Source: Nitrososphaeria archaeon (GTDB lineage: Archaea > Thermoproteota > Nitrososphaeria > Nitrososphaerales > JAAOZN01). Taken from it: a DNA stretch of 64,000 nt. The translations under genes were made by a program, and so were the position numbers. The stretch's first letter is position 1; the number at the start of each line of letters is the position of its first letter. This document shows, piece after piece, positions 1-64,000 of the stretch. Below the pieces are notes generated by a model. That model was given only the letters and a program-made list of their open reading frames with translations. It searched no databases and was not told the origin of the DNA. The stretch lies in contig JARVJZ010000006.1 of NCBI GenBank assembly GCA_029775855.1, positions 1-64,000 on the forward strand, read 5' to 3'.

Positions 1-240
1 CAGTTAGATTTAGTAGAAGTTTTTCAGCTCTTTTGAGCATTTTTAGGTATTAATTCGCTAGGACCAACCTACACACATCTTAGTAAAAAGGCTCTTTCGC
101 GTATATCCATGGTGTTTGAAGAAAGAGGCTGTATGTGACGTTGTTGGTAAGAGTCGTGAAGGTTTATCTACGGAGTGGACATAAACACTTCTGTATGGAT
201 TAGCTGTATCTTAAGATACTAGAAGACCTAAGAGTTGATT

Positions 241-586
241 GTAGGCGGCATCATAATTGCAGGATACATCTACTCCTTGCCTATGTGTCCATCAAGGAAG
301 CTTCATTAGTGTTGATGGATGCTTGTCATAGACCAGAACTTGTTGAAGAGAGCAAGAAGATTATTGGGAATAAGTATGCGGTTGAAGTAGAGGAGGTTGA
401 AATGAGGGGGGCTGTGCCTAGATTGTTGGAATAATTAACATAGCGGCTGACGGAAACCTGACACTTAACCAAGTTGGTGAACTCAAAAGAAAGATAAAGC
501 ACGATCTGAGGAGGCAGATTAACGAATTGGGAGGATTGTCCATAGTCGTTAATCCAAGAAGCGGTTCAAAACGCCATTGGAAGTAG
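241..586 (+). pseudogene. Cation diffusion facilitator (CDF) transporter remnant: last TM helix plus C-terminal dimerisation domain, two frameshifts
   Basis: Three consecutive frame pieces read VGGIIIAGYIYSL / AYVSIKEASLVLMDACHRPELVEESKKIIGNKYAVEVEEVEMRGAVP / IVGIINIAADGNLTLNQVGELKRKIKHDLRRQINELGGLSIVVNP. This matches the CDF pattern LMD...v.mR..G...i.vdg.ltl...I.v.P. Confidence 0.7.
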
Positions 587-605
587 AAAGATGGTAAGGA
601 TACAG

Positions 606-690
606 TGCGGGGGGTGGGATTTGAACCCACGAACCCCTATGGGACGAGGTTCTGAGCCTCGCGCCTTTGACCTGGCTTGGCAACCCCCGC
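606..690 (-). tRNA. tRNA-Leu(CAG)
   Basis: Reverse complement is GCGGGGGTTGCCAAGCCAGGTCAAAGGCGCGAGGCTCAGAACCTCGTCCCATAGGGGTTCGTGGGTTCAAATCCCACCCCCCGCA. It has an acceptor stem, anticodon loop CT-CAG-AA, long variable arm and T-loop GTTCAAATC. No intron, no encoded CCA. Confidence 0.96.
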
Positions 691-774
691 CTCGCCATGC
701 CAGCTTAGAGCGTTAAATTTAAGCCTAAACACAACTGCTTAAATATTAGTGCTGCGCGTGTAATTTTTCTGTTT

Positions 775-1467
775 ATGAAGCGCCGGCTTGTAAAGCGTTT
801 ATTCACATTTATCGTGTTCGTAGGCATATTGGCTTTAGCACTCTACGCTATCTATCTTACCCAGAATCAGGTTTCTCTTTTTAACAGTAGGGAAGCAGCG
901 CTTATCCGTAATGGCGGCTTTGAGGAGGGCACGCTTAGAGGCTGGGGTGCTTCTGTTGTGGATGGTTCAACTGATACCAGCGTTGTAGCTGTGGCGAAAT
1001 ACGAACCATACGATGGTGAATACTGCTTAGCGTTGGTGTTGGATGGTAGAGCAAGGCTTGTTCGTGTTGAACCACAGATAGAGCAGATACGTTTAAACAA
1101 AATTGGAGGATTCAGTGTAGCCTATAGGTTGATGAACAACAGCGAAGTCGGTTTAAAAGTTACCTTCCTCTTAAAGGACACAAGATCTAACGAACTAAGA
1201 TCTCTCATATACATCCTTTATAATAAAGGTACAGCATACATATACTATAATGAGACAAATCAGCTTGTATTCAACATAGGGGATGCTAACCCAAAATGGA
1301 GTAAAATTGAACGCAACATCATACGCGACCTAACTAGCTACTGGGTTAAAGACAATCCTACAAACTTCATAATCCTAAACATAAACATCGAGCTATATCG
1401 CGCAACCGATAAACCATTTATGGGTGTAGTATTCGCATTTATAGATGAGTTCACCCTAAAAGATTAG
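775..1467 (+). CDS. Membrane-anchored hypothetical protein with carbohydrate-binding-module-like (NGGFE) domain
   Basis: Basic N-terminus and a TM helix, followed by the NGGFEEG...W motif typical of CBM4/9-like beta-sandwiches. Confidence 0.55.
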   Translation: MKRRLVKRLFTFIVFVGILALALYAIYLTQNQVSLFNSREAALIRNGGFEEGTLRGWGASVVDGSTDTSVVAVAKYEPYDGEYCLALVLDGRARLVRVEPQIEQIRLNKIGGFSVAYRLMNNSEVGLKVTFLLKDTRSNELRSLIYILYNKGTAYIYYNETNQLVFNIGDANPKWSKIERNIIRDLTSYWVKDNPTNFIILNINIELYRATDKPFMGVVFAFIDEFTLKD

Positions 1468-1468
1468 A

Positions 1469-2566
1469 TTACTCTTCTTTAGTTAGTGTAAGCAGCGCTG
1501 ATTCAGCGTCTGGAAATATATGTATTTTTACTCTACTACCTTTATGTCTAAAAATATAGGGTAAGGCATCTGAAGCACTTCTTATGTAATCAAAACCAAT
1601 CTTATTTACATAATATCTTGGTAGGGTTGAAATAAGCCCAACCTTAGTACGCTTGCTTAACCACCTCAAGTAAATTATATCCTCTAAACCATCCACATAA
1701 TCACCACGCGTAAGATAAGATTCTACATCCCTAGTAGCAGCTAACCTCAGCGCTTCAGAACCCAAGCCTTCGATGCACTCCGCAAAGAAGACCATTACAC
1801 ACCCTTCCACATCCCTCGCTACATTCCAAAGGGAATTGAGCGCTGAAGCTAAGGTGGCTGCTGACTTACCTAAGCCTGCTGAGGCGATTATCGCTTCCGG
1901 CGGGGAACGCAAGTTAATTTCACATATCTCTAAAAGATTTTGTGAAATCTGCTTATGCGCATTAATCAACTCACCAGCAGCTACATCAACCAAGATGTTG
2001 CCTAAATAGATGTATTCTACACCTAAGATGTTAGGAGCTTCAGAATAGGCGTAGAGACTCGCGTCTGTCTCTTTACCAGGCTTAGGTTCACTATCACGCA
2101 TATACTTAAAAGCCTCAGCCATAAAAGTTGGATTTAGAGTCTTAAGTAGTGTAACTGCGCCTCCCGAGAATCCAAATAAGGGATCTAAGCCAACTCTTGA
2201 AATAAAGATCTTAGTATCATATTCCACCAAATCTGACGCTGAGATATGTTTCACATCTACATTCAACCCTTCACACGCCTTTTTAAGCCAAGAGTATATG
2301 CTTCTTTCACAACCTACTGTAATGGATGTTACTGTACTGCTCACTTTTGCGGCGTTGAGTATAGATTTCAAGATGATAGCCGAGGCTTCATCGGTTTCAG
2401 ATAAGAGTATCAAAGATTTGCCCCTGAATTCAATCTCTTTTATCCTACTCATCAAAACATTCTCATCTAGAGGTTTGATGTTTGGGGTATAGATCTTAGC
2501 CACATTCTCCACCTTTACATTTATAGGCACCTCAACTGTACCGTATGGAAGCCATACCTCAGGCAT
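1469..2566 (-). CDS. LarA/DUF2088 (lactate racemase-like) family protein, degenerate
   Basis: N-terminal WLPYG, GFSGG motif, and C-terminal AECIEGLG ... FPDA typical of the LarA family. Confidence 0.7.
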   Translation of the reverse strand: MPEVWLPYGTVEVPINVKVENVAKIYTPNIKPLDENVLMSRIKEIEFRGKSLILLSETDEASAIILKSILNAAKVSSTVTSITVGCERSIYSWLKKACEGLNVDVKHISASDLVEYDTKIFISRVGLDPLFGFSGGAVTLLKTLNPTFMAEAFKYMRDSEPKPGKETDASLYAYSEAPNILGVEYIYLGNILVDVAAGELINAHKQISQNLLEICEINLRSPPEAIIASAGLGKSAATLASALNSLWNVARDVEGCVMVFFAECIEGLGSEALRLAATRDVESYLTRGDYVDGLEDIIYLRWLSKRTKVGLISTLPRYYVNKIGFDYIRSASDALPYIFRHKGSRVKIHIFPDAESALLTLTKEE

Positions 2567-2628
2567 ATCCTGTACACTATAAGAAAAGGGAAGACTTAAA
2601 GATAGTTATCAATACACTATAGGCTGAG

Positions 2629-3258
2629 TTGGCTGAAGATACGGCTGAGCGCATAAAGCTGGTTAGAGATTTAAGTAAAGTCTTAGTTAAGATGGATGCC
2701 ATACAGTTCGGCACCTTTAAGCTTACAAGCGGCAAACTTAGCTCATACTACATCAACCTAAGGCTTGTGCCTAGCTTCCCCGATGTCTTTAAAGAGACAG
2801 TCACATGCTACCTTCACATCATAAAAAACGAGATTGGATTAGCTAGCTTCGACGCAATATGCGGAATAGCCACCTCAGGGTTAACATTTGCTGCTGCTGT
2901 AGCATATATTCTGTCAAAGCCCTTAATCTACCTCAGGCGTGAAAAGAAGGAGCACGGTTTAACCAAGAGATTAGAAGGTGCAATCTACCCAGGTTGGAAG
3001 GTTCTGGTGTTAGATGATTTAGCCACAACAGGCGAATCCATATTAACAGCCGTAAATGCTGTGAGAAGTGAAGGGGGAATAGTAGGAGACGCGGTAGTAC
3101 TTATAGATAGGAAAGAAGGAGCTGAAAAGGCTCTACTTCAAGAAGGTGTTAGAATGCATGCATTCACAAACATATCTGAAATATCTGAAATACTCTACGA
3201 CGCTGGAATGCTCGACTACGAACAGATCACAGCGATAAGGGCGCAGATGCAAAGTTAG
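2629..3258 (+). CDS. pyrE: Orotate phosphoribosyltransferase
   Basis: FGTFKLTSGKLSSYYINLR, RREKKEHG, PRPP-binding VLDDLATTGES. Confidence 0.95.
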   Translation: MAEDTAERIKLVRDLSKVLVKMDAIQFGTFKLTSGKLSSYYINLRLVPSFPDVFKETVTCYLHIIKNEIGLASFDAICGIATSGLTFAAAVAYILSKPLIYLRREKKEHGLTKRLEGAIYPGWKVLVLDDLATTGESILTAVNAVRSEGGIVGDAVVLIDRKEGAEKALLQEGVRMHAFTNISEISEILYDAGMLDYEQITAIRAQMQS

Positions 3259-3812
3259 TAGATCATAAGGTTCTTACTTTCGAGCAAAGTGTGCAGATTG
3301 TTAACCGCTTGGTAAACCTCTGACTCCTTCTTTGCACCTGTGCAGACGAGTTTCCCGCTGGCGAACAGAAGTATCACTGTTTTAGGCTCCTGCATTCGAT
3401 GAATCAAACCTGGGAATTGCTCTGGTTCATACATTGATCTTGGGAGTTGCCTTGCCGCCTCTTCAAGATGAACCCTGCCCCCTAGGCTCGCTGAGGCTAC
3501 AATATTTTGTATCTCGATTATAGGCTCGTTCTGAACATCTATTCCTCCTTTTCTGAGGCGTTGAACAACCATCTTTACGGCTTTAATTGCTTGATCTTCT
3601 GATTTTGCCCCTGTGCACACCATTTTGCCTGAGCTGAATATGAGGGTTGCGGTTTTAGGCATCTTAAGTCTGAAGACGAGACCGGGAAATTGGTCTGGAT
3701 GGTATTCTACATCTGTGAAGTTTCTTGTTATCGCATTGAGGTCGACTCGCTGGTTTATGGTTGCAGAAGCTACAACATTTTCTATGCTTATTATAGGTTT
3801 TGTCTGGGGCAT
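3255..3812 (-). CDS. tbp: TATA-box binding protein
   Basis: Two repeats of NVVAS...YxPxQFPGL...LxFxSGKxVCTGAK. Confidence 0.98.
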   Translation of the reverse strand: MPQTKPIISIENVVASATINQRVDLNAITRNFTDVEYHPDQFPGLVFRLKMPKTATLIFSSGKMVCTGAKSEDQAIKAVKMVVQRLRKGGIDVQNEPIIEIQNIVASASLGGRVHLEEAARQLPRSMYEPEQFPGLIHRMQEPKTVILLFASGKLVCTGAKKESEVYQAVNNLHTLLESKNLMIY

Positions 3813-3883
3813 TTATACCGCCCTTTAATAAAGCTTGGGGTAGTATTTAAACCGTATTTGAAACCTTTTAATTCTAAAGAGCT

Positions 3884-4375
3884 TTACCTGCGTTTTAACT
3901 CAGCTATAAATATCAGCGCGATGAAAAAAAGAATGAGAAAATAATTTAACGGAGGTTGTATGATTGAAGTGATCCTTCCTATATAGGGGAGGGTAAGGAT
4001 AACTTTGCCGATGTAATGTGACTCTCTAACTACCCAAGAATCAGGAGCGTAGTTATTGTCGCCCTTAGTGTAAATAGCTACCCCATATTGATCTGAGGCC
4101 ATACCATATATCCTGTGAACGATTACCCGCCCATCACCAGAAGGGCTGTGAAAGACTATGATGTCGCCAACCTTTAGGCTTTGAAATGTGTCTTTATCTC
4201 TCACTATAATGATGTCGCCCACGTTTAACGCTGGTATCATGCTTCCTGAAGATACTACATAAGCGGGGTTGGATGTGCCTAGCGCGAATGTAAGACTTGC
4301 CCAGAATACGATAACTAAAATTATGGTTATGGAGACATAGGCTACAGCGCGGGCAATAGGTCTTAGCATCTTCAC
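3884..4375 (-). CDS. Signal peptidase I (archaeal/ER-type S26B)
   Basis: VVSSGSMIP (catalytic Ser), GDIIVF, IVHRI (His), TKGDNN. Confidence 0.92.
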   Translation of the reverse strand: MKMLRPIARAVAYVSITIILVIVFWASLTFALGTSNPAYVVSSGSMIPALNVGDIIIVRDKDTFQSLKVGDIIVFHSPSGDGRVIVHRIYGMASDQYGVAIYTKGDNNYAPDSWVVRESHYIGKVILTLPYIGRITSIIQPPLNYFLILFFIALIFIAELKRR

Positions 4376-4540
4376 TTTCTTATCCTACAATGGGTAAGAT
4401 AGGACTACACTTAAGGTTTATTTTAACAATTTACTTTTGATTACTGATTTGGGTTATGGACAAAATATTTAAGAGTGAATAAGGTGAGGCTGGTTAGGTA
4501 TGCTTGACTTAAGTAGTATGCAAGGGGCAGTGTAGACCCG

Positions 4541-5197
4541 TTGGAAGTTAATGTCTTAGAGGCTGATAATAGTAAGGTTAAGGTGCTCTTAAGCGGTGTA
4601 GATAGAGTTTATGCTAATGCCGTAAGAAGATTCGCTTTAAGCGAAGTGCCTGTGATGGCTATAGATGATGTGGTCATCTTAGAAAATACATCTATACTAT
4701 ATGATGAAGTTCTTGCACATAGGCTTGGGCTTATACCGATTTATACCGATCTAACTAGATACACATTACCAGAAGAATGTGACTGTAAAAGTGAATTAGG
4801 CTGCCCAAGGTGCAGAGTACTTTTTGTGCTGGACGCAGCCGCTGAAGATAAACCTAAGACGGTATATTCTGGAGACCTTGTTTCAGAAGATAAGGAGACC
4901 AGACCCATAAGCCCAAATATACCTATTGTAAAACTTGCTCCTGGTCAGAAGCTGAAACTTGAAGCATATGCTAAACTTGGCAGAGGTAAGAACCACGCAA
5001 AATGGCAGCCAGCTACTGTGGCTGTGCTCCGTGATGTTGAAGAAGAGGGTAAAAAGTTTGAGTTATATATCGAATCTGTAGGCGCACTTCCCGCTACTGA
5101 AATACTTTTACAAGCGATAAAGATACTTTACGCCAAGATGAATAAAATATTTGAAGAGGTGGAGGGTGCAGAACTTGACAAGCAGGAGAGAAAGTAG
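4541..5197 (+). CDS. rpoD: DNA-directed RNA polymerase subunit D (Rpo3)
   Basis: ANAVRRFALSEVPVMAID, DEVLAHRLGLIP, HAKWQP. Confidence 0.96.
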   Translation: MEVNVLEADNSKVKVLLSGVDRVYANAVRRFALSEVPVMAIDDVVILENTSILYDEVLAHRLGLIPIYTDLTRYTLPEECDCKSELGCPRCRVLFVLDAAAEDKPKTVYSGDLVSEDKETRPISPNIPIVKLAPGQKLKLEAYAKLGRGKNHAKWQPATVAVLRDVEEEGKKFELYIESVGALPATEILLQAIKILYAKMNKIFEEVEGAELDKQERK

Positions 5198-5543
5198 AAA
5201 CCCACTACTTAGAAGCGATATAGTAGCCTTAAGGAAAGCATCTAAAGCTAATAAAAACAGACTCTGGAAGGCTGTTGCGGATCAGTTAGAATGTAGTAGA
5301 TCAAAAAGAGTAGTTGTTAACATTGGGAAGATAGCTAAGCTTACTAAGCCCGGTGATGTTGTTGTCGTCCCGGGTAAAGTTTTAGGTGGGGGTCTTATAG
5401 AGCATAAGGTGGTTGTAGGAGGTTTTTCCTTCTCTCAAGTAGCTCGTTCAAAGATTTGTGCTGCTGGCGGTGAAGCTTTAACTATTAGAAGGTTAATCGA
5501 GGCTTATCCTACTGGCAAGGGGGTTAAGATTATTGGAGGCTAA
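5175..5543 (+). CDS. rpl18e: 50S ribosomal protein L18e
   Basis: VNIGKI...VVVPGKVLGGG...FSQVARSKI. Start moved to TTG 5175. Confidence 0.94.
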   Translation: MTSRRESRNPLLRSDIVALRKASKANKNRLWKAVADQLECSRSKRVVVNIGKIAKLTKPGDVVVVPGKVLGGGLIEHKVVVGGFSFSQVARSKICAAGGEALTIRRLIEAYPTGKGVKIIGG

Positions 5544-5991
5544 TGTGCAAAAGGTTCAACAACCAATAGTTGTAGATGGAGCTGGACATATTGCTGGAAG
5601 ACTTGCATCTTTAGTGGCTAAGAATCTACTGGAAGGGAAGCGGGTAGTGGTGGTGAACACAGAGAAGATCCTAATTTCTGGAAATATAAGTAGCATAAGA
5701 AAGGAGTGGGAGAAAAGACTCGAAATATCCAGTGTGACCAATCCTAAGCACGGTCCTTTTCATCCAAGAAGGCCAGAAAGGATATTCGCAAGGATGGTTA
5801 GGGGTATGATACCTAGAAAGAAAGCGAAGGGCGTAGCAGCACTAAAAAGGTTGAGAACATACATTGGAGTTCCAGAAGAGTATAAAAATATTGAGAAGGT
5901 CTCCTTCAAGGAAGCAATGATGACTAAGCCAGAAGCATATTATGTAAAGTTAGGTGAAGTTGCTAAGCTAATAGGTTGGAAAGGGGAGTGA
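5533..5991 (+). CDS. rpl13: 50S ribosomal protein L13
   Basis: VDGAGHIAGRLAS, GPFHPRRP..RMVRGMIP. Confidence 0.96.
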   Translation: MEANVQKVQQPIVVDGAGHIAGRLASLVAKNLLEGKRVVVVNTEKILISGNISSIRKEWEKRLEISSVTNPKHGPFHPRRPERIFARMVRGMIPRKKAKGVAALKRLRTYIGVPEEYKNIEKVSFKEAMMTKPEAYYVKLGEVAKLIGWKGE

Positions 5992-5998
5992 GGGGAGA

Positions 5999-6415
5999 TT
6001 GACAAAAAAGAAGCAACAGCAACTCTTACTTGTGTCGGGTGAAAGAAAGACTGCAAGAGCAACAGCAGCCATCCGAGCTGGTATAGGCAGAGTTAGGATA
6101 AACAAGGTTCCTGTTGAAATCTGGACACCTTATGCTGCTAAGGAAGTTATAATGACACCGTTAATCATAGCTGGAGATATGCGAAATAAGGTTGACATCG
6201 ATGTTGAAGTTAAAGGCGGTGGGGTTATGGGGCAAGCATACGCTGCAGCTATGGCTATCGCAAGAGCCCTTGTAGAGTTCTTTAATTCAGAAGAGTTGAA
6301 GGCTAAAATTACTGCTATAGATGAGCATCTAATAAAAGGTGACCCGCGACAGACAGAGCCTAAAAAGTTCGGTGGACCTGGTCCTCGAAGGAGAAGGCAA
6401 AAGTCATACCGCTGA
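5999..6415 (+). CDS. rps9: 30S ribosomal protein S9
   Basis: RKTARATA, VKGGGVMGQA, EPKKFGGPGPRRRRQKSYR. Confidence 0.97.
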   Translation: MTKKKQQQLLLVSGERKTARATAAIRAGIGRVRINKVPVEIWTPYAAKEVIMTPLIIAGDMRNKVDIDVEVKGGGVMGQAYAAAMAIARALVEFFNSEELKAKITAIDEHLIKGDPRQTEPKKFGGPGPRRRRQKSYR

Positions 6416-6453
6416 GAAAAGTTTAAAATAATGTTTAAAGGATTGGGTAGTAA

Positions 6454-6687
6454 ATGCTCTACCCTATTAGATGCTTCACTTGCGGTGCGCTTATCGGCGA
6501 TAAGTTTGCGGAGTTTGATAAGAAGGTTAAAGCGGGTGAAGATGCTGGTAAAGTTTTGGACTCTATGGGGATAAAGCGCTATTGTTGTAGGCGTATGCTA
6601 CTTACAAGCGTAGACCTAAGTGAACAGATCTTGCCATACTATGAAGCTATATGGAAGCGGCAAACTGAGACTACAGGTGAGGGTTGA
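6454..6687 (+). CDS. rpoN: RNA polymerase subunit N (Rpo10)
   Basis: PIRCFTCG...RYCCRRML. Confidence 0.97.
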   Translation: MLYPIRCFTCGALIGDKFAEFDKKVKAGEDAGKVLDSMGIKRYCCRRMLLTSVDLSEQILPYYEAIWKRQTETTGEG

Positions 6688-6691
6688 CTAC

Positions 6692-7954
6692 ATGGTTTCT
6701 GTTCCCATAAGGGAAGTTTGGGGGCGTCTATGCTTCAACTCACGCGGCCAAGAGACGGTTGAGGTTGATGTTAAGGCTGGAGACGGTTTAGGTAGAGCTA
6801 TGGCGCCGGCTGGCGCGAGTGTCGGAAGATTTGAAGCACAAAACTTTCCTCAACAAGGTGTCAGAGAAGCACTTAGACTACTAAAAGAATATTCCAAAAA
6901 GCTGATTGGTTTAGATGCTGCAGATCCAAAGGTTATAACATCAACTCTAAGAGAAATAGATGGGACAGCAAACTATAGCAGAATAGGCGGCGCGGTAGCA
7001 TACGCTGTTTCTATGGCTGCAGTAGAAGCAGCCGCTGCTCACTTAAAGAAACCAATATACGCTATTATCTCACCTAACTTAGAGCCAAGATTACCCTACC
7101 CTCTAGGCAACTTTATAGGTGGAGGAAAACACGCAGGACCGGGAGCTCCAGATATACAAGAATTGCTCGCTTGCCCAGTAGGCGCTAAGAGAATTGAAGA
7201 TGCGGTTAGAGCTAACATAATAGTTCACAAAGAAGCTAGGGCGCTTATTGAGAAAAAGCAACCTTTGTTTGCCGGTGGAAAGGGAGATGAAGGGGCTTGG
7301 GCTGCTAATCTTGATAATAATGAAGCATTAATGCTAGCTGTAGAAGCAGTGGCGAAAGCGGCTGATAAAGTAGGTTTTCGTATACGCTTAGGCGCAGATT
7401 TCGCTGCTTCCTCACTTTGGGACGAGAAGCAAGGCGTTTATGTCTACGCTCGAGGCTCTAAGAAGCTTAAGCCGGAAGAGCAGATTCAATATGTGGCTGA
7501 GCTTGCAGATAAGTTTGATCTATTCTATCTTGAGGATCCTCTACACGAAGAGTCGTTTGATGACTTCCATGAGCTAACTAAATCTGTGAAGAATGCGCTT
7601 GTCGTAGGTGATGATTTACTAGTTACGAACCCGAGCCGCCTACAGTTTGCTTTATCTAAACGCTCTTGTAATGGCGCCATTTTAAAGGTTAATCAAGCTG
7701 GCTCGCTTGGAGATGCGCTTGAATTTGCCAACCTTGCTTTGGCAAACAACATAGTAATTACAACTTCACATCGTTCAGGTGATACAGTCGATAGCCATAT
7801 TGCCCAAGTTGCGGTAGCAACTGGCTCAAAGATGATAAAGACAGGTATAGTGGGCGGAGAGAGAATATCTAAGCTCAATGAACTACTAAGAATAAATGAA
7901 AGCATATATCTTGAAAAAGGCTCAGAGGCACAGATGGCTTCATTCAACCAATAA
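6692..7954 (+). CDS. eno: Enolase
   Basis: NSRG..TVEV, GDEG, YLEDP, VGDDLLVTN, LKVNQAG, SHRSGDT, ERISKLNELLRI. Start set to ATG 6692. Confidence 0.95.
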   Translation: MVSVPIREVWGRLCFNSRGQETVEVDVKAGDGLGRAMAPAGASVGRFEAQNFPQQGVREALRLLKEYSKKLIGLDAADPKVITSTLREIDGTANYSRIGGAVAYAVSMAAVEAAAAHLKKPIYAIISPNLEPRLPYPLGNFIGGGKHAGPGAPDIQELLACPVGAKRIEDAVRANIIVHKEARALIEKKQPLFAGGKGDEGAWAANLDNNEALMLAVEAVAKAADKVGFRIRLGADFAASSLWDEKQGVYVYARGSKKLKPEEQIQYVAELADKFDLFYLEDPLHEESFDDFHELTKSVKNALVVGDDLLVTNPSRLQFALSKRSCNGAILKVNQAGSLGDALEFANLALANNIVITTSHRSGDTVDSHIAQVAVATGSKMIKTGIVGGERISKLNELLRINESIYLEKGSEAQMASFNQ

Positions 7955-7979
7955 CCCCTCTCCTTCTAAGGTGGATGCT

Positions 7980-8474
7980 GTGAAAACTGGGGAGATCTAT
8001 CGGCGTGTATTAGGTTTAATTAGAGGAAAGCCGACGAATTTTAGCTGGGTTATCGAAGACAAGCTAGCAGCAAGCGGGAGACCTACCAGCAAAGGTGAGA
8101 TAATATGGCTAGCTAAACAAGGAATAAAGTCGATACTAAGCCTAACAGAAAGAGAACTACCGCGCAGCTGGTTGGATGGTGTCTGCTATAAACATGTGCC
8201 TATGCTAGACCATAAACCGCCTTCACTAGATAAACTCGACGAAGCTGTTAACTTCATAAAGGAACAGATTGAACAAGGCAAACCTACGCTGGTTCATTGC
8301 GCTGCTGGGAAAGGTAGGACTGGGACGGTCTTGGCAGCATATCTAATGAAATATAAAAATATTCCTCTAGATGAAGCGGTTAAGCATATCCGTGCTCTTA
8401 GACCCGGTTCTATAGAAGAGGCGCAAATAAACTCTTTAGTATCTTTCAGTAAAAGGTTAGAAGATGAGAACTAG
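7980..8474 (+). CDS. Dual-specificity protein phosphatase family protein
   Basis: VHCAAGKGRTG P-loop (CX5R), D-containing acid loop MLDHKPP. Start GTG 7980 after an SD-like AAGGTGG. Confidence 0.9.
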   Translation: MKTGEIYRRVLGLIRGKPTNFSWVIEDKLAASGRPTSKGEIIWLAKQGIKSILSLTERELPRSWLDGVCYKHVPMLDHKPPSLDKLDEAVNFIKEQIEQGKPTLVHCAAGKGRTGTVLAAYLMKYKNIPLDEAVKHIRALRPGSIEEAQINSLVSFSKRLEDEN

Positions 8475-8952
8475 ATCTGTGCCTAGAGAAGAAGCTGACG
8501 AGATTTATACCAAAATGCTAATGAATTGGTCTAAGGAGCTCTTACCTAAAAGACTCAAAGGGCTCCTTGCCTTAGAGTTAGATGAAAAGAGAGCTTTACT
8601 GATGTTAAATGACTTTAAAGCGGTTAAGGTAGGTGATAAGTTCGTCCCCTTTTTGGCTGACGCTAAGCGTCTGAGCGCATTTCCCTATTTGTTCGTGGAT
8701 AGCGGCGCTGTGCGTTTTATATGTAATGGCGCTGATGTTATGCGACCAGGTGTTAAAGCTTTCCCAACAGCTTTCAACAAAGGAGATATTGTCGTTGTTA
8801 AGGAGGAGAAGTTTCAAAAAGCTATCGCGGTAGGCGAGGCAAACATTTCAAGCCAAGAAGCGCAGCTACTAACAAAAGGTTCAGTTGTATCTAATCTACA
8901 TTATGTAGGAGATAAGATCTGGGAACTGGCAAAAGAGAAGGGCATAATCTAA
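8464..8952 (+). CDS. PUA-domain RNA-binding protein (MCT-1/DUF1947-like)
   Basis: VDSGAVRFICNGADVMRPGV...AIAVG...LHYVGDKIW. Confidence 0.9.
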   Translation: MRTRSVPREEADEIYTKMLMNWSKELLPKRLKGLLALELDEKRALLMLNDFKAVKVGDKFVPFLADAKRLSAFPYLFVDSGAVRFICNGADVMRPGVKAFPTAFNKGDIVVVKEEKFQKAIAVGEANISSQEAQLLTKGSVVSNLHYVGDKIWELAKEKGII

Positions 8953-8990
8953 AAGAAGAAAGAGCACCAAAAGAGATAAGAAAGGGGAGT

Positions 8991-9293
8991 ATGTTAAAGA
9001 CGGTAGTGTTGGAGAAAGAGAATAATAAGAAGGAGCGACCACAGATATATCTGAAGGCCCTCCCACTAAGAGATAGAGAAGAAGTGGATGATATAAAGAA
9101 GAATTTATCATCAAATGTTATTGTGATTCTACGCATCACACCTTTAGCGCAGAAGAATATAGAAGAGTTAAGGAAAGCTGTAGAGGAACTTTACAACTAC
9201 ACCACAGCTATAGGTGGGGATATAGCCCGCTTAGGGGAAGAGCGAATAGTCGTAACACCTCCTGGCGTGAAGATCTGGAGGGGGCTGCTTTAA
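8991..9293 (+). CDS. sepF: Cell division protein SepF (archaeal)
   Basis: IVILRITPL...GGDIARLGEERIVVTPPGVKI. Confidence 0.85.
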   Translation: MLKTVVLEKENNKKERPQIYLKALPLRDREEVDDIKKNLSSNVIVILRITPLAQKNIEELRKAVEELYNYTTAIGGDIARLGEERIVVTPPGVKIWRGLL

Positions 9294-11209
9294 TACACTT
9301 TTATCGATTCTTGAACAGACGGGCTGAAGACTGGCAGCTTAAATAGTCTCTGAATAGAAATCTTTAGACTCTCCACCTTCCTCTTCTCACCGTGATTTAC
9401 GATCACTTGTTTAAGTTTAGGTCTAAGTTTAGATATGTATTTTATTATCTGGTTATAGTCACTATGTCCGCTAAAGCCATCGATCTTCTCAACCTTACAT
9501 CACACATCTATAAGCCGTATCTTATCCCCATCTTCAGCCAAGCTTATTTGCCTAGCACCATCCAATAATCTACGCCCAAGCGTTCCTTGAATTTGGTACG
9601 AAACAAACAGAATCTTATTCTTTTCCGACGAAGCGATTTCAGGAAGATATTCTATAACAGGTCCTCCTTCAAGCATACCTGATGTTGCCATTATGATAGC
9701 TGGCCCTTCTCTAAGAGCCTCTTCTCTATGACTTGGATGCTCTATATTAGTAATATATTCTGAGAGGAAGGGGTTGACACCATTCTCTATTATCCCTTCT
9801 CTTAACTCCTTTGCAAGATATTCTGGGTGTGATATATGGATGGCTGTGGCATCTGATAGCATGCCTTCGGTAAATATAGGAGCTTCTACTATCGCGCCGG
9901 AGCGTATCAGGCTGTCTAGTATGAGCATAATCTCCTGAGCTCTACCTACTGCTGGTGTAGGTATGAGCACCTTACCCCCATTAGATAGAGTCTCATTTAC
10001 CGAGTTAGCTAGCGTCTGCTCAGCTTCTTCTCGAGTAGGCATTATATCTTCTTTTGCACCATAGGTACTTTCAACTATTAGAGTCTCTACTCTTGGAAAG
10101 TTCCAGCTGGCACTATCAAGAAGCATGGTCTTAGCATACTTAAAGTCGCTTGTGTAAACTATGTTGTGCGCACCTTCACCTATGTGTAGATGCACTGTTG
10201 CTGAACCAAGGATATGCCCAGCGTTATTAAGCACAAGCTTAACATCTGGAGAAACATCGGTCACCACACCGTAAGGTAGAGTTATACAGTGTTCAACAAC
10301 TTCACGCACATCCCTTAACTCATATAGAGGTCTAGAGCCGGACATCGTAGAAACCTTAACAAAATCGTTCTGCAGAAGGGTCATTAAAGGAAGAGAAGGC
10401 TCGGTGCAATAAACTGGCCCGTCGTAACCATATTTGAAGAGCACAGGTAGAAAGCCTTGATGGTCTATGTGCGCGTGGCTTATCACTACCGCGTCGAGTT
10501 CATCTAAATCTAAGTCGACCCAATCTAATCTTGGGTATGCGTCTGGTGGAGTTCTGGTTCCCGGGTTAATACCACAATCTATTAGGATTCTGCTTTCTGG
10601 TGTTTTCACAAGTATAGCTGAACGACCAACTTCCTGTGACGCGCCGAGGAAGTAGATGACGATTTCCGTATTATTTGTAAGCCTACTTCTGAAGATTCTC
10701 TCACCTACGCTACGTAATATCTGCATCCTTTCTTCAGAGCTCGACTTAAGTGTGTGATATATCCACTGCATAGTTGGAGATTGTATATGTGACGCCTTCC
10801 TTATACGCAGCTTCCAACCTATCTCTTCTACTAACGCATATTGGTCAAGACCTTGTTCTTGCGTGAGAGCCTTTGGATTTTCAGCTTCCACTATCACCTC
10901 ACCTAAAGCATCATCAAAGATTATGGCTGTGACGTTGGCTTGAGGGGGTATCTTAGACGAAAGTAAACTCTTAGCCTCTGGTTCAGGCTTGCGTATTGAC
11001 TTATCTGTTCTGAGTACAACGCGCTTCTTTAATGTGTTGACTATTTCAGAGATGATAGCACTATTCTCAAGCAGAAACTTTGGTTTTCTTGTGTAAAGCG
11101 CTATTCTTGGGCCTTCATACTCTACTCTAGTAATCTCAGCTTCTGGTGGAATGTTTTGAAAGACTGTGTTTATCAGCGTATTCTGTGTTGAATTTAGTCG
11201 TTGACCCAA
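9290..11209 (-). CDS. fttA: beta-CASP ribonuclease aCPSF1 / transcription termination factor FttA, interrupted by an in-frame TGA at 9500-9502
   Basis: N-terminal KH domains, SHAHIDH, AGHILGS, ESTYG. The same frame continues past the TGA with CKVEKIDGFSGHSD...NHGE to TAA at 9290 (639 codons in total). Confidence 0.92.
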
Positions 11210-11219
11210 AATCTATCTT

Positions 11220-11876
11220 CTACCGAAAGTAGAGATCGTAAAACTTTTTCTTCTCTTGCTCGGTAAGCTCCCTGAAGCCGTTTTGAGTTATTACTGCGAT
11301 GTCAAAGCCATCTCCAGTTCCTGCGTTTCTCTTTATAGCGGCAATGACAGCCTTTGCTGCGACTTCAACAGCTTTGTCTAAGGTTAGATCTTCATGATAT
11401 TCGCTTTCCAAGACACCATATGCTACCGGCGAGCCGCTACCTGTTGAGACAAACTTGGCTTGGGTTAAAGAGCCGAGCAGATCTATATTATAGACACTAG
11501 GTCCATCTTGGTCAAATCCTCCTACAAGCACATCGGCGATATATGGGAAAAGCCTAGCTGAGAAGAAGATGTTTGATGCAAGCCTAGCAGCAGCTTTAAC
11601 AGGTATGGGTGTTCTCTTATCAATCTTATATAGGTTTGAGTAATATCTTATGGTATCGACTACATTCTGCGCATCAGCAACCGCGCCAGCTATAGTCATG
11701 GCGAGGTGGTCATCAATCTTCTGAATCTTCTTAACATGTTTATGTGCTATGAAGTATCCTCCAGCTATAGCTCTGGTATCTGTGGCAAGCACCGTTGCGT
11801 CTCTACAGACAATTCCTACGGTAGTTGTGCCGTGTAATCCCCTTAGATCATTAAACATTCTACTATCTATCGACAA
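11220..11876 (-). CDS. psmB: Proteasome beta subunit
   Basis: Propeptide, then HG|TTTVG, GAVADAQ, TGSGSPVAYG. Confidence 0.96.
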   Translation of the reverse strand: MSIDSRMFNDLRGLHGTTTVGIVCRDATVLATDTRAIAGGYFIAHKHVKKIQKIDDHLAMTIAGAVADAQNVVDTIRYYSNLYKIDKRTPIPVKAAARLASNIFFSARLFPYIADVLVGGFDQDGPSVYNIDLLGSLTQAKFVSTGSGSPVAYGVLESEYHEDLTLDKAVEVAAKAVIAAIKRNAGTGDGFDIAVITQNGFRELTEQEKKKFYDLYFR

Positions 11877-11994
11877 CTTAACTATATCACCTTAGCGCCA
11901 CACGGAGACTGAATCTTCTTTAGCGCTCACTTTAGCTTGGTATAAGGATTTAGATAAATCTTCCGTTTTACATACGTCTATAGGGCTTTATGAT

Positions 11995-12390
11995 CTACTT
12001 TAGCGGGACATATAGGCTGGATCTGGAAGCACCTATACCGGGAGTGCCGTGAACAACCTTCTTATTGGTTATCACAAATTCACCTAAGTAGTGTCCTATC
12101 ATCTCAGGTTTAATCTGAAGAGGAACGAATTCCTTCCCGTTATGTACGTGTATCGTTAACCCCACCATATACGGTAGTATAGGCATATCTCTAGCGTGCG
12201 TCTTGATAGGCTTAGTCAACTTACCATCACGCGCTGCTCTAATTTCTTCAAGGAGTTTACGTTTCTCATCAGAGACTCCTCTGTTAAGAGAACGCCTCTG
12301 CCTAGATGGTAAGAGCATAAGGAGGCTTTCAAAAGACATGTTTTGTAGCTGCTCTAAGGTGTATCCCCTATACTTAAACTCCTTTGGCAG
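11995..12390 (-). CDS. rps19: 30S ribosomal protein S19 (probable CTG start)
   Basis: KTHARDM...HNGKEF...[10 protein letters not shown]...GIGASRSS. The conserved N-terminus [14 protein letters not shown] lies in frame upstream of ATG 12339 and begins at CTG 12390. Confidence 0.93.
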
Positions 12391-12391
12391 T

Positions 12392-13129
12392 TTACTTCAC
12401 CTCAACAACTCTTGAGATCCTCTTGCGCCCTGTCTTTCTCGGCGCCAAGTGACCTACTTTTCTCCCTGGTGGAGCGTTTCTGGAAGTAGAGGTTGATTTA
12501 CCTGGATGTTGGTGTCTCCCGCCGCCGAATGGGTGATAGACTACTGGCATGGCTACACCTCTTACTCTTGGATAGGGTTTGACTTTAGCTTTATGTATCC
12601 AGTAGTTCTTACCAGCTTTTAGCAGCGGCTTCTCTAATCTTCCACCGCCAGCCACACTTCCTATCATTGCCCTACACTTGTTGGATAACATTATCGTTCT
12701 ACCAGAAGGCATCCGGATTATAGATTTATCACCGCTTTGGGAGAAAAGTATGGCTGATGAGCCTGCGGACTTAACTAATCGCCCACCATCTCCTGGAGTA
12801 AGCTCTATGTTGCAGATTGTGCTTCCTTCAGGAATACTTGAGAGCGGGAGTATATTGCCTACTATAGGTTTAACAGAGGAGCCTATTTCAATTGTAGCGC
12901 CTTTGCTTAAGCCTTGAACCGCTACCGTGTAGAAGAAACCACCGTTCTCTAGATCTATTCTTGCTAAAGGAGCGTTCCTTCCCCTCTCGTGGAGTATATC
13001 AGAAACATAGCCTTTGATTGTTTCTGCTTTAATTGGTGGGTATCTGGCTTGGGATACTTTCCCTTTTTTAGGTGCTCGCCACTGCAAGCCTCCTTTACCA
13101 CGTCTTTGAGCTAGTATCCTCTTACCCAA
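12392..13129 (-). CDS. rpl2: 50S ribosomal protein L2
   Basis: [18 protein letters not shown]...[18 protein letters not shown]. Confidence 0.97.
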
Positions 13130-13133
13130 TTTA

Positions 13134-13409
13134 TTACACCAACCCTAGTTTTGAAGCTAAATCTGTAGCTGAACTTTCTTTTGCGAGTTTGACATATGCT
13201 TTCTTTCCTTTAACCGTGTTAAGCACGTTTACTGATTCTACTTTAACCGAATACAGCACTTCAACCGCCTTCTTAATCTTATTCTTATCTGCATTCCTAT
13301 CTACGATAAAGGTTAGTTTATTTTCTTTTTCAATAAGGTCGAATGTCTTTTCAGTAACATATGGGTATAAGATCACCTTCATAGCGTCTTCAGGACGCAA
13401 ACCGTTCAC
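13134..13409 (-). CDS. rpl23: 50S ribosomal protein L23
   Basis: YPYVTEK...NKLTFIVD...KKAYVKL. Confidence 0.95.
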
Positions 13410-14193
13410 TCACCTCCAAAACACCTTTCGGTAGAGACTGTAGTGCTGCCTTAGACCAAACAACCAGCCTACCGGCTTGACCTCCTGGTGCTAGTTGGAG
13501 GACTGAAAGGTCTTTAGCCAACACACATTCAACACCAGGTAAATTTGCAGTAGCCTTCTCCAAACCCCTCTTCTCAGCTACGACAAAGAGAGGGCCTTTT
13601 GGAACACGCTTTGTTCTACCACGCATCCGTGGCTTTCCCGATCTGCGTTTAACACCATTTTGAGCCCTAAGCACATCATCCATAAGTCCTAAGCTTGTTA
13701 GAACGGGTTTTAGATCTTTTAATTTACTTATAGTTTCTATTTCTTCACTTACGATTAAAGGTAAGCTTGGAACCTTATCTACTTTGTGCCCTCTTGCTAC
13801 TACAATGTTCCGTAGGGCTGTGGCTGCTGCTGCTGAGGCTGTGGCGAGCCACTTCTCTTTCTCATTTACATCTTTCCATATTATCTTCTCTGCCTTAGGT
13901 GGATGGGCTTGCCTACCCTTTACTACGCCTGCAACACCAGCTGCTTGACCCGCACGAGGCCCCCCGCCTTTTACACGCGCCAACCTGGCTATACCTAAAC
14001 CTACACCACGTGAGATGGCAGTCGTTCTTTCTCCAGCTAAGGGGTCTCGACCTTGTGGTTGTAGGCGATGTGTGAATAGAGCCCAGAAGACCCTTCTTAT
14101 AACATCTGGTCTAAAAGGTGTGTTAAAGACTTTTGGAGCCTCTAGTTTTGCTATAACCGAGCCGTCTAAACCGTAAACATTTAGCTCAGACAA
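13390..14193 (-). CDS. rpl4: 50S ribosomal protein L4
   Basis: [28 protein letters not shown]. Start set to TTG 14193. Confidence 0.95.
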
Positions 14194-14200
14194 TTTCCTT

Positions 14201-15205
14201 TCAACCTCTAACCAATATGCTGGTCTCAAGGATCTTAGGTGGCTGTATCTTGCTAACCTTAGGTCTTACAGCATACCTTAATCTTATAAGCCGCTTAGTC
14301 GGGCCTGGTATAGATCCTCTAAGTACCATGTAGTCGCAGTTAACTACACCAAACTTATGGAAACCACCTTTAGGTGTAATAGGTGTTTCAGCTGGGTTGG
14401 CTATCAAAAGTATTCTCTTATTATATTCAATTCTTTTGTGGAAGCCACGTTGCCCAGCTCTTGGGATTGTATACATGATTGTCGCTGGATGCCAAGGGTT
14501 TAGAGCACCTACAGCCCTTACACTCTTCCGAGATTTATGCTGCTTACGTTTAATCCCAAACCTAGTAACCGGGCCTTCGAATCCTTTACCTTTTGTGATC
14601 GCAGCTACATCTACATACATACCAGGTTTGAATACTTCGCTTATCTTCAACTGTTTTCCTAAGATGGATTTGAGATATTCAAAGCGCTCTTTTATGTTTC
14701 CTCCTCCTACTGTGATCTCGAAGAGGAAAGGTTTCTTTTGTGATAAGCCGGCATCTCTTGGTCTTGTGTAAACTAGAGCTGTAAATTTTACGATGCTATC
14801 CAGATTCTTTTCAATTTCAGATAACGCTTTGTTTTGGTCTGGTACCTTCATCTTTAGGCGGCGTTCGATATCTTTAGGTTGAGTTTTAGCGTAAACGTCA
14901 CAGAAGGCTTGTAGCGCACCGTTAACCTTTCTATATGCTCTGAAGCCGTAAACAACCATTGGTGGTGTAGCTATAATTGTGGAAGCATTAAAGAGGGGTT
15001 TACCAAAGTTAGGCGTCTTTTCCCTATCATCAATTGTGATAACATGCATACAACCTACTTTATAACCTGCAAACCCTAGAATAGTGGGTTTCTGGATTAG
15101 AGGAGTTTCAAATGATTGTAGAGCCGGAACTATACGTTTAGCACGTGCTCTAGGTCTGTAGGCTAAAGAACCTCTTCTCGGTGCGCTATGCTTTCTGTGA
15201 CCCAA
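14201..15205 (-). CDS. rpl3: 50S ribosomal protein L3
   Basis: PRRGSLAYRPRARA, GFAGYKVG, TKGKGFEGPV, GSIPGP. Confidence 0.97.
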   Translation of the reverse strand: MGHRKHSAPRRGSLAYRPRARAKRIVPALQSFETPLIQKPTILGFAGYKVGCMHVITIDDREKTPNFGKPLFNASTIIATPPMVVYGFRAYRKVNGALQAFCDVYAKTQPKDIERRLKMKVPDQNKALSEIEKNLDSIVKFTALVYTRPRDAGLSQKKPFLFEITVGGGNIKERFEYLKSILGKQLKISEVFKPGMYVDVAAITKGKGFEGPVTRFGIKRKQHKSRKSVRAVGALNPWHPATIMYTIPRAGQRGFHKRIEYNKRILLIANPAETPITPKGGFHKFGVVNCDYMVLRGSIPGPTKRLIRLRYAVRPKVSKIQPPKILETSILVRG

Positions 15206-15416
15206 TTCTCTTCAGTCTATGGTTGGTGGCCTTTGCATACTTTTTAAACCTTTACTTTAAGTATACTCTTGCTATTGAGTTAAAGTGCTATGTCTGTGAT
15301 TGTCTTATAATCCTAATTTTTTAAGGCAGATATCTTTTTAGAGACAGATTTAAAAGGGGAAAACTTTAGTGTAGGTATTGCATAAAGTATCATGAGGATA
15401 GGAGCGTAGATTGTAA

Positions 15417-16874
15417 ATGGTGCAGATAACTGAACTTGTGTTCAGAGATGGGCATCAATCAGTGCTAGCTACAAGGCTGAGAACCGAAGACATGATTCCT
15501 ATAGCAAAGACTGTTGACGAAGTAGGCTTCTTCTCTGTGGAGGTTTGGGGTGGTGCAACCTTTGACGTCTGTTTAAGATATTTAGCGGAAGATCCTTGGG
15601 AGAGGTTGCGGCTTTTCAAGCAGAATATGCCTAACACTCCTCTTCAGATGTTGGAGAGAGCCATGAATATAGTGGCTTATAGAAACTTCCCAGATGATAT
15701 CGTCATCAAATTCATTGAACTCGCACATAAGAATGGTGTTGATTATTTTAGAATATTTGATGCGCTTAACGATCTAAGAAACCTTAAGGTGCCGATAGAA
15801 GCTGCTAAGAGGGTTGGAGCGCACGTTCAAGGAACGCTCTGCTACGCTATAAGTCCTATTCACACGGTTGAATATTATGTGGAGCAGTTCAAGGAGCTTG
15901 CAAAGATGGGTTGCGACTCGCTATGCATAAAGGACATGGCGGGCATAATATCTCCCCAGAGGGCGTATGACATCATCAAGGCGTGTAAAGATGAGGGGAT
16001 AAAGATCCCAATAGACCTACATTCACACACCACAAGCGGCATGGCTGACCTAGCTTACATAAAAGCATGCGAAGCTGGCGTGGATATAATAGACTGCTGT
16101 ATATCACCTTTAGCGAATGGAACGGGGCATCCACCGACAGAATCTGTAGTCGCCGGGCTTATGGATACACCTTACGATCCCGGCTACGATTTACAGCTGC
16201 TTGGGAAGTGTAGGGACTACTTCCAGAAGGTTTGGGAGAAGTATAAGCATCTGCATAGAGAGCAAGCAATGAAAGTTGACCCATCAGCCACAGTCCACCA
16301 GATACCTGGGGGTATGCTTTCTAACTTTGTTATACAGCTTGAGCAGTTTGGTGCTGTTGAGAAGTATCATGAAGTGTTGCTGGAGACGGCTAGAGTTCAG
16401 AAGGACTTTGGTTGGCCGCCTCTTGTCACACCTACTTCACAGATAATTGGTGTCCAAGCGACTTTAAATGTTGTGTTTGGGCGGTACAAGCGTGTCACAA
16501 AAGAGACGAAGGATTATGTTAGAGGTATGTATGGTAAGCCGCCTGCTGAGATCCCAGATGAAGTTAAGGAGATGGTGTTAGGTCCCAATTGGAAGGATGA
16601 GATTATAACTTGCAGACCAGCAGACCTACTTGAACCTATGTATAAGCAACTTAGAGATGAGATGTCTAGTAAAGGGCTTCCAACAACACCTGAGTGGATA
16701 GTCTCCTACGCCCTTTTCCCGGCGCAGACAGAAGACTTCCTAAGGGGCAAAGCGAAACCTGAATTCACATCACAGCAGCTGCCTCTTGAGCTAGGTCCGG
16801 GTGAGCGGAGATTTAAGGCTAGGTTTAACGGTGCAGAATATGATGTTGTAATCTTGAAGTCAAAGGGAGGTTAG
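15417..16874 (+). CDS. Pyruvate carboxylase subunit B / oxaloacetate decarboxylase alpha / transcarboxylase 5S-type carboxyltransferase, lacking a biotinyl domain
   Basis: FRDGHQS, EVWGGATFD..LRYLAEDPWERL, IKDMAG, LHSH, HQIPGGMLSN, PPLVTPTSQI. Confidence 0.9.
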   Translation: MVQITELVFRDGHQSVLATRLRTEDMIPIAKTVDEVGFFSVEVWGGATFDVCLRYLAEDPWERLRLFKQNMPNTPLQMLERAMNIVAYRNFPDDIVIKFIELAHKNGVDYFRIFDALNDLRNLKVPIEAAKRVGAHVQGTLCYAISPIHTVEYYVEQFKELAKMGCDSLCIKDMAGIISPQRAYDIIKACKDEGIKIPIDLHSHTTSGMADLAYIKACEAGVDIIDCCISPLANGTGHPPTESVVAGLMDTPYDPGYDLQLLGKCRDYFQKVWEKYKHLHREQAMKVDPSATVHQIPGGMLSNFVIQLEQFGAVEKYHEVLLETARVQKDFGWPPLVTPTSQIIGVQATLNVVFGRYKRVTKETKDYVRGMYGKPPAEIPDEVKEMVLGPNWKDEIITCRPADLLEPMYKQLRDEMSSKGLPTTPEWIVSYALFPAQTEDFLRGKAKPEFTSQQLPLELGPGERRFKARFNGAEYDVVILKSKGG

Positions 16875-16879
16875 TTTGC

Positions 16880-17062
16880 TTGGCTAATGAGCTTGAGCAC
16901 GTGTTCTTCTGCAGGAAGTGTAGAAGGCTTAGGAGGGTTTATGAGGCTCATCGTGAGGTGCTGGTGCTGCCTGAGCAGAAACCTGAGTTTGATGTCGTAA
17001 CTTATTGCTGCACGATCTGTAAGGAGCCGGTGGTTGAAATAACAGAGGTTTCTAGGAGGTAG
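16880..17062 (+). CDS. Small Zn-ribbon protein
   Basis: CRKC...CCTIC. Preceded by SD GGGAGG and tightly packed in the operon. Confidence 0.65.
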   Translation: MANELEHVFFCRKCRRLRRVYEAHREVLVLPEQKPEFDVVTYCCTICKEPVVEITEVSRR

Positions 17063-17066
17063 GTGT

Positions 17067-17444
17067 ATGCCTGAGCGTATAATAAAGAGGGCTAGAAATT
17101 TTGCTCCTAACCTCTACTTTCAGATACCTATGAGAACGGTTGTTAAGCACAATATTAAAAGGGGTGATACACTTTACTGCACTCTGCGTAGGATCTTTGA
17201 TTCAGAGGGAAATCTGCTGATTGAGGTAAATAGGGAATTAGAGTGCCAGATAAAGCAGAGAGACAACAGGTTTTATGTGCCTCCAGAACTCGTCAAAGAA
17301 CTTAACCTTATAGGTGTTGAATATTACGAATTCGTCTTGCATAAAATAAAGAGGAATGATGGGGCTGAGGTTGAGATATACCCTAAGGAGATGATTGAGA
17401 AAGAAGTAATAAGAGTAAAGGAGGTTCCAACTCAGCAACTGTGA
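17067..17444 (+). CDS. Hypothetical protein with duplicated AbrB/MraZ-like motifs
   Basis: YFQIPMRTVVKHNIKRGD and RFYVPPELVKELNL repeats; SD AGGTG. Confidence 0.55.
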   Translation: MPERIIKRARNFAPNLYFQIPMRTVVKHNIKRGDTLYCTLRRIFDSEGNLLIEVNRELECQIKQRDNRFYVPPELVKELNLIGVEYYEFVLHKIKRNDGAEVEIYPKEMIEKEVIRVKEVPTQQL

Positions 17445-17488
17445 ATATGCTTATATAGTAAGTGGTAGAGAAACCAGAGGAGAGAGCC

Positions 17489-17785
17489 TTGGTATTAGTA
17501 GGATGGGAGTGGATTGTCGTAATAGCCATAGTCGCGATTATATTGATCTGGGGTCCTGGTCAGATACCTAAACTAGCTAAAGCTTTGGGTCAGGCGAAGA
17601 AGGAGTTGAAGCAGGCAGGCGAAGAAGGGGAAGCCGCTGAAGGGGTTAAGAAGAAGGATGAAGCAGCGGTTGAAGTAGACCCACTTATAGTGACTGCTAT
17701 AAAGATGGGTATAGATGTTTCCGGTAAGACTAAAGAGCAGATATCCCAAGAGATTATAGAAAGGAGTAAAGCTAAGCAGTCTTAA
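17489..17785 (+). CDS. tatA: Twin-arginine translocase TatA/E subunit
   Basis: GWEWIVV..ILIWGPGQIPKLAKALGQAKKEL. Confidence 0.9.
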   Translation: MVLVGWEWIVVIAIVAIILIWGPGQIPKLAKALGQAKKELKQAGEEGEAAEGVKKKDEAAVEVDPLIVTAIKMGIDVSGKTKEQISQEIIERSKAKQS

Positions 17786-17862
17786 AGCAGATTATAGCGT
17801 ATCTTAGGTGTAGCACCTTATTATGCTTAATCTAAAATAGGGAGCCTTTTGGATGTGATGAT

Positions 17863-18801
17863 ATGCATATAGCTCAGATTGGTACCGGTAGGGTTGGTAG
17901 GCCTACCGCATATTCGATTCTTTCTCTTGGTCTTGCTGATGAGCTTACGGTCTGTGATATAAAGGATAGGCTTGCTTCGGCGTTCGCTGAGGAGTTGAGG
18001 CATGCTGCTGCGTCTATGGGTTTGGATACTGAGATCATAGATGCTACACACGCTAGCGAGGTTTCAGGTGCGGATGTAATTCTCATTTCAGCTGGTAGGT
18101 CTAGGAGACCTGGGGAGAGGATAACCCGTAGAGATTTGACCGCTATAAATGCTAAGACGGTTAGGGAGGTTGCTGAGGCCACTAGGTCTGGTAATAGAGG
18201 TGCGCGATATATTGTTATCACTAATCCTGTTGATGCGATGGCTATGATTTGTAAGAAGTATTCTGGTGCAGATTTTGTTATAAGCACGAGTACAAGTCTT
18301 GAGTCGTCAAGATTTAGGGCTAAGTTGGCTGCTATGTTTGATGTGCCTGTGAGTATGGTTCAAGGGTGGGTTGGTGGTGAGCACGGTAGTGCTGCTGTGC
18401 CTCTCTGGTCTCAGACGCGTGTATGTGGATTTGAGGCTGATGAATACGCCAAGATGCGCGGATTTCAGCTCGATAAAGGTGAAGTTGAGAGGTATGTGAA
18501 GGAGGTTTCTGAGTTTATAATTGAGGAGGTTGGAGCTACAGAATACGGCCCAGCATCAATATTCGCACGCATCGTAAGAGCTATTGTGAAGAACACAGAC
18601 GAGTTTATTCCAGTAGCCACTCCTATGAAGTTCTCATCTTTGCCTGAGCCTATATATGTAGGCTGCCCAACCCGACTCGGCTTAAGCATAGGCCCAAACT
18701 TATATGAAGCGCTTCAACCGAGTGAGAAGCGGGCTTTAGAAGAGGCAGCTAAGATCATATACCAAACTTACCTTCAAGCAGACGAAGCGTGCCGAGAGTA
18801 G
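17863..18801 (+). CDS. mdh: Malate/lactate dehydrogenase family protein (MDH-like specificity loop)
   Basis: IGTGRVG, SAGRSRRPG..TRRDL (Arg at the specificity position), TNPVD, GEHG. Confidence 0.8.
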   Translation: MHIAQIGTGRVGRPTAYSILSLGLADELTVCDIKDRLASAFAEELRHAAASMGLDTEIIDATHASEVSGADVILISAGRSRRPGERITRRDLTAINAKTVREVAEATRSGNRGARYIVITNPVDAMAMICKKYSGADFVISTSTSLESSRFRAKLAAMFDVPVSMVQGWVGGEHGSAAVPLWSQTRVCGFEADEYAKMRGFQLDKGEVERYVKEVSEFIIEEVGATEYGPASIFARIVRAIVKNTDEFIPVATPMKFSSLPEPIYVGCPTRLGLSIGPNLYEALQPSEKRALEEAAKIIYQTYLQADEACRE

Positions 18802-18831
18802 TTATTTGTGGAAGGCAGATCTCAAAAACAG

Positions 18832-19749
18832 CTATCTGCTTTGAGTTTCTTGAAGAAAACGCCTACCCTTATCAGTTATCTCCCAAACGCCGCGTGGAGA
18901 ATCTCTTCTTAGATAACCCTTCTCAATAAGACGCCATCGCGCCCACATTGCAGCGTTCTGCCATCTAATGGCTTTACCTGAGGGGAGTTTTTCGTAGTCT
19001 TTAGGTTTTAGCAGATTCTTCATCTTCTCACCTACTTTCTCCAGAACAGCGTGTGTTTTTGCTTTGCCGCCTAGCTCAACAAGCGCCTCTAGGATAGGGG
19101 TAAAATATTGATGCGCGTGCGTAATTTCTTCTTTTCCTCCAGATTTCTTTTTCTCAATTTGTTGCGGCGCTTGTGTGTATAGTGGTTCAAATAGGTGCGC
19201 ATGAACCGCTAGACCAACCCCTTCTCTTTCGAATGTCTTTAACTCCAGAACATTAATCTCTGCTTGTAATCTTTTGACAGCATCTTCGAGCTCCTCTGTT
19301 TTTTCGTCTACAATGATTAAGTAGGTTGGTGGTTTGTGTATGAGGTTTGAAACAAATCTGTAAACCTCCTCAAACTTCCCTTTAATTAACTCACGGGTAA
19401 ACGGTTGAGAGCTTATCTCTCTATCCATATAATCTATCAGCTTCCGCTTAGTTGATTCAGACTCTATCCCAGCGATAAATCTGCTTAACTGGGAGAGTAT
19501 GTGCTCAAACATGGGGTGTGTAGAAAGCTCTACCTCAACGACATACCACTTCGGTGAAGGATAGAGAGTGATTGCGTAGCCGTCTGGTATACTTCCTATT
19601 CCTGAGAGTGATGATATCTTCTTTTTCCCAAAGTAAATAGATTCTTCTCCAAATATTTCTTTATAATGCTCTTCAACTATTGATACAAGGTCGTCTTCAT
19701 TCTTAAAGATGTGAAGGTGGTATCTTACACCATCTATGAGCAGCATCAT
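18832..19749 (-). CDS. PD-(D/E)xK-like nuclease fused to a C-terminal Mrr_N winged-helix domain
   Basis: IPDG...VVEVEL...Q..RF in the N-terminal half; PILEAL..LGG...RWQNAAMWARWRL..GYL...PRGVWEITDKG at the C-terminus. Confidence 0.7.
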   Translation of the reverse strand: MMLLIDGVRYHLHIFKNEDDLVSIVEEHYKEIFGEESIYFGKKKISSLSGIGSIPDGYAITLYPSPKWYVVEVELSTHPMFEHILSQLSRFIAGIESESTKRKLIDYMDREISSQPFTRELIKGKFEEVYRFVSNLIHKPPTYLIIVDEKTEELEDAVKRLQAEINVLELKTFEREGVGLAVHAHLFEPLYTQAPQQIEKKKSGGKEEITHAHQYFTPILEALVELGGKAKTHAVLEKVGEKMKNLLKPKDYEKLPSGKAIRWQNAAMWARWRLIEKGYLRRDSPRGVWEITDKGRRFLQETQSR

Positions 19750-19923
19750 ATCTACTCCTTTCAGACGAAATATAACTTTTACTAATCTTTAGAAAAATCT
19801 TTACTGAATTCATTCTTTCTACCATTCGTTAGAATACTATATGTAGGTTTTCCTATCTGGACAGGAGAGATTATAAGCATCTAGTTAAGCCATCGTAAGG
19901 TTTAGAGGTAATATTAAATATGT

Positions 19924-20289
19924 TTGTTATTCAACTATTGGATTGAGTTGCAGCAGTCAGCATCAAGAGTTCAAGAAGTATTAACGATTTTAGAGAATAT
20001 GGAGAAGGCTCTTGATGAAGCAGATAAATGGGTAAACGAAGCAAAACGAAGCCTACTCGGTTTTGCATCTGCAGAAGGGGAGAAGGCTTTGACCGAAGCG
20101 GTAAACGAAGCGAACGCAGCCGCACAAGAGAGGCTCGAAAAGGCGAAAATCGAGGCAGAAAAAGAGGCTGAGCAGATACTACAGCAGTCTAAAGGCGAGC
20201 TCACCAAATTAAGAGAGAAGATAGAGCACTCTATGGAGAAAGCTATCGAGTTGACTATGGATGCGATTCTCGGTGAAAAGATGCTTTGA
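19924..20289 (+). CDS. A/V-type ATP synthase peripheral stalk subunit H (G)
   Basis: Ala/Glu/Lys-rich coiled coil overlapping the start of subunit C. Confidence 0.7.
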   Translation: MLFNYWIELQQSASRVQEVLTILENMEKALDEADKWVNEAKRSLLGFASAEGEKALTEAVNEANAAAQERLEKAKIEAEKEAEQILQQSKGELTKLREKIEHSMEKAIELTMDAILGEKML

Positions 20290-21377
20290 AGGTTAGAGGA
20301 GAGCTGGCTGACAGCACATACCTAATGGCAAAATGCTTTGCAGAAAAAGGAATACTTCTACAGCGCGCGATGCTCGAAACCCTAGCCGAATCAAAGGGGC
20401 TTGAGGACCTTGTTGGTAGGCTTAAGGGCACACCCTATAATGAGGCGGTTTCAAGAATCACCAGACCATACACCTCAGATAAGCTAGAGATGGCTTTCAG
20501 AGAGCATTTAGCGTCAACACACTACTCACTTATCAGAGTCTCACCTAGAAACTCATTTTTAACCGCATACTACAACAAGCACCTAATCTGGAACCTTAAG
20601 ACAATAGCGAAAGGTAAAGCGCTAGGCTTAACCTATGAAGAGATAGCTTCGAAAGTTAACTTATATGCTGAAGAACTTATCGAGAGAAGAAACTTAATCG
20701 TCAAGGCGCTAACCGCACCAGATCTACCAAGCTTAGTACAGACATTAGGTAAAACAGAATTCAGCCAAGAAATAGCTAAAGCAGCCCAACTCTACAGCGA
20801 AAAAGGAGATCTAAGGATATTTGACACATATCTCGACAAAGCATTCTACACACACCTACTCACAGAATACAATAAGTTAAGCCGAAGAACCATCTACTTA
20901 AAACGCCGCCCAATAAGCGAGCAAGCGAACGTCAGACCGCTGGTTTCAGTAGATATAGATGCATATAACATCCTAAGTGCGCTTAGAGCCAAAGTCTGGG
21001 AACTTACCGCACCACAGACACGCGAGCTAGTGATTGAAGCAGAGTTTAACTTGACGCAAAAGAAGCTCAACTTCATAATAGGTGCACCAAACCTTAACGA
21101 AGCCCTAAAGAAGGTTGCTGAGACACCATACGGCAAACTTATACCACCCGGCGTAGTAGGAGAAGAAGCTATACGTAAACTTGAAAACGAGTTCGAAATA
21201 TACATCTACAAGCAAGCTCTAAAAGCGTTTACTTGGCAGATTTCAGGCTTAGGGGTTGCCTTAGCTTTAATCAAGTTAAAGGAGGCTGAGGTTAGAAACC
21301 TATCTGCTTTAGCCTTCGGTGTGGAGCAAGGGCTTTCTGCTAAAGAAGTTATGTCAAAGATGACCTTCTTATCTTAG
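20286..21377 (+). CDS. atpC: A/V-type ATP synthase subunit C
   Basis: L.GTPY, DTYLDKAFY, IDAYNILSALR, KEAEVRNL. Confidence 0.88.
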   Translation: MKVRGELADSTYLMAKCFAEKGILLQRAMLETLAESKGLEDLVGRLKGTPYNEAVSRITRPYTSDKLEMAFREHLASTHYSLIRVSPRNSFLTAYYNKHLIWNLKTIAKGKALGLTYEEIASKVNLYAEELIERRNLIVKALTAPDLPSLVQTLGKTEFSQEIAKAAQLYSEKGDLRIFDTYLDKAFYTHLLTEYNKLSRRTIYLKRRPISEQANVRPLVSVDIDAYNILSALRAKVWELTAPQTRELVIEAEFNLTQKKLNFIIGAPNLNEALKKVAETPYGKLIPPGVVGEEAIRKLENEFEIYIYKQALKAFTWQISGLGVALALIKLKEAEVRNLSALAFGVEQGLSAKEVMSKMTFLS

Positions 21378-23425
21378 GACTCCAACTCTATCTTGACATA
21401 TGTCGTCTCTGGCGCGATCTTAGTAAAGGGTCTGCCTGTGCCCTCGTAGAACTTTGTAAACCACTCGTATAGATGAAGCCTTATGTCTTGTATATAGACG
21501 ATCAAGCCTTCAAGCGCTACAACACCAAGGTTGCCTATTATCCAGATAGGTAGCCCCATTAGGCCGAGGCTTAAGGTCATCGTCACCGCAAACATCAGTG
21601 CTGCGTGAACTAAGAGTAGAATTCCAAGTCGAGCGTAGCTTATAGTGTTGGCGAGGAATTCAACTAGCCTAAGTAGGAACTCGACTATGCCGAAGATTAG
21701 ACCCATAAAGGGGCTCTCCTTTTCACCGTGCCCCTTCGCCAATATCCCTTCTAGAGGTTTACCTATCACTATCCAAGCTGCAGCGGCGACGGTAACTGGA
21801 AGGGTCACACTTGATAGGGCGCTGGCTGTTACTGTAAATCCTAGTATATCTGATATGATGGGTACTCTGTTGTTGCTCGTTAAAACCTCAGCGAAGCTGT
21901 ATCCTGAGGCTATAAAAGAGAAGCTAAAACCGACACCAAACACATAAAGTAGTAGTGAAGGTATCTTAAGCGTGTAAAGCTCGACTTTACTCTCAGCCCT
22001 AAAACCTTTGATTACATCAAGCACCAACCCGATAAAGATGTGAATAGCGCCGATTAATATAGCAACTGAAAGGATAGTGCCAACAGCCTCCGTGTTGAAA
22101 CCACCATGCTCAACTAAGTGTATGATCTGGATACGCTTGAAGAAGCCGCCAACAGCAGGCAAATTTCCTAACTCTAAACCGAAGCCTTCGCCGACCAACG
22201 CACCTACTACAGTAGCAGCAGCCCCAGCAGCCATTATTATCTCACCCCAGTGTTTAAGCGATGGGCTTCCTCTAATCTTAAGCATAAGACCTAAGATGAA
22301 GAGTAGCAGACCTTGCCCGAAGTCTCCGAACATCATACCGTAGAAGATGGGGAAGATGAAGGCAATAAGAGGTGTTGGGTCAACATCACCGCTCTTCGGA
22401 GCGCCTTGAGTCAATGTAATGTTTTCGAACGGTTTTATAGGCCTCTTGTTGCTCATAAGAGTGGGGGGGTTGGAGTGCTCCTCCTCAAAGAAGATTAGAT
22501 AAGATGGATACATCTGTTTAAATTCTTCAAGGTTTCTTAAAGGCAGATAACCTTCTATAACAGCGAACCTCTTAAGGTCTCCGGCCTTTCTGAGTTTAGA
22601 GAGTGTTGTGTATGCTATCTGCGCTGCTTCTCTTAGTGAAAGCAGTTTGGTGCTTGACTCAACTTTGACTGCTTCCAGCTTGGATTCACATTCGGCTAGT
22701 GAGCGTTCGGCTTCTGCTAACCGTTCTACAACTACCTTGTAAGCGGAGGCTGGGTTTTGAGGTAAGTCTTGAGGTATCAGAAAGGGCTTAACTTCAAAGC
22801 TACGAAGCACCTTATCAACTTTATCAGCATCAGACTTCACACCAACAATCAGTATAGCACTGTTATTCTTCGTTAAAGGACATTCGATGACAACCACATC
22901 GGTCAAGCTGCGCCTTATCTCAGCGACATCTTTGGTAGCTGCTACAGCAAATACAGCGTGGAACCTTTTTAACCTTGAAAATAATTCCAAATCTATTGAA
23001 AACTGCTGAATAGTGTAAAGAGCGGCTTTAAGAGCTTCGTAATCAGATACTTTCTTACGGATTCGTGTAGCATCATCAAGTATAGAAGACAAGTGCTCTA
23101 TGATTGGTGTTGCCTCAACCTCTAGCTTCTCGATGAGGTCGTGCCAGTCTCGAGCAGTCTTAACTTCTTTTTCGATTTTATAGCCTTTCTTTAACACTTC
23201 AATTACATTAGGTTCAAGGGCTATGCTTAGCTTCTTCACAAGGTCGTCAAGGTTTGCAAAGAGTTTAAACGCCCTACCATTCAACTCACTCAAATATGGG
23301 TCAGAAACTGATGACTCTGGCTGTTCAGGATGAAACCAGCCAAACTTAAAAAGGCTTCTAAGGCAATCATTAAGCTCGCTCCTAGGCAGCAGAAGTGTAA
23401 CTTTAGTGAGTGATTCTACACCCAC
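21374..23425 (-). CDS. atpI: A/V-type ATP synthase subunit I (a)
   Basis: DPTP..FPIFYGMMFGDFGQG, NTISYARL (essential Arg), RLHLYEWFTKFYEGTGRPF. Confidence 0.95.
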   Translation of the reverse strand: MGVESLTKVTLLLPRSELNDCLRSLFKFGWFHPEQPESSVSDPYLSELNGRAFKLFANLDDLVKKLSIALEPNVIEVLKKGYKIEKEVKTARDWHDLIEKLEVEATPIIEHLSSILDDATRIRKKVSDYEALKAALYTIQQFSIDLELFSRLKRFHAVFAVAATKDVAEIRRSLTDVVVIECPLTKNNSAILIVGVKSDADKVDKVLRSFEVKPFLIPQDLPQNPASAYKVVVERLAEAERSLAECESKLEAVKVESSTKLLSLREAAQIAYTTLSKLRKAGDLKRFAVIEGYLPLRNLEEFKQMYPSYLIFFEEEHSNPPTLMSNKRPIKPFENITLTQGAPKSGDVDPTPLIAFIFPIFYGMMFGDFGQGLLLFILGLMLKIRGSPSLKHWGEIIMAAGAAATVVGALVGEGFGLELGNLPAVGGFFKRIQIIHLVEHGGFNTEAVGTILSVAILIGAIHIFIGLVLDVIKGFRAESKVELYTLKIPSLLLYVFGVGFSFSFIASGYSFAEVLTSNNRVPIISDILGFTVTASALSSVTLPVTVAAAAWIVIGKPLEGILAKGHGEKESPFMGLIFGIVEFLLRLVEFLANTISYARLGILLLVHAALMFAVTMTLSLGLMGLPIWIIGNLGVVALEGLIVYIQDIRLHLYEWFTKFYEGTGRPFTKIAPETTYVKIELES

Positions 23426-23478
23426 TTAATTCACCCTTTTAGGTTATCCGACTCCAATAGTAAGATAGAACACCTATT

Positions 23479-24141
23479 TTATGTCTTTTGCCGGAAATGG
23501 TTACTCTGAAGTATTGTGTATAATGCTGCTGCGAGTGCACCCTCTTCAGCAGCTTTAACAGAATTACCTCCAACGATAATAATTGAATCACCATCTCTAG
23601 GTTCTAAAAGAGACTTCAGAGAGTCCCAGAGGGGAATAAGATAACTCTTTTCAAGGTCAATTTCCGTATGAGGAAGTAAAAATCGCTTACCCAAATATAC
23701 TATTGTCGTCGCACCATCCGCCCCAGCCCTAACAGCAGCATCACGCTGCTCCAACCCAGACTTTACTTTAGACGCAGAATCTCGAATCAGCACCACATAA
23801 TTCCACTTACCTTGGCTTAAAGGGCCGGCATCTATAGGCTTTGGTGGTGTAAGCATTTTAAGGAGGCTTCTGTGAATTAATTTGCCTGCATCGGTCAATT
23901 TGCATCCACTACGCTCTACTTTAATAAGGCTACGCTCTTGAAGTCTGTTCAGCATCGTCCTAACCGAACCCTCACCTAGCTGAAGAATTCTTGCGATCTT
24001 CTTCCTACCTATAGGCGTATCCTCACCGAGCAAGAATATCAGCTTCAATATATCAACTACTTCAAAAGTTGGTTTTGGACCTATAGGTTTCTCTAAAAGT
24101 TCAAGAAGCGTCTTTAAAGAGTTAAGTGGCTTAGTCTGCAT
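23479..24141 (-). CDS. wHTH transcription regulator with DUF4443/DUF2111-like C-terminal domain
   Basis: IGRKKIARILQLGEGSVRTML HTH; GLEQRDAAVRAGADGATTI. Start set to ATG 24141. Confidence 0.8.
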   Translation of the reverse strand: MQTKPLNSLKTLLELLEKPIGPKPTFEVVDILKLIFLLGEDTPIGRKKIARILQLGEGSVRTMLNRLQERSLIKVERSGCKLTDAGKLIHRSLLKMLTPPKPIDAGPLSQGKWNYVVLIRDSASKVKSGLEQRDAAVRAGADGATTIVYLGKRFLLPHTEIDLEKSYLIPLWDSLKSLLEPRDGDSIIIVGGNSVKAAEEGALAAALYTILQSNHFRQKT

Positions 24142-24181
24142 CCGTATAAAGAGTGTTAAGGATGTTGAAAAACTTGTTGGC

Positions 24182-24676
24182 TTATCTTCCAGCCGGCTTA
24201 CGCAGATTAGGGTAGTTCGATGTATCTTCGTAGAGCCAAGCCAGTATATCACCTTGCTTTATCATGTATTGGTCTGCGGCTGTTTCCCCTATTGTCCATT
24301 CACCTTTCTCTTTATCGAATCTCCACCATATCCAGTAGTGCCCTTTTTGAACTACCTTTGTCCCGACACCATCTATACCATTAACGAAGACGCCCATATC
24401 ACTTCCAAGATACTCCACAGATCGGCTAACCTTTAGAGTAGCGTTCAAAAGAGAAGAGCCTATTGGAAGAAGGGTGTTATTATGCCAAACCAAACTACCA
24501 TTACCATAATCTATCAGCAAGTCAACTTCAAAAGCAACACCCCTTAACTCACTTAAAACATAATTATAGCGGCTCTTAACATCAATGCTATCAAGATAAA
24601 AGTAGACAGAAAGGCCACTACTTAACACAAGAAGGATCAAAAGGACAACCGATAGAGCGGAGAGACCTTTCTTCAA
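24182..24676 (-). CDS. Membrane-anchored DUF4430 (transcobalamin-like C-terminal) protein, CbrS-like
   Basis: N-terminal TM helix; IDYGNG...GVFVNGIDG...YWIWW...AADQYMIKQGDILAWLY. Confidence 0.75.
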   Translation of the reverse strand: MKKGLSALSVVLLILLVLSSGLSVYFYLDSIDVKSRYNYVLSELRGVAFEVDLLIDYGNGSLVWHNNTLLPIGSSLLNATLKVSRSVEYLGSDMGVFVNGIDGVGTKVVQKGHYWIWWRFDKEKGEWTIGETAADQYMIKQGDILAWLYEDTSNYPNLRKPAGR

Positions 24677-25225
24677 CTACTTCACCTTCAACACTTGAAC
24701 ACTGAGCAGATTTGAAACAAGAGGAACCAACTTAGGAGGAAAGAAGGAGAAAAGAACAAGGTTAGAAGCTTGATGAAGCAGACCCAGAGGAACAGGAAAG
24801 TTCATAGTAAGAACACCAACCAACACCCCAGGCCAAAGAGTATTTGTAAAAAGAACACCGCTCACAGCATTAGTCAGCAGATCATAGCTCAAAGTAGAGA
24901 GTAGCCCAATTAACCCAAGTTTAAGAGGATGAAGAATACCCCTCCTAGCACAGAAAGAACCAGCAGCGGCATAAAAGACTTCACAACAAGCCACAGAAAT
25001 CAGAACAACATAGGAGAAACCTAAGGGGTTAAATACACCATAGATCAGCCAAGAAAAAACAGCAACAACCACACCAAATCTGAAGCCAAGGGTATACGCA
25101 GAGATAAAGACTATAACATCCATAAGCTTGACATTCCAAATAGGGAAGAGCAGATAGTTTGTGGAAACCGCTAGCGCGGTAAAGAGGCATGCTGCTGCTA
25201 ACATCTTTGCGTTTTTTGCGAGCAT
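24677..25225 (-). CDS. ECF transporter S component, CbrT-like (putative cobalamin)
   Basis: About 6 TM helices; NVKLMDVIVF, NPLG, LSYDLLTN, HQASN; abuts the DUF4430 gene. Start set to ATG 25225. Confidence 0.6.
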   Translation of the reverse strand: MLAKNAKMLAAACLFTALAVSTNYLLFPIWNVKLMDVIVFISAYTLGFRFGVVVAVFSWLIYGVFNPLGFSYVVLISVACCEVFYAAAGSFCARRGILHPLKLGLIGLLSTLSYDLLTNAVSGVLFTNTLWPGVLVGVLTMNFPVPLGLLHQASNLVLFSFFPPKLVPLVSNLLSVQVLKVK

Positions 25226-25322
25226 CTTGGATGGATTATCCAACCAACTTATATTAAAACATATCTCCAAACTAAAATGAGAAGCGAAGGTCAACTTTTA
25301 TTAACAAGCAGTATACATTACT

Positions 25323-27398
25323 TTGCGTTTAAGGTTGGTGGGTGAACTGTTATCCGGTAGCAAAAGAGTAAAGGGAATATTCTCTGTCATCGCTTCTGCT
25401 AATAGGCTTGAAATTGTAAAGATCCTTAACGCTAAAGGGGCTCTTAGCTACTCTGAGTTAAAGAGTTTAGCCGGTTTCAAATCTAAAAAGGAGTCTGGGA
25501 AATTCGCTTATCATCTTAGAAAACTTGTAAAACAAGGTCTAGTTACCTTAAATAGGGCTGAGCGCAAATATATTATTACAAGTCTAGGTAGGCTTATACT
25601 TAACCTTAGTAGACAGATAGAGGAGCACGCGGTACTAGAGAGCGGAAAACTCTATGTGCGCACATCAAAACATAAGATAGAAGAGTTTAACACAAACAAG
25701 ATTACACAAAGCTTAGTCAAAGAAGGCGGCATGCCCCTTGACCTTGCTCAAAAGGTTACCGCTGAGGTTGAGAATAAGATCTACAAATTTCAAACAACAT
25801 ATCTGACCGCACCATTAATCAGAGAAATAGTTAATGCAGTGCTCATAGAGCAGGGGTTTGAAGAGTATAGACATAAGCTTACTAGGCTTGGTCTCCCAGT
25901 CCACGATGTTATTGAGTTAATCAGTAAAGTCGGCTTATCTGGAGAAGGAGTAGAAGTCTTAATGAGTCAGACCGCTCAAGCCGTCTTTTCAGAGTTCCTC
26001 CTTCTAAACCAGTTGACCAAAGATGTTGCTGACCTTTATTTGGCTGGGGATACGCACATCTCAAATCCAGGAAGATGGGGAATAGCTCCAGATACAGTTG
26101 TCGCCGATGCTGCTTGCCTTCAAACATCCAGCATAAATCCTAGTATGCGAATGCTTGCTGCGCCTAGACTTACATCTCCAACAAACTTTTCAGAAGCGCT
26201 TTCAATACATTCTGCTGCAACGATTCTCTTAGCTTCGGAGTGCAATACTGAGCTCTGCTGGCTTAGATTTGGTGAATATGTTGCGCGTGCTGCTAAGGAT
26301 ATTTCTGACAAACAGTTGATGGAAGATCTATATAGAGAGTTTGTGTTGATAGGCACAGTTTTGGGGCAGAGGGGTGCTAAGCCGAGGGTTTCATTGCACA
26401 TAGGGGAATGTGAGTTAACAGATTCAGATAGAACCAATAACATACTTGGGGGATATAGAAGGTATGTTGAGGCAACACCTCTACCCACTATAAACATAGT
26501 TTTACATGGCAGCATAGGCGATGATACATTAAATGAGATTTACAAGCTAGTGATGGTTGGAGGAAGCTTAGCCTTCTGTCCAAGCAAGCAGGACACTAAC
26601 TCATATTTAGGTTTGAGGCTAAGTGCAACATCCCAAGAAATTTCTACATTAAGCATGCTTCTCCACGGCTTCTCAATAAACTTACCTCGACTAGCTAGAG
26701 AGTCCCAAGAAGATGAAATGTATTTTAGGGCGAAGATGACTATACTTCTAAAAGACGCTCTAGCAGCGCTACAGACCAGAAGAGGAATAATTCTAGAGCA
26801 AGTGAGAAAAGGAGTGCTCCCTATAATAGAGAACAACACACAGACAGCAGCGTTAGAAGAAATTCCAACTATCCTAAACTTAGCTGGACTGTTAGAAGCG
26901 TCTCAAATACTGCTAAAAGATAAGAGAAACCAGAGCGCGTTAATGTCCATAGCTGAGAAGACGATAGAAACAGCGGTTAAAGGAACAAACACAGAAGAGG
27001 AGACAGCTGTGTCAATAGTGCCGGAGGAAGGATTAGCAAGACTAGCGGCACTAGATATTGAGAGATACGGTAAAACAGCTACAATATCATCTTTGGAAGA
27101 AGGGTATTCAGCGAGCCTCGAGCTTGATGCAGATAAACTAGACGAAGAAAAATTAAAACTAGCTGAAATATATTCAAGAAAATTGACCGGAGGATGCTCA
27201 ATATCGGTCAGAATAAACCCAAATATGAACATTGACGGTTTTAAGGAAATCCTCAACACACTCTCAACCAGATTTACATTCTTTAAGATAGGCTTAGACA
27301 TTAGCATCTGCAGAAACTGCGGAGCCAAGAACGCATCGACCGCAAGCCGCTGCAATGTCTGTAAATCGACACGATTGGCAAGGATGCAGATACTCTAG
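25323..27398 (+). CDS. ArsR-like wHTH + ATP-cone + degenerate class III ribonucleotide reductase (NrdD-like) fusion; probable transcription regulator
   Basis: RLEIVKIL...SYSELK...FAYHLRKL (wHTH); YVRTS...EEFNTNKITQSL...TAPLIREIVN (ATP cone); SINLPRLA, LAGLLEA and C-terminal CxxC..CxxC (NrdD body). Confidence 0.8.
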   Translation: MRLRLVGELLSGSKRVKGIFSVIASANRLEIVKILNAKGALSYSELKSLAGFKSKKESGKFAYHLRKLVKQGLVTLNRAERKYIITSLGRLILNLSRQIEEHAVLESGKLYVRTSKHKIEEFNTNKITQSLVKEGGMPLDLAQKVTAEVENKIYKFQTTYLTAPLIREIVNAVLIEQGFEEYRHKLTRLGLPVHDVIELISKVGLSGEGVEVLMSQTAQAVFSEFLLLNQLTKDVADLYLAGDTHISNPGRWGIAPDTVVADAACLQTSSINPSMRMLAAPRLTSPTNFSEALSIHSAATILLASECNTELCWLRFGEYVARAAKDISDKQLMEDLYREFVLIGTVLGQRGAKPRVSLHIGECELTDSDRTNNILGGYRRYVEATPLPTINIVLHGSIGDDTLNEIYKLVMVGGSLAFCPSKQDTNSYLGLRLSATSQEISTLSMLLHGFSINLPRLARESQEDEMYFRAKMTILLKDALAALQTRRGIILEQVRKGVLPIIENNTQTAALEEIPTILNLAGLLEASQILLKDKRNQSALMSIAEKTIETAVKGTNTEEETAVSIVPEEGLARLAALDIERYGKTATISSLEEGYSASLELDADKLDEEKLKLAEIYSRKLTGGCSISVRINPNMNIDGFKEILNTLSTRFTFFKIGLDISICRNCGAKNASTASRCNVCKSTRLARMQIL

Positions 27399-27453
27399 CC
27401 GCGTAAGCACAGCATTGAAGTTAGGAATTTATAATACGCACGTCAGTTCAGAC

Positions 27454-27559
27454 ACCAACTCAATAGTAGAGCCTCAGTAAAGGAGGCTTTGTCAAAAAAT
27501 CTTGATGAATAAAAGGAAGTACAGTCCCTTCTTAATCTAGGAGCTACTTATTGGGTGGT
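27454..27559 (+). promoter_or_regulatory. Structured 5' leader of nrdJ (candidate cis-regulatory RNA)
   Basis: TATA-like TTTATAAT at 27428-27435. Closing helix 27454-27469/27544-27559 encloses three hairpins. Confidence 0.45.
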
Positions 27560-29702
27560 ATTTAGGTTGACATCTGAGTCTCAAAGTGGTCTATCAACCG
27601 TTAGGAAGCGGGATGGTAGAATAGTACCATTTGATAGATTAAAGATAGCTAATGCGATTTACAAAGCTGCTAAATCTGTTAATGAAGGTGACCTGAATGT
27701 TGCTGACGAGCTATCATTAAAAGTTGTTAAAGTATTAGAGGAGAAGTATAAGAATGGCGGTATACCTACTGTAGAGGAGATTCAAGATGTAGTAGAAACA
27801 ACTTTGATTAATGACGGATACGCTAAGGTGGCTAAGGCCTACATTCTCTATAGGCAGAAGAGGGCTGAGCTTAGGCGTGCAAAAGCACTTCTTGGTGTTG
27901 AAGATGATCTAAAGCTTCCTATAAACGCCGTAACCATTTTGGCTGCCAGATACTTGCGCAGAGACGAAAACAGAAGGTTAATCGAGACGCCGAGACAGCT
28001 CTTCATGAGAGTGGCTAAGACAGTAGCTGAGGTTGACCTACTTTACAACCCTTCAGCTAAGGTTGAAGAGACCGCTAAGGAGTTCTTTGACATGATGGTT
28101 AACTTTGAATTTCTACCTAACTCGCCAACGCTTATGAATGCTGGGACAGAGTTAGGGCAGCTTTCTGCATGCTTTGTCCTTCCTGTAGAAGATTCTATTG
28201 ACGGCATATTTACCACACTAAAGCACGCAGCGTTAATACATAAGAGCGGCGGGGGGACTGGCTTCTCCTTTTCCAGATTAAGACCAAAAGGGGATGTTGT
28301 GAAGACTACAGGCGGCATCGCATCAGGCCCTATTTCTTTTATGACGGTCTTCGACGCAGCTACAAACGCGATTAAACAAGGTGGTAAACGCAGAGGAGCT
28401 AATATGGGTGTGTTGAGAGTAGATCATCCAGATATACTTGAGTTTATAACAGCAAAGGAGAAGGAGGGCAGGCTCTCGAACTTTAACATCTCAGTAGCTA
28501 TAACTGACAGATTTATGGATGCTGTCATAAACGGTGAAGACTATGATCTTATAAATCCACGCACAGGTCAAGCAGTGCAGAGGCTCAACGCCAGAGTAGT
28601 CTGGAATCTTATAATAGCAATGGCTTGGAAGAATGGTGAACCTGGTGTGCTGTTTATAGATAGGATAAATGCTATGCATACTGTTCCTCATGTTGGAACG
28701 ATAGAGGCTACGAATCCTTGTGGTGAGCAGCCGCTTATTCCTTACGAGTCATGTAATCTAGGTTCGATTAATTTAGCGAAGATGGTGGTTGATGGTAGAA
28801 TAGATTGGGATAAGCTTAGAAACACGGTTGAAAAGGCGGTGCACTTCTTGGATAATGTGATAGATGCTAATAAGTATCCTTTACCTGAAATTGAGAAGAT
28901 AACAAGGTTCGGGAACAGGAAGATCGGTTTAGGTGTTATGGGTTTTGCTGACATGCTGATAGAGTTAGGTGTGCCGTATAACTCTAAACCGGCTCTCAAA
29001 ATAGCTGAGCAAGTTATGAGGTTCATCGAAGAGGTGGCTGTGAATACTTCAGTAAAGTTAGCTGAAGAGAGAGGCTCATTCGCTAACTTTAAAGGGAGCT
29101 TGTGGGAGAAGCGTGGCTTTAAATGCATCCGTAATGCAACCTTAACAACTATAGCACCTACAGGCACGATAAGCGAGATTGCTGGCTGCTCCAACGGAAT
29201 AGAGCCGCTATTTGCAATTGTCTACACTAAGGCTGTGAGGGAGACATTAGGCGAAAACCTTACAATAGTCAACCCGCTATTTGAGAATGTGGCTATAGAG
29301 GAAGGTTTCTACAGCGAAGAACTTATGAAGAAGATAGCTTCTTCAACATCAATACAGCATATAGAAGAGATACCTGAGCATGTTAGGAGAATCTTTGTAA
29401 CTGCGCATGACATATCTCCAGAGTGGCACGTGAGGATGCAAGCAGCATTTCAGAAATATGTGGACAATGCTGTGTCGAAGACGATAAACTTTCCTCACGA
29501 TGCGAGTATGAACGACATAGAGCAAGCTTATCTGCTGGCATATAGGCTTGGATGTAAGGGTTTGACCGTCTACCGTGATAGGAGCCGGAGTGTGCAAGTC
29601 CTCACTACAAAGAAGGGAGAAGAAGGGGAACAAACTGAACTATTGAATATGGGCGCTAAGCCTATCGAATATTATGTGCACTGTGAATCTTGTGAATTGT
29701 GA
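27555..29702 (+). CDS. nrdJ: Adenosylcobalamin-dependent (class II) ribonucleotide reductase with N-terminal ATP cone
   Basis: [15 protein letters not shown] cone, [44 protein letters not shown] (no class I YY pair), C-terminal CxxC. Confidence 0.93.
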
Positions 29703-29711
29703 GGGTTCTCT

Positions 29712-30653
29712 TTACTCAAAATCTGGGTTTAATATTAAAGCAAGTAGCGCCGCTCTGAGATCCTTGCCGAGCTTCGCTTGTAGGAAGTATTTGGCTTGCG
29801 GGAGTCGGTCAACTTCGGGCTTTATCTCATCAACTCTGGGTAATGGGTGTAGAACTATGAGTTCTGATTTACCCCGCTCTAGTATTGAGGTGTCTACATA
29901 GTAAGAACCTTTAACTCTTTGATACTCTGTTGGATCTGGGAAGCGCTCTTTCTGTATTCTCGTAACATAGAGAACATCTAGTTCAGATATTACTTCATCT
30001 ATGCTTGTGTGTTGCGTCCAAGAATCTTTGCGTATGTCTAGAAGCGCATCTGATCTTAATCTAAGTTCTGGTGGTGAAATAAGTCTTATTTTGGTATCGT
30101 ATTTTGATAGGGCGTAGAGCAGAGAGTAGACGGTTCGGCTGTATCTTAGATCACCCATGATACCGACTGTGAGCCCATCGATTCTACCTTTTTCTCTATG
30201 AATTGTGTAGAGGTCAAGCATAGCTTGAGTAGGATGCTCTTCTGCACCTGAGCCTGCGTTTATAACTGGCTTCTCGGAAATAGATGCAGCGTATCTTGCG
30301 GCGCCTTCCCTAGAATGTCTTATGACTAGAACATCAACATACCCCGACACTACTATTACAGTGTCTGTAAAGTTTTCACCCTTCTCTACCGAAGAAGTCG
30401 AGGGGTCGGCTATACCGATGCTGCTGCCTCCTATAGAATACATCGCTGATTCGAAGCTTAGTTTTGTTCTGCTGCTTGGTTCATAGAAGATAAGCCCAAG
30501 TAGACGCCCTTCTGCTAGTTGGCGCCTTTCTTTATAGGGCATGTTTGAGATCTTTGTAGTTGCTTGGAATATTGTTTCTAATTCGCTTCTTCTGAAGTCT
30601 CTTATCGAAACTATGTCTCTTCCAAATAGTGGGTTCGGCAATCCACCTAGCAT
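29712..30653 (-). CDS. pyrB: Aspartate carbamoyltransferase catalytic subunit
   Basis: FYEPSSRTKLSFE, HPTQAMLD, TRIQKERF, HPLPR. Confidence 0.97.
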   Translation of the reverse strand: MLGGLPNPLFGRDIVSIRDFRRSELETIFQATTKISNMPYKERRQLAEGRLLGLIFYEPSSRTKLSFESAMYSIGGSSIGIADPSTSSVEKGENFTDTVIVVSGYVDVLVIRHSREGAARYAASISEKPVINAGSGAEEHPTQAMLDLYTIHREKGRIDGLTVGIMGDLRYSRTVYSLLYALSKYDTKIRLISPPELRLRSDALLDIRKDSWTQHTSIDEVISELDVLYVTRIQKERFPDPTEYQRVKGSYYVDTSILERGKSELIVLHPLPRVDEIKPEVDRLPQAKYFLQAKLGKDLRAALLALILNPDFE

Positions 30654-30832
30654 ATGCCCACCTTAAGGTTAATAAATATACACAGTAGTATACCTGCAAC
30701 AAAAACGTGTTATAAAGAAATTTATATATCGTTGTGAGATTGAGAGAATTAGCTTGAAATTTGGATTCGCAGAATAGACTAAAGGAGAAAACTGTAGCGA
30801 ATTAATATGCCCTCTTAAAGGTTATTAAATAT
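30652..30832 (+). repeat. 28-bp imperfect direct repeat in the pyrB-pyrI intergenic region
   Basis: ATATGCCCACCTTAAGGTTAATAAATAT (30652-30679) versus ATATGCCCTCTTAAAGGTTATTAAATAT (30805-30832), 24/28 identical. Confidence 0.7.
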
Positions 30833-30847
30833 GGTGCTCTAAAATAT

Positions 30848-31318
30848 GTGGTCGCGTTGTCCGAAGAGCAGCTTATTGTGCGTAGAATAAAAGATGGGAC
30901 GGTAATAGATCACTGTGAGCCTGGCAGCGCTCTAAAGGTTTTAGCAGCACTAGGCATCAAAGAAGGCTTCACCAACCTTGTCACTATTGCGATGAATGTG
31001 CCAAGTAAGAAGCTCGGCAAGAAAGATATAATTAAGATAGCTGACCGCTTCCTCACACAAAGCGAGGCTAACAGAATAGCGCTAATATCCCCCCGTGCAA
31101 CACTCAACTTGATAAAAGATTATAGGGTTATAAGTAAGAGTAAAGTAGAGCTACCAGAAGCCTTCGTCAACATCTTCAGATGCCCAAATCCAACTTGCAT
31201 ATCCAACTCAAAAGAACCTATAACACCAGAGATCTTAGTAGCAAGAAATGAGCCACCACGGCTCACATGCAAGTATTGCTCAAGATTCTTCGACGTAAAC
31301 GAACTCATCTTAACCTAA
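30848..31318 (+). CDS. pyrI: Aspartate carbamoyltransferase regulatory subunit
   Basis: IKDGTVIDH, KKDIIKI, CPNPTCIS...CKYC. Confidence 0.96.
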   Translation: MVALSEEQLIVRRIKDGTVIDHCEPGSALKVLAALGIKEGFTNLVTIAMNVPSKKLGKKDIIKIADRFLTQSEANRIALISPRATLNLIKDYRVISKSKVELPEAFVNIFRCPNPTCISNSKEPITPEILVARNEPPRLTCKYCSRFFDVNELILT

Positions 31319-31326
31319 CGGAGGCA

Positions 31327-31572
31327 TTGACTTTGGATGAAGCCAAAAAGCTGAAGCGTAGAGTGCTCATAACGCTGATAACACTACCCATACTCATAGC
31401 TGCGCTAGTCTTAACAGGTGTATTCATAGGATTTTATGTCGCCAACATATACAAGTCAACATCCATACTCTTCCCTCTACTCTTCTCAGGAATAGGATTC
31501 GCAGCATCCCTCATACTATCATATCTAATAGCAAAAAGAGTCTCCTCTACGCCCCTTAAAGAAGAAAAATAA
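31327..31572 (+). CDS. Small two-TM membrane protein, AtpZ/AtpI-like
   Basis: Two TM helices with the pattern G.FIGFY...FPLLFSGIGF; convergent with atpK. Confidence 0.45.
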   Translation: MTLDEAKKLKRRVLITLITLPILIAALVLTGVFIGFYVANIYKSTSILFPLLFSGIGFAASLILSYLIAKRVSSTPLKEEK

Positions 31573-31607
31573 AAGTAGGAGCAGAGCAGGGTAAACCCAG
31601 CGTTAAG

Positions 31608-31931
31608 TTATGCAGCTTGACCTAGAATAAGTATAGCTATCACTATACCATATATAGCTATCGCTTCGCCTAACGCAGTGATGATAATTGCAGTAGTTCT
31701 TATCTCCGGTCTCTCCGCGCTTCCAGCAAGACCAGCTGCACCAGCTTTACTCACAGCCCACCCTGCTCCGATTGCTGCCGCTGCGAATGCTATTGCTGCT
31801 GAGAGGAATTTGAATATCAGTGGTTCAGATGCTGTTGGCTGTGCTTCTGCGGCTACTGCGAATGGTGTAAATGTAAGGCACAGAAGAAGCAACGAAGTAT
31901 ATAACCCTAACGAGAGTATATTGGGTTTCAA
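31608..31931 (-). CDS. atpK: A/V-type ATP synthase proteolipid subunit K (c) with N-terminal leader; H+-type
   Basis: AIGAGWAV..AGAAG...ERPE...ALGEAIAIYG; single ion-carrying Glu and no Na+ (Q...ET/S) motif. Confidence 0.92.
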   Translation of the reverse strand: MKPNILSLGLYTSLLLLCLTFTPFAVAAEAQPTASEPLIFKFLSAAIAFAAAAIGAGWAVSKAGAAGLAGSAERPEIRTTAIIITALGEAIAIYGIVIAILILGQAA

Positions 31932-31956
31932 GCTGTGTGGTGTGGTGATAAAGTTA

Positions 31957-31971
31957 GTATATAACTTTTTT
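31957..31971 (-). promoter_or_regulatory. BRE-TATA internal promoter for atpK
   Basis: Minus strand AAAAAAGTTATATAC about 26 nt upstream of the TTG start, consistent with a leaderless transcript. Confidence 0.55.
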
Positions 31972-31986
31972 GCCCAAGATAGAGTT

Positions 31987-32130
31987 TTAGCCCACTATTC
32001 TTCTGATTTCTTCAAGCGCCTTCTTTTTTACTGTTTCAACCTTCTCTTTAAGCTCGTTTTGAAGCTCTTGCTCTCTCTGTCTTACTTTATTTTGCGCCTG
32101 CTCAAATCTTTTTTTAACTATTTCACTCAT
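31987..32130 (-). CDS. 47-aa coiled-coil protein in the ATP synthase operon (not in ORF track)
   Basis: ATG 1 nt after the atpD stop, SD-like AGGTG upstream; MSEIVKKRFEQAQNKVRQREQELQNELKEKVETVKKKALEEIRRIVG. Confidence 0.75.
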   Translation of the reverse strand: MSEIVKKRFEQAQNKVRQREQELQNELKEKVETVKKKALEEIRRIVG

Positions 32131-32131
32131 C

Positions 32132-32782
32132 TTAAACACCTGACCTAGATTTCCTCAACTCAAGCACCTTTTTAATCTTTTTAAGCCTGACAAAATCTTC
32201 TCTCTCACGTTCATCCAAAGTTGAGGTGATGCTCCGCACAGCCTCCTCATACTGTGGGATTATGATAAATTCAAGCGCATTCAAGAGCCTTTGAGTCCTC
32301 TCAAGCTCACTAGCCAACCTAAAAATAGAGTTTTCAATCTCAGCAGCCTTCAGGATAGCGGGCAGCACTCGACGCATAGCAAAAAAAGCCTCATCTAGAG
32401 CTGAGTTGGTATCTGCAAAACCATAGCCAAGATTAAGAGACTTCTCATTGAACTGCAGCGCTGGCACAGTAACGTCGATTATCCTCTTTAAAGTCAGCGA
32501 GACCTCAGTGCTTTTAGGTATTGTCGCAGCAACCGATTCAACCGTCAGGGAACCTAATTTAAGGTAGGAGTCAAAGAGGGCTCTGTAGGCGTCTAATAGA
32601 GGCCCCCAAAGCTCTTCGCGAGCAGCACCAGCTTGCTCTATCAACTCATCTAGACGTTTAAGGAGGACCTCACGCTTATCCTCTAAGATCTTGTAAACTG
32701 ACCTCGCTACGCTTAGGCTTCTTTTTATACGTATTAGCTCAATCTTTGTAGGTAAGAACTTTCTGCCGAAGCTTACGGACAA
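32132..32782 (-). CDS. atpD: A/V-type ATP synthase subunit D
   Basis: PTKIELIRIK...ILEDKREVL; TQRLLNALE...LDEREREDFVRLKKIK. Confidence 0.95.
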   Translation of the reverse strand: MSVSFGRKFLPTKIELIRIKRSLSVARSVYKILEDKREVLLKRLDELIEQAGAAREELWGPLLDAYRALFDSYLKLGSLTVESVAATIPKSTEVSLTLKRIIDVTVPALQFNEKSLNLGYGFADTNSALDEAFFAMRRVLPAILKAAEIENSIFRLASELERTQRLLNALEFIIIPQYEEAVRSITSTLDEREREDFVRLKKIKKVLELRKSRSGV

Positions 32783-32788
32783 ATCTCT

Positions 32789-34183
32789 CTATGCTCCGCG
32801 TTCACTCCCCTTATAATACATCCTAACGTATTCAGACCTTATCTTCGTCAGTTCTCCTTCGGGAAGTGTTGAGAGCACTTCCCAAGCTAGCTTGAGTGTG
32901 TCATCGATAGTTCGGTTTTCATCGTATCCTTGTGAGAGGAACTTCTGCTCGAAGACATCTCCGTAGTGGAGGTACTTGAGGTCTATGCTTGTCAGACTCC
33001 CTCTACCCACAATTTCAACAAGTGCACGCAATTCTTGAACTCTTGCATAAGCGTCGTAAAGCTGGTTGCTCACTTCCATATGGTCGTCTCTAGTCTTTCC
33101 TTTACCTACACCGTCCTTCATAAGTCTGCTTAAACTCATCAGCACACCTACAGGCGGGTAAATCCCCTTTCTGAATAGGTCGCGTGAAAGCACTATCTGC
33201 CCCTCAGTGATATATCCTGTAAGATCGGCGATAGGATGAGTTATGTCATCACTTGGCATACTTAAGATCGGCATCTGAGTTATACTACCCTTCTTGCCCT
33301 TTATCCTACCAGCACGCTCATAGTTAGTCGCGAGATCTGTGTATAGGTAACCTGGATAACCCTTACGCCCAGGAACCTCCTCTCTAGCTGCGCTGATTTC
33401 TCTAAGAGCCTCAGCGTAGTTGGTCATATCAGTCAATATGACCAACACATGCATCCCTAAGTCGAATGCAAAGTATTCAGCTGTAGTTAAAGCAACACGC
33501 GGTGTTATTATTCGCTCTATAGCTGGGTCATCAGCTAAATTAAGGAAGAGGCAGCTTCTCTTTATAGCCCTACTCTCCTCCAGCGATCTCCGGAAGAAAC
33601 TAGCTTCGTGATGCTGCACACCTATGGCAGCGAAAACAACCGCAAAGTCTTCACCATAAACCGTAGCTTGCCTAGCGATCTGCGCCGCCAACATGCTATG
33701 TGGCATACCAGCGCCTGAAAAGATGGGTAGCTTCTGCCCCCTTGTGAGCGAGAGCATACCGTCTATCACAGAGATCCCAGTCTGTATGAAGTCTGTTGGA
33801 TATTCACGCTGCTCAGGGTTTATAGGCGAGCCGTTAACATCTCTGAAGTCTTCGCCAACTGGGTCAGGAAGACCATCTATGGGTCTGCCTAAGCCGTCGA
33901 AGACTCTACCTAATAGTTCGCTTGATACTGGTATCTCCATCGTCTTGCCTAGAAAGCGGGCTTTGGTTCCTACAACAGATAGCCCTCTGGTTCCCTCAAA
34001 GACTTGAATAACTGCTCTTCCACCACCTACCTCAAGCACTTTACCCAGCCGCTTTTCACCAGATGGTGTCTCGATCTCCACCAGCTCATCATATGCAGCC
34101 CTTGTTACACCTTGCATAATAAGTAGGGGTCCTTTGATTTCTTCTACCTTAGTATATTCTACGCCGCCTACACCTTTAGACAA
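32789..34183 (-). CDS. atpB: A/V-type ATP synthase subunit B
   Basis: [50 protein letters not shown]. Confidence 0.97.
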
Positions 34184-35960
34184 TCGGTTTCACCTCCAAG
34201 CCGCTGAGCTTCTGGAACTCATTTAGCATTTCCTCTCTTAATGTGTTAAGCTTATCAACTTCCTCATTCGGTATTTCGAACTTCGCCCTAAGCAGCTTAG
34301 GTATGATGGGCATGGCTCTAATCGTGTCAAGACCTACACCACTCCTAAGAGCTTTTAACGCCTCTTGGTAGAATTCGACGAAAACCTTCAATAGTAGATA
34401 CTGCTTCTTTGGGCTGCAATACGAGTCAACTTCGTCATAAGCGCTCTGCTGTAGATACCCTATCTTGATCATTCTAGCAACTTCGAGAATTAGCTTCTCT
34501 TCGTCTGGTAAGGCTTCTGGGCCGAGTAGCCTGACGATCTCCTTTAACGCATCTTCTCTCTGAAGTATCTCATATGCTTCTGCTCTGACCTTTGACCAAC
34601 CCTTATCAACGACACTGGACCACCATTTTGATATTGAATCTATGTAGCCTGAGTAGCTCGTCATCCAGTTTATAGCTGGGTAGTGCCTTGAGTAAGCTAG
34701 CCGAGTGTCGAGCGCCCAGAAGGTTCTTATAAATCGAATGGTATGTGTAGTAACTGGCTCCGTAAAGTCTGCACCAGATGGCGATACTGCACCTATAAGT
34801 GTCATGCTGCTAATACGCTCAGGTCTTCCAAGCACCTTTACTCTACCGGCCCTTTCATAAAACTCAGCTAACCTAGAAGCTAGATATGATGGATAGCCTT
34901 CTTCAGCAGGCATCTCTTCAAGCCTACCACTAATTTCTCTAAGAGCTTCTGCCCACCTGCTGGTAGAGTCTGCCACGAGCACAACATCATACCCCATATC
35001 ACGGTAATACTCAGCCATCGTTGCACCTGTGTAGATGGATGCTTCTCTTGCTGCTACTGGCATGTTACTTACATTAGCTACAAGAATTGTGCGCTCCATT
35101 AGAGGTCTGCCTGATGCAGGGTCTTTTAACTCTGGGAACTTAATAAGAACTTCCGTCATTTCATTTCCCCTTTCTCCACAACCGACGTGAAAGACTACTT
35201 TTGCGTCAGCCCAAGCTGCTACTTGGTGTAGTGTGACGGTTTTGCCTGTGCCGAAGCCTCCTGGGATGGCTCCTGTGCCTCCTTTTGCTATGGGGAAGAA
35301 GGTATCTAAGACTCTCTGCCCTGTTAGCAGAGGTATTTCTGGATCTAGCTTGACTTGGTAGGGTCTTGGTCGCCTTACTGGCCAGCGGTGCGCAAGCTTT
35401 AAGCCGCTCTTCTTACCATCCTCCTCAACTACCACAACATCTTCCTCTATTGTATATTCACCTTCAGAAACCACATCAACAACCTTGCCTCCTTTATGGT
35501 CTGGAGGAACCAATATACGGTGCTCAATTAATGGTGTTTCTTGCACCGTTCCCAAGATGCTACCAGCCTCTACTTCATCCCCTTTCTTCACTTTAGGTAT
35601 GAACCTCCACTTCTTATTAAGTGGGATAGGGGGCGCAGAAACCCCTCTAGTTATAAATGGTCCTCTAAGCTTCGCTATTTCGCTTAGCGGCCTCTGTAAA
35701 CCATCATAGATTGTGCCTATCATGCCTGGCCCTAGAGTTACTGATAGTGGTTGACCTGTTCGGTATACTGGTTCACCTGGCTTTAACCCGCTTGTTGATT
35801 CGTATACTTGTATGAAAGCTATGTCTCCTGTGATTCTGATGACTTCGCCTATGATCTTGTCTTCTCCAACCTCTACTGTCTCATACATCTGTGCTTCAGA
35901 CATGCCTTCTGCTTTAACTGCTGGACCACTTATCCAGACAATCTTACCCTTTTTTTCCAT
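34176..35960 (-). CDS. atpA: A/V-type ATP synthase subunit A
   Basis: Walker [30 protein letters not shown]; no intein. Confidence 0.98.
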
Positions 35961-35965
35961 ATCTT

Positions 35966-36574
35966 CTACTCTCCTGAGGTTAGGGTTTTAACAACCTCTT
36001 TTCTTAGCAACTGCCTTATCCTTGCAAGTCTGGCTTCATAAGTATTATCATATATTGTGGTGCTGTCTTCTGAGACTGCTTGCACCCCACCCTTACTTGT
36101 TATGTGGTTTTTGCTTACTGTTATTGAGCGGTTTGTATTTTTGCTTAGTTCGGATGCTAGCTTCTTAACCAATTCATAATCCTCTTTTCTGCATAAAATC
36201 GTTATATTTCCCTCTATTGCTTCTAGTGCTTCGTTGATAAGCTGTCTTAGAGCCTTTTCGGTCTTTTCTCTACTTAGTTTAGAGAGTCTGTTCAGCGCTT
36301 CTTCGAATACCTTATTTACTGAATCCTCTATTAGTTGGAGTTGCTGGTTTCTTGCAGCGAGTTCGGCTGAGCCTAAGATCTTTCTTCTCAATATGTCTTC
36401 TTGCCTAGCAGTGGCGTCGAAGATCTTTGAAACTTCGCTTGCAGCTTGTCTTTCATATTCTAGTAGGGTTTCTTCGGCTTGTGCAGCTGCTTTGTTGAGT
36501 TCAGATGTAAATTCTTGAAGAGCCTCATTAACGACTTTATCAACTATACTTTCAGCTGCGTTCATTTGCCTCAT
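35966..36574 (-). CDS. atpE: A/V-type ATP synthase subunit E
   Basis: Coiled-coil N-terminus, GGVQAVSED...YDNTYEARL; lies between subunits F and A. Confidence 0.88.
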
Positions 36575-36578
36575 CAAC

Positions 36579-36875
36579 CTATACTCCAAGTATCTGCTTA
36601 AGCATATCTCTGTATTCAAACTTCTCTTTTTTGCTGCCTGGTGCTGGGACTTCGTATATTAGTGGTGTAGAGTACTTTGAGCGGATTTCGTTCAGCTTGC
36701 TTCTTATGCTTTTGGATATGTCGTCGCTAAGTAAGATTAGTCCTACTTCTTTATCTTTAATGAGTTTGCTAAGAGTTTCTAGTGCTTCTGCACTGCTATC
36801 AACCTTTAATCCTTCTATGCCAGCTAAGCGTAGCCCTGTTACAAACACTTTCGAACCTAAGGCTACTATCTTCAA
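36579..36875 (-). CDS. atpF: A/V-type ATP synthase subunit F
   Basis: MKIVALG..FVTGLRLAGI...PLIYEVP...KQILGV. Confidence 0.93.
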   Translation of the reverse strand: MKIVALGSKVFVTGLRLAGIEGLKVDSSAEALETLSKLIKDKEVGLILLSDDISKSIRSKLNEIRSKYSTPLIYEVPAPGSKKEKFEYRDMLKQILGV

Positions 36876-37059
36876 TTTACCTTATAGGGCTGCTTATAAT
36901 ATTCTTAAAGTTTTCTAAACATCTTAAATATGTGAATGGTTTTATGGGATTTATAGTTTTTATGGTTATTTATTGGTCGATTGATTTTGTTTTAAATATT
37001 TTTTTGTAAAGCGAAGCGTATAAAAAGATGCTGTAGGAGAGATTTAGTAAGGTGTCGGG

Positions 37060-38019
37060 ATGTCACTTGTAAAGTTAAGGTTATCAATGCTCGCAACGCT
37101 AGCTGTGCTAATCGGTATCTCAACGTTATTCTTCACAATCATACTAAGTTTACTTGGAATCTTAGATATTATACCACTCTTAATGCTGATTATAGGGTTT
37201 AACATTCTGCAATGGCTTATCGCACCCTACATGATTGAAGCGCTTTACCGTGCTAAGGAAGCTGATGAACGCTCATACAGCAGACTGTATACGATGCTTA
37301 GGCGTATATCTGAGAAGAGTAAGATGGCTATGCCTAAACTTATGATAGCTGATATACCTATACCCAATGCTTTTGCTTACGGTTCACCTCTTTCAGGTAG
37401 GCGTGTTGCTGTGACTAGGGAGCTGCTTAGGGTGCTTGATGATGAGGAGGTTGAGGCTGTGCTTGCTCATGAGGTTGGGCATTTGAAGCATAGGGATGTC
37501 CAGCTTATGATGTTTGCATCTGTTCTACCCGCGATCTTCTACTACATTGGCTATTCTCTTATGCTTTCATCCATGTGGAATACTCGAGATAGAAACGCTG
37601 GAGGCGCAGTAGCGGTAGGTATTATAGCTTTAGCAATTTACTGGCTACTCACGCTCTTAGTTATGGGGCTAAGTAGGCTTAGAGAGTATTACGCTGATCA
37701 GCACGCTGTCAAAACGGTTGACGACGGTGCTAGAAAGCTCGCTGAAGGGCTTGCAAAGATAACACTCTACACAGGAAGATATAAGATTCGGAAAGGGAAT
37801 GTGGGCAATGTTAGCGCGTTTAAAGCGCTCTTCATAAGCGACCCAGATAGAGCAGACCAAGATGAACTTCTACTCTTCAAAGGAGGATTTGCTAAGAGCG
37901 ATACTCAACTCGTGCAAGAGGTGCTTTCGAGGAAGATTACAGCAGCCGATAGGTTGATAGAACTCTTCTCAACGCATCCAAATATTGTAAAGCGTATCCG
38001 TGCGCTCGTTGCTGCTTAG
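37060..38019 (+). CDS. htpX: Zinc metalloprotease HtpX
   Basis: PNAFAYG, AVLAHEVGH, SRLREYYAD, LFSTHP. Confidence 0.94.
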   Translation: MSLVKLRLSMLATLAVLIGISTLFFTIILSLLGILDIIPLLMLIIGFNILQWLIAPYMIEALYRAKEADERSYSRLYTMLRRISEKSKMAMPKLMIADIPIPNAFAYGSPLSGRRVAVTRELLRVLDDEEVEAVLAHEVGHLKHRDVQLMMFASVLPAIFYYIGYSLMLSSMWNTRDRNAGGAVAVGIIALAIYWLLTLLVMGLSRLREYYADQHAVKTVDDGARKLAEGLAKITLYTGRYKIRKGNVGNVSAFKALFISDPDRADQDELLLFKGGFAKSDTQLVQEVLSRKITAADRLIELFSTHPNIVKRIRALVAA

Positions 38020-38465
38020 CTCATGCTCACTTCAAGAACCTTTGATATCAGCTCTGGTATGGTTACGTCGCCTAATATCTTAAGGTTTTTATCCACTACT
38101 GGGATATCTGTCAAGTCGTAGCTCAGCATAAGCCTAAGGCACTTCACTATATCGTCCTCTGGGGATATAGTAGCTTTTTCACTGTGAGGGTAGATTAAGT
38201 GCTTGGCTACTGTCTCTTTTGAGAACTTGAATATGTATTCTTCTAATCCGCTTACATCTCCAAGTTTAATTTTAGCCCACTGTAGTATGCTTTCACGTTT
38301 TATGAATCCCAAGTATCTGCCGCTTTTATCGATTACAAAGAGTCCTCTTATATATGGTTCTTCTACGAATTTTTTGACGATATTGGTGAAGTTTTCTTCT
38401 TCTTCTACTATTAGGGCTATCGTCTTCTCGGGGTTATAGACTTCTTTTATCAGAATCTTCTTCAT
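38016..38465 (-). CDS. CBS domain protein
   Basis: Two CBS repeats (LFVIDKSGRYLGFI; IPVVDKNLKILGDVT). Confidence 0.85.
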   Translation of the reverse strand: MKKILIKEVYNPEKTIALIVEEEENFTNIVKKFVEEPYIRGLFVIDKSGRYLGFIKRESILQWAKIKLGDVSGLEEYIFKFSKETVAKHLIYPHSEKATISPEDDIVKCLRLMLSYDLTDIPVVDKNLKILGDVTIPELISKVLEVSMS

Positions 38466-38558
38466 ATGCTATTTTTCTGTTGATGATGGAGATAAATTTA
38501 GTGGTGCTGAGTGTTTGGTAAGAAAGCATATCTATAGCGAAAGTTAGGATATAGTTCG

Positions 38559-39026
38559 ATGGCAGGGGAACTTAAGATAAGAGTCAAGGTTGGCGAATTT
38601 GAAGTTGAGCTGCAAGGTGAAGTTGAAACTATAGCCAAGGCGATGGATACGATACGAGAAATATTCACATGGATGCCTCAGCCAACCACAACAGTAAGCC
38701 AAATTAAACCCATTGAACCTTTAGCTACACCTACTACATCAGAGATAACACAAGTGAATCTACCACATATAAAGATAGAAAAAGGTGACTCACTAGCAGA
38801 TATAATCGTGAAGATGTTCTTAGATCCTTGGGGTAGGTCGCCTAGGAGGCTTAGTGAAGTCAGAGAAGCACTTGCGTCATATGGTCTTGTGCACCCAAAG
38901 CAGTCGGTTGCTGTAGCACTTCTACGCTTATCTCAAGTAGGTAAGCTTAGAAGGTTCAAGGAAGGTGGTGAATATGTTTACACTGCTTCCTTACCTTTAG
39001 TGTCTGAGTCAAGCAGCCAAGGTTGA
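38559..39026 (+). CDS. Hypothetical protein with C-terminal winged-helix domain
   Basis: KIRVKVGEFEVELQG N-domain, P/T linker, LSEVREAL...VAVALLRL..GKLRRFK..EYVY. Confidence 0.6.
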   Translation: MAGELKIRVKVGEFEVELQGEVETIAKAMDTIREIFTWMPQPTTTVSQIKPIEPLATPTTSEITQVNLPHIKIEKGDSLADIIVKMFLDPWGRSPRRLSEVREALASYGLVHPKQSVAVALLRLSQVGKLRRFKEGGEYVYTASLPLVSESSSQG

Positions 39027-39032
39027 GCAAGG

Positions 39033-39566
39033 TTAGAGGCTGATCTTCTCGTCAATCTTTTGTTTTATGATTTCTAAGATCTGGCTGTGTCTTTTTTCGT
39101 CTTCGATTATCCATTCTAAAATGGACTTATATCCATTCAGGTCAACTCCTTCATCTTCTGCTAATAGCTGAATCACTTTGGTGTATAAAATTGTTAAGAA
39201 TTCTTCTCCGACATACTTTTCACAGCTCTCTAAGTCTTTTATTATGGAGCTGAGTTCAATTAAAGTTATTTCTTTCTTTGACGTATATGTTTTTGTGTCT
39301 TCTACTATGTTCTTCCACAACTTCCCCCAGAGTTTTGTGCACTCTTCCACATCATATTCACGCTCTGTGATTTGTGCAGATAACGCTTTGAACGCTACAG
39401 CATGTTTAAATGAGTCTTTTGCTATATACTCTAAGAGGTAAGAAATCTCTGTATCAAGCACTTTACTTGAGATGATTTGGTAGGCGTTAGCCACCTCTTC
39501 CTCGAGAATCGTGGAGCAGCAGAAATATTTTGCTAAATCCTCTTTTTCACTGTGGTATCTACCCAA
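39033..39566 (-). CDS. Ferritin-like / rubrerythrin-like protein
   Basis: Duplicated E...DSFKH and E...DEKRH helix pairs. Confidence 0.7.
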   Translation of the reverse strand: MGRYHSEKEDLAKYFCCSTILEEEVANAYQIISSKVLDTEISYLLEYIAKDSFKHAVAFKALSAQITEREYDVEECTKLWGKLWKNIVEDTKTYTSKKEITLIELSSIIKDLESCEKYVGEEFLTILYTKVIQLLAEDEGVDLNGYKSILEWIIEDEKRHSQILEIIKQKIDEKISL

Positions 39567-39617
39567 TCTTGTATTAGAAAAGGTGATAAAAAGAGTTTCG
39601 CTATCAATACGTTTAGT

Positions 39618-40064
39618 TTAGAGTTTAGAGAGGATTTCGAGCACTTCCTTTGGATGCTGCTCAACATTAACCTTCTTAAAGATGTGGCGTATGCGCCCTT
39701 CTTTATCGATTATGAAGGTGACCCTTCTAGCCCATCTTCCACCTACACCTAGAACACCATACGATCTGCTTACCTGTTTATCTTTATCACTTAACAGTTG
39801 GAAGGGTAGGTTATATTTTTCTGCAAACTTCTTATGTGAATACACATCATCTAAGCTTACACCAAGCACGACAGCACCCTTAGATCTGATCTCTGGGAAA
39901 GCATCTCTGAAGCCGCAGGCTTCTTTTGTGCAACCTGGAGTGTCATCTTTTGGGTAAAAGTAAAGTATGATTGGGGAGCCTTTAAGGCTCTTTAGGTTTA
40001 CTTCTTTTCCATCTTGGTCTGTTAGTTTGAAGTCTGGGGCTTCATCGCCCACTTTAAGAGCCAA
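39618..40064 (-). CDS. bcp: Peroxiredoxin Bcp
   Basis: YFYPKDDTPGCTKEAC. Confidence 0.95.
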   Translation of the reverse strand: MALKVGDEAPDFKLTDQDGKEVNLKSLKGSPIILYFYPKDDTPGCTKEACGFRDAFPEIRSKGAVVLGVSLDDVYSHKKFAEKYNLPFQLLSDKDKQVSRSYGVLGVGGRWARRVTFIIDKEGRIRHIFKKVNVEQHPKEVLEILSKL

Positions 40065-40156
40065 TTTTACATCTGAGTTATTTTAGCGCATTTCCCACTA
40101 ATAAAGATGTTAGGTTTGCATAGGGTAAATATAGTTGATTTAAAGTTAGGTTTGGT

Positions 40157-41467
40157 GTGGTGTTAGATAAAGTCTTTAGGCAGTATGATGTTAGAGGCGA
40201 ATATCCCTCTGAGATAAACGAAAACTTTGCTGAGAAGCTTGGTAGAGCTACTGCAGACTACATAGGTAATAGCGGGAGTGTAGTAGTTGGATGTGATTTA
40301 AGACCTTCAAGCAGCAGACTTAAAGACGCTTTGATCTTAGGGTTGAATAATGGTGGTGTAAACACATTAGATGTGTCTCCTTGCACAACAGACATGCTCA
40401 CATATACAACCATAACCTACAAACCAGATCTTGCAATAATGGTTACAGCATCTCATCTCCCCCTTAAATATAATGGCTTCAAGTATGTGTCGAGTCAAGG
40501 CGTGTATCTATCAGAAGGCGAACGCTCTAAGATCAAGGGCATTCTAGCTTCTGGTGCATTTAAGAAAGGTGTTGGAAGCAGAGAGCAGCTCGATATACTC
40601 GAAAGATACCTTAAAACAATGAAGAGGCTTATGAGTTGGAGCAGCAGCACCCTCTCAGGAACCAAAATAGCAGCATACCCTATGTGTGGCACAGCCAAAC
40701 TAACGGTTCCTAGGCTGCTTGAGGAGCTTGGGGCTAAAGTGCATCTCTTATCGAATGTAGCAGAAGATCCAGAGCCTCGTGAAGATAACACCGCAGTTCT
40801 ACGTGAAGCTGTTTTAGCGGAAGGAGCTCTAATAGGTGTGGTCAATGATGGTGATGGAGATAGGCTCGCTGCAAGAAACCACGATGGCAGCTACATAACG
40901 GGCGACCAACTCCTATGTATCTTCTCAAAAATCTACACTAAATTAGGTAAAGTGGTAGTTACAATAGATTCATCTTCAGCGATCTTCGAATATGTTGGAA
41001 GAGATCTAATAGTCAGCAAAGTAGGCGAAGCTAACTATGTTGTTGATGCAGTAAAAAACGGCGCCGTATTTGGAGGCGAACCTTCTGGACACTTTGTAGA
41101 CTTAAGATTCACACCATCAGGCTCAGGTACACTCTTCGCAGCACTTTTGGCTGAGCTTGCTAAACAAGGAGATCTCTCAAAGATGCTTACTGAAATACCG
41201 AGGTTCTACACCTATAGAGTGAAGGTGGAATGTAGAGACCGTCTCGAGACTATGGCTATGGTTGAAAAGGAAATAGAAAAGGTAGCTGGTGTTGAAATCT
41301 TATCTAAGATTGACGGCGTAAAATATAGAGTTAAAGGCGCTACTGTGCTGATTCGCCCCTCAAATACCGAGCAAGTTGTGCGTGCTACAGTTGAATCTAA
41401 GAGCGATGATGAAGCAAAATATATGCTTGCAGAAGTTAAGAGGATGCTTGAGAGACTCAGCTCTTAA
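40157..41467 (+). CDS. Phosphomannomutase/phosphoglucomutase (alpha-D-phosphohexomutase) family
   Basis: FRQYDVRG, TASHLP..NGFK, DGDGDR, GEPSGH, RPSNTE. Confidence 0.9.
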   Translation: MVLDKVFRQYDVRGEYPSEINENFAEKLGRATADYIGNSGSVVVGCDLRPSSSRLKDALILGLNNGGVNTLDVSPCTTDMLTYTTITYKPDLAIMVTASHLPLKYNGFKYVSSQGVYLSEGERSKIKGILASGAFKKGVGSREQLDILERYLKTMKRLMSWSSSTLSGTKIAAYPMCGTAKLTVPRLLEELGAKVHLLSNVAEDPEPREDNTAVLREAVLAEGALIGVVNDGDGDRLAARNHDGSYITGDQLLCIFSKIYTKLGKVVVTIDSSSAIFEYVGRDLIVSKVGEANYVVDAVKNGAVFGGEPSGHFVDLRFTPSGSGTLFAALLAELAKQGDLSKMLTEIPRFYTYRVKVECRDRLETMAMVEKEIEKVAGVEILSKIDGVKYRVKGATVLIRPSNTEQVVRATVESKSDDEAKYMLAEVKRMLERLSS

Positions 41468-42521
41468 CCCTCAGCTTCCCCTCTCTAACAATCCTTACAA
41501 CATCATCTAGCGTTATGCGCTCAGATACTGGTTTGGTTATGTGAGCTGCTGCAACCGCATTAGCCAAAAAGATTCGTTCTGCGTAGGATAGATCAAGTAT
41601 TAATCCTAGTATGTATCCAGCATTCCAGCAGTCTCCAGCGCCAGTAGCCTTTTGTGGTTTTACATCAAAGGTTGGTATACTTGTCGCTTCACCCTTTATG
41701 TTATGTGAGGATAATTCTGCGGTATGCAAGAGTATTTCGCCTTCAAATCTTTTGGATATGTAGGCTGCTAATTCAGAGCGATCTTCGCTCTCGCATCCTA
41801 AAGTCTTTCCAACCCAGTACGCTTCATTTTCATTTAGACCCAATCCACCTATCTTTCCTACTTTACACAACCCTTCACATAGTGTCTTCAATTCATCTAT
41901 TCTGCTCGAGGGGTCACCTATATCTATGAATAGGTAGCCGAAATCATTTCTGCCAACAACTTTAGCCACTTGGAGAAAGAGTTCTGTACCAAACTTATTC
42001 TGGCACCAATTAAATACGCAAACATAATCCGCATCTTCTAGTAGTTTAAGGTCTTCTTCATCAAGCTTATTTGCATCAAAATCCTTTAGTCCTCCAGCAT
42101 CCCCAATCATCACATTCACCAGCCTACCACTCAGATTCATTTCAACTATGCTTGAAGTAGAGAGGTGTGAATCTACCTTAACGTGTGTAAGGTCAACCTT
42201 TAACCCTTCAAGGAAATGTTGTAAGCACATCTTCCCAAAAGGGCTGGTTCTAGCAATCAGATAGACCTTTGAACCTAGACGCGCTAATGTATCAGCAAAG
42301 TTAGAAGCGTTTCCACCAAGAGTATATTGCTGGGGTATGTCGATGATGTTGCCGCCTCCTTGCTGCGCAATCCTCTTAACATCTTCTACAAAACGTTCCA
42401 CCCCATATGGATACCTTACTATGTGATCTAGGTAGAAGTCTGGTAAGGCGACTACGCTCTTACTAGGTCGAGGAGCTAAAAGGGCTTCAACCACTCTACC
42501 TCTGTCTATTTGCTCACTCAA
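41457..42521 (-). CDS. PfkB family carbohydrate/nucleoside kinase
   Basis: GGNASN..LARLG, NENEA, ATGAGDCWNAG. Confidence 0.88.
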   Translation of the reverse strand: MSEQIDRGRVVEALLAPRPSKSVVALPDFYLDHIVRYPYGVERFVEDVKRIAQQGGGNIIDIPQQYTLGGNASNFADTLARLGSKVYLIARTSPFGKMCLQHFLEGLKVDLTHVKVDSHLSTSSIVEMNLSGRLVNVMIGDAGGLKDFDANKLDEEDLKLLEDADYVCVFNWCQNKFGTELFLQVAKVVGRNDFGYLFIDIGDPSSRIDELKTLCEGLCKVGKIGGLGLNENEAYWVGKTLGCESEDRSELAAYISKRFEGEILLHTAELSSHNIKGEATSIPTFDVKPQKATGAGDCWNAGYILGLILDLSYAERIFLANAVAAAHITKPVSERITLDDVVRIVREGKLRVKS

Positions 42522-42958
42522 CTTCTTTTCTTAGGTTTGAGAAAACCTATCTTCTTTAAAAGGTGTCTGGAGGTTTTTGTGAGGTTAAGTTTAGACGCTT
42601 CCTCTGGTGTGAACCACCCAATATCCAAAACTTCCTCATTACCCTTCAGCACACCTCCTTTAGGTGCAGCAAGGTAATCTGAAAGTATATAATGAAAACG
42701 TATACGACCGTCCTTATCGCGTGTAATATTATCTACAACATCGATTAGCTTGATAAGCTTGATCTCTAAGCCGACTTCTTCTAAGATCTCGCGTTTTACA
42801 GCATCTTTCACTCGTTCTCCTAGTTCAACGAGCCCTCCTGGGATTGACCATTTCTCTCTGCTTGGCTCAAACCTTCTTTTGACGAGAAGCACGCGTCCAT
42901 CCTTCTTTATTACGGCACCTACTGCTGCGAACGGTCTTTCCGGATATTCCCTCTTCAA
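42518..42958 (-). CDS. Nudix hydrolase (ADP-ribose pyrophosphatase-like)
   Basis: Nudix box GGLVELGERVKDAVKREILEEVGL. Confidence 0.92.
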   Translation of the reverse strand: MKREYPERPFAAVGAVIKKDGRVLLVKRRFEPSREKWSIPGGLVELGERVKDAVKREILEEVGLEIKLIKLIDVVDNITRDKDGRIRFHYILSDYLAAPKGGVLKGNEEVLDIGWFTPEEASKLNLTKTSRHLLKKIGFLKPKKRS

Positions 42959-42959
42959 C

Positions 42960-43772
42960 CTACTTCCTCTCTACCTTCCCGCCTGCCTCAACAATGTATT
43001 GGGTGAGCTCGCTAATTACTTCTTCTACTAAAGATTTAGCTTTAAGATCTGAGTTCTGCGAGGTGGATATGTAGAGTTCCAGCTTGGGTTCGGAGCCTTC
43101 GAATCCTTTAGGGTGGCTCTTTACATAGATATTCTTATGCTTAGCAACCACTTTATCTAAGAAGGGCGCAAGTGATGACTCGGGTAGACCTCTAACCTCT
43201 AAACTACTTTCTGCTGCAAAAAGGTCGCCAAGCAGCTGCTTAATGTGAGGAGAAACACTCTCAACGAATATAGCTTTTAGTTCAGACGGCACTCCAGGTA
43301 AACAGAATATTTTAGAGCCTTTATACTCTATCATAACCGCTGGCGCTGTGCCTATTGGGTTTCTAAGTGGTATGCTTTTGGCTGGTAAGGTAGCCATCTT
43401 AACTCGCGGTGGAGTGAGCTCGAATTTCTCAAGAATGCCTTGCTCGACCATCTTCCTATACTTAGCCTCTATTTGCGTTAATGCTTCTTGGTTGACTTCA
43501 AGCCTTCTTCTGAGAGCCTTGCTTAACCCTTCAAGCGTCTTATCATCGTAGGTCGGCCCTAGGCCTCCGCTTATTATCAGAAGGTTTGTGCGCCGCTTTA
43601 ACGCTTCTTTAACCGCTTCAGCTATGCATTCTACATCGTCTCCGACTACAGTATGCCTAGCCACAAAACCACCAAACTTATGTATTTCTTCTGAAAGCCA
43701 TTGAGCGTTAGTATTCAAGATCTTTCCAATAAGAAGCTCATTCCCAACACATATTATCTCTATTCTAGGCAA
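42960..43772 (-). CDS. CinA N-terminal/MoCF-domain protein
   Basis: VGNELLIG...NTNAQWL, VGDD, SGGLGPTYDDKT, GTAP, LPGVPSE; no PncC deamidase domain. Confidence 0.88.
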   Translation of the reverse strand: MPRIEIICVGNELLIGKILNTNAQWLSEEIHKFGGFVARHTVVGDDVECIAEAVKEALKRRTNLLIISGGLGPTYDDKTLEGLSKALRRRLEVNQEALTQIEAKYRKMVEQGILEKFELTPPRVKMATLPAKSIPLRNPIGTAPAVMIEYKGSKIFCLPGVPSELKAIFVESVSPHIKQLLGDLFAAESSLEVRGLPESSLAPFLDKVVAKHKNIYVKSHPKGFEGSEPKLELYISTSQNSDLKAKSLVEEVISELTQYIVEAGGKVERK

Positions 43773-43844
43773 ATAGGCTCACATGGTTGATTCTTAAGTC
43801 AACGATTTAAGGATAGGTGTCGATGCCATAGATGAGCAGAGAGA

Positions 43845-44600
43845 TTGCACACCATATTTGTGGTCGGCACAGCTGGAAGCGGAAAGTCTCTACTAACCTT
43901 GAACCTTGCTGAATGGTATAAGAGCAAGGGTGCACACAGCATAACAGTAAATCTTGATCCAGGTGCTCTGAACCTACCTTATGAGCCTGATGTTGATGTC
44001 AGAGAGTACATTGATCTTCAGCAGGTGATGGAGATCTACGGCTTAGGGCCTAATGGTGCTATGATACTTTCTTGTGACCTTATAGCTACCAAACTAAGCG
44101 AGCTGCAAGAGGATATAGATGAACTTACACCTGATTACGCAATAATCGATACACCCGGTCAGATGGAGCTCTTCGCATATAGGGAAAGCGGCCCGTTTAT
44201 TCTCAAGAATATTAGGGCTGATAGTAAGGCGGTCCTTTTTTTGTTTGATGGTGTGCTGGTCTCTAACCCCGTTAACTTGGTTTCTATGATGCTGTTGGCT
44301 ACATCCGTTCAGCTTAGGCTTGCAAGCCCACAGATTCCTGTGTTGACTAAGAAGGATCTTGTGAAGAATGTTAGAGATGTTGTTGAGTGGTCTTCTAACC
44401 CTACTGCGTTAGAGGCTGCGGTATATAGTAGTTCGCCTTCTATTGAATCTCTTCTGAGTAGAGGAATACTAAAGAGCGTAGTGAGATTGGGCTTCGGATA
44501 CAATCTCATACCAGTATCCTCAGTCACATTAGATGGGATGCTTAACTTGGCAGCGGCATTGTCAAGAATACTAAGGGCTGGGGAGGAAGTAGAAGACTAG
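43845..44600 (+). CDS. GPN-loop GTPase
   Basis: GTAGSGKS, NLDP, LGPNG, DTPGQMELF. Confidence 0.93.
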   Translation: MHTIFVVGTAGSGKSLLTLNLAEWYKSKGAHSITVNLDPGALNLPYEPDVDVREYIDLQQVMEIYGLGPNGAMILSCDLIATKLSELQEDIDELTPDYAIIDTPGQMELFAYRESGPFILKNIRADSKAVLFLFDGVLVSNPVNLVSMMLLATSVQLRLASPQIPVLTKKDLVKNVRDVVEWSSNPTALEAAVYSSSPSIESLLSRGILKSVVRLGFGYNLIPVSSVTLDGMLNLAAALSRILRAGEEVED

Positions 44601-45577
44601 GCTCTGTCAGTAAACCTTCTAACCCTATCAACCAGCAAAGATTCCTCTAAAATCTGCACAGAACCAGCGTAGAAAGGTGATGTGACTATCTTTGCAAAAG
44701 GAAGAAGATGACGAAGGTCTTTAAGTATCTGTTCAACTCTGTTAACTGCAACTACCGAATGAACCGCTCTTCCAATCATATTTTGTGCAGCACCCTCTGC
44801 GCCTCTCCTTTGAATATAATGTGCAAGGTCAAGCAGATCTCTAGTAGCTATTCCTGTTTTTTCGGCGAAGAGCAGACTCTGCTTAAGTAGGTTAACGGGT
44901 GTGGGTTCGTCGAGAATCGCTTCAAGCACCCTTCTACCCCACTTATTCACAATCTTTTTACGCATCTTAGAAGACAGAATTGAGGCTTTATCTACAGCAC
45001 CAAAGACTACACTAACAAACACATATTCATGAGAGTCAAAATCAAAGAGTCTAACAGCACCCAATGAGGGCGCACCTGGCTCAGTAACTAGACCAACACT
45101 CCCTCCCTCAGAGGCTGCCGCTATGACTGTTCCTAATCCTGTGAGACTCTTAACTTCAGCTATATGCGCCAGATCTGCGGCGTAAGCCCTATCTCTTACA
45201 CCTAACATATCTTGTATAGCGATTATGGTTCCTAAAGCTCCTGCTGCACTTGTGCCAAAACCGCATCCTATAGGCACATCCACTTTATGCCTTATACACA
45301 CATAGCCTTGAAAACCATAGGTTTGACGCGCTAACCTTATTGCTTCTAGGCTTGTTTTGGCTTCTGGTGTTAGTCGACTATTTATGTATACTTCGTCTTG
45401 AGTTGTTTGCCCTATTGTGGCTTGAGTAGTTACGCCTTTTGAAATTCTGAATCCTCCGCCTCTTGCACCAACTTTAAGTGGGTCTTCGATTTTGTTGCCT
45501 TCTTGATCCTCATCGCAGACTTCAAAGAAGCTTGATACGGCTGAGGGTACAAATATGCTTCTAGAAGAGAGACTCAT
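44597..45577 (-). CDS. Pantoate kinase (GHMP family)
   Basis: FVPSAVSSFF, GARGGG, PIGCGFGTSAAG, AHIAEV..TGLGTV, EPGAP, QNMIG. Confidence 0.82.
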   Translation of the reverse strand: MSLSSRSIFVPSAVSSFFEVCDEDQEGNKIEDPLKVGARGGGFRISKGVTTQATIGQTTQDEVYINSRLTPEAKTSLEAIRLARQTYGFQGYVCIRHKVDVPIGCGFGTSAAGALGTIIAIQDMLGVRDRAYAADLAHIAEVKSLTGLGTVIAAASEGGSVGLVTEPGAPSLGAVRLFDFDSHEYVFVSVVFGAVDKASILSSKMRKKIVNKWGRRVLEAILDEPTPVNLLKQSLLFAEKTGIATRDLLDLAHYIQRRGAEGAAQNMIGRAVHSVVAVNRVEQILKDLRHLLPFAKIVTSPFYAGSVQILEESLLVDRVRRFTDRA

Positions 45578-45589
45578 GCAACACCACTT

Positions 45590-46378
45590 TTATGTTTTTG
45601 CGAGCAGCGTAGCTAGTGGACCGAAGATTACCGTAGTTATGGCTGTGACCGCTGTCAGAGACTTTATGAGGAAGGTGTTCAAAGGCACCTTTACAGTAGC
45701 GAAGAGTAAGTCCCCCCACGGAGTAAGCACTAAGATCGCAGATATCGCAGCAAATACCGCAGCAACCGCTAATGAGTCTTTCAAGGTGGTCGATGGCGAT
45801 ACAGCCCTCCACTTTAACCATAAGCCTGTGGTTAGGCTGCTTAACCTAGATTTGGATACAGCCTTCACCAGAGGTGGAATTATAGCGAGCACGAAAGGTA
45901 GCATTGTGGTTATCCAGAATAGTGTTAGACCCAAGGTTGTTGCTAACTGCACATCAAAAGGCCAAAAGGCGCCTAGAAAGGTTGATATGTAGAAGACGAC
46001 TACTGAAGCTGCTATAAGATTACCTATGGTTAAGCCTATCAGAGAAGCCCAGAGGAAGAGCCGCCAACTACCCCACTTGTGAAGCAGCCAACCTAAAAAG
46101 TAGAAGCCTACAAAGTTAGCCGGCACACCAGCAATAAGGCTGAGGAAAGGGTTGGTTAACCCAAAGGTTGATAGATAAAGATCCCCTACAAACACACCAA
46201 TCCCTCCTCCTAAAGCACCTACAAGAGGCCCATAAAGTATAGCAAAGAAAGCGGGCACGACAACTCCAGGCGCAAACTGCCCTATACCCCAAGGTGTGGG
46301 GATAAATGCTGTTGCGGCTTTGGCTACCGCGTAGAGAGCTGCGCAGAGAGCTGCTGCTGTGATTTCTTGAACCCTCAA
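45590..46378 (-). CDS. ECF transporter S component with C-terminal extension
   Basis: AAALCAALYA, QFAPGVVVP..GPLVGALGGGIG..GD, GVPANF; multiple TM helices. Confidence 0.7.
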   Translation of the reverse strand: MRVQEITAAALCAALYAVAKAATAFIPTPWGIGQFAPGVVVPAFFAILYGPLVGALGGGIGVFVGDLYLSTFGLTNPFLSLIAGVPANFVGFYFLGWLLHKWGSWRLFLWASLIGLTIGNLIAASVVVFYISTFLGAFWPFDVQLATTLGLTLFWITTMLPFVLAIIPPLVKAVSKSRLSSLTTGLWLKWRAVSPSTTLKDSLAVAAVFAAISAILVLTPWGDLLFATVKVPLNTFLIKSLTAVTAITTVIFGPLATLLAKT

Positions 46379-46488
46379 TTTTTCTATTTAAAAGGGGGCG
46401 AATATTTGCTTAATTAGTATATTCTTAAGAGAGTTTAAAGATGTAAATAGACGACAAGAGAGCGGATATTTTATATTTCAGCTTACAG

Positions 46489-46992
46489 TTGAGTATTCGT
46501 GTGGTTAAGTTGGAGTTAAAGGTTGTGCCAATAAAGATGCCTGAAGGCATTAACATCATAATTGGCCAGAGCCACTTCATAAAAACGGTAGAAGACCTAT
46601 ACGAAACCTTAGCCTCCAGCAGCACATCAATAAGATTTGGATTAGCATTCTGCGAATCAAGCGGCCCCGCGTTAATAAGGTATGATGGTAATGATAAAGA
46701 TCTTACGGCGAAGGCTGTTGAAGTAGCTTCGCAGATAGCGTGCGGACATGTATTCGTTATACTGTTAGCTGACGCCTACCCAATAAATGTGTTAAACAGA
46801 GTTAAGATGGTTGAAGAGGTCACATCGATCTACTGCGCAACAGCCAATCCTGTGGAAGTGGTAGTTGCAGAGACAGAGCAGGGAAGAGGTATACTTGGGG
46901 TAATAGATGGCGTAAAACCAAAGGGTGTGGAGAGCGAGGAAGACAAAGAAAAGCGCAAAGCCTTTCTAAGAAGAATAGGTTATAAGAGGTAG
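46489..46992 (+). CDS. DUF355 / adenosine-specific kinase-like (PAE2307-like) protein
   Basis: [46 protein letters not shown]. Confidence 0.88.
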
Positions 46993-46996
46993 AAGG

Positions 46997-47317
46997 TTGA
47001 GCGGAGAAAAGCGTCTAACTATAATAGCTGAAATAAGTGTCTTCCCTGTCAGTGAAGGAACTAGCCTAAGCCCATATGTTAAGAAAGCAGTCGAAGCTAT
47101 AAGTAGTGTGGAGGGGCTTAGATTTCAAGTTACACCGATGGGCACTATATTGGAGGCTACGAGCCTTGAGCAGATACTAGAGGCGTTTAAGCGTGCACAT
47201 AAAGCGGTTAAAGAAGCTGGTGCTAAAAGAATAGTTGCGCAGCTAAAGGTAGATGATAGGTTAGATAAACCCAGAAGGATGGAGGATAAAGTTAAGGCGG
47301 TCTTAGAAACACTTTAA
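46997..47317 (+). CDS. MTH1187/DUF77 thiamine-binding protein family
   Basis: SVFPV..TSLSPYV, TPMGTILE, DDRLDK..MEDKV. Confidence 0.9.
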   Translation: MSGEKRLTIIAEISVFPVSEGTSLSPYVKKAVEAISSVEGLRFQVTPMGTILEATSLEQILEAFKRAHKAVKEAGAKRIVAQLKVDDRLDKPRRMEDKVKAVLETL

Positions 47318-47399
47318 TTCACAGGAGACAAACCCCTTAAAATAGAGCATGCATTGAACCAACCTAAAGTGTTAAAAAATGAAGTAAAGGTGTTAAGCT

Positions 47400-48032
47400 T
47401 TGGGCTACCATCCGGCTAGAAGCGCAATTATAGCTGCGTGGGGGAAAGAGGAGGATAAGCTTCCTAAGAGGTTCTTTCAACCAGAAGAAGAAAGCACTGT
47501 GCTTGAATATTTACTTGACGCTGTATGGACTGTAGCTGACTCTATATATGTGATCTTCAAAAAGGAGCCAAACCTTAAGCTGATAGAAGCTATCTCAACT
47601 TTTGGTGTTAAGATCATAATTGAGAACCAAACCCCCTCTATAATCTCAAGCCTCTTGATGGGGTTCAAAGCAACCAGGAGCGAATACTGCTTAGTCCTTA
47701 GAGAAAATACACCGTTCCTTAAACCAAGTGTATTGCATATGCTCTTTGAAGCCGCAAAAGGTTATGATGCAGCTTTGCCGCGTTGGTCTAATGGTAAATT
47801 GGAGCCGTTTTTAGCGGTGTACCGTAGAAAGAGCTTTATGGCTGTAGCATCTAAGCTTCAAGATCGTGATGAACTTCTCTCACTTGTAGATAATCTTTAC
47901 TCAATAAGATATGTTGATGTCGAAACCGAGATCAAACCGCTTGACCCAGATTTCGAATCTTTCTTCGCCATAGAGAGCGTAGATGATTTGGCTAAAGCAA
48001 AAGAAAAGGTCACTTTGAAATATAAGATCTAA
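47400..48032 (+). CDS. MobA-like NTP-transferase, degenerate
   Basis: TPFLKP, DAALPRWSNGKLEPFLAVYR, SFF.I.S..DL; the N-terminal LAGG motif is replaced. Confidence 0.7.
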   Translation: MGYHPARSAIIAAWGKEEDKLPKRFFQPEEESTVLEYLLDAVWTVADSIYVIFKKEPNLKLIEAISTFGVKIIIENQTPSIISSLLMGFKATRSEYCLVLRENTPFLKPSVLHMLFEAAKGYDAALPRWSNGKLEPFLAVYRRKSFMAVASKLQDRDELLSLVDNLYSIRYVDVETEIKPLDPDFESFFAIESVDDLAKAKEKVTLKYKI

Positions 48033-48053
48033 CATTAAAATGTTTAGAGACGA

Positions 48054-49040
48054 TTGGGCGACATAGGAATATACTATGGCGAGGAACTCCTCCAATACGC
48101 TTTTCCTAATGGACATAAGTTCAATAAAGAGCGTGTTAAATCTTTTTGGGAAGCGGTTCAAATTCTTGGGTTGCTGGAAAGAAGAGAGGTTAGGGTGCTT
48201 AAACCCGCCTTAGCTTCTACAGACATCTTAGAACTCTTTCATACAAAAGAGCACATAGAGTTTGTTAAGAAGATGTCAGAGGTTGGCTCTGGGCTTCTTG
48301 ACTACGGGGATACACCAGCCTTTAAAGGAGTCTTTGAAGCTGCTAGCTATGTTGTGGGCTCTGTTGTAGACGCTGTTGATAGAGTAATGTTAGGAGAAGT
48401 AGAACACTGCTTCATACCAGTAGCGGGGTTGCACCACGCAAGAAGAGATAGAGCAGCGGGCTTCTGCGTCTTCAACGACATAGGTGTAGCTATCGTCTAT
48501 GCGAAGAAAAAGTATGGGCTTAATAGAATACTATATGTTGATATAGATGCGCATCACGGTGACGGGGTATTCTACGAATTCTATGACGATCCAATGGTGT
48601 GGATAGCTGACATACATGAAGATGGCCGCTACCTCTACCCAGGTACTGGATTTAGAGAGGAAACAGGTTCGCCACACGCACCAAACACCAAACTGAACAT
48701 ACCACTACCGCCTGGCGCAACCGACAGGGAATTCATTGAAGCGTTTAAAGAAGTTGAAGAATTCGCACGGAGAGCTGAACCTCAACTCATCTTTTTCCAA
48801 TGTGGCGCAGACGGGTTAGAAGGCGATCCTATAACTCACTTAAGATACACCTATAGGGCGCATAGACACGCTGCTGAGAGATTACATGAAGTAGCTCATA
48901 TTTTATGCAAAGGGAGAATTATCGCAACAGGAGGCGGAGGGTATAATGAGAATAACACAGCCGCTGCTTGGAATGCAGTACTTATGGGCTTCCTAGGGCC
49001 TAGGTGGGATATGCCTACTTCTCCAGGCTATATGCTATAG
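48054..49040 (+). CDS. Histone deacetylase family / AcuC-like deacetylase
   Basis: GLHHA..AAGFCVFND, DIDAHHGDG, GADG..GDP, GGGGY. Confidence 0.93.
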   Translation: MGDIGIYYGEELLQYAFPNGHKFNKERVKSFWEAVQILGLLERREVRVLKPALASTDILELFHTKEHIEFVKKMSEVGSGLLDYGDTPAFKGVFEAASYVVGSVVDAVDRVMLGEVEHCFIPVAGLHHARRDRAAGFCVFNDIGVAIVYAKKKYGLNRILYVDIDAHHGDGVFYEFYDDPMVWIADIHEDGRYLYPGTGFREETGSPHAPNTKLNIPLPPGATDREFIEAFKEVEEFARRAEPQLIFFQCGADGLEGDPITHLRYTYRAHRHAAERLHEVAHILCKGRIIATGGGGYNENNTAAAWNAVLMGFLGPRWDMPTSPGYML

Positions 49041-50150
49041 CCCCCATGCGTGGCTTAGAGACTCTAGTCTTTTTAAAGCGCCTCTAATCTGTTCTCTCTC
49101 CGCTTCAGATGATTCAAGGTAGCCTCTCAGTTTGCTTATCGTTTTATCCATTGTTCTTCGATCTACTGGATAAGGTACGCCGTCTTTGCCTCCGTGTGCG
49201 AATGTGAACTTCGCTGGATCTTTCCAAGATGGCGGTGAGCCATATATTAGCTGTGATACTAGGGCTAGGGCGCGTACTACTGCTGGTCCTACTCCTTGCA
49301 CAGCTAAAAGTTCTTCGTAGTTCTTGGGTTGGATGTCATATAGTTTTTTGAAGAGGTTCCAGTCGAGTCTTCTCGGCATTTTGAAGATGGGAGTGGGTGT
49401 AGATGGCTTTTCTATTGAGAACCATTGATCTAATGTGTGCTGCCCGCTGAGTAGTCTTATGGAGCTGATAAGGTTCTCTGGGCTGCCTTTTACTAGGTCT
49501 ACTGCCACACGCCTAGATTCTTCTGATTCTTTTGCTGTCATATCGAGAACCCTTGTTTCCAGCTTTGGGGCGGCTATGCCGCTGTGTGGCGTGCAAACGA
49601 AGCTTGCTAACTGTTTGCTAAGCCAGTGGTAGCGTCGTGCCAACTTATGCTCTACATTTAGGCCTTGCTGGATGATGCACCATTCGCCCTTTTCCGATAT
49701 GAATAATGTGTGGTGGTATATTGGGTAGTTACACTGTATGGCTGCGGTGTCCACTTTAGCTGCCATTCTGCTGCTGTATTTTAAGGCGTTTAGTTTATGT
49801 TCTGGCAGAGAGAGTTCTCCACCTATCTTTTCTATTTCTAACTGTGTCTTTAAAGCTGATTTCCCTTTGCCTCCAGCTACTTTGATACCATGCTCTTCGA
49901 CTTTAAGCACATCTTTCAATACACCACATACAACTGTGGTTAAGCCTGAGGAATGCCAGTCAAATCCTAACACGCAGCCAAAGGATTGAAACCAGAGGGG
50001 TGAGCTGAGCTTCTCTAAGATACCTGAAGCACCTTCTTCCCTATACATTACCTTTAGCATAGCGTCTGAGAGAGCCTTCATTCTAACTGTGAGCCACTTT
50101 GGCGCATGTCCATAGTGTAAGGGGAGGTAGACTACGCCGCTCTTCCTCAA
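49035..50150 (-). CDS. DUF763 family protein
   Basis: LPLHYGHAP.WL, GFDWHSSGLTT, AKVDTAAIQ, ARRYHW, FAHGGKDGVPYPVD. Confidence 0.9.
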   Translation of the reverse strand: MRKSGVVYLPLHYGHAPKWLTVRMKALSDAMLKVMYREEGASGILEKLSSPLWFQSFGCVLGFDWHSSGLTTVVCGVLKDVLKVEEHGIKVAGGKGKSALKTQLEIEKIGGELSLPEHKLNALKYSSRMAAKVDTAAIQCNYPIYHHTLFISEKGEWCIIQQGLNVEHKLARRYHWLSKQLASFVCTPHSGIAAPKLETRVLDMTAKESEESRRVAVDLVKGSPENLISSIRLLSGQHTLDQWFSIEKPSTPTPIFKMPRRLDWNLFKKLYDIQPKNYEELLAVQGVGPAVVRALALVSQLIYGSPPSWKDPAKFTFAHGGKDGVPYPVDRRTMDKTISKLRGYLESSEAEREQIRGALKRLESLSHAWGL

Positions 50151-50194
50151 ATCATTCCTTCTAATAGTATGTTGCTCGAGTATTATAGTTGTTG

Positions 50195-51514
50195 CTACGG
50201 TGTTAGTGTGACTGTGTCTCTTGGGTAAAGAACAACCTCTCTTATATTTTCCTTCCCAGTGAGTATCATCATAAAGCGGTCTAAGCCGAAGCCCCAGCCT
50301 GAATGTGGGGGCATACCCCAGTCAAAGACCTTAAGGTGTTCTGAGAAGGATGAAGGGTCTAACCCCAATTCTATCATTCTATCCTCAAGTTTTCTCCTAT
50401 TTGAGATCCTTCTGCCTCCAGAGGCTAGTTCTAATGCGCCGAACTGTAGATCAAAAGATTTTGAGATGTCTGCTTCTGTATCTATGTAGAAAGGTTTAAG
50501 CTGCGGGGGCCACTCGGTAATAAAGTAGAAGCCTTTATGGAGCTCACCTAATGCCTTTAAAGCAGAGTCTGTGAGATCTTCTCCTTCTTCTATTTTGAAA
50601 ACGACCTTCTGCAACTCTCTTACAGCATCTCTATATGTGATTCTTGGGAAGGGTAAAGTCGGCTTCTCTATGGTATGTTTTAGAGTGTTGAGTTCATCCT
50701 TATTATACTCTAAAACAGAGTCTATACAGTTCGCAACCATCCTTTCACAAACACCCATAACATCCTCCATATCATAGTATGCTGCTTCGATATCCACACT
50801 TATGAACTCGCTTAGATGCCTTCTCGTATTCGACTTTTCAGCCCTAAAGAAAACTGAGATCTCAAATACTTTCTCTAAGGCTAGGGTTAGCTGCTCCTTA
50901 TAGAGCTGTGGGCTTTGAGCAAGATATGCTTGGCGCCCAAAGTAGTCTAGCGTAAATAGTGTTGCACCTCCTTCAGCAGCTTGCCCTATGATCTTAGGCG
51001 TATTAACTTCAATAAAACCTTCATTTATCAGCGTGCGCCTTATAGATTGCAACACAGTATGGCGAATCTTAAATATTGCAGCTACAGTAGGGTTTCTTAG
51101 ATCAAGTGCCCTTGAGCTTATTCTTAGGTCTAGTGCTGACGGTGTTCTACCGGTTGGGTCTATTGGCAGCGGATGTGTAGCATATGAGAGAACTTTGAAC
51201 TCTCTAACTTCAACTTCGACTTTAACCGCTTTAGCTCTGCTCTTCTGCACAACACCAGAAGCACTTATCACGCTTTGCCTAGGTGTCTGAAGCGCCTCAT
51301 CATATAACTTGCCTAGCTCTCTGCGTAATAGCAGCTGCGCTACACCTGAGACATCTCTAACGGTTATGAAAGCAATAGACCCTAAGGGGCGGATATCCTC
51401 AATCCAACCAGCAACCCTTACATTCTGCCCAACCAAATCTTCTGTGAGCTGCGATGCAACATGTGTCCTTAAACTACCTAAACCAACCTTAACACTAGGC
51501 TCTTTATGCGCCAC
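50195..51514 (-). CDS. aspS: Aspartyl-tRNA synthetase (archaeal type)
   Basis: OB fold, LAQSPQLYKE, FRAEKSNTRRHLSEF, GMPPHSGWGFGLDR. Confidence 0.95.
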   Translation of the reverse strand: MAHKEPSVKVGLGSLRTHVASQLTEDLVGQNVRVAGWIEDIRPLGSIAFITVRDVSGVAQLLLRRELGKLYDEALQTPRQSVISASGVVQKSRAKAVKVEVEVREFKVLSYATHPLPIDPTGRTPSALDLRISSRALDLRNPTVAAIFKIRHTVLQSIRRTLINEGFIEVNTPKIIGQAAEGGATLFTLDYFGRQAYLAQSPQLYKEQLTLALEKVFEISVFFRAEKSNTRRHLSEFISVDIEAAYYDMEDVMGVCERMVANCIDSVLEYNKDELNTLKHTIEKPTLPFPRITYRDAVRELQKVVFKIEEGEDLTDSALKALGELHKGFYFITEWPPQLKPFYIDTEADISKSFDLQFGALELASGGRRISNRRKLEDRMIELGLDPSSFSEHLKVFDWGMPPHSGWGFGLDRFMMILTGKENIREVVLYPRDTVTLTP

Positions 51515-51562
51515 AAGGAGGAAGCCAACACTTAAAACAATTTAAGATTTTTCACAAACACT

Positions 51563-52096
51563 TTACAAAGCTTTAGCGTAACTTGCGCGCTCAAACTCGA
51601 CAAGAAGATCGATATTACGCACCGCCTTAACAACCTTCTTAATCAACTCAACATCCAAAGGGAAGCGCTCCGTCTTTCTACCCGGAATTATAACCTTCGT
51701 AAGCTTGCTACCATCAGGCAGCCAAACCACGTTGACAGTCAAGATTCTTATAGGGTAGAAGAGGTCTTCAAGCATCTTACGGTCTGTAGACTCAGCCTCT
51801 ATAAGCATAGTCTTACCACCCATAGCATCCTCTATACTCTTATGTATGGACGGGTTAGAACGCAAAATGTTAAGATTACCTGCAGCGAAGGTCAACACAT
51901 AGACACCATCCACACTTTGAGCTCTTACCAAAGAAACTCTACTTAACTCAGGCACCTTTTCCGCTAACTTTGTCAACTTAATCGAAGCTTCGACATCAAG
52001 TTCACTAATATGACCCCCCTTAAGCCTCGCTTCACACTTAGGGCATAAAATACCCGTCTTGGCGTCGAAGGCGCAGATGGGGGTCTTTATAGTCAT
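51563..52096 (-). CDS. NusA-like KH protein with N-terminal Zn finger
   Basis: PICAFDAKTGILCPKC, VNVVWLPDGS; lies between alba and aspS. Confidence 0.75.
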   Translation of the reverse strand: MTIKTPICAFDAKTGILCPKCEARLKGGHISELDVEASIKLTKLAEKVPELSRVSLVRAQSVDGVYVLTFAAGNLNILRSNPSIHKSIEDAMGGKTMLIEAESTDRKMLEDLFYPIRILTVNVVWLPDGSKLTKVIIPGRKTERFPLDVELIKKVVKAVRNIDLLVEFERASYAKAL

Positions 52097-52177
52097 GCGT
52101 ATAATGGAGGGTGGATAAGGGTAAATAAACCTATATGTGGTTAGGAGTATTTTAGAAAAAAATTAGGAAAGAGGCGA

Positions 52178-52462
52178 CTAAGCCGCTTTCCCTAAGTAGA
52201 TTTCGATGGAGCTGACGTTGCTGATATTGCCGGTTTCGCTGCTCTTTATCTGCTCTGTATCTATCTTTATGTTCTTCACGACGATGTCTGATGCAAACTT
52301 CTTGCGTGTGATCTCGGCTGTGTCGACTGCTTTGCTGATTGCCCTACCTCTAGCCTTTAGGACGACCTCGTTAGCGCCGTTCTGGATCATGGTTAGGCAG
52401 GCTAGAACATAGTTCATCACTGGTTTTTTTCCAATCAGTATAGTTGTTGACGATTCTGGCAT
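52178..52462 (-). CDS. albA: DNA/RNA-binding protein Alba
   Basis: [28 protein letters not shown]. Confidence 0.97.
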
Positions 52463-52523
52463 TTTGCCTTCGCCCTTTTAGTAGACATAACTATCATTAT
52501 TATGGTCTTAAAATATTTACGGT

Positions 52524-53855
52524 TCACCCTACAGCTTTGGTCACTTTTGTCTGTTTTATGAGCATATAGGGAGTTAGAGTTGGTGTTTGAACCTCCCACC
52601 AGTAGATCCATCTTCGCTCTTCTGTGGTTGCTGCTATGTTTTTTAGCTGCCTAGGTAGGCTGTCGCTAATCCTAAGCCCAGCTACAGCGTGCTTCACTTC
52701 ACCGCTTTTGATGTAGAAAGCCGCATCCCTTGGTAATGTTGAATACTCTCCACTTCTTAGATTCTGAAATCTGGTATACCAGTTGTTAGTTATGTAAAAT
52801 CCTTCACCTACTTCTTTTAACAGTTCATCTAAACTGCGGCTTCCAGCGTTCACTTCAAGGTTCCAGGGGTGAGGGGCGATGATACCAGCTGAGCCTGTTG
52901 ATGCCGCTTTGAACCTTTCTGCTGTGCTTGAGTTATGAAGGTAGGTTTTGAGCACACCATTCTCTATAATTACATTATCACGGGTAGGCACACCTTCATC
53001 ATCAAAGATTCTTGTGTTTAACGAGCCCTCTACCACACCGTGATCAATAAGTGTAAAGAGATCGCAAGCAACTTGCTCGTTGAGCTTATCAGCTAAGAAA
53101 GAGATGCCTGATTCTACTGCGAATGCTGAGGCTGCTTCGCCAACGTGTTGTATCAGGTCTGCTGCTACTGTAGGTGAAATTACTATGTCGTAAACACCTT
53201 CACTCCAAGGACCTCTGTTAACGGCCTTCTTAGCGTATTGTGCGGCTTCTTCAGCAGCTTTTAGGGGGTTAAACGTGTTAAGATGGGTTGAACAAGCTAA
53301 CCCGTGTCCGCTCGCATCGTCTATGAAGACTCTTTGGTTGAGCAGTATCCGGGTAGATCTATCGCTTTGTCTCACCCCACCTGTGCTAACTATACTCAAC
53401 TTGCTAGCTTCCGCGGTTATCGTGCCTGCGGTTCTTTTTCCACCCTTTTGAATGGCTTGATCTATGATCTGCTTAGCATAATCCTCAAGCAAACTTTCTT
53501 CGCAAGATTCGATCTTTGGGTCATAGTTTCCGTGGGTAGGGTATGAGAAAGGACCTTTCGGTAGATGTGTGTAGTGTGGGTTTGGCTCAAGCATCTTGCA
53601 AGATTCGATGAGCCTGAAAACAAAATCTTTAAGAGCATTTTGAGTTGGATTTGAGGTTGAGCCTATTATCCTCCTCCTTCCTATAGACGCATACACAAAG
53701 ACAACAACATCTTTTATACTCTTGGTTACTGATAGAGCGTTATTATTAAATCTAAGCATTCTTTCCCAGATCTGCGCTGCGATAACGGAAGCATCTTCAG
53801 CACCCAATCTAACCAGATGATCAAGAACTTCGGAAGCTGTTACTTCAGTATCCAA
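52524..53855 (-). CDS. TldE/PmbA family protein
   Basis: FDDEGVPT..IENGVLKTYLHN, STGSAG; downstream of tldD. Confidence 0.9.
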   Translation of the reverse strand: MDTEVTASEVLDHLVRLGAEDASVIAAQIWERMLRFNNNALSVTKSIKDVVVFVYASIGRRRIIGSTSNPTQNALKDFVFRLIESCKMLEPNPHYTHLPKGPFSYPTHGNYDPKIESCEESLLEDYAKQIIDQAIQKGGKRTAGTITAEASKLSIVSTGGVRQSDRSTRILLNQRVFIDDASGHGLACSTHLNTFNPLKAAEEAAQYAKKAVNRGPWSEGVYDIVISPTVAADLIQHVGEAASAFAVESGISFLADKLNEQVACDLFTLIDHGVVEGSLNTRIFDDEGVPTRDNVIIENGVLKTYLHNSSTAERFKAASTGSAGIIAPHPWNLEVNAGSRSLDELLKEVGEGFYITNNWYTRFQNLRSGEYSTLPRDAAFYIKSGEVKHAVAGLRISDSLPRQLKNIAATTEERRWIYWWEVQTPTLTPYMLIKQTKVTKAVG

Positions 53856-53862
53856 GCCTCTT

Positions 53863-55305
53863 TCACCTCACACCAAGCTTTATGCTTCTAAGCCTAATAT
53901 GAGGACCACCTGTCCATACGGGTGCACCTTGCATAGGGTCTCCTTTCCCGCAGCTCGCTGCTTTGAACTGTAGGTCTTTGCCTCTCGCGTCAACGCTGCT
54001 CCAAAACTTTGGGGTTGTTACTTCTAGTATAGGTGCTTTTACACCAGCTTTAAGTTCTCCTTGCTCTATGAGATAGGCTTCTAAACCAACATATCTTTGG
54101 TTCATTCTTATATCGTCTATGTTCCACTCCATAAACGATTTTATGTAGACGCCAAGCTTAACGCCTTCGAGCAGCTCTGCGAATGTATAGTCTCCTGGCT
54201 CAACGTATGTGTTCGCCATTCTTATGATGGGTTCGCGGTTATAGGCTACGCTTCTTGATGCAGCGTTGCTTTTTGTTGAGAAAGTGTTTGCTGTAGCGCG
54301 GTTGTGTAAATATTCTTTTATTACTCCTCCTTCTATAAGCCTTCTCTTTCTAGCCTTTACACCTTCTTCATCGTAAAGGTAGAAGCCCATCGAGTGAGGT
54401 ATGGTTGGGTCATCGCTCACATAGGCTTCGCTGCTCCCAATCCTCAACCCTAAGCTATCTATCTTCAAATATGATTCTCCGGCTTGAGCGCCTTCTCTTC
54501 CAAGTATTCTGTCTGCTTCAGCTGGGTGCCCAGAGGATTCATGCGCGACTAAGCCCACAACGTCAGGTCCAAGGATTACATCTATTGGTTCTAGAGGTGG
54601 GTTGAGTGTGCTCTTTACAGCTTTTGCTAGGTTTGAGCCTTCTTCTTTAAAAAATGTGAGGGGGTCTAAGCGTTTTACTACCTCCCAGCCTCCGCTTTCA
54701 CCTAAAGCAGCGTATCCTGCGGGTATCGTTATGGTGTGGTTTCTTCCATCATATGTTGCGTTGATGAAGGAAGATATGCTTACTCGGGGCACTCTACTCC
54801 TCAGCTCAGCGCCTTCGCTGTTTGTGTAGAACTTTTCTTCCACAGAGGTTTCTACCATCAAGAGCCTATTTGTGAATGAGACGCCGTGAAAACCATTCTT
54901 TATCTCGTTATCTAATTCTTTGAGGAGGTTGAGCATAGTCTGCACATCTACATCCTCAAGTTTCTCCTTCTCTTCGGCGCTCCACACACCTTTACCCATC
55001 TCTTCGCAGCTGAATTTTATAGGTTCGCCGAGTAAGTTGATGGATGCCTTCGCTCTTTTGAACACTTCTTCTACGAGGTCTTTGATTGATTGAGTCGATA
55101 GGATATTAGTAGCCCCAAAGGCTAATGCGCCTTTATATCTAACTCTAACTCCTAACCCAAAAGAGTCTGCTAGTATTGTAGGCTCTGGTGTTGAATTCTT
55201 TAGTAGGCAGCCAACTTCTATGGTGCGGTGAAGCCTTGCTTCAACATAATCTACACCTAAGGAGAGGCCATAGTTTACTGCAAGCTTAGCTAAATCTAAA
55301 TCCAT
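53863..55305 (-). CDS. tldD: TldD family metalloprotease
   Basis: HESSGHPAEADR, YDEEG, IRMANTY, CGKGDP.Q. Start set to ATG 55305. Confidence 0.92.
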   Translation of the reverse strand: MDLDLAKLAVNYGLSLGVDYVEARLHRTIEVGCLLKNSTPEPTILADSFGLGVRVRYKGALAFGATNILSTQSIKDLVEEVFKRAKASINLLGEPIKFSCEEMGKGVWSAEEKEKLEDVDVQTMLNLLKELDNEIKNGFHGVSFTNRLLMVETSVEEKFYTNSEGAELRSRVPRVSISSFINATYDGRNHTITIPAGYAALGESGGWEVVKRLDPLTFFKEEGSNLAKAVKSTLNPPLEPIDVILGPDVVGLVAHESSGHPAEADRILGREGAQAGESYLKIDSLGLRIGSSEAYVSDDPTIPHSMGFYLYDEEGVKARKRRLIEGGVIKEYLHNRATANTFSTKSNAASRSVAYNREPIIRMANTYVEPGDYTFAELLEGVKLGVYIKSFMEWNIDDIRMNQRYVGLEAYLIEQGELKAGVKAPILEVTTPKFWSSVDARGKDLQFKAASCGKGDPMQGAPVWTGGPHIRLRSIKLGVR

Positions 55306-55393
55306 GCCGTTTAGGTATCGGAAGGCGGTGTATAATTTTTTTATGCACCGCTTTACAGAAAAATTTTTACTGAGAAGCGCTGTAGGCTCTCGG

Positions 55394-56599
55394 ATGTTAA
55401 CCGAACTAGATATTCTTAGGACAGTAGCCAGCTTAGGTTTGCTCATCTTTATAGCAAGAGTATTTGCTGCGCTTCTCAAGAGAGTTAAGATTCCTGAGGT
55501 AGTTGGCCTCATATTGGCGGGTATAGTTTTTGGACCGTATGCGTTAGGTGGGCATATTCACTTATTTGGTGAACCGTTGATAGAGTTTAATGAACTTACA
55601 GTGGCATTTTCAGAGATGGGGGCGGTGATAGTGCTTTTTGCTGCAGGGTTGGAGTTTAGCTACGCTGATTTGCGTAAAACGGGCGGTCCATCTTTTTTGA
55701 TAGGTGGTGTTGGTGTGATAATACCTTTCTTTTTAGGTTATCAAGCGTCTCTACTATTGGGTCTTGGATGGACTGCTGCGCTGATAATCGGTGCTGCGTT
55801 AACCGCAACTTCTATAGCCATTACAGTAGAGGTTCTCAGAGAAATACGTCAGTTCAACTCTATAGAGGGCAGAATAATTGTTAACGCAGCACTCATAGAC
55901 GACGTACTTGGCTTAACGGTACTAGCAATAGTCACATCTATAGGATTAAGTGGAGCAGATATAACTTTGAGCAGACTACTTTATGTCGTAGTAACATCCA
56001 TTAGCCTATGGCTGATAATGCTAGTCATAGCTGGTTTGATCTTCCCAAGAATTGTAAACTTGGCGTCAATATGGAAGGCTAGGGGAACCGTTGAAGCTAT
56101 AGCCACAGGGCTATGTTTCGCTACAGCTGCAGCTGCTTATGCAGTAGGTCTTTCACCTATTGTAGGTGCTTTTGCTGCTGGAATGGCTTTAGCCGGGTCT
56201 AAAGCGGTTTTGCAGATAAGCGAGTTTACGTCTAACTTGGAACTTATATTTGGACCTATATTTTTCGCTTCTATCGGCGCTTATGTTAATCCCTCTGCGC
56301 TTGTAAACCTTAATGTGCTGCTTTTCTTGATTATGGGGTTTGTTGCTATTATAAGTAAGATGATAGGATGCGGGCTTCCTGCGTGGTTAATCTATAGGAA
56401 TAGGAAGATCGGTATGCGCGTAGGCATAGGTATGGTTTCAAGGGGCGAAGTAGGTTTCATAATTTTGGGTATCGGATTAAGCCGCGCCATTCTTGATGTG
56501 GCTACATATTCGGCGCTGCTGCTCGTCGTATTATTTACAACCATCATCACGCCAAGCTTGGTGAAGAGAAGTTTTGCATCGAGGGGAAAGACAGAATAG
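55394..56599 (+). CDS. Cation:proton antiporter (CPA2/NapA-like)
   Basis: LFAAGLE, TATSIAIT, AALIDDVLG, SKMIG, MVSRGEVG. Start set to ATG 55394. Confidence 0.92.
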   Translation: MLTELDILRTVASLGLLIFIARVFAALLKRVKIPEVVGLILAGIVFGPYALGGHIHLFGEPLIEFNELTVAFSEMGAVIVLFAAGLEFSYADLRKTGGPSFLIGGVGVIIPFFLGYQASLLLGLGWTAALIIGAALTATSIAITVEVLREIRQFNSIEGRIIVNAALIDDVLGLTVLAIVTSIGLSGADITLSRLLYVVVTSISLWLIMLVIAGLIFPRIVNLASIWKARGTVEAIATGLCFATAAAAYAVGLSPIVGAFAAGMALAGSKAVLQISEFTSNLELIFGPIFFASIGAYVNPSALVNLNVLLFLIMGFVAIISKMIGCGLPAWLIYRNRKIGMRVGIGMVSRGEVGFIILGIGLSRAILDVATYSALLLVVLFTTIITPSLVKRSFASRGKTE

Positions 56600-56631
56600 C
56601 TAGTTAACCAATTGGTAAGCTGGTAGCATGT

Positions 56632-57207
56632 ATGGAACTTGATGAACTTGATTACCGCCTCGCTAAAGCGCTGCAAGAAGATGGTAGGTTAACTACTAGG
56701 CAGATAGCCTCCTTAATTAAGGTAAGTGAACCTACTGTGAGAAGCAGATTGAAAAAACTTAGGGAGTTGGGTGTGTTGAATATTAAGGCATCTTTAGATC
56801 TTAGAAAGATAGATTGCACAGCTGCTTTTCTAACGTTGAAGCTTAAGGCTTCGAATATTCAAGAGGTTTTGAAGAACTTATCTAGTTTTCCTGAGGTGGA
56901 TGCAGCTTACCAAACCTTTGGCGAATATGATCTAGTAATCTTGGCTACTGCGAAAGATGTTAAGGGTATTCAGAGGTTAAGCGAAAAGTTGGCTGGTTTG
57001 GACGGGGTTGAGGTGCTTAGAGTGAGTATGCTTCTTGATGCTTTGGTTGAGCGAAGAGGGTTTAGTGTTAGGGTTGGTGTAGGCGTTAAGGTTAACTGCT
57101 TTAACTGTAGAAAAGAGATTAAAAGTGAAGAGATGATTGAGCATGAGGGAAGATTCTTTTGCAGCCAAGTGTGCCTTAACAAATACAAAACGGAGCGTGA
57201 AACTTAA
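56632..57207 (+). CDS. Lrp/AsnC regulator with C-terminal TRASH (metal-binding) domain
   Basis: LDELD..LQEDGR HTH, RAM domain GEYDL, C-terminal CFNC...FCSQVC. Confidence 0.88.
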   Translation: MELDELDYRLAKALQEDGRLTTRQIASLIKVSEPTVRSRLKKLRELGVLNIKASLDLRKIDCTAAFLTLKLKASNIQEVLKNLSSFPEVDAAYQTFGEYDLVILATAKDVKGIQRLSEKLAGLDGVEVLRVSMLLDALVERRGFSVRVGVGVKVNCFNCRKEIKSEEMIEHEGRFFCSQVCLNKYKTERET

Positions 57208-57238
57208 ATACATATATTTCTTTGAAGCACAAAATTAG

Positions 57239-58156
57239 ATGAGCAAAATTAGAGTTTGGTTCGAGGAACTAAGACCACCTTTCCTTATACTTTCAATCGT
57301 CTTCACAATCTTAGGTATAGTAGTAGCTTTAAAAGACGGCTTCTTTAACCCAATTCACGCAGCCTTAACTCTAGTTGGGGTTGCAGCTCTGCACGCTGCT
57401 GCTAATGTCTTGAACGATTACTTTGATTATCGTAGCGGCATCGATGTAGAGACAGAGAGGACCCCTTTTAGCGGGGGAAGCGGTATTCTTCCAAGCGCTA
57501 AGATGACCCCCAAGGCTGTGCTGCTTGAAGGTGTGTTGCTTCTGCTTGCTGGTTTGGGCATAGGCTTCTACTTTATCTATGTTAGCGGGTTTAACCCTAT
57601 CCTAATATTTCTTGTTGCATTTGCTGGTGCTGGGATAGTGCTCTATTCGCCAATCATATCTCACATAGGCTTCGGCGAGATTCTAGTTGGGTTATGTTTT
57701 GGTTCACCTCTCCTTCTAGGAGTATACTTCGTTCAAACTTCTGCGCTGAGCTTGGAAGCTGGTTTAATCGGTTTAATTACTGGAATATTGACGGCTGCTG
57801 TGCTCTATGTGAACGAGTTTCCAGACTTTAAAGCTGATGTGAAGTTTGGAAGATATCATGCTGTGGCAAGGTTAGGTAAGGCGAGGGCTGCATCCATCTT
57901 AAAATACATATTCGCCTCCGCATACATAGTTCTAATAATTTCATCAGCAGCAAGAATAATTCCCTTTGTCGCCTTGATAGCTCTACTTACCGCTGCGCAC
58001 GCAAGGTTAGCTTATAAAATTCTTGCTGCGAAGTATGACGATAACAAGCAGATTATACCGGCTATGGCTAATACAGTCAAGACCGCCATACTTACGGGTG
58101 TGCTACTAATCATAGCATATGTTGTAGTTTGGGTTGCTTCTCTCTTTGGCTTTTAA
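57239..58156 (+). CDS. MenA/UbiA family prenyltransferase
   Basis: ELRPPFL, NDYFDYRSGID, FSGGSG, NEFPD..AD..GR. Confidence 0.88.
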   Translation: MSKIRVWFEELRPPFLILSIVFTILGIVVALKDGFFNPIHAALTLVGVAALHAAANVLNDYFDYRSGIDVETERTPFSGGSGILPSAKMTPKAVLLEGVLLLLAGLGIGFYFIYVSGFNPILIFLVAFAGAGIVLYSPIISHIGFGEILVGLCFGSPLLLGVYFVQTSALSLEAGLIGLITGILTAAVLYVNEFPDFKADVKFGRYHAVARLGKARAASILKYIFASAYIVLIISSAARIIPFVALIALLTAAHARLAYKILAAKYDDNKQIIPAMANTVKTAILTGVLLIIAYVVVWVASLFGF

Positions 58157-58195
58157 AAGATCTAAAGAAATAACTTGAATGAAGGATAGGGTTGG

Positions 58196-58792
58196 TTGAT
58201 GCTTAGCGTCCATGTTGCTGATGTAACTTACCTCTCTTTAAGTTGGGATGAAGTTGAGGATTATGTTTCAGAGTTGGCTGAGCGGGTATACAGCGTCTAC
58301 CAACCTAACACTCTACTGGCTGTGATGAGGGGAGGCGCGATTGTTGGGGTTATGTTGGCTGACAGATTAGGGGTCAGAAGAGTCTGCACAGTAAACCTAA
58401 GATTTTATGAGAAGCCTGAGGTTAGAGGTGTTTTGGATATTTATCAGAAGCCGCCTATGGAGTGCATATCTAATAACGTGGTGCTGGTTATAGATGATAT
58501 TGTTGATACTGGTCAAAGCCTTTCAGCGGTTATGCATTTGAGAGCGCTTAGGAGAGCCAAGGAGGTTAGAAGCTCAGCCCTATTAGTGAAGGAGCATTCG
58601 ACATACATGCCAGACTTCTATATTAGAAAGGTAGAGGGGTGGGTCTTCTACCCTTGGGAGGTCAGAGAAGCTTGCGAGGAAATCTACTCTAAAATATGCA
58701 GCATAAACGAAGCTAAAAAGATACTCATAAATGGCTTAGGGTTCTCCCAGAAGGCGGTTGAGCAAGTCTTAGGGCGGTTAAAGGTGAAATAA
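58196..58792 (+). CDS. Purine phosphoribosyltransferase family protein
   Basis: LSWD, VMRGG, LVIDDIVDTGQS, WVFYPWE. Confidence 0.88.
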   Translation: MMLSVHVADVTYLSLSWDEVEDYVSELAERVYSVYQPNTLLAVMRGGAIVGVMLADRLGVRRVCTVNLRFYEKPEVRGVLDIYQKPPMECISNNVVLVIDDIVDTGQSLSAVMHLRALRRAKEVRSSALLVKEHSTYMPDFYIRKVEGWVFYPWEVREACEEIYSKICSINEAKKILINGLGFSQKAVEQVLGRLKVK

Positions 58793-58796
58793 AATT

Positions 58797-59720
58797 ATGT
58801 TTGAGGTCGCTGATATAAACCTTACAAAACCTATGAGCTGCGACACATTAGTTAGGCAGATGAAAAATTCGGGAGGCTTCACAGGAAGACTTCTAGCAGA
58901 AGCGGTAGATATACTAGAGCAGATGGTCAAAGATAAAAGGTGCATAAAGTTCCTATCTTTCCCAGCAGCACCAATAGCGACTGGGCTTCGAGGCGTAATA
59001 AGAGAACTTATCAAGCGTAGGCTGGTAGATATCATCATAACGACTTGCGGCACGCTTGACCACGACTTGGCAAGATGCTGGGGCACCTACTTTCATGGGA
59101 GCTTCAACTTAGATGACAGAACGCTCTACAAAAAAGGTTACCATAGGTTAGGAAACCTACTCATACCAAAAGAAGCATATGGTCCTCTTCTCGAAAAGCA
59201 TCTACAACCCATCTTCGAAAAGATCTTAGGCGAGAACACCAAGATTACATCCAGCTTGTTAGCATCAAAACTCGGCGAATATATCCGAAATGAATCATCC
59301 ATACTGTATTGGTGTTGGAGAAGCGGTGTAAAGGTCTTCATACCGGGGTTGACTGATGGTGCTGTAGGTAGTCAGCTCTGGCTCTACTGGCAGAAGCATA
59401 GAAACATATCTATAGATCCTTTAGGCGACGAGGAGGAGTTGGCTGAGATAGTCTTTAAAGCTAAGAGAAGCGGAGCACTCATGCTAGGCGGAGGGATATC
59501 TAAGCACCATACTCTTTGGTGGAACCAGTTTAGAGGAGGCTTAGATTATGCGGTTTACATCACAACCGCGGTTGAGTATGATGGTAGTCTCAGTGGAGCT
59601 GAGGTTAGAGAAGCGATTTCTTGGGGTAAAGTCAGTATGAAGGCTAAACAAGTTACTGTGCACGGAGACGCTACAGCACTCCTACCTCTTATCGTCGCAG
59701 CACTCATAGAGCGCATCTAA
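58797..59720 (+). CDS. dys: Deoxyhypusine synthase
   Basis: GGFTG, TCGTLDHD, TDGAVG, GGGISKHH, DGSLSGA..EAISWGK, GDAT. Confidence 0.96.
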   Translation: MFEVADINLTKPMSCDTLVRQMKNSGGFTGRLLAEAVDILEQMVKDKRCIKFLSFPAAPIATGLRGVIRELIKRRLVDIIITTCGTLDHDLARCWGTYFHGSFNLDDRTLYKKGYHRLGNLLIPKEAYGPLLEKHLQPIFEKILGENTKITSSLLASKLGEYIRNESSILYWCWRSGVKVFIPGLTDGAVGSQLWLYWQKHRNISIDPLGDEEELAEIVFKAKRSGALMLGGGISKHHTLWWNQFRGGLDYAVYITTAVEYDGSLSGAEVREAISWGKVSMKAKQVTVHGDATALLPLIVAALIERI

Positions 59721-59977
59721 TTGTTAATTGTATACATTGCGATATATGTGACGGTCTTAGTGATAATCTTTAGGGTTCTCATCATCTTAACTATCTTCTT
59801 TAGATCATTAAGGCTCTTCACATCAAACACTACAACACCATCGTGCTCCCCGCAGACTACAAAGACCTTTTTGACGCCCTCCATTCTTTTAATCTGGTCG
59901 ATAGCCTCTTTCTCGCAACCTTTTACCAAACTGAAGAGTATAACACCTTCCACATTCGGCAACCGAATCATCCCCAA
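59717..59977 (-). CDS. Stand-alone Lrp/AsnC ligand-binding (RAM) domain protein
   Basis: GVKKVFVVCGEHD...TVTYI; no HTH. Confidence 0.8.
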   Translation of the reverse strand: MGMIRLPNVEGVILFSLVKGCEKEAIDQIKRMEGVKKVFVVCGEHDGVVVFDVKSLNDLKKIVKMMRTLKIITKTVTYIAMYTINN

Positions 59978-60232
59978 CTAGCTTTCAACTTTATGCGTTC
60001 CCGGTGGGAAGACTGAGATTAAAGTCTCGGTGTGCACAACGTTAGGATGAGCTTCAACAACCTTATAGATGATCTTAGCGAGCTCTTGAAGGTCTTTAGT
60101 TTCGATGACCAGCACAGCATCAAACCTACCAAAGACTGAGCTAGCAAGCTTCACACCCTTTATCTTCCTAGAGGTTACTATTTCTTGTGAAGTTCCTGGT
60201 TTTGTTGTTAGTAGCACGAAAGCTCTGATCAT
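59978..60232 (-). CDS. Stand-alone RAM domain protein
   Basis: RAFVLL...VFGRFDAV...HTETL. Confidence 0.85.
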   Translation of the reverse strand: MIRAFVLLTTKPGTSQEIVTSRKIKGVKLASSVFGRFDAVLVIETKDLQELAKIIYKVVEAHPNVVHTETLISVFPPGTHKVES

Positions 60233-60248
60233 TTGCCAGAAGCCCCTC

Positions 60249-60491
60249 TTAAAAGACTGTAAGTAGTGTTTCAGTGTGGACTATATTGGGCATCTTTTCT
60301 ATAACTTTGTAGAGGGTTTTGCTTATCGTTTCTAAGTCTTCTGCTTCTATTACAACTACGGCATCAAACCTTCCATACACAGAATCGGCTTGCACCACAC
60401 CCTTAATGTTTCTTGCAGCCTTTATGGCATTAACAACCTCCTCTGAAGTGCCAGGTCTTGTTGTAAGAAGGACATATGCACGCATACACAT
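60249..60491 (-). CDS. Stand-alone RAM domain protein
   Basis: RAYVLL...VYGRFDAV...HTETL. Confidence 0.85.
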   Translation of the reverse strand: MCMRAYVLLTTRPGTSEEVVNAIKAARNIKGVVQADSVYGRFDAVVVIEAEDLETISKTLYKVIEKMPNIVHTETLLTVF

Positions 60492-60494
60492 TAA

Positions 60495-61514
60495 TTGACA
60501 AAAGCTCTACTTAAATTCTTCCTATCAATTTGTTATGTTGGAGTAAAAGCGTTGGAAAAGGCTCATACTGCTGAGCATATTCTTATGGCTAGTATAAAGC
60601 GGATTGACCTTGATGCCGTAGCGGTCAAAGTTGTGCATGATGAGAAAGGCAACACACTATATTTGCGCATAAAGAGGTTAGATTGGGACATAATAACAGA
60701 GGCGGTTAAGGCAGCGAACAGAATAATAGATGAAGGCAGAGCTGTCAAGGAATGGTTCTTTGAAAGCTTAGAAGATGCAAAGAAAGCTATACCTAACCTC
60801 AGATCTTACGACGAGCGGATATCAGGCAGAGTGAGGGTCATAGAGGTGGAAGGCTACGACTACTCAGCCTGCACAAGGAAGCACGTCAGCAACACAAAAG
60901 AATGTGGATATATAATAGTCACAGGTTTTTCGAAGGCTGGAGAAGATGCTTATCAAATAAGATTTGAGGTAGGAGAAAAGGCTAAAGAATATGCAGCAGA
61001 CACTATAGCACTTCACATGAAGGTCAGCGAAGCACTAGGAGCAACACAGAAGACAGTCCTAAGCACAGCGCTCAACCTAAAACAAGAAGCACAAGAGCTA
61101 AAGAGAAGACTCGCTGAATTAACCACACACCTACTTAAACACCTAAACCCTGAAGATTTTTACGGCACCAAACTTTACGCAGCTCTATACAACGGTGTTG
61201 ACCGCAAATCTCTAATGGACTATGCCGGCGAACTAGCATCAAGAGCGAAGACCATTGTACTCTTGGCTGATGCACAGAAGGATGCGCTGGTTGTGCTCTG
61301 TAGAAGCAAAGATCTAGCATTTGACTGTAGCACCATTCTGAAAGAAGTGCTTCAAAAGTTTGGTGGGCGTGGAGGCGGGAAATCTGAATATTCAACTGGA
61401 AGTGTGCCTCCAGAAGCTGCTGAGCAGGTTCTAAGCATCCTTAAAGAAGAGTTAAAAAGGGCTTTTAGTAAAGATTTAAGCGGATTAAACTCTATATATC
61501 ATAGAGATGGTTAG
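60495..61514 (+). CDS. AlaX-type tRNA editing protein with C-terminal DHHA1 domain
   Basis: HTAEH and CTRKH Zn ligands, RVIEVEGYD, C-terminal GGRGGG. The true start is probably TTG 60551. Confidence 0.82.
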   Translation: MTKALLKFFLSICYVGVKALEKAHTAEHILMASIKRIDLDAVAVKVVHDEKGNTLYLRIKRLDWDIITEAVKAANRIIDEGRAVKEWFFESLEDAKKAIPNLRSYDERISGRVRVIEVEGYDYSACTRKHVSNTKECGYIIVTGFSKAGEDAYQIRFEVGEKAKEYAADTIALHMKVSEALGATQKTVLSTALNLKQEAQELKRRLAELTTHLLKHLNPEDFYGTKLYAALYNGVDRKSLMDYAGELASRAKTIVLLADAQKDALVVLCRSKDLAFDCSTILKEVLQKFGGRGGGKSEYSTGSVPPEAAEQVLSILKEELKRAFSKDLSGLNSIYHRDG

Positions 61515-62778
61515 AAAGAAGATGTCTGGCTTCCCAGATCTTACTACAGTAGATAAGGCTTTAGAGAAGATAAGGGAAAACATTAACCTATCTGTTGAGG
61601 TTGAGGAAGTGCCTTTATCCGAATGTTCAGGCAGAATTCTAGCTGAAGACATAATATCTCCAGTGGATGTGCCGCCGTTTGACCGCTCCGCAGTAGAAGG
61701 CTACGCCGTAGTATCTGCTGACACATTTAGCGCATCGACCACCAACCCTATAGAGCTAAGTGTGATAGGTAGAGCAGAAGCTGGGCAAGAACCGTCACAG
61801 CTGCCAGAGGTCACAAGTGGAAAGGCGGTTGAAATATTCACGGGTGCACCCCTACCTTATGGCGCAGACGCAGTTGTTATGCTTGAGCAGACCAAAAGAA
61901 TAGGTGAAAAAGTCTTAATATACAGCCCAGCCGCAAAATGGAGAAACGTCTCCAGACAAGGAGAAGACTTCACAAAGGGCAAACCCATCCTCCTTAAAGG
62001 AACAAGAATAAAGCCTTGGCACATAGGTGCACTAGCATCAGCAAACATAACAAAAGTAAAAGTCTACCGTAAACTCAAGATAGGTATACTATCAACTGGA
62101 AGCGAAATTAAAGAAATTGGCGAGGAACTAAGATCAGGTGAAATTGTAAATAGTAGTAGACCTATGCTAACAGCACTCGTAAAGGAAAGAAACTGCATAC
62201 CCGTAAACCTAGGCACAGTAGAAGATAACCTTGAAAAAATAACAGAAAGACTAAAACTCGCCTTAAAGATATGCGACATTATAATCACAACAGGAGGGAC
62301 AAGCTTAGGTGAAAAAGACCTTGTGCCGGAAGCTGTGCAGAGCCTAGGTTCACCAGGCTTGATAGTGCACGGCATAGCTATGAGACCAGCGAAACCTACT
62401 GGGGCTGGTTTAGTAGATGGTAAACCCATCTTTATATTATCAGGCTACCCTGTTTCAGCACTTATAGGCTTTGAAGTCTTTGTGGATGAAGCGATAAACT
62501 ACATCTACGGCACGAGACCTGAGCCTAGGCCTAGGGTGAAAGGTAAGTTAACTAGGAAACTTGCTACTCCTGTGGGTTATCGCTCATTCGTTAGAGCAAG
62601 GGTCACTAGAGATTCTTCAGGCTATCTTATAGAACCACTTAGGTTGACGGGCTCCGGTCTGCTCTCATCTATGACTAAGGCTAACGCTCTGATAGTTGTA
62701 GAAGAGAATGTGGAGGGGTTTGACGAAGGAGACGAAGTTGAAGCCTATCTTTTCCAACCCATAGATGCACCTCTCTAA
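61507..62778 (+). CDS. moeA: Molybdopterin molybdenumtransferase MoeA
   Basis: PPFDRSAVEGYAV, TGAPLP.GADAVVMLE, STGSE, TGGTSLGEKD, PAKP. Confidence 0.95.
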   Translation: MVRKKMSGFPDLTTVDKALEKIRENINLSVEVEEVPLSECSGRILAEDIISPVDVPPFDRSAVEGYAVVSADTFSASTTNPIELSVIGRAEAGQEPSQLPEVTSGKAVEIFTGAPLPYGADAVVMLEQTKRIGEKVLIYSPAAKWRNVSRQGEDFTKGKPILLKGTRIKPWHIGALASANITKVKVYRKLKIGILSTGSEIKEIGEELRSGEIVNSSRPMLTALVKERNCIPVNLGTVEDNLEKITERLKLALKICDIIITTGGTSLGEKDLVPEAVQSLGSPGLIVHGIAMRPAKPTGAGLVDGKPIFILSGYPVSALIGFEVFVDEAINYIYGTRPEPRPRVKGKLTRKLATPVGYRSFVRARVTRDSSGYLIEPLRLTGSGLLSSMTKANALIVVEENVEGFDEGDEVEAYLFQPIDAPL

Positions 62779-62789
62779 AGGTGTGGAGA

Positions 62790-64000
62790 TTGGCTGTCGT
62801 CTTCCACAAACTGCTAAGCGTAGAAGAAGGTTTAAAGAAGATAGCAGATGCATTGGGCGGGCTAAAACCTCTTGGCGTAGAAGAGATACCCCTCCAAGAA
62901 GCCTGCGGAAGAATACTAGCTGAAGCGATTTACTCGAAAGCCGATTCACCACCCTTCGATAGGGCTGAGATGGATGGATACGCGGTAGACTCAAGGAGCG
63001 TGTCAGAAGCTGAGGAAGACAACCCTGTGAAGCTTAAGCTCGTCGGCAAAGTTGGAGTCGGCGAAAGACCTGGAGTTGAGGTAAAGCTAGGGGAAGCTGT
63101 TGAAGTGGCAACTGGAGCACCTATACCAAAAGGTGCAGACTCAGTAGTTATGGTTGAATACACAAAAAAAGAAGATGAACATATACTGGTATATCGAAGC
63201 ACAGCACCAGGCGATAACATAGGTGAAACAGGCTCAGATCTAACTATAGGAGACATCATACTACACAAAGGCACACTACTTACACCACGAGAGATAGCTG
63301 TGCTCATAGTCTCAGGCTACGACAAGGTCAAAGTCTATAAAAAACCCAAGGTCTCCATCTTCTCAACAGGAGACGAACTCCAACCACCTGGAACAACCCT
63401 ACTATACGGCAAAGTATATGATGTAAATGGCTTAACACTTAAAGCACTCGCAGAAGAAAGCGGCGCCTCAGCAAGATACCTAGGCATACTCAAAGATAGA
63501 TTCGATGAAATCAAAGAAGCATTAACATCAGCCTTAAAGGACTCAGACATCATAATAACCTCAGGAAGCACTTCAGCAGGTTTAGGCGACATCATCTACA
63601 GAGTAATAGATGAACTCGGAGAGCCAGGACTTTTAGTTCACGGATTAAAGATCAAACCAGGAAAGCCTACAGTAGCTGGTGTGTTAAACGGTAAGATCTT
63701 TATCGGTCTACCAGGTTTCCCACTGTCATCTATGATAGCCTTCTATGTGTTCGCTAAACCGATCATACAGAGATTGGCTGGATTTAGTGGAGATTTTGAA
63801 GCTCTTCAAGAAGCGGCGCTACCCTATCGTGTTTCTGCTGGTAGGGGTAGGAGAGAGTATGTGCCTGTGCATCTTGTATCTACACATAGAGGGTTTGTTG
63901 CTTACCCTGTTTTAGGCAGCCCTGGTGCTGCTTCGGTTCTAAGTTTTGCTGATGGCTTTGTTGAGGTTGGTGAGGAGAGAGAGTTTATTGATGAGGGTGA
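62790..64000 (+). CDS. moeA: Second MoeA paralogue (MoeA2), truncated by window end
   Basis: TTG 62790 opens MAVVFHKLLSVEE...PPFDRAEMDGYAV...TGAPIPKGADSVVMVE...STGDEL...SGSTSAG..D...KPGKP...GLPGFP. Absent from the ORF track because no stop falls inside the window. Confidence 0.92.
   Translation, partial: MAVVFHKLLSVEEGLKKIADALGGLKPLGVEEIPLQEACGRILAEAIYSKADSPPFDRAEMDGYAVDSRSVSEAEEDNPVKLKLVGKVGVGERPGVEVKLGEAVEVATGAPIPKGADSVVMVEYTKKEDEHILVYRSTAPGDNIGETGSDLTIGDIILHKGTLLTPREIAVLIVSGYDKVKVYKKPKVSIFSTGDELQPPGTTLLYGKVYDVNGLTLKALAEESGASARYLGILKDRFDEIKEALTSALKDSDIIITSGSTSAGLGDIIYRVIDELGEPGLLVHGLKIKPGKPTVAGVLNGKIFIGLPGFPLSSMIAFYVFAKPIIQRLAGFSGDFEALQEAALPYRVSAGRGRREYVPVHLVSTHRGFVAYPVLGSPGAASVLSFADGFVEVGEEREFIDEG

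Follow-up and report, generated by a model that had tools for sequence, protein, structure and literature searches.

An RNR-derived putative regulator beside nrdJ, and an adjoining putative corrinoid-uptake operon, in a Nitrososphaeria archaeon

Two modules adjoin in the window (the whole 64,000-nucleotide stretch of DNA that was analysed), and our leading reading, to which we give a probability of roughly 0.55, is that they are separately controlled: an RNR-specific, autoregulated transcription factor on one side, and a corrinoid-import operon with its own regulator on the other. The first module is likely a switch for ribonucleotide reductase (RNR) genes built from a dead RNR and a DNA-binding domain, in an archaeon whose genome showed none of the B12-synthesis markers searched for. 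The whole analysis was computational, by means of sequence comparison, profiles and predicted structures.

A preliminary description of this DNA had placed five genes around a divergent arrangement at 25.2–25.3 kb, and all five ORFs were found there (Table 1). The gene for the fusion protein and the S operon diverge across a 97-bp region, which is common to both modules in this genus only. The S ORF was listed as 24677-25294, and its start at ATG 25225 was retained as previously assumed. The stretch upstream of this start was also considered as an N-terminal peptide, 'WLDNPSK', and rejected as such; it is a conserved DNA palindrome. The regulator ORF was listed as 23479-24252. Because its relatives align from residue 38 only, the start is most likely M38 (24141) and not 24252. 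The product of nrdJ scored 980.7 bits for NCBIfam NF006417 (cut-off 961), 753 bits for TIGR02504 and 92.4 bits for the Pfam ATP-cone. Each of the five genes is partly covered by contigs of RNA library X8; this is a weak hint of their transcription, since such contigs tell nothing of strand or level and may derive from carried-over DNA. It may be added that the two ORFs beyond nrdJ, which we take to be pyrB and pyrI from their translations, form a syntenic context that recurs beside the fusion family: pyr homologues lie downstream in 15/80 close loci and within the flank in 32/80 distant loci.

Table 1. Coordinates of genes, protein domains and candidate control sites in the window
Feature	Position	Strand	Basis or remark
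DUF4443/PH0730-like winged-helix regulator, 220 aa from M38	23479..24141	-	Pfam, PDB 2p8t match
Membrane-anchored DUF4430-like protein, transcobalamin beta-domain fold, 164 aa	24182..24676	-	family Pfam, AF2, Foldseek
ECF-type S-component-like membrane protein, 182 aa from ATG 25225	24677..25225	-	family-level Pfam
S-operon palindrome GGATGGATTATCCAACC, family consensus GGCTGGA-N3-TCCAGCC	25229..25245	.	between TATA-like box (25250-25259) and S-gene ATG
Operator candidate O1 GTCAACTTTTATTAAC, GTCAA-N6-TTGAC type, 1 mismatch	25290..25305	.	encloses TATA-like TTTTATTAA
Fusion protein, 691 aa, TTG start	25323..27398	+	Pfam, hhalign, AF2, Foldseek, alignment columns
Fusion wHTH, aa 15-105	25365-25637	+	
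Fusion ATP-cone, aa 108-190	25644-25892	+	
Fusion NrdD-like barrel without catalytic residues, aa ~196-655	25908-27287	+	
Fusion Zn ribbon CxxC..CxxC, aa 663-680	27309-27362	+	
Operator candidate O2 GTCAAAAAATCTTGAT, 1 mismatch	27491..27506	.	abuts TATA-like AATAAAA (27508-27514)
nrdJ, adenosylcobalamin-dependent class II RNR, N-terminal ATP-cone, 715 aa, GTG start	27555..29702	+	NCBIfam, Pfam
Presumed pyrB	29712-30653	-	named from translation
Presumed pyrI	30848-31318	+	named from translation

When the fusion protein was searched against Pfam, four families scored over their cut-offs (HTH_20, 28.0 bits; DUF7347, 35.5; ATP-cone, 36.8; NRDD, 71.3). Comparison of the fusion family with E. coli NrdD by hhalign gave a probability of 98.6% (E 7e-16), with E. 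coli C175 opposite T258 of the fusion and C384 opposite T425 (E. coli numbering checked). Cysteine occurred at these two catalytic columns in 0/19 rows of the family alignment. The glycyl-radical motif, RVxGY, was absent in 19/19 members, all of which end 11–20 residues past the Zn ribbon. In Foldseek searches the AF2 model matched class III RNRs (best E 9e-17); its wHTH region was poorly modelled, with pLDDT <50 for residues 1–52 and 72–106. The earlier designation of the protein as a dead RNR, with neither the radical motif nor either cysteine and yet an NrdD fold, is confirmed in these sequence and model comparisons: it is RNR-derived, and predicted to be catalytically dead. The K-R pair of ATP-cones plays a role in phosphate binding; the fusion has T114-S115 where canonical cones, that of the neighbouring NrdJ included, have this pair, and its binding of ATP or dATP is therefore putative.

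The fusion is a core gene of the order: 58 of its 61 genomes carry it, and none of the 20 families lacks it. There were 80 fusion loci in all, of which 7 end within 406 nt past the fusion, leaving 73 for assessment; nrdJ lay directly downstream on the same strand in every one of the 73. Among distant long-form relatives (Asgard archaea by their source names), a genuine nrdD was directly downstream in 28/53 assessable loci, and no RNR gene was found downstream in 23/53. These nrdD products matched Pfam NRDD 1-560/562 in 7 of 7 tested, and that of locus L146 has RVTGY. The window's own genome encodes just three ATP-cones, those of two NrdJ proteins and of the fusion, and therefore has no NrdR.

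A palindrome, GTCAA-N6-TTGAC, showed about 40–60-fold enrichment in fusion and nrdJ promoters, as counted first in the very loci from which it had been derived by eye, related loci not being independent. At one mismatch or fewer, 16 matches fell in 10.1 kb upstream of the fusion and 33 in 12.9 kb upstream of nrdJ, with 30 in the remaining 852 kb; such a site was carried by 16/63 fusion-upstream and 29/56 nrdJ-upstream regions. Control motifs with other spacings or orientations gave 0–6 matches in the target regions, except for two N5 variants. The independent distant set, in which the regions on both sides of the fusion gene were counted, again showed enrichment: 7 matches fell in 20.9 kb of upstream and 6 in 44.1 kb of downstream sequence, against 18 in the other 730.5 kb. 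Two of the 38 matches in the window's own genome fall in the two short intergenic regions: O1 lies 18 nt before the TTG start of the fusion and O2 49 nt before the GTG of nrdJ. No such site was found at the second nrdJ of this genome (on contig C2).

Taken together, the linkage to nrdJ and the promoter palindrome support in silico the earlier proposal of an RNR-derived regulator, an archaeal functional analogue of NrdR. The fusion would descend from an ATP-cone-bearing class III RNR (NrdD) that acquired an ArsR-like winged helix at its N-terminus and no longer performs radical chemistry. Most likely it acts as a dimeric transcription factor on GTCAA-N6-TTGAC: through O1, around its own TATA box, it would repress itself, and through O2, which abuts the nrdJ TATA box, it would govern the RNR gene. 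As for nucleotide sensing, we infer that nucleotides on the ATP-cone, and perhaps also on the retained NrdD barrel, tune DNA binding, and the fusion would therefore be a functional analogue of NrdR. Literature searches returned no earlier description of such a system, in agreement with the preliminary description.

The leftward module was analysed in the same manner. Its regulator scored 85.6 bits for Pfam DUF4443 and 58.3 bits for PH0730-like_N, and the family is present in 49 of 61 relatives. The DUF4430-like protein, with an N-terminal helix at residues 2–45, scored 15.2 bits for DUF4430 against a cut-off of 23.8, and the S protein about 20.0–20.4 bits for ECF_trnsprt against 30.7. Thus the two assignments made earlier fall below the Pfam cut-offs for the window proteins but hold at family level, since 11/19 homologues of the former match DUF4430 and 15/20 of the latter match ECF_trnsprt. 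The atlas look-alikes of the S protein were ECF S clusters (score 0.95); its family profile gave no match to solved ECF S components. S and DUF4430 stand side by side in 20/20 loci, and in 9/20 the DUF4443 regulator accompanies them. A second palindrome, with the consensus GG(C/A)TGGA-N3-TCCA(G/T)CC, stands at the operon start in 17/20 loci at three mismatches or fewer. In the window's own genome it has three matches at two mismatches or fewer, the other two lying inside ABC-ATPase coding sequence. It may be the operator at which the DUF4443 regulator binds, or else a hairpin in the leader; an Rfam search gave no family, riboswitches included, at E<=1. In 6 of the 21 genomes with CbtA, from three families, a DUF4443 regulator also stands about 1 kb or less from cbtA. 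No paper mentioning 'DUF4443' was found in our literature search, and the links of these regulators to the ECF S/DUF4430 operon and to cbtA, together with the palindrome, are new leads.

The host genome (98.4% complete) encodes a PduO-type adenosyltransferase, and no CobD/CbiB, CbiC or CobS, the markers of B12 synthesis, was found in it. Since both of its RNRs, the two NrdJ, are B12-dependent and these markers are missing, the organism needs a corrinoid. EcfA-EcfA'-EcfT are encoded elsewhere (C3:195252-197640). In Foldseek, the DUF4430-like protein, as modelled by AF2 (pLDDT 88.8), was best matched by 5no0 (E 4.1e-5, TM 0.73 on target), and its 18 PDB matches at E<=1e-3 were the beta domains of transcobalamin, haptocorrin and intrinsic factor plus 3u7z, a bacterial protein labelled merely as a putative metal-binding protein, and nothing else. 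With this fold and such a genome, the earlier suggestion that the leftward genes serve corrinoid uptake is plausible. The S component and the membrane-anchored transcobalamin-beta-like protein, with EcfAA'T, would most likely import a corrinoid, and the DUF4443 regulator would control their operon through the palindrome between TATA box and start codon.

It is possible, if the less probable case, that the module handles another substrate (heme or another tetrapyrrole, cobalt, another vitamin), B12 entering through the complete BtuCDF/Fhu-type ABC importer that this genome also encodes. A homologous ECF operon of L. sakei, which encodes transcobalamin-like proteins of the alpha and the beta type, was reported to be a heme importer (bioRxiv 10.1101/864751). 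The riboflavin S-component model ECF-ribofla_trS is matched by 9/20 S homologues (best 9.9e-9), and the other gene that recurs beside DUF4443 regulators encodes a cobalt transporter and is not in itself a B12 gene. Cobalt import, however, would be of little use to a genome without corrin synthesis, and every solved look-alike of the DUF4430-like protein at E<=1e-3 binds B12, except 3u7z. The S module is also anticorrelated with CobS across 61 genomes (S+CobS-, 21; S+CobS+, 2, genome G003 having both; S-CobS+, 31; S-CobS-, 7), a contrast seen within family f14 as well. This anticorrelation is not B12-specific, because non-AOA Nitrososphaerota lack several vitamin pathways, as stated in PMC13374868, and that fact suits another vitamin too.

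The preliminary description had gone further and proposed that the locus couples dNTP status to B12 supply. In such a case the fusion would also control the S/DUF4430 operon, alone or with the DUF4443 regulator, as one dNTP/cobalamin-sensing unit, which we regard as unlikely. O1 does precede the S-gene ATG by 65–80 nt, immediately past the S TATA-like box, and two genomes of the same genus (L115 and L116) preserve both the arrangement and an O1-type site. Such a site is also present in L001/G010, where the gene divergent from the fusion is that of a DUF4443 regulator by itself, and in family f10 the two modules are 20–33 kb apart on one contig. Yet the fusion stood beside S/DUF4430 in 0/80 fusion loci and 0/17 S-module loci outside the genus, the 160 nt preceding S contained no GTCAA-N6-TTGAC in loci from other genera, and the S operon has a palindrome of its own. 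Coupling is not supported, because the two modules adjoin only in this genus (G002, G003). Conservation of the gene neighbourhood in relatives therefore held for nrdJ and failed for the B12 genes.

That the fusion is not mainly a transcription factor, and is instead an allosteric or scaffold partner of NrdJ, or a nucleotide binder using its wHTH for protein contacts, appears improbable. In its favour, an ATP-cone is lacking from the downstream NrdJ in 5 of the 8 relatives sampled, and the NrdD barrel is kept whole in the fusion family, with many invariant residues. The wHTH is nevertheless the most conserved part (mean majority-residue fraction 0.88, against 0.87 for the ATP-cone and 0.51 for the barrel). 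A spacing-specific palindrome occurs in two independent sets, at the promoters of the fusion and of the neighbouring nrdJ in one and in the regions flanking the fusion gene in the distant one, and it overlaps TATA boxes. Moreover, the partner RNR may be of class II or class III, which fits control at the gene level better than a conserved protein interface. An active class III RNR, as the Pfam NRDD match and source annotations such as 'anaerobic ribonucleoside-triphosphate reductase' would have it, is hardly credible given the residues lost in all 19 members and NCBIfam NrdD equivalog scores far under their cut-offs (58.5 bits against 326 for the fusion).

Compared with known systems, the leftward regulator matches PH0730 (PDB 2p8t) and the DUF4443 proteins over its whole length (E 7.8e-18). 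ECF-CbrT is a cobalamin transporter. Like it and Lsa1836-1840 of L. sakei, as the latter is described in its report, the window module pairs an ECF S-like protein with a transcobalamin-beta-like extracytoplasmic protein; unlike Lsa1836-1840 it shows no alpha-domain partner, and its S protein has no sequence match to a solved S component. It also differs in its predicted control, in which a DUF4443 winged-helix protein would act through a palindrome in the DNA.

With class III NrdD proteins bearing an N-terminal ATP-cone (PDB 9dca, 8p2s, 4coi), the fusion shares the order of ATP-cone, ten-stranded barrel and C-terminal Zn ribbon, Foldseek E values of 9e-17 to 1e-12, and the GDIHISN and NLPR motifs. 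It differs in having no glycyl-radical loop, neither the thiyl nor the second cysteine, and an extra wHTH. Its distant relatives are encoded beside a genuine nrdD, as if each were the duplicated, disabled paralogue of that gene.

NrdR, 'rare in archaea' according to PMC9110341, resembles the fusion in joining an ATP-cone to a DNA-binding domain and in its tight linkage to the RNR genes of its host, whatever their class. Palindromes at RNR promoters and at its own promoter are reported for NrdR in the same source and are predicted for the fusion. The DNA-binding domain is an N-terminal Zn ribbon in NrdR and an ArsR-like winged helix in the fusion, which, unlike NrdR, is extended by a dead NrdD barrel of 500 residues and a Zn ribbon at its C-terminus, has T-S for the usual K-R in its ATP-cone, and has a predicted box unrelated to the NrdR box. 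The fusion is an analogue, and not a homologue, of NrdR.

The five-gene divergent arrangement proposed in the preliminary description was confirmed in the ORF listing. Rightward, a fusion gene, whose 691-aa product joins a winged helix-turn-helix (wHTH), an ATP-cone and an NrdD-like region, precedes nrdJ, which encodes a B12-dependent class II ribonucleotide reductase (RNR). Leftward run an ECF S-component-like gene (S gene), a DUF4430-like gene and a DUF4443 regulator gene, together referred to as the S module. The window is contig C6 of a genome that measures 1.51 Mb in 6 contigs and is 98.4% complete. By names read off the translations, pyrB and pyrI come after nrdJ. A-type ATP synthase genes, named in the same way, stand on both sides of this RNR/pyr/uptake block (subunits read as I and C upstream, and as K, D and B downstream), so the ATPase cluster is interrupted here; part of the ATPase/RNR/pyr synteny was seen again in locus L001 and in other relatives. 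Between the fusion stop and the palindrome that precedes nrdJ lies an inverted repeat (GAGCCTC-N7-GAGGCTT) and, after it, a T-rich stretch; this may be a terminator-like hairpin of the fusion transcript.

Features of the block and related features elsewhere in the genome (window positions unless another contig, C1 to C3, is named)
Feature	Position	Strand	Basis or content
A-type ATP synthase genes, upstream	19924-23425		Names from translations
DUF4443 regulator ORF	23479-24252	-	ORF listing, Pfam
DUF4430-like ORF	24182-24676	-	ORF listing, Pfam under cut-off
S-like ORF	24677-25294 as listed; ATG at 25225	-	ORF listing, Pfam under cut-off
S-operon palindrome	25229-25245		Between TATA-like box (25250-25259) and ATG
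GTCAA-N6-TTGAC palindrome before fusion	25290-25305		Candidate operator
Fusion	25323-27398	+	Pfam HTH_20/DUF7347, ATP-cone and NRDD
Putative terminator-like hairpin	27450-27490		Inverted repeat and T-rich stretch
GTCAA-N6-TTGAC palindrome before nrdJ	27491-27506		Candidate operator
nrdJ	27555-29702	+	Pfam, NCBIfam
A-type ATP synthase genes, downstream	31608-34183		Names from translations
BtuCDF/Fhu-type ABC importer (L125)	C1:6813-11244		Peripla_BP_2 (534 aa), FecCD permease, ABC ATPase
Second nrdJ (L081)	C2:172210-174330	-	706 aa
CbiQ/EcfT	C3:195372-195944		94.3 bits

The fusion protein scored 71.3 bits for Pfam NRDD (cut-off 26.2), and hhalign matched its family to E. coli NrdD with a probability of 98.6%. 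HTH_20 (28.0 bits, cut-off 27) and DUF7347 (35.5 bits, cut-off 27.6) were both recognised at its N-terminus. The AF2 model has a mean pLDDT of 69.6, with values of 80-95 in the greater part of the barrel and <50 for the wHTH. Foldseek comparison with the PDB gave class III RNRs as its best matches (E 9e-17 to 1e-12), and ATP-cone-bearing class III enzymes among them were aligned over ~720 columns. The numbering of E. coli NrdD was checked (C175, C384, G681 in RVCGY at 678-682, and Zn cysteines 644, 647, 662 and 665). Its catalytic C175 and C384 (thiyl radical) were aligned by hhalign to T258 and T425 of the fusion, and neither column held a single Cys in the 19 rows of our fusion alignment, A1. 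The glycyl-radical motif RVxGY was absent from all 19 proteins, which end 11-20 residues past the Zn ribbon; the four cysteines of the ribbon (C663, C666, C677 and C680), near the C-terminus, are invariant. For the NCBIfam NrdD equivalog TIGR02487 the fusion reached 58.5 bits, under the cut-off of 326.35. In fold and domain order the fusion is therefore an ATP-cone NrdD, with a wHTH added and the radical chemistry removed.

The ATP-cone of the fusion also passed its Pfam cut-off (36.8 bits against 25.8). It carries T114-S115 in place of the usual K-R pair, which we take to be phosphate contacts; the fusion family reads V-R-T-S-(K/R) at this position, as against V-R-K-R-D-G in the neighbouring NrdJ. 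The fraction of majority residues in A1 was 0.88 for the wHTH, 0.87 for the ATP-cone and 0.51 for the barrel. We infer ligand binding by the fusion, and that it senses nucleotides we hold to be slightly short of an even bet.

The fusion family is large, with 5214 matches among 8000 scored candidates. In the order it is near-universal and single-copy, being present in 58 of 61 relative genomes and in every family (20/20) and genus (42/42) sampled; the genomes in which it was not found are G008, G030 and G035. In phages, tblastn with the fusion as query found 4 NrdD matches, all weak. Among 80 close loci, drawn from species-representative genomes and with fusion identities of 41-47%, a nrdJ homologue was next on the same strand in 73, and the remaining 7 loci end ≤406 nt past the fusion. 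The intergenic distance was 54-981 nt, mostly 150-350, over the 56 measurable loci. Eight partner NrdJ proteins were sampled; five lacked an ATP-cone (lgN, barrel and TSCPD) and three had one. It may be noted that NrdJ without an ATP-cone and with a C-terminal TSCPD (L002, L008, L010, L027 and L046) was seen in many ammonia oxidisers, and that in such lineages the ATP-cone of the regulator is the sole one seen at the fusion-nrdJ locus. Partner nrdJ ORFs are in some cases oversized (1149 aa in L020, for example), and others match the window NrdJ from residue ~206 onward only, ~1 kb past the fusion; the unusual loci L020, L034, L037, L030 and L040 suggest inteins or insertions.

Two RNR catalytic genes were found in the genome of the window, both nrdJ. 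The window NrdJ passed the NCBIfam cut-offs of NF006417 (980.7 bits, cut-off 961) and TIGR02504 (753.1 bits, cut-off 399.95). Its paralogue on C2, which has an ATP-cone and is 60% identical to it, scored 989.2 and 759.7 bits for the same families, and no fusion gene adjoins it. A second NRDD-family gene was absent from this genome. The genome holds only three ATP-cones, those of the two NrdJ proteins and of the fusion, and therefore no NrdR.

More distant relatives were sought with residues 1-200 of the fusion (wHTH and ATP-cone) against 1.84 billion representatives, which gave 824, 383 and 126 proteins at E≤1e-3, 1e-10 and 1e-30, respectively. Many of these are 740-800 aa long (referred to here as long forms), and 3 of the 8 clusters looked up had the source names Jordarchaeia/Freyarchaeota and Promethearchaeota, i.e. 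Asgard archaea. Inspected by eye, the sequences of these clusters have a C-terminal tail like the glycyl-radical domain with S, K or A at the position of the motif Gly, and T, N or S at that of the thiyl Cys. In 80 metagenome loci of long forms, a genuine nrdD lay directly downstream on the same strand in 33, and in 28 of the 53 assessable loci (those whose downstream sequence reaches 1.5 kb or more). Pfam NRDD spanned positions 1-560/562 in all seven neighbours tested, the L146 nrdD product carries RVTGY, and in one locus a glutaredoxin-like gene stands between the long form and nrdD. The next gene was nrdJ in 2 of the 80 loci, pyrB was within the flank of 32, and no RNR gene was found downstream in 23 of the 53 assessable loci. 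A family that stands beside whichever RNR class its host uses bears the signature of an RNR-specific regulator. Its position also suggests that the family arose by duplication of the adjacent nrdD.

Inspection of upstream regions revealed a palindrome, GTCAA-N6-TTGAC, which was counted at ≤1 mismatch. It occurred 16 times in 10.1 kb upstream of the fusion (16 of 63 loci), 33 times in 12.9 kb between fusion and nrdJ (29 of 56 loci), and 30 times in the remaining 852 kb of the loci. Control patterns with spacers of 3-10 and three other half-site arrangements gave 0-6 matches in the target regions, with a background of 14-75 throughout. The two exceptions were an N5 palindrome, the Nitrosopumilaceae-like variant, with 1 + 13 matches, and an everted N5 pair with 5 + 12, which reflects adjacent sites. 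Because the motif was derived from the first locus set, the distant long-form loci served as an independent test, and here the 20.9 kb preceding the fusion gene contained 7 palindromes and the 44.1 kb following it 6, as against 18 in 730.5 kb elsewhere. Tandem perfect palindromes 44-45 bp apart were present in L151, L159 and L170 of this distant set.

The sites lie close to promoter elements. In soil-clade loci the site GTTAA-ATACNT-TTGAC includes the TATA box of the fusion promoter, and upstream of nrdJ one palindrome stands ~25 nt past the stop codon of the fusion, while another often precedes the TATA box by ~22 nt. The first window copy encloses TTTTATTAA and lies 18 nt before the fusion TTG; the other directly adjoins AATAAAA and precedes the nrdJ GTG by 49 nt. 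From what is generally known of archaeal repressors, palindromes over TATA/BRE positions would fit repression by promoter occlusion, together with autorepression. These two sites are among 38 matches in the whole genome, where the palindrome was not enriched overall (35-63 in ten shuffles), and no such site was present upstream of the second nrdJ on C2; hence no regulon is predicted beyond the fusion and the adjacent nrdJ. It may be mentioned that k-mer motif discovery returned a tRNA T-arm sequence, which was set aside as stemming from a tRNA-like stretch upstream of the fusion. In ~11 soil-clade loci (L007, L022, L025, L028, L031, L032, L040 and others) this stretch, whose T-arm reads CCGGTTCAAATCCGG, immediately precedes the fusion promoter.

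The idea that the fusion is an RNR-derived regulator analogous to NrdR was thus upheld by its linkage to two RNR classes and by the predicted operator. We consider it rather likely that the fusion, through predicted DNA binding, is a regulator of RNR genes.

Homologues of the S protein were detected in 23 of the 61 relatives at E≤0.01, two of them weak. The DUF4430-like gene adjoined the S gene in all 20 loci fetched, and the DUF4443 regulator gene adjoined the module in 9 of the 20. The S protein itself remained under the Pfam ECF_trnsprt cut-off (20.0-20.4 bits against 30.7); 15 of 20 homologues matched this family at E≤0.1, 9 of 20 matched ECF-ribofla_trS, and the Atlas look-alikes of the S protein were ECF S clusters. 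A search of PDB sequences with the profile of the S family brought up no solved S component and only chance pannexin matches at E 0.3. An energising module, EcfA-EcfA'-EcfT, is encoded in the genome, with CbiQ/EcfT on C3 beside two ORFs that read by eye as ABC ATPases.

Like the S protein, the DUF4430-like protein also fell under its Pfam cut-off (15.2 bits against 23.8); 11 of 19 homologues matched DUF4430, the best at 4.4e-5. Its model (pLDDT 88.8) consists of an N-terminal membrane helix and a beta domain. All 18 Foldseek matches in the PDB at E≤1e-3 were B12-binding beta domains, from transcobalamin (TM 0.73 to 5no0), haptocorrin or intrinsic factor, or were 3u7z; the next, from E 0.017, were ubiquitin-like folds. 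A passage of PMC4350170 gives DUF4430 as the C-terminal domain of transcobalamin-like proteins. Complex prediction for the S component with the DUF4430-like protein scored 0.00 against a mark of 0.32, which gives no answer and speaks neither for nor against binding.

The occurrence of the module was compared with that of CobS in the 61 genomes. CobS was absent from 21 genomes with the module and present in 2 (G003 and G057, the latter a dubious match with stop codons); without the module, it was absent from 7 and present in 31, a pattern that is inflated by kinship. Family f14 shows the contrast between its genera: g14 has CobS but lacks the module, and g31 lacks CobS but carries the module in 2 of 3 genomes. 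The genome of the window encodes a PduO-type adenosyltransferase, and CobD/CbiB, CbiC and CobS were not found in it. Excerpts of PMC13374868 state that several vitamin pathways are missing from non-ammonia-oxidising Nitrososphaerota. We predict import of a corrinoid by the left module and rate the chance of this as about even. B12 could instead enter by another route, and a complete Peripla_BP_2/FecCD/ABC-ATPase importer in the same genome could carry it. This importer is a possible alternative for B12, heme or a siderophore; a gene resembling SAM methyltransferases was seen between its binding protein and its permease. The S/DUF4430 module could also carry heme, as a similar ECF operon of Lactobacillus sakei with transcobalamin-like alpha and beta proteins is reported to take up heme (bioRxiv 10.1101/864751).

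Corrinoid import by the S module would have a control element of its own. In 17 of 20 loci a second palindrome, GG(C/A)TGGA-N3-TCCA(G/T)CC, directly precedes whichever of the S and DUF4430 genes comes first. Elsewhere in the genome of the window it occurs only twice, inside ABC-ATPase coding sequence. The peptide 'WLDNPSK', at one point taken for a conserved N-terminus of the S protein, was rejected as being this DNA palindrome. No Rfam family was found at E≤1 in 23000-30000, so that no known riboswitch lies there. The regulator beside the module passed the Pfam cut-offs of DUF4443 (85.6 bits, cut-off 27) and PH0730-like_N (58.3 bits, cut-off 30.2) and matched PDB 2p8t (E 7.8e-18). Its family is wider than the S module, occurring in 49 of 61 genomes, ammonia oxidisers too. 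A member lay within ~1 kb of the cobalt-transporter gene cbtA in 6 of 21 CbtA-bearing genomes, from three families, all ammonia oxidisers (L128 in G015, and L135-L139 in G052, G043, G006, G048 and G041). In G015, a DUF4443-type regulator was also seen within ~1 kb of a cbtB-like small ORF. A GGAT..ATCC palindromic core follows the TATA box in 3 of these 6 loci, looser than the S-operon palindrome and a weak lead; the latter was absent, at ≤3 mismatches, near the DUF4443 regulators of ammonia oxidisers. A protein-based cobalt or B12 regulon is possible at the cbtA-linked loci, and the lead is that DUF4443 proteins are putative cobalt- or cobalamin-responsive regulators. The term DUF4443 occurred in no paper of the literature searched.

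Coupling of dNTP status and B12 supply in a single unit, as had been suggested for this locus, was not supported, since the modules lie apart outside the genus and each has its own palindrome; its sole support is the shared 97-bp region, kept in L115 and L116 of the same genus. The fusion adjoined the S module in 2 of 20 S loci, both of this genus; in family f10 the two are 20-33 kb apart, and in other families they are unlinked. Because the modules are separate elsewhere and have separate palindromes, we regard their adjacency not as one regulatory device but as genes of related function placed side by side, those for B12 import next to that of a B12-dependent enzyme. To this two-module model as a whole we assign a probability of about 0.55.

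Among runs X1-X14, the window stretch 23400-29800 was nearly whole in several hot-spring metagenomes from more than one study, and part of it was found in a sediment metatranscriptome. The organism is therefore probably a member of the phylum that lives in hot springs and does not oxidise ammonia. Contigs of the metatranscriptome run X8 (11, of which 10 are ≥99% alike) cover parts of all five genes; such contigs carry no information on strand, ends or level, and the library may contain DNA.

In the public records, members of the fusion family are labelled 'ArsR regulator' or 'anaerobic RNR', and the second label would falsely credit aerobes with making dNTPs anaerobically. No description of a wHTH-ATP-cone-NrdD regulator was found in the searchable full-text literature, which excludes subscription journals and supplements, or by term look-up in three RNR papers. 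Transcriptional control of archaeal RNR is largely unknown, hence the interest of a family that is near-universal in the order to which the ammonia-oxidising archaea belong. It offers a concrete candidate operator, GTCAA-N6-TTGAC, and traces a clear route by which an enzyme could evolve into a pseudoenzyme regulator. In B12-auxotrophic non-ammonia-oxidising Nitrososphaerota, the left module is a candidate B12-uptake route and also a candidate protein-based substitute for B12 riboswitches, which bears on how vitamins pass between these archaea and organisms that produce B12.

A joint reading goes further, and we regard it as unlikely in its entirety: the whole allosteric apparatus of an RNR would have been turned into a nucleotide-reading transcription factor, the missing archaeal counterpart of NrdR. 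The dead barrel would keep the effector and substrate nucleotide sites and the dimer interface, and barrel and ATP-cone together would read the balance of ATP, dATP and other dNTPs and convey it to transcription of the RNR genes. The regulator would have originated by duplication of a neighbouring nrdD in anaerobic archaea and, on the switch of Nitrososphaerota to class II RNR, would have remained a core gene, supplying the only ATP-cone of the system in many lineages. Such a history would span the Nitrososphaerota order sampled and the Asgard lineages named by the sources. NrdR is rare in archaea according to sections of PMC9110341. It binds palindromic boxes at RNR promoters; for the fusion, the enriched GTCAA-N6-TTGAC sites are candidate boxes. 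The two regulators have the ATP-cone domain in common and differ in the rest of their architecture: NrdR has an N-terminal Zn-ribbon DNA-binding domain, whereas the fusion has HTH_20/DUF7347 at its N-terminus, and its sole Zn ribbon is C-terminal and of the NrdD type.

Follow-up and report, generated by a model that had tools for sequence, protein, structure and literature searches.

Architecture of the locus

The window examined in this study, that is, the whole 64,000-nt stretch of DNA analysed from a Nitrososphaeria archaeon, carries the gene for a 691-aa protein followed by nrdJ, which encodes an adenosylcobalamin-dependent class II ribonucleotide reductase (RNR). The features of both genes and of their upstream regions are collected in Table 1. 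The reading frame of the 691-aa protein opens with TTG, and a GTG at 25338 is a possible alternative start which fits the near-identical 686-aa protein P0001.

Table 1. Positions of the genes, protein domains and operator-like sites in the window
Feature	Position	Strand	Remarks
Operator-like palindrome GTCAACTTTTATTAAC	25290..25305	.	overlaps TATA-like TTTTATTAA; PWM 15.7
ORF: winged helix, ATP-cone, catalytically dead NrdD body (from alignment and model), Zn ribbon	25323..27398	+	691 aa
ArsR-type winged helix-turn-helix, residues 19-92	25377..25598	+	Pfam HTH_20/DUF7347; F52-L68 = FKSKKESGKFAYHLRKL
ATP-cone, 'VRTS' variant, residues 111-182	25653..25868	+	Pfam 36.8 bits (cut-off 25.8)
NrdD-fold body, residues ~196-691	25908..27395	+	AF2 model, Foldseek; homodimer predicted
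Degenerate finger loop SYLGLRL, residues 427-433	26601..26621	+	thiyl-radical Cys position = Leu431
C-terminal Zn ribbon CRNC...CNVC, C663-C680	27309..27362	+	no glycyl-radical loop after
Second operator-like site GTCAAAAAATCTTGAT	27491..27506	.	48 nt upstream of nrdJ GTG; PWM 12.7
nrdJ, class II RNR with canonical ATP-cone; presumed regulated gene	27555..29702	+	GTG start

The N-terminus is a winged helix and not a Zn ribbon of the NrdR type; the sole Zn ribbon is C-terminal and of the NrdD type. The winged helix passes the Pfam cut-offs for DUF7347 (35.5 bits against 27.6) and HTH_20 (28.0 against 27), and further ArsR-type matches are weak and under their cut-offs (HTH_5, 13.5 against 22 bits; the metalloregulator model NF033788, 26 against 55). 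Toward the C-terminus the Pfam NRDD match (71.3 bits) covers residues 444-684 only, equivalent to model positions 276-531 of 562, so that the glycyl-radical end of the model remains unmatched. All NCBIfam NrdD equivalogs are far under cut-off (e.g., 58.5 against 326 bits), and a phmmer search of the PDB recovered the Thermotoga maritima NrdD with an E value of 0.0017. The AF2 model of the NrdD-fold body has a mean pLDDT of 79.6, and its top Foldseek matches are class III RNRs without exception (E 9.5e-19 to 2.9e-10 over 546-739 aligned columns), the nearest structures being the NrdD proteins of S. thermophilus, T. maritima, T4 and P. copri.

Two copies of residues 196-691 were predicted to form a homodimer with a score of 0.79, compared with 0.00 for the best of three controls. 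At least 97% of contacts agreed between runs, and the partner pLDDT was at least 83. Of 30 proteins solved as one-chain pairs, 20 come up to the pass mark, as does 1 of 23 single-chain structures. NrdD dimers have already been solved, and the pass may therefore mirror this likeness only.

Loss of the catalytic residues

The original prediction was that an NrdD scaffold had been converted into a pseudoenzyme fused to a DNA-binding domain. We compared the motifs in a MAFFT alignment with the NrdD proteins of E. coli and Methanobacterium virus PhiF1, and the numbering of E. coli C384 was checked; the finger-loop and glycine status of homologues was taken from motif counts. The landmarks by which the scaffold had been recognized fall where they were expected to fall: DIHYHDL of NrdD aligns with DTHISNPG, ISLNLPRIA aligns with FSINLPRLA, and the Zn ribbon CxxC...CxxC aligns with that of NrdD, its four cysteines (C663, C666, C677 and C680) being invariant in 37 family members. 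The predicted losses are borne out as well. The thiyl-radical cysteine of the finger loop (MGC(384)RSFL or MGCRTRL in NrdD) is replaced in SYLGLRL, in which the invariant glycine, G430, is followed by leucine. The second active-site cysteine, in FNC(175)ML of E. coli, aligns with T258 in PDTVV; this column holds cysteine in all 12 true NrdDs, and its eight commonest residues among 216 homologues, accounting for 208 rows, are T, S, E, A, N, V, D and I. In addition, the active-site asparagine is replaced, with GRNNLG of NrdD aligned to LLHG.

The protein ends about 8-11 residues past C680, the last cysteine of the Zn ribbon, whereas NrdD goes on with RVCG(681)Y. As the original prediction had it, no RxxGY glycyl-radical loop follows: the motif is absent from the last 70 residues of all 216 homologues of 600-830 aa and present in 12 of 12 true NrdDs. 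The absence of an NrdG activase, first remarked on for the window, extends to the whole 1.5-Mb genome (98% complete), in which no protein reaches the curated cut-off (best TIGR02495 match 62.9 against 131 bits; TIGR02491, 30.5 against 126 bits). The 691-aa gene is also the sole match to PF13597 in the genome, with no other NrdD present. With both cysteines, the asparagine and the glycyl-radical loop missing, and no activase encoded, nucleotide reduction by this protein would be impossible. Alignment, predicted fold and family-wide counts thus agree with the pseudoenzyme proposal, and they support the view that the 691-aa protein is a class III RNR scaffold without catalytic residues, with an N-terminal winged helix and ATP-cone fused to it.

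A variant ATP-cone

The winged helix and the ATP-cone were at first taken to be intact. The cone is indeed present; its canonical phosphate-binding pair is not, and the K-R of V-x-K-R-D-G reads T114-S115. In NrdR the nucleotide contacts of the cone are V48, K50, R51, E56 and K62 (S. coelicolor numbering), as given in PMC9110341, and the K-R pair contacts phosphate in NrdR (PMC9110341) and in P. copri NrdD. T114 and S115 stand in the place of K50 and R51; V112, E120 and K126, together with F122, agree with four positions at which NrdR contacts the nucleotide. The loss of the K-R pair makes ATP/dATP sensing uncertain. The VRTS cone is common to the true NrdDs of the parent clade, and on the alignment the variant is an inheritance from that clade. 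A profile search found ATP-cones in the genome only in the 691-aa protein and two NrdJ proteins, and no NrdR was found.

A widespread family with an inferred single origin

The homologue search gave more than 5000 matches. Among the 120 matches listed, from which the lengths were taken, all but three (619-682 aa) are 686-707 aa long with identical architecture. Its members are encoded in no fewer than 553 species genomes of Nitrososphaerota, and each of 59 other genomes searched from the order of the source has exactly one copy. We count this full-length and widespread occurrence as evidence for selection. When 37 of the 120 listed matches were aligned, the best-conserved parts were the N-terminal 260 residues, the winged helix in particular (nearly all columns of F52-L68 are invariant), and the Zn ribbon, while the barrel at 270-440 was variable and its interior, including the former active site, was poorly conserved.

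In a tree, 35 winged-helix forms were split from 12 true NrdDs with 100/100 support, and the Nitrososphaeria formed a clade, also at 100/100, on a long stem. From this topology we infer that the winged-helix paralogue had a single origin within an archaeal NrdD clade. The hosts of the family are aerobic ammonia oxidisers carrying nrdJ. The original prediction was right that similar thaumarchaeal fusions are annotated as anaerobic RNR: relatives in Thaumarchaeota go under various names, such as 'anaerobic ribonucleoside-triphosphate reductase', 'ArsR family transcriptional regulator' and 'helix-turn-helix domain-containing protein'. We found no published description of the winged-helix family in the literature searched, which included two RNR phylogeny papers searched by term, although their supplementary files may list one.

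The neighbouring RNR genes

The product of nrdJ matches Pfam Ribonuc_red_lgC (489 bits) and ATP-cone (92 bits), NF006417 (980.7 bits, cut-off 961) and TIGR02504 (753 bits). Of the 80 loci fetched, 73 have an nrdJ gene adjoining the winged-helix gene; it lies downstream in the same orientation in 72 and on the opposite strand in one. The remaining seven have flanks of less than 410 nt each, and nrdJ was present wherever the flank sufficed. Many of these adjoining Nitrososphaerales NrdJ proteins apparently have no ATP-cone of their own. Eight loci from other Thermoproteota pair the winged-helix form with a true nrdD immediately downstream of it, recognizable by its WSRITGYYQ tail and QCC finger loop; no NrdD was found as a possible partner in the Nitrososphaeria searched. 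The divergent neighbours in the window resemble an ECF-type S component and a DUF4430 protein, both under cut-off, and such neighbours occur in none of the 80 loci. Taken together, a pseudoenzyme joined to a DNA-binding domain and placed just upstream of a working RNR gene is most likely a regulator of nrdJ.

One metatranscriptome (run X8) contains six contigs with at least 99% identity on the 691-aa gene and nrdJ, a weak hint of expression, though this RNA run may contain DNA. Its contigs leave 27440-27554 bare, and the Logan contigs are uninformative on transcript ends or co-transcription. Two other runs (X13 and X14) held short pieces or pieces of other organisms only.

A palindrome at both promoters

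The strict pattern GTCAANNNNNNTTNAY (GTCAA-N6-TTGAC) has exactly two matches in the window, at the promoters of the 691-aa gene and of nrdJ. The count itself is ordinary (1.02 expected, and 27 of 100 shuffles reach two), and only the placement is unusual. The first site lies 17 nt upstream of the TTG start and 32 nt upstream of the alternative GTG, and it is the second best PWM match in the 1.5-Mb genome and the best intergenic one. The window was left out of the PWM training; the matrix was seeded from the consensus, so that the ranking is partly circular.

Across the fetched loci GTCAA was the top enriched 5-mer, present upstream of the gene in 67 of 76 loci (31.9 when shuffled) and between the gene and nrdJ in 71 of 73 (28.1 when shuffled). 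A partner half-site peaks at a spacing of 6 only, with 47 cases against no more than 10 at any other spacing. The strict pattern reaches 1.58/kb upstream and 2.71/kb in the intergenic region, against 0.0067/kb in the remaining 890 kb of the loci, an enrichment of more than 200-fold. With up to two mismatches a site is found in 61 of 76 upstream and 60 of 73 intergenic regions, against about 8 when shuffled, and its positions are fixed across loci. In 43 of the 76 upstream regions and in 32 of the 73 intergenic ones there is no strict match, and only degenerate or 5-spaced variants hold the same positions; the 5-spaced form belongs to Nitrosopumilaceae. Ten intergenic regions have paired sites 21 nt apart. 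These counts are not independent, as the loci come from related species, and the overlap of the upstream site with a TATA-like element means that its conservation may partly be a promoter signal. A second recurrent intergenic word, CATGAGAC / GTCTCATTGAC, has no explanation.

The second nrdJ paralogue of the genome (contig C2) has no 6-spaced site upstream, only a 5-spaced GTTAA..TTAAC. A wider regulon was considered and set aside: the other intergenic PWM matches precede unrelated genes (an AAA-type protein, a peroxiredoxin, phosphoglycerate kinase, a CorA-like protein and others) and were taken as chance. At the nrdD-type loci of other Thermoproteota, TGTCAA repeats were seen by eye in 5 of 9 intergenic regions, with one strict site, which is suggestive only.

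Discussion

The best explanation, and one that we hold to be likely, is that the 691-aa protein is an RNR-specific, dimeric and probably nucleotide-sensing transcription regulator, an archaeal analogue of NrdR that has outlived its parent enzyme. The suggestion that the protein is a regulator had been made from the sequence alone; it now gains support from the synteny with RNR genes and from the palindrome at both promoters, without binding data. DNA binding and effector are both inferred, and nothing but co-location ties the protein to the palindrome. It is possible to picture the NrdD body dimerising as in NrdD and displaying two N-terminal ArsR-type winged helices, which would bind the inverted repeat with its half-site centres 11 bp apart. 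Of the two bound sites, one would lie over the TATA-like element of the gene's own promoter and the other ahead of nrdJ, at a distance of 48 nt. How fully they are occupied would depend on nucleotides in the variant ATP-cone, in the NrdD-derived effector site at the dimer interface, or in both, and RNR expression would thereby be tied to the (d)NTP pool, as with NrdR in bacteria. We favour repression at the own promoter; the sign of the regulation is not established. That the allosteric sites have been reused as a sensor remains an inference. With regard to its evolution, a single event in an archaeal NrdD clade may have given rise to the winged-helix paralogue, then encoded immediately upstream of nrdD, and the paralogue may have been retained ahead of the RNR gene as aerobic ammonia oxidisers swapped nrdD for nrdJ.

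A bolder form of this proposal, which is possible and which we regard as doubtful, is that a whole class III RNR has been fossilised into a nucleotide-pool sensor. It would have begun as an nrdD repressor, and almost all ammonia-oxidising archaea would since have kept it as the master switch for the unrelated, B12-dependent nrdJ. Two sites would report on the dNTP balance, namely the cone and the former specificity site where the two NrdD bodies meet. Sensing through both sites would allow a response to all four dNTPs, which is beyond the reach of NrdR.

It is hardly tenable that the database name is right and that the protein, for all its unusual residues, still works as a class III RNR or as some other glycyl-radical or thiyl enzyme. 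It has the fold and Zn ribbon of NrdD and several sources give its relatives the enzyme's name, but both cysteines, the asparagine and the entire glycine loop are missing family-wide, the NrdD equivalog models and NrdG all stay under cut-off, and the hosts are aerobic ammonia oxidisers with nrdJ. Quite improbable, too, is a role as a non-catalytic RNR subunit, acting by protein-protein contact in inactive heterodimers with NrdD or by docking on NrdJ, with the winged helix secondary or idle. The retained NrdD dimer interface of the model, the adjoining true NrdD of the same clade in anaerobic relatives and the many adjoining NrdJ proteins apparently without a cone could be read in this way; yet the winged helix is the best conserved part, a palindrome with dimer geometry stands at both promoters, and the Nitrososphaeria have no NrdD to pair with. 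NrdJ is of a different class and is not known to contact NrdD.

We also think it rather unlikely that the protein is a DNA-binding regulator whose effector is something other than the (d)NTP pool, or whose regulon is not centred on RNR. Such a protein might sense adenosylcobalamin, might sense redox through the Zn/Cys site, or might sense nothing, as a constitutive architectural factor. The cone without canonical phosphate binders, the resemblance of the divergent neighbours to an ECF-type S component and a DUF4430 protein, the need of nrdJ for B12 and the PWM matches at a few unrelated promoters all leave room for it. However, the true NrdDs of the parent clade carry the VRTS cone too and in them it would be expected to serve as an activity site, V112, E120, F122 and K126 still match nucleotide-contact positions, the synteny involves two RNR classes of which one does not use B12, and the ECF/DUF4430 neighbours recur at none of the 80 loci.

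If the protein is the nucleotide-sensing regulator that we favour, it would be an analogue doing the job of NrdR from outside the NrdR family. Like NrdR it joins a DNA-binding domain to an ATP-cone, its gene lies at or near RNR genes, palindromic boxes occur at the RNR promoter and at its own, sometimes paired by whole helical turns (here the 21-nt pairs), and it would tie RNR transcription to nucleotide pools. Unlike bacterial NrdR with its Zn ribbon, this archaeal protein has a non-homologous ArsR-type winged helix, a whole 500-residue dead NrdD body, no equivalents of K50 and R51, and a different box sequence. From the ATP-cone onward it is homologous to NrdD throughout, and shares with it the 10-stranded barrel fold, the NLPR motif, the Zn ribbon and the predicted dimer as well as the cone; it differs in the extra N-terminal domain and in the missing thiyl cysteine, second cysteine, active-site asparagine, glycyl-radical domain and activase. 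Judged by these features it is a paralogue of NrdD and not an enzyme.

ThiR and RbkR are enzyme-derived archaeal regulators in which an enzyme domain joined to a DNA-binding domain acts as a ligand sensor for the genes of its own pathway. The 691-aa protein would share this logic, but it derives from another enzyme family, its chemistry is wholly lost and, in Nitrososphaeria, it would now control an RNR of a different class. Members of the ArsR/SmtB family typically bind inverted repeats as dimers, and the family's models HTH_20, HTH_5 and NF033788 match the N-terminal domain weakly; those matches lie only at or under the cut-offs, and dimerisation would come from the NrdD body and not from ArsR helices.

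Ammonia-oxidising archaea are among the most abundant microbial groups on Earth. The name 'anaerobic ribonucleoside-triphosphate reductase' would falsely imply anaerobic dNTP synthesis in their metabolic reconstructions. The control of RNR transcription in archaea is largely unknown because NrdR is rare in them (PMC9110341), and the winged-helix family provides a concrete candidate for an RNR regulator in ammonia-oxidising archaea and their anaerobic relatives. If this is true, an entire radical enzyme would have been put to new use as a transcription factor, a clean case of its kind, and the regulator would have kept its place while the enzyme class under its control was exchanged.

Results

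Loss of the radical machinery

The candidate regulator, in which a winged helix and an ATP-cone precede an NrdD-like body, is a class III ribonucleotide reductase (RNR) scaffold without the radical machinery. When this protein and 14 relatives were aligned to the NrdDs of E. coli (b4238) and Methanobacterium virus PhiF1, the scaffold motifs of the original prediction fell into register (DIHYHDL with DTHISNPG, ISLNLPRIA with FSINLPRLA, and the CxxC...CxxC ribbon), and the Cys and Gly sites claimed to be lost were indeed absent. The thiyl cysteine C384 of E. coli (MGCRSFL) is aligned to SYLGLRL, where an invariant G430 is followed by Leu, and the upstream active-site cysteine C175 (FNCML) to PDT258VV, a column that holds Cys in 12/12 true NrdDs and T, S or E in most homologues of the candidate regulator. 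The Asn of NrdD GRNNLG is aligned to LLHG, and the protein ends about 8 residues past its last Cys, where NrdD goes on with the glycyl-radical loop RVCG681Y. RxxGY within the last 70 residues was found in none of 216 fetched homologues (600-830 aa) versus all 12 true NrdDs. As stated for the window, the source genome (98% complete; 1.5 Mb in 6 contigs) has no NrdG activase above cut-off: the best scores were 62.9 against a 131-bit and 30.5 against a 126-bit cut-off; nor does this genome contain a second PF13597 match. The protein is homologous to NrdD, yet it fails four defining catalytic features.

All scores against the NCBIfam NrdD equivalog models were far below cut-off. An AlphaFold2 model built from 37 family members (mean pLDDT 79.6, pTM 0.67) recovered the NrdD fold: its best PDB matches were class III RNRs only (S. 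thermophilus 9dca, E 9.5e-19; T. maritima 4coj, T4 1hk8 and P. copri 8p2s among the other top matches; target-normalised TM 0.54-0.65), so residues ~200-440, missed by Pfam, are NrdD barrel as well. A GTG start at 25338 would give a 686-aa form, as in the 99%-identical protein cluster P0001.

Features of the region (positions in the window unless residues are given)
Feature	Position	Strand	Remarks
Putative regulator, PH0730-like/CggR_N winged helix + DUF4443	23479-24252	-	257 aa
205-aa membrane protein and 164-aa protein	24182-25294	-	two ORFs, divergent from the candidate gene
Upstream palindrome	25290-25305		PWM 15.7; second-best match in the genome (1.5 Mb), best intergenic one
Candidate regulator	25323-27398	+	691 aa; single ORF, exactly as predicted
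ArsR-type winged helix	residues 19-92	+	Pfam DUF7347 35.5 bits, HTH_20 28 bits
ATP-cone	residues 111-182	+	Pfam 36.8 bits
NRDD family match (Pfam)	residues 444-684 only	+	model positions 276-531 of 562
Spacer palindrome	27491-27506		PWM 12.7
nrdJ, adenosylcobalamin-dependent class II RNR	27555-29702	+	next gene; clear match, canonical ATP-cone

A variant ATP-cone

The winged helix and ATP-cone had been thought to look intact; both are detected by Pfam, but the cone is not canonical. Residues V48, K50, R51, E56 and K62 of NrdR touch nucleotides, with K50 and R51 holding the phosphates (PMC9110341), and Lys7 and Arg8 of P. copri NrdD are the corresponding phosphate binders (PMC11226230). By alignment, the candidate regulator has V112, E120, F122 and K126 at matching nucleotide-contact positions, and the K-R pair is replaced by T114-S115 inside a nearly invariant V-R-T-S-K/R. 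A regular-expression search found the VRTS cone in 9 of the 12 true NrdDs of related archaea; since it is common to most of them, this cone type is ancestral to that NrdD clade. Judged from sequence, the VRTS cone is not a regulator-specific decay.

Spread of the family

More than 5000 homologues came up in a word-indexed search; the best 120 of them are nearly all 686-707 aa long, share the three-domain architecture and come from Nitrososphaerales and Thaumarchaeota. Relatives are named inconsistently (ArsR regulator, HTH protein or anaerobic RNR), in line with the original prediction, which had such thaumarchaeal fusions annotated as anaerobic RNR. They occur in at least 553 species genomes (scan of one genome per species), and each of the 59 further genomes from the order of the source genome that a phylum-wide search covered has exactly one copy. 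Among 37 aligned sequences, invariant positions cluster in the winged helix (F52-L68), the cone, the Zn ribbon and the helices that run to about residue 260; barrel residues 270-440 vary. Sequence conservation of this kind would be predicted for a protein that depends on DNA binding, the cone and the dimer helices but no longer on its former active site.

Linkage to nrdJ and a palindrome at both promoters

Of 80 fetched loci, 73 have a nrdJ homologue as neighbour of the gene: it follows immediately and in the same orientation in 72 and lies on the opposite strand in one (L052); each of the other seven has less than 410 nt of downstream sequence. At many soil-clade loci (L017-L091, Nitrososphaerales) both the tblastn match to NrdJ and the open frame begin only at about residue 100-134, so that these NrdJ apparently lack an ATP-cone of their own; the regulator-like protein upstream retains its cone.

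In loci of related species, an unbiased k-mer count returned GTCAA as the top word both within 250 nt upstream of the gene (67/76 loci vs. 31.9 expected from shuffles) and in the spacer to nrdJ (71/73 vs. 28.1). A TTGAC partner with at most one mismatch follows exactly 6 nt on in 47 intergenic cases, every other spacing giving 10 or fewer. Under a strict pattern (one perfect half-site, the other 4/5), the density of the palindrome is 1.58 per kb upstream of the gene (32/75 loci), 2.71 per kb within the spacer (41/72 loci) and 0.0067 per kb elsewhere in these loci (890 kb); with up to two mismatches the palindrome is present in 61/76 upstream and 60/73 spacer regions, vs. about 8 in shuffles. 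Its positions are fixed: the upstream palindrome lies some 10 nt ahead of the projected start, with GTTAAATACWWTTGAC overlapping the TATA-like TTAAATA, and the spacer palindrome of Nitrososphaerales some 25 nt past the stop codon. Where the strict pattern is not satisfied, there is mostly a degenerate version in the same place or, in Nitrosopumilaceae, the 5-spaced GTCAACAAAATTGAT. Ten spacers hold tandem palindromes 21 nt apart. In the 64-kb window GTCAANNNNNNTTNAY occurs exactly twice, at the two palindromes; the number is not unusual (1.02 expected), the placement is. The PWM was trained without the window but seeded from the consensus, and the signal of the upstream palindrome may in part be promoter signal.

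The second palindrome is immediately preceded by a short hairpin (AGCCTC-AGTAAAG-GAGGCT, then TTTG; 27469-27490), which may mark the end of the upstream transcript. A second recurrent spacer word, CATGAGAC / GTCTCATTGAC (ATGAGAC in 23/73 spacers, CGTCTCA in 26/73), often touches a TTGAC half-site and was seen at L015, L017, L038, L054, L061, L075 and L093. Outside the window, the source genome has a second nrdJ with a canonical cone (VKRDG; contig C2, 172210-174336, minus strand), upstream of which no 6-spaced palindrome was found, only the 5-spaced GTTAAACACCTTAAC.

The upstream palindrome lies in the promoter region common to the candidate gene and the divergent ORFs. The 205-aa protein matches an ECF S-component only weakly (E 7.5e-4, below cut-off), and the 164-aa protein matches DUF4430 only faintly. 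Because no homologue of either stands beside the family in 80 other loci, the arrangement is lineage-specific; the PH0730-like regulator adjoins the family only in L015. DNA runs holding 83-99% of sampled words of window 25000-29900 come from three studies and all bear the label hot springs metagenome, so the source organism is probably a thermophilic member of its group.

Discussion

Evolutionary history

An exhaustive HMMER search found longer relatives (740-800 aa) with the same winged helix and cone, a near-complete NRDD match (307 bits, model positions 9-562, in P0155) and a glycyl-domain-like tail without the Gly. With P0155 as query against 401 genomes of the phylum, many non-Nitrososphaeria genomes gave two matches, and eight loci (L117-L121, L123, L126, L127) carry, immediately downstream of the winged-helix form and in the same orientation, a genuine nrdD whose product shows the QCC finger loop and the WSR(I/V)TGYYQ tail. 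A maximum-likelihood tree on cone and body, winged helix removed, separated 35 winged-helix forms from 12 true NrdDs (100/100); nested inside the winged-helix group, the Nitrososphaeria forms make up a single clade (100/100) with a long stem (0.97). This tree has a midpoint root only, and we assigned the group labels of its P-numbered proteins ourselves. In the simplest history, one nrdD duplicate would have acquired a winged helix, lost catalysis and stayed upstream of nrdD; aerobic ammonia oxidisers would later have swapped nrdD for nrdJ, the paralogue being retained in place. The winged-helix form of L126 (G141:C16, 3131-5455, minus strand) keeps a GCR finger loop (ATGCRFA) without a glycyl motif and may be an intermediate stage of decay. 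At L122 (G004:C5, 2477-4384, minus strand) the NrdD downstream of the winged-helix form has FSRSIAFYG in place of RITGY, so the radical glycine may have been lost here a second time, independently.

Proposed mechanism

NrdD itself is dimeric. A homodimer model built from two copies of residues 196-691 scored 0.79 (best control 0.00), a mark reached by 20/30 proteins solved as one-chain pairs and 1/23 solved as single chains; runs agreed in at least 97% of contacts, with pLDDT of at least 83. Since NrdD dimers are already solved, this pass may reflect likeness only. The half-site centres of the palindrome, 11 bp apart, are compatible with a dimer. In one metatranscriptomic run, six contigs with at least 99% identity lie on the candidate gene and the start of nrdJ, a weak hint of expression in which DNA carry-over is not excluded.

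ThiR and RbkR are enzyme-derived archaeal regulators, and by analogy the candidate regulator would be built on the same logic. No published description of its family was found in full-text searches of an incomplete library or in RNR phylogeny papers without their supplements, and prior mention is possible. NrdR is reported to be rare in archaea (PMC9110341), and none is present in the source genome, whose ATP-cones are confined to the candidate regulator and two NrdJ. With another DNA-binding domain, another box and an extra pseudoenzyme body, the candidate regulator is not a member of the NrdR family.

As the most likely mechanism, we propose that the dead NrdD body, whose fold and loss of catalysis are observed, would serve as a dimerisation and sensing module, and that the palindrome, like the gene's synteny with nrdJ itself an observation, would be read by two winged helices, DNA binding being inferred. 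Nucleotides, the inferred effector, would act at the variant cone, the old effector site or both, and tune occupancy of the regulator's own TATA-overlapping site and of the nrdJ site; the sign of this regulation is likewise inferred. By analogy, the candidate regulator would thus do the same job as bacterial NrdR.
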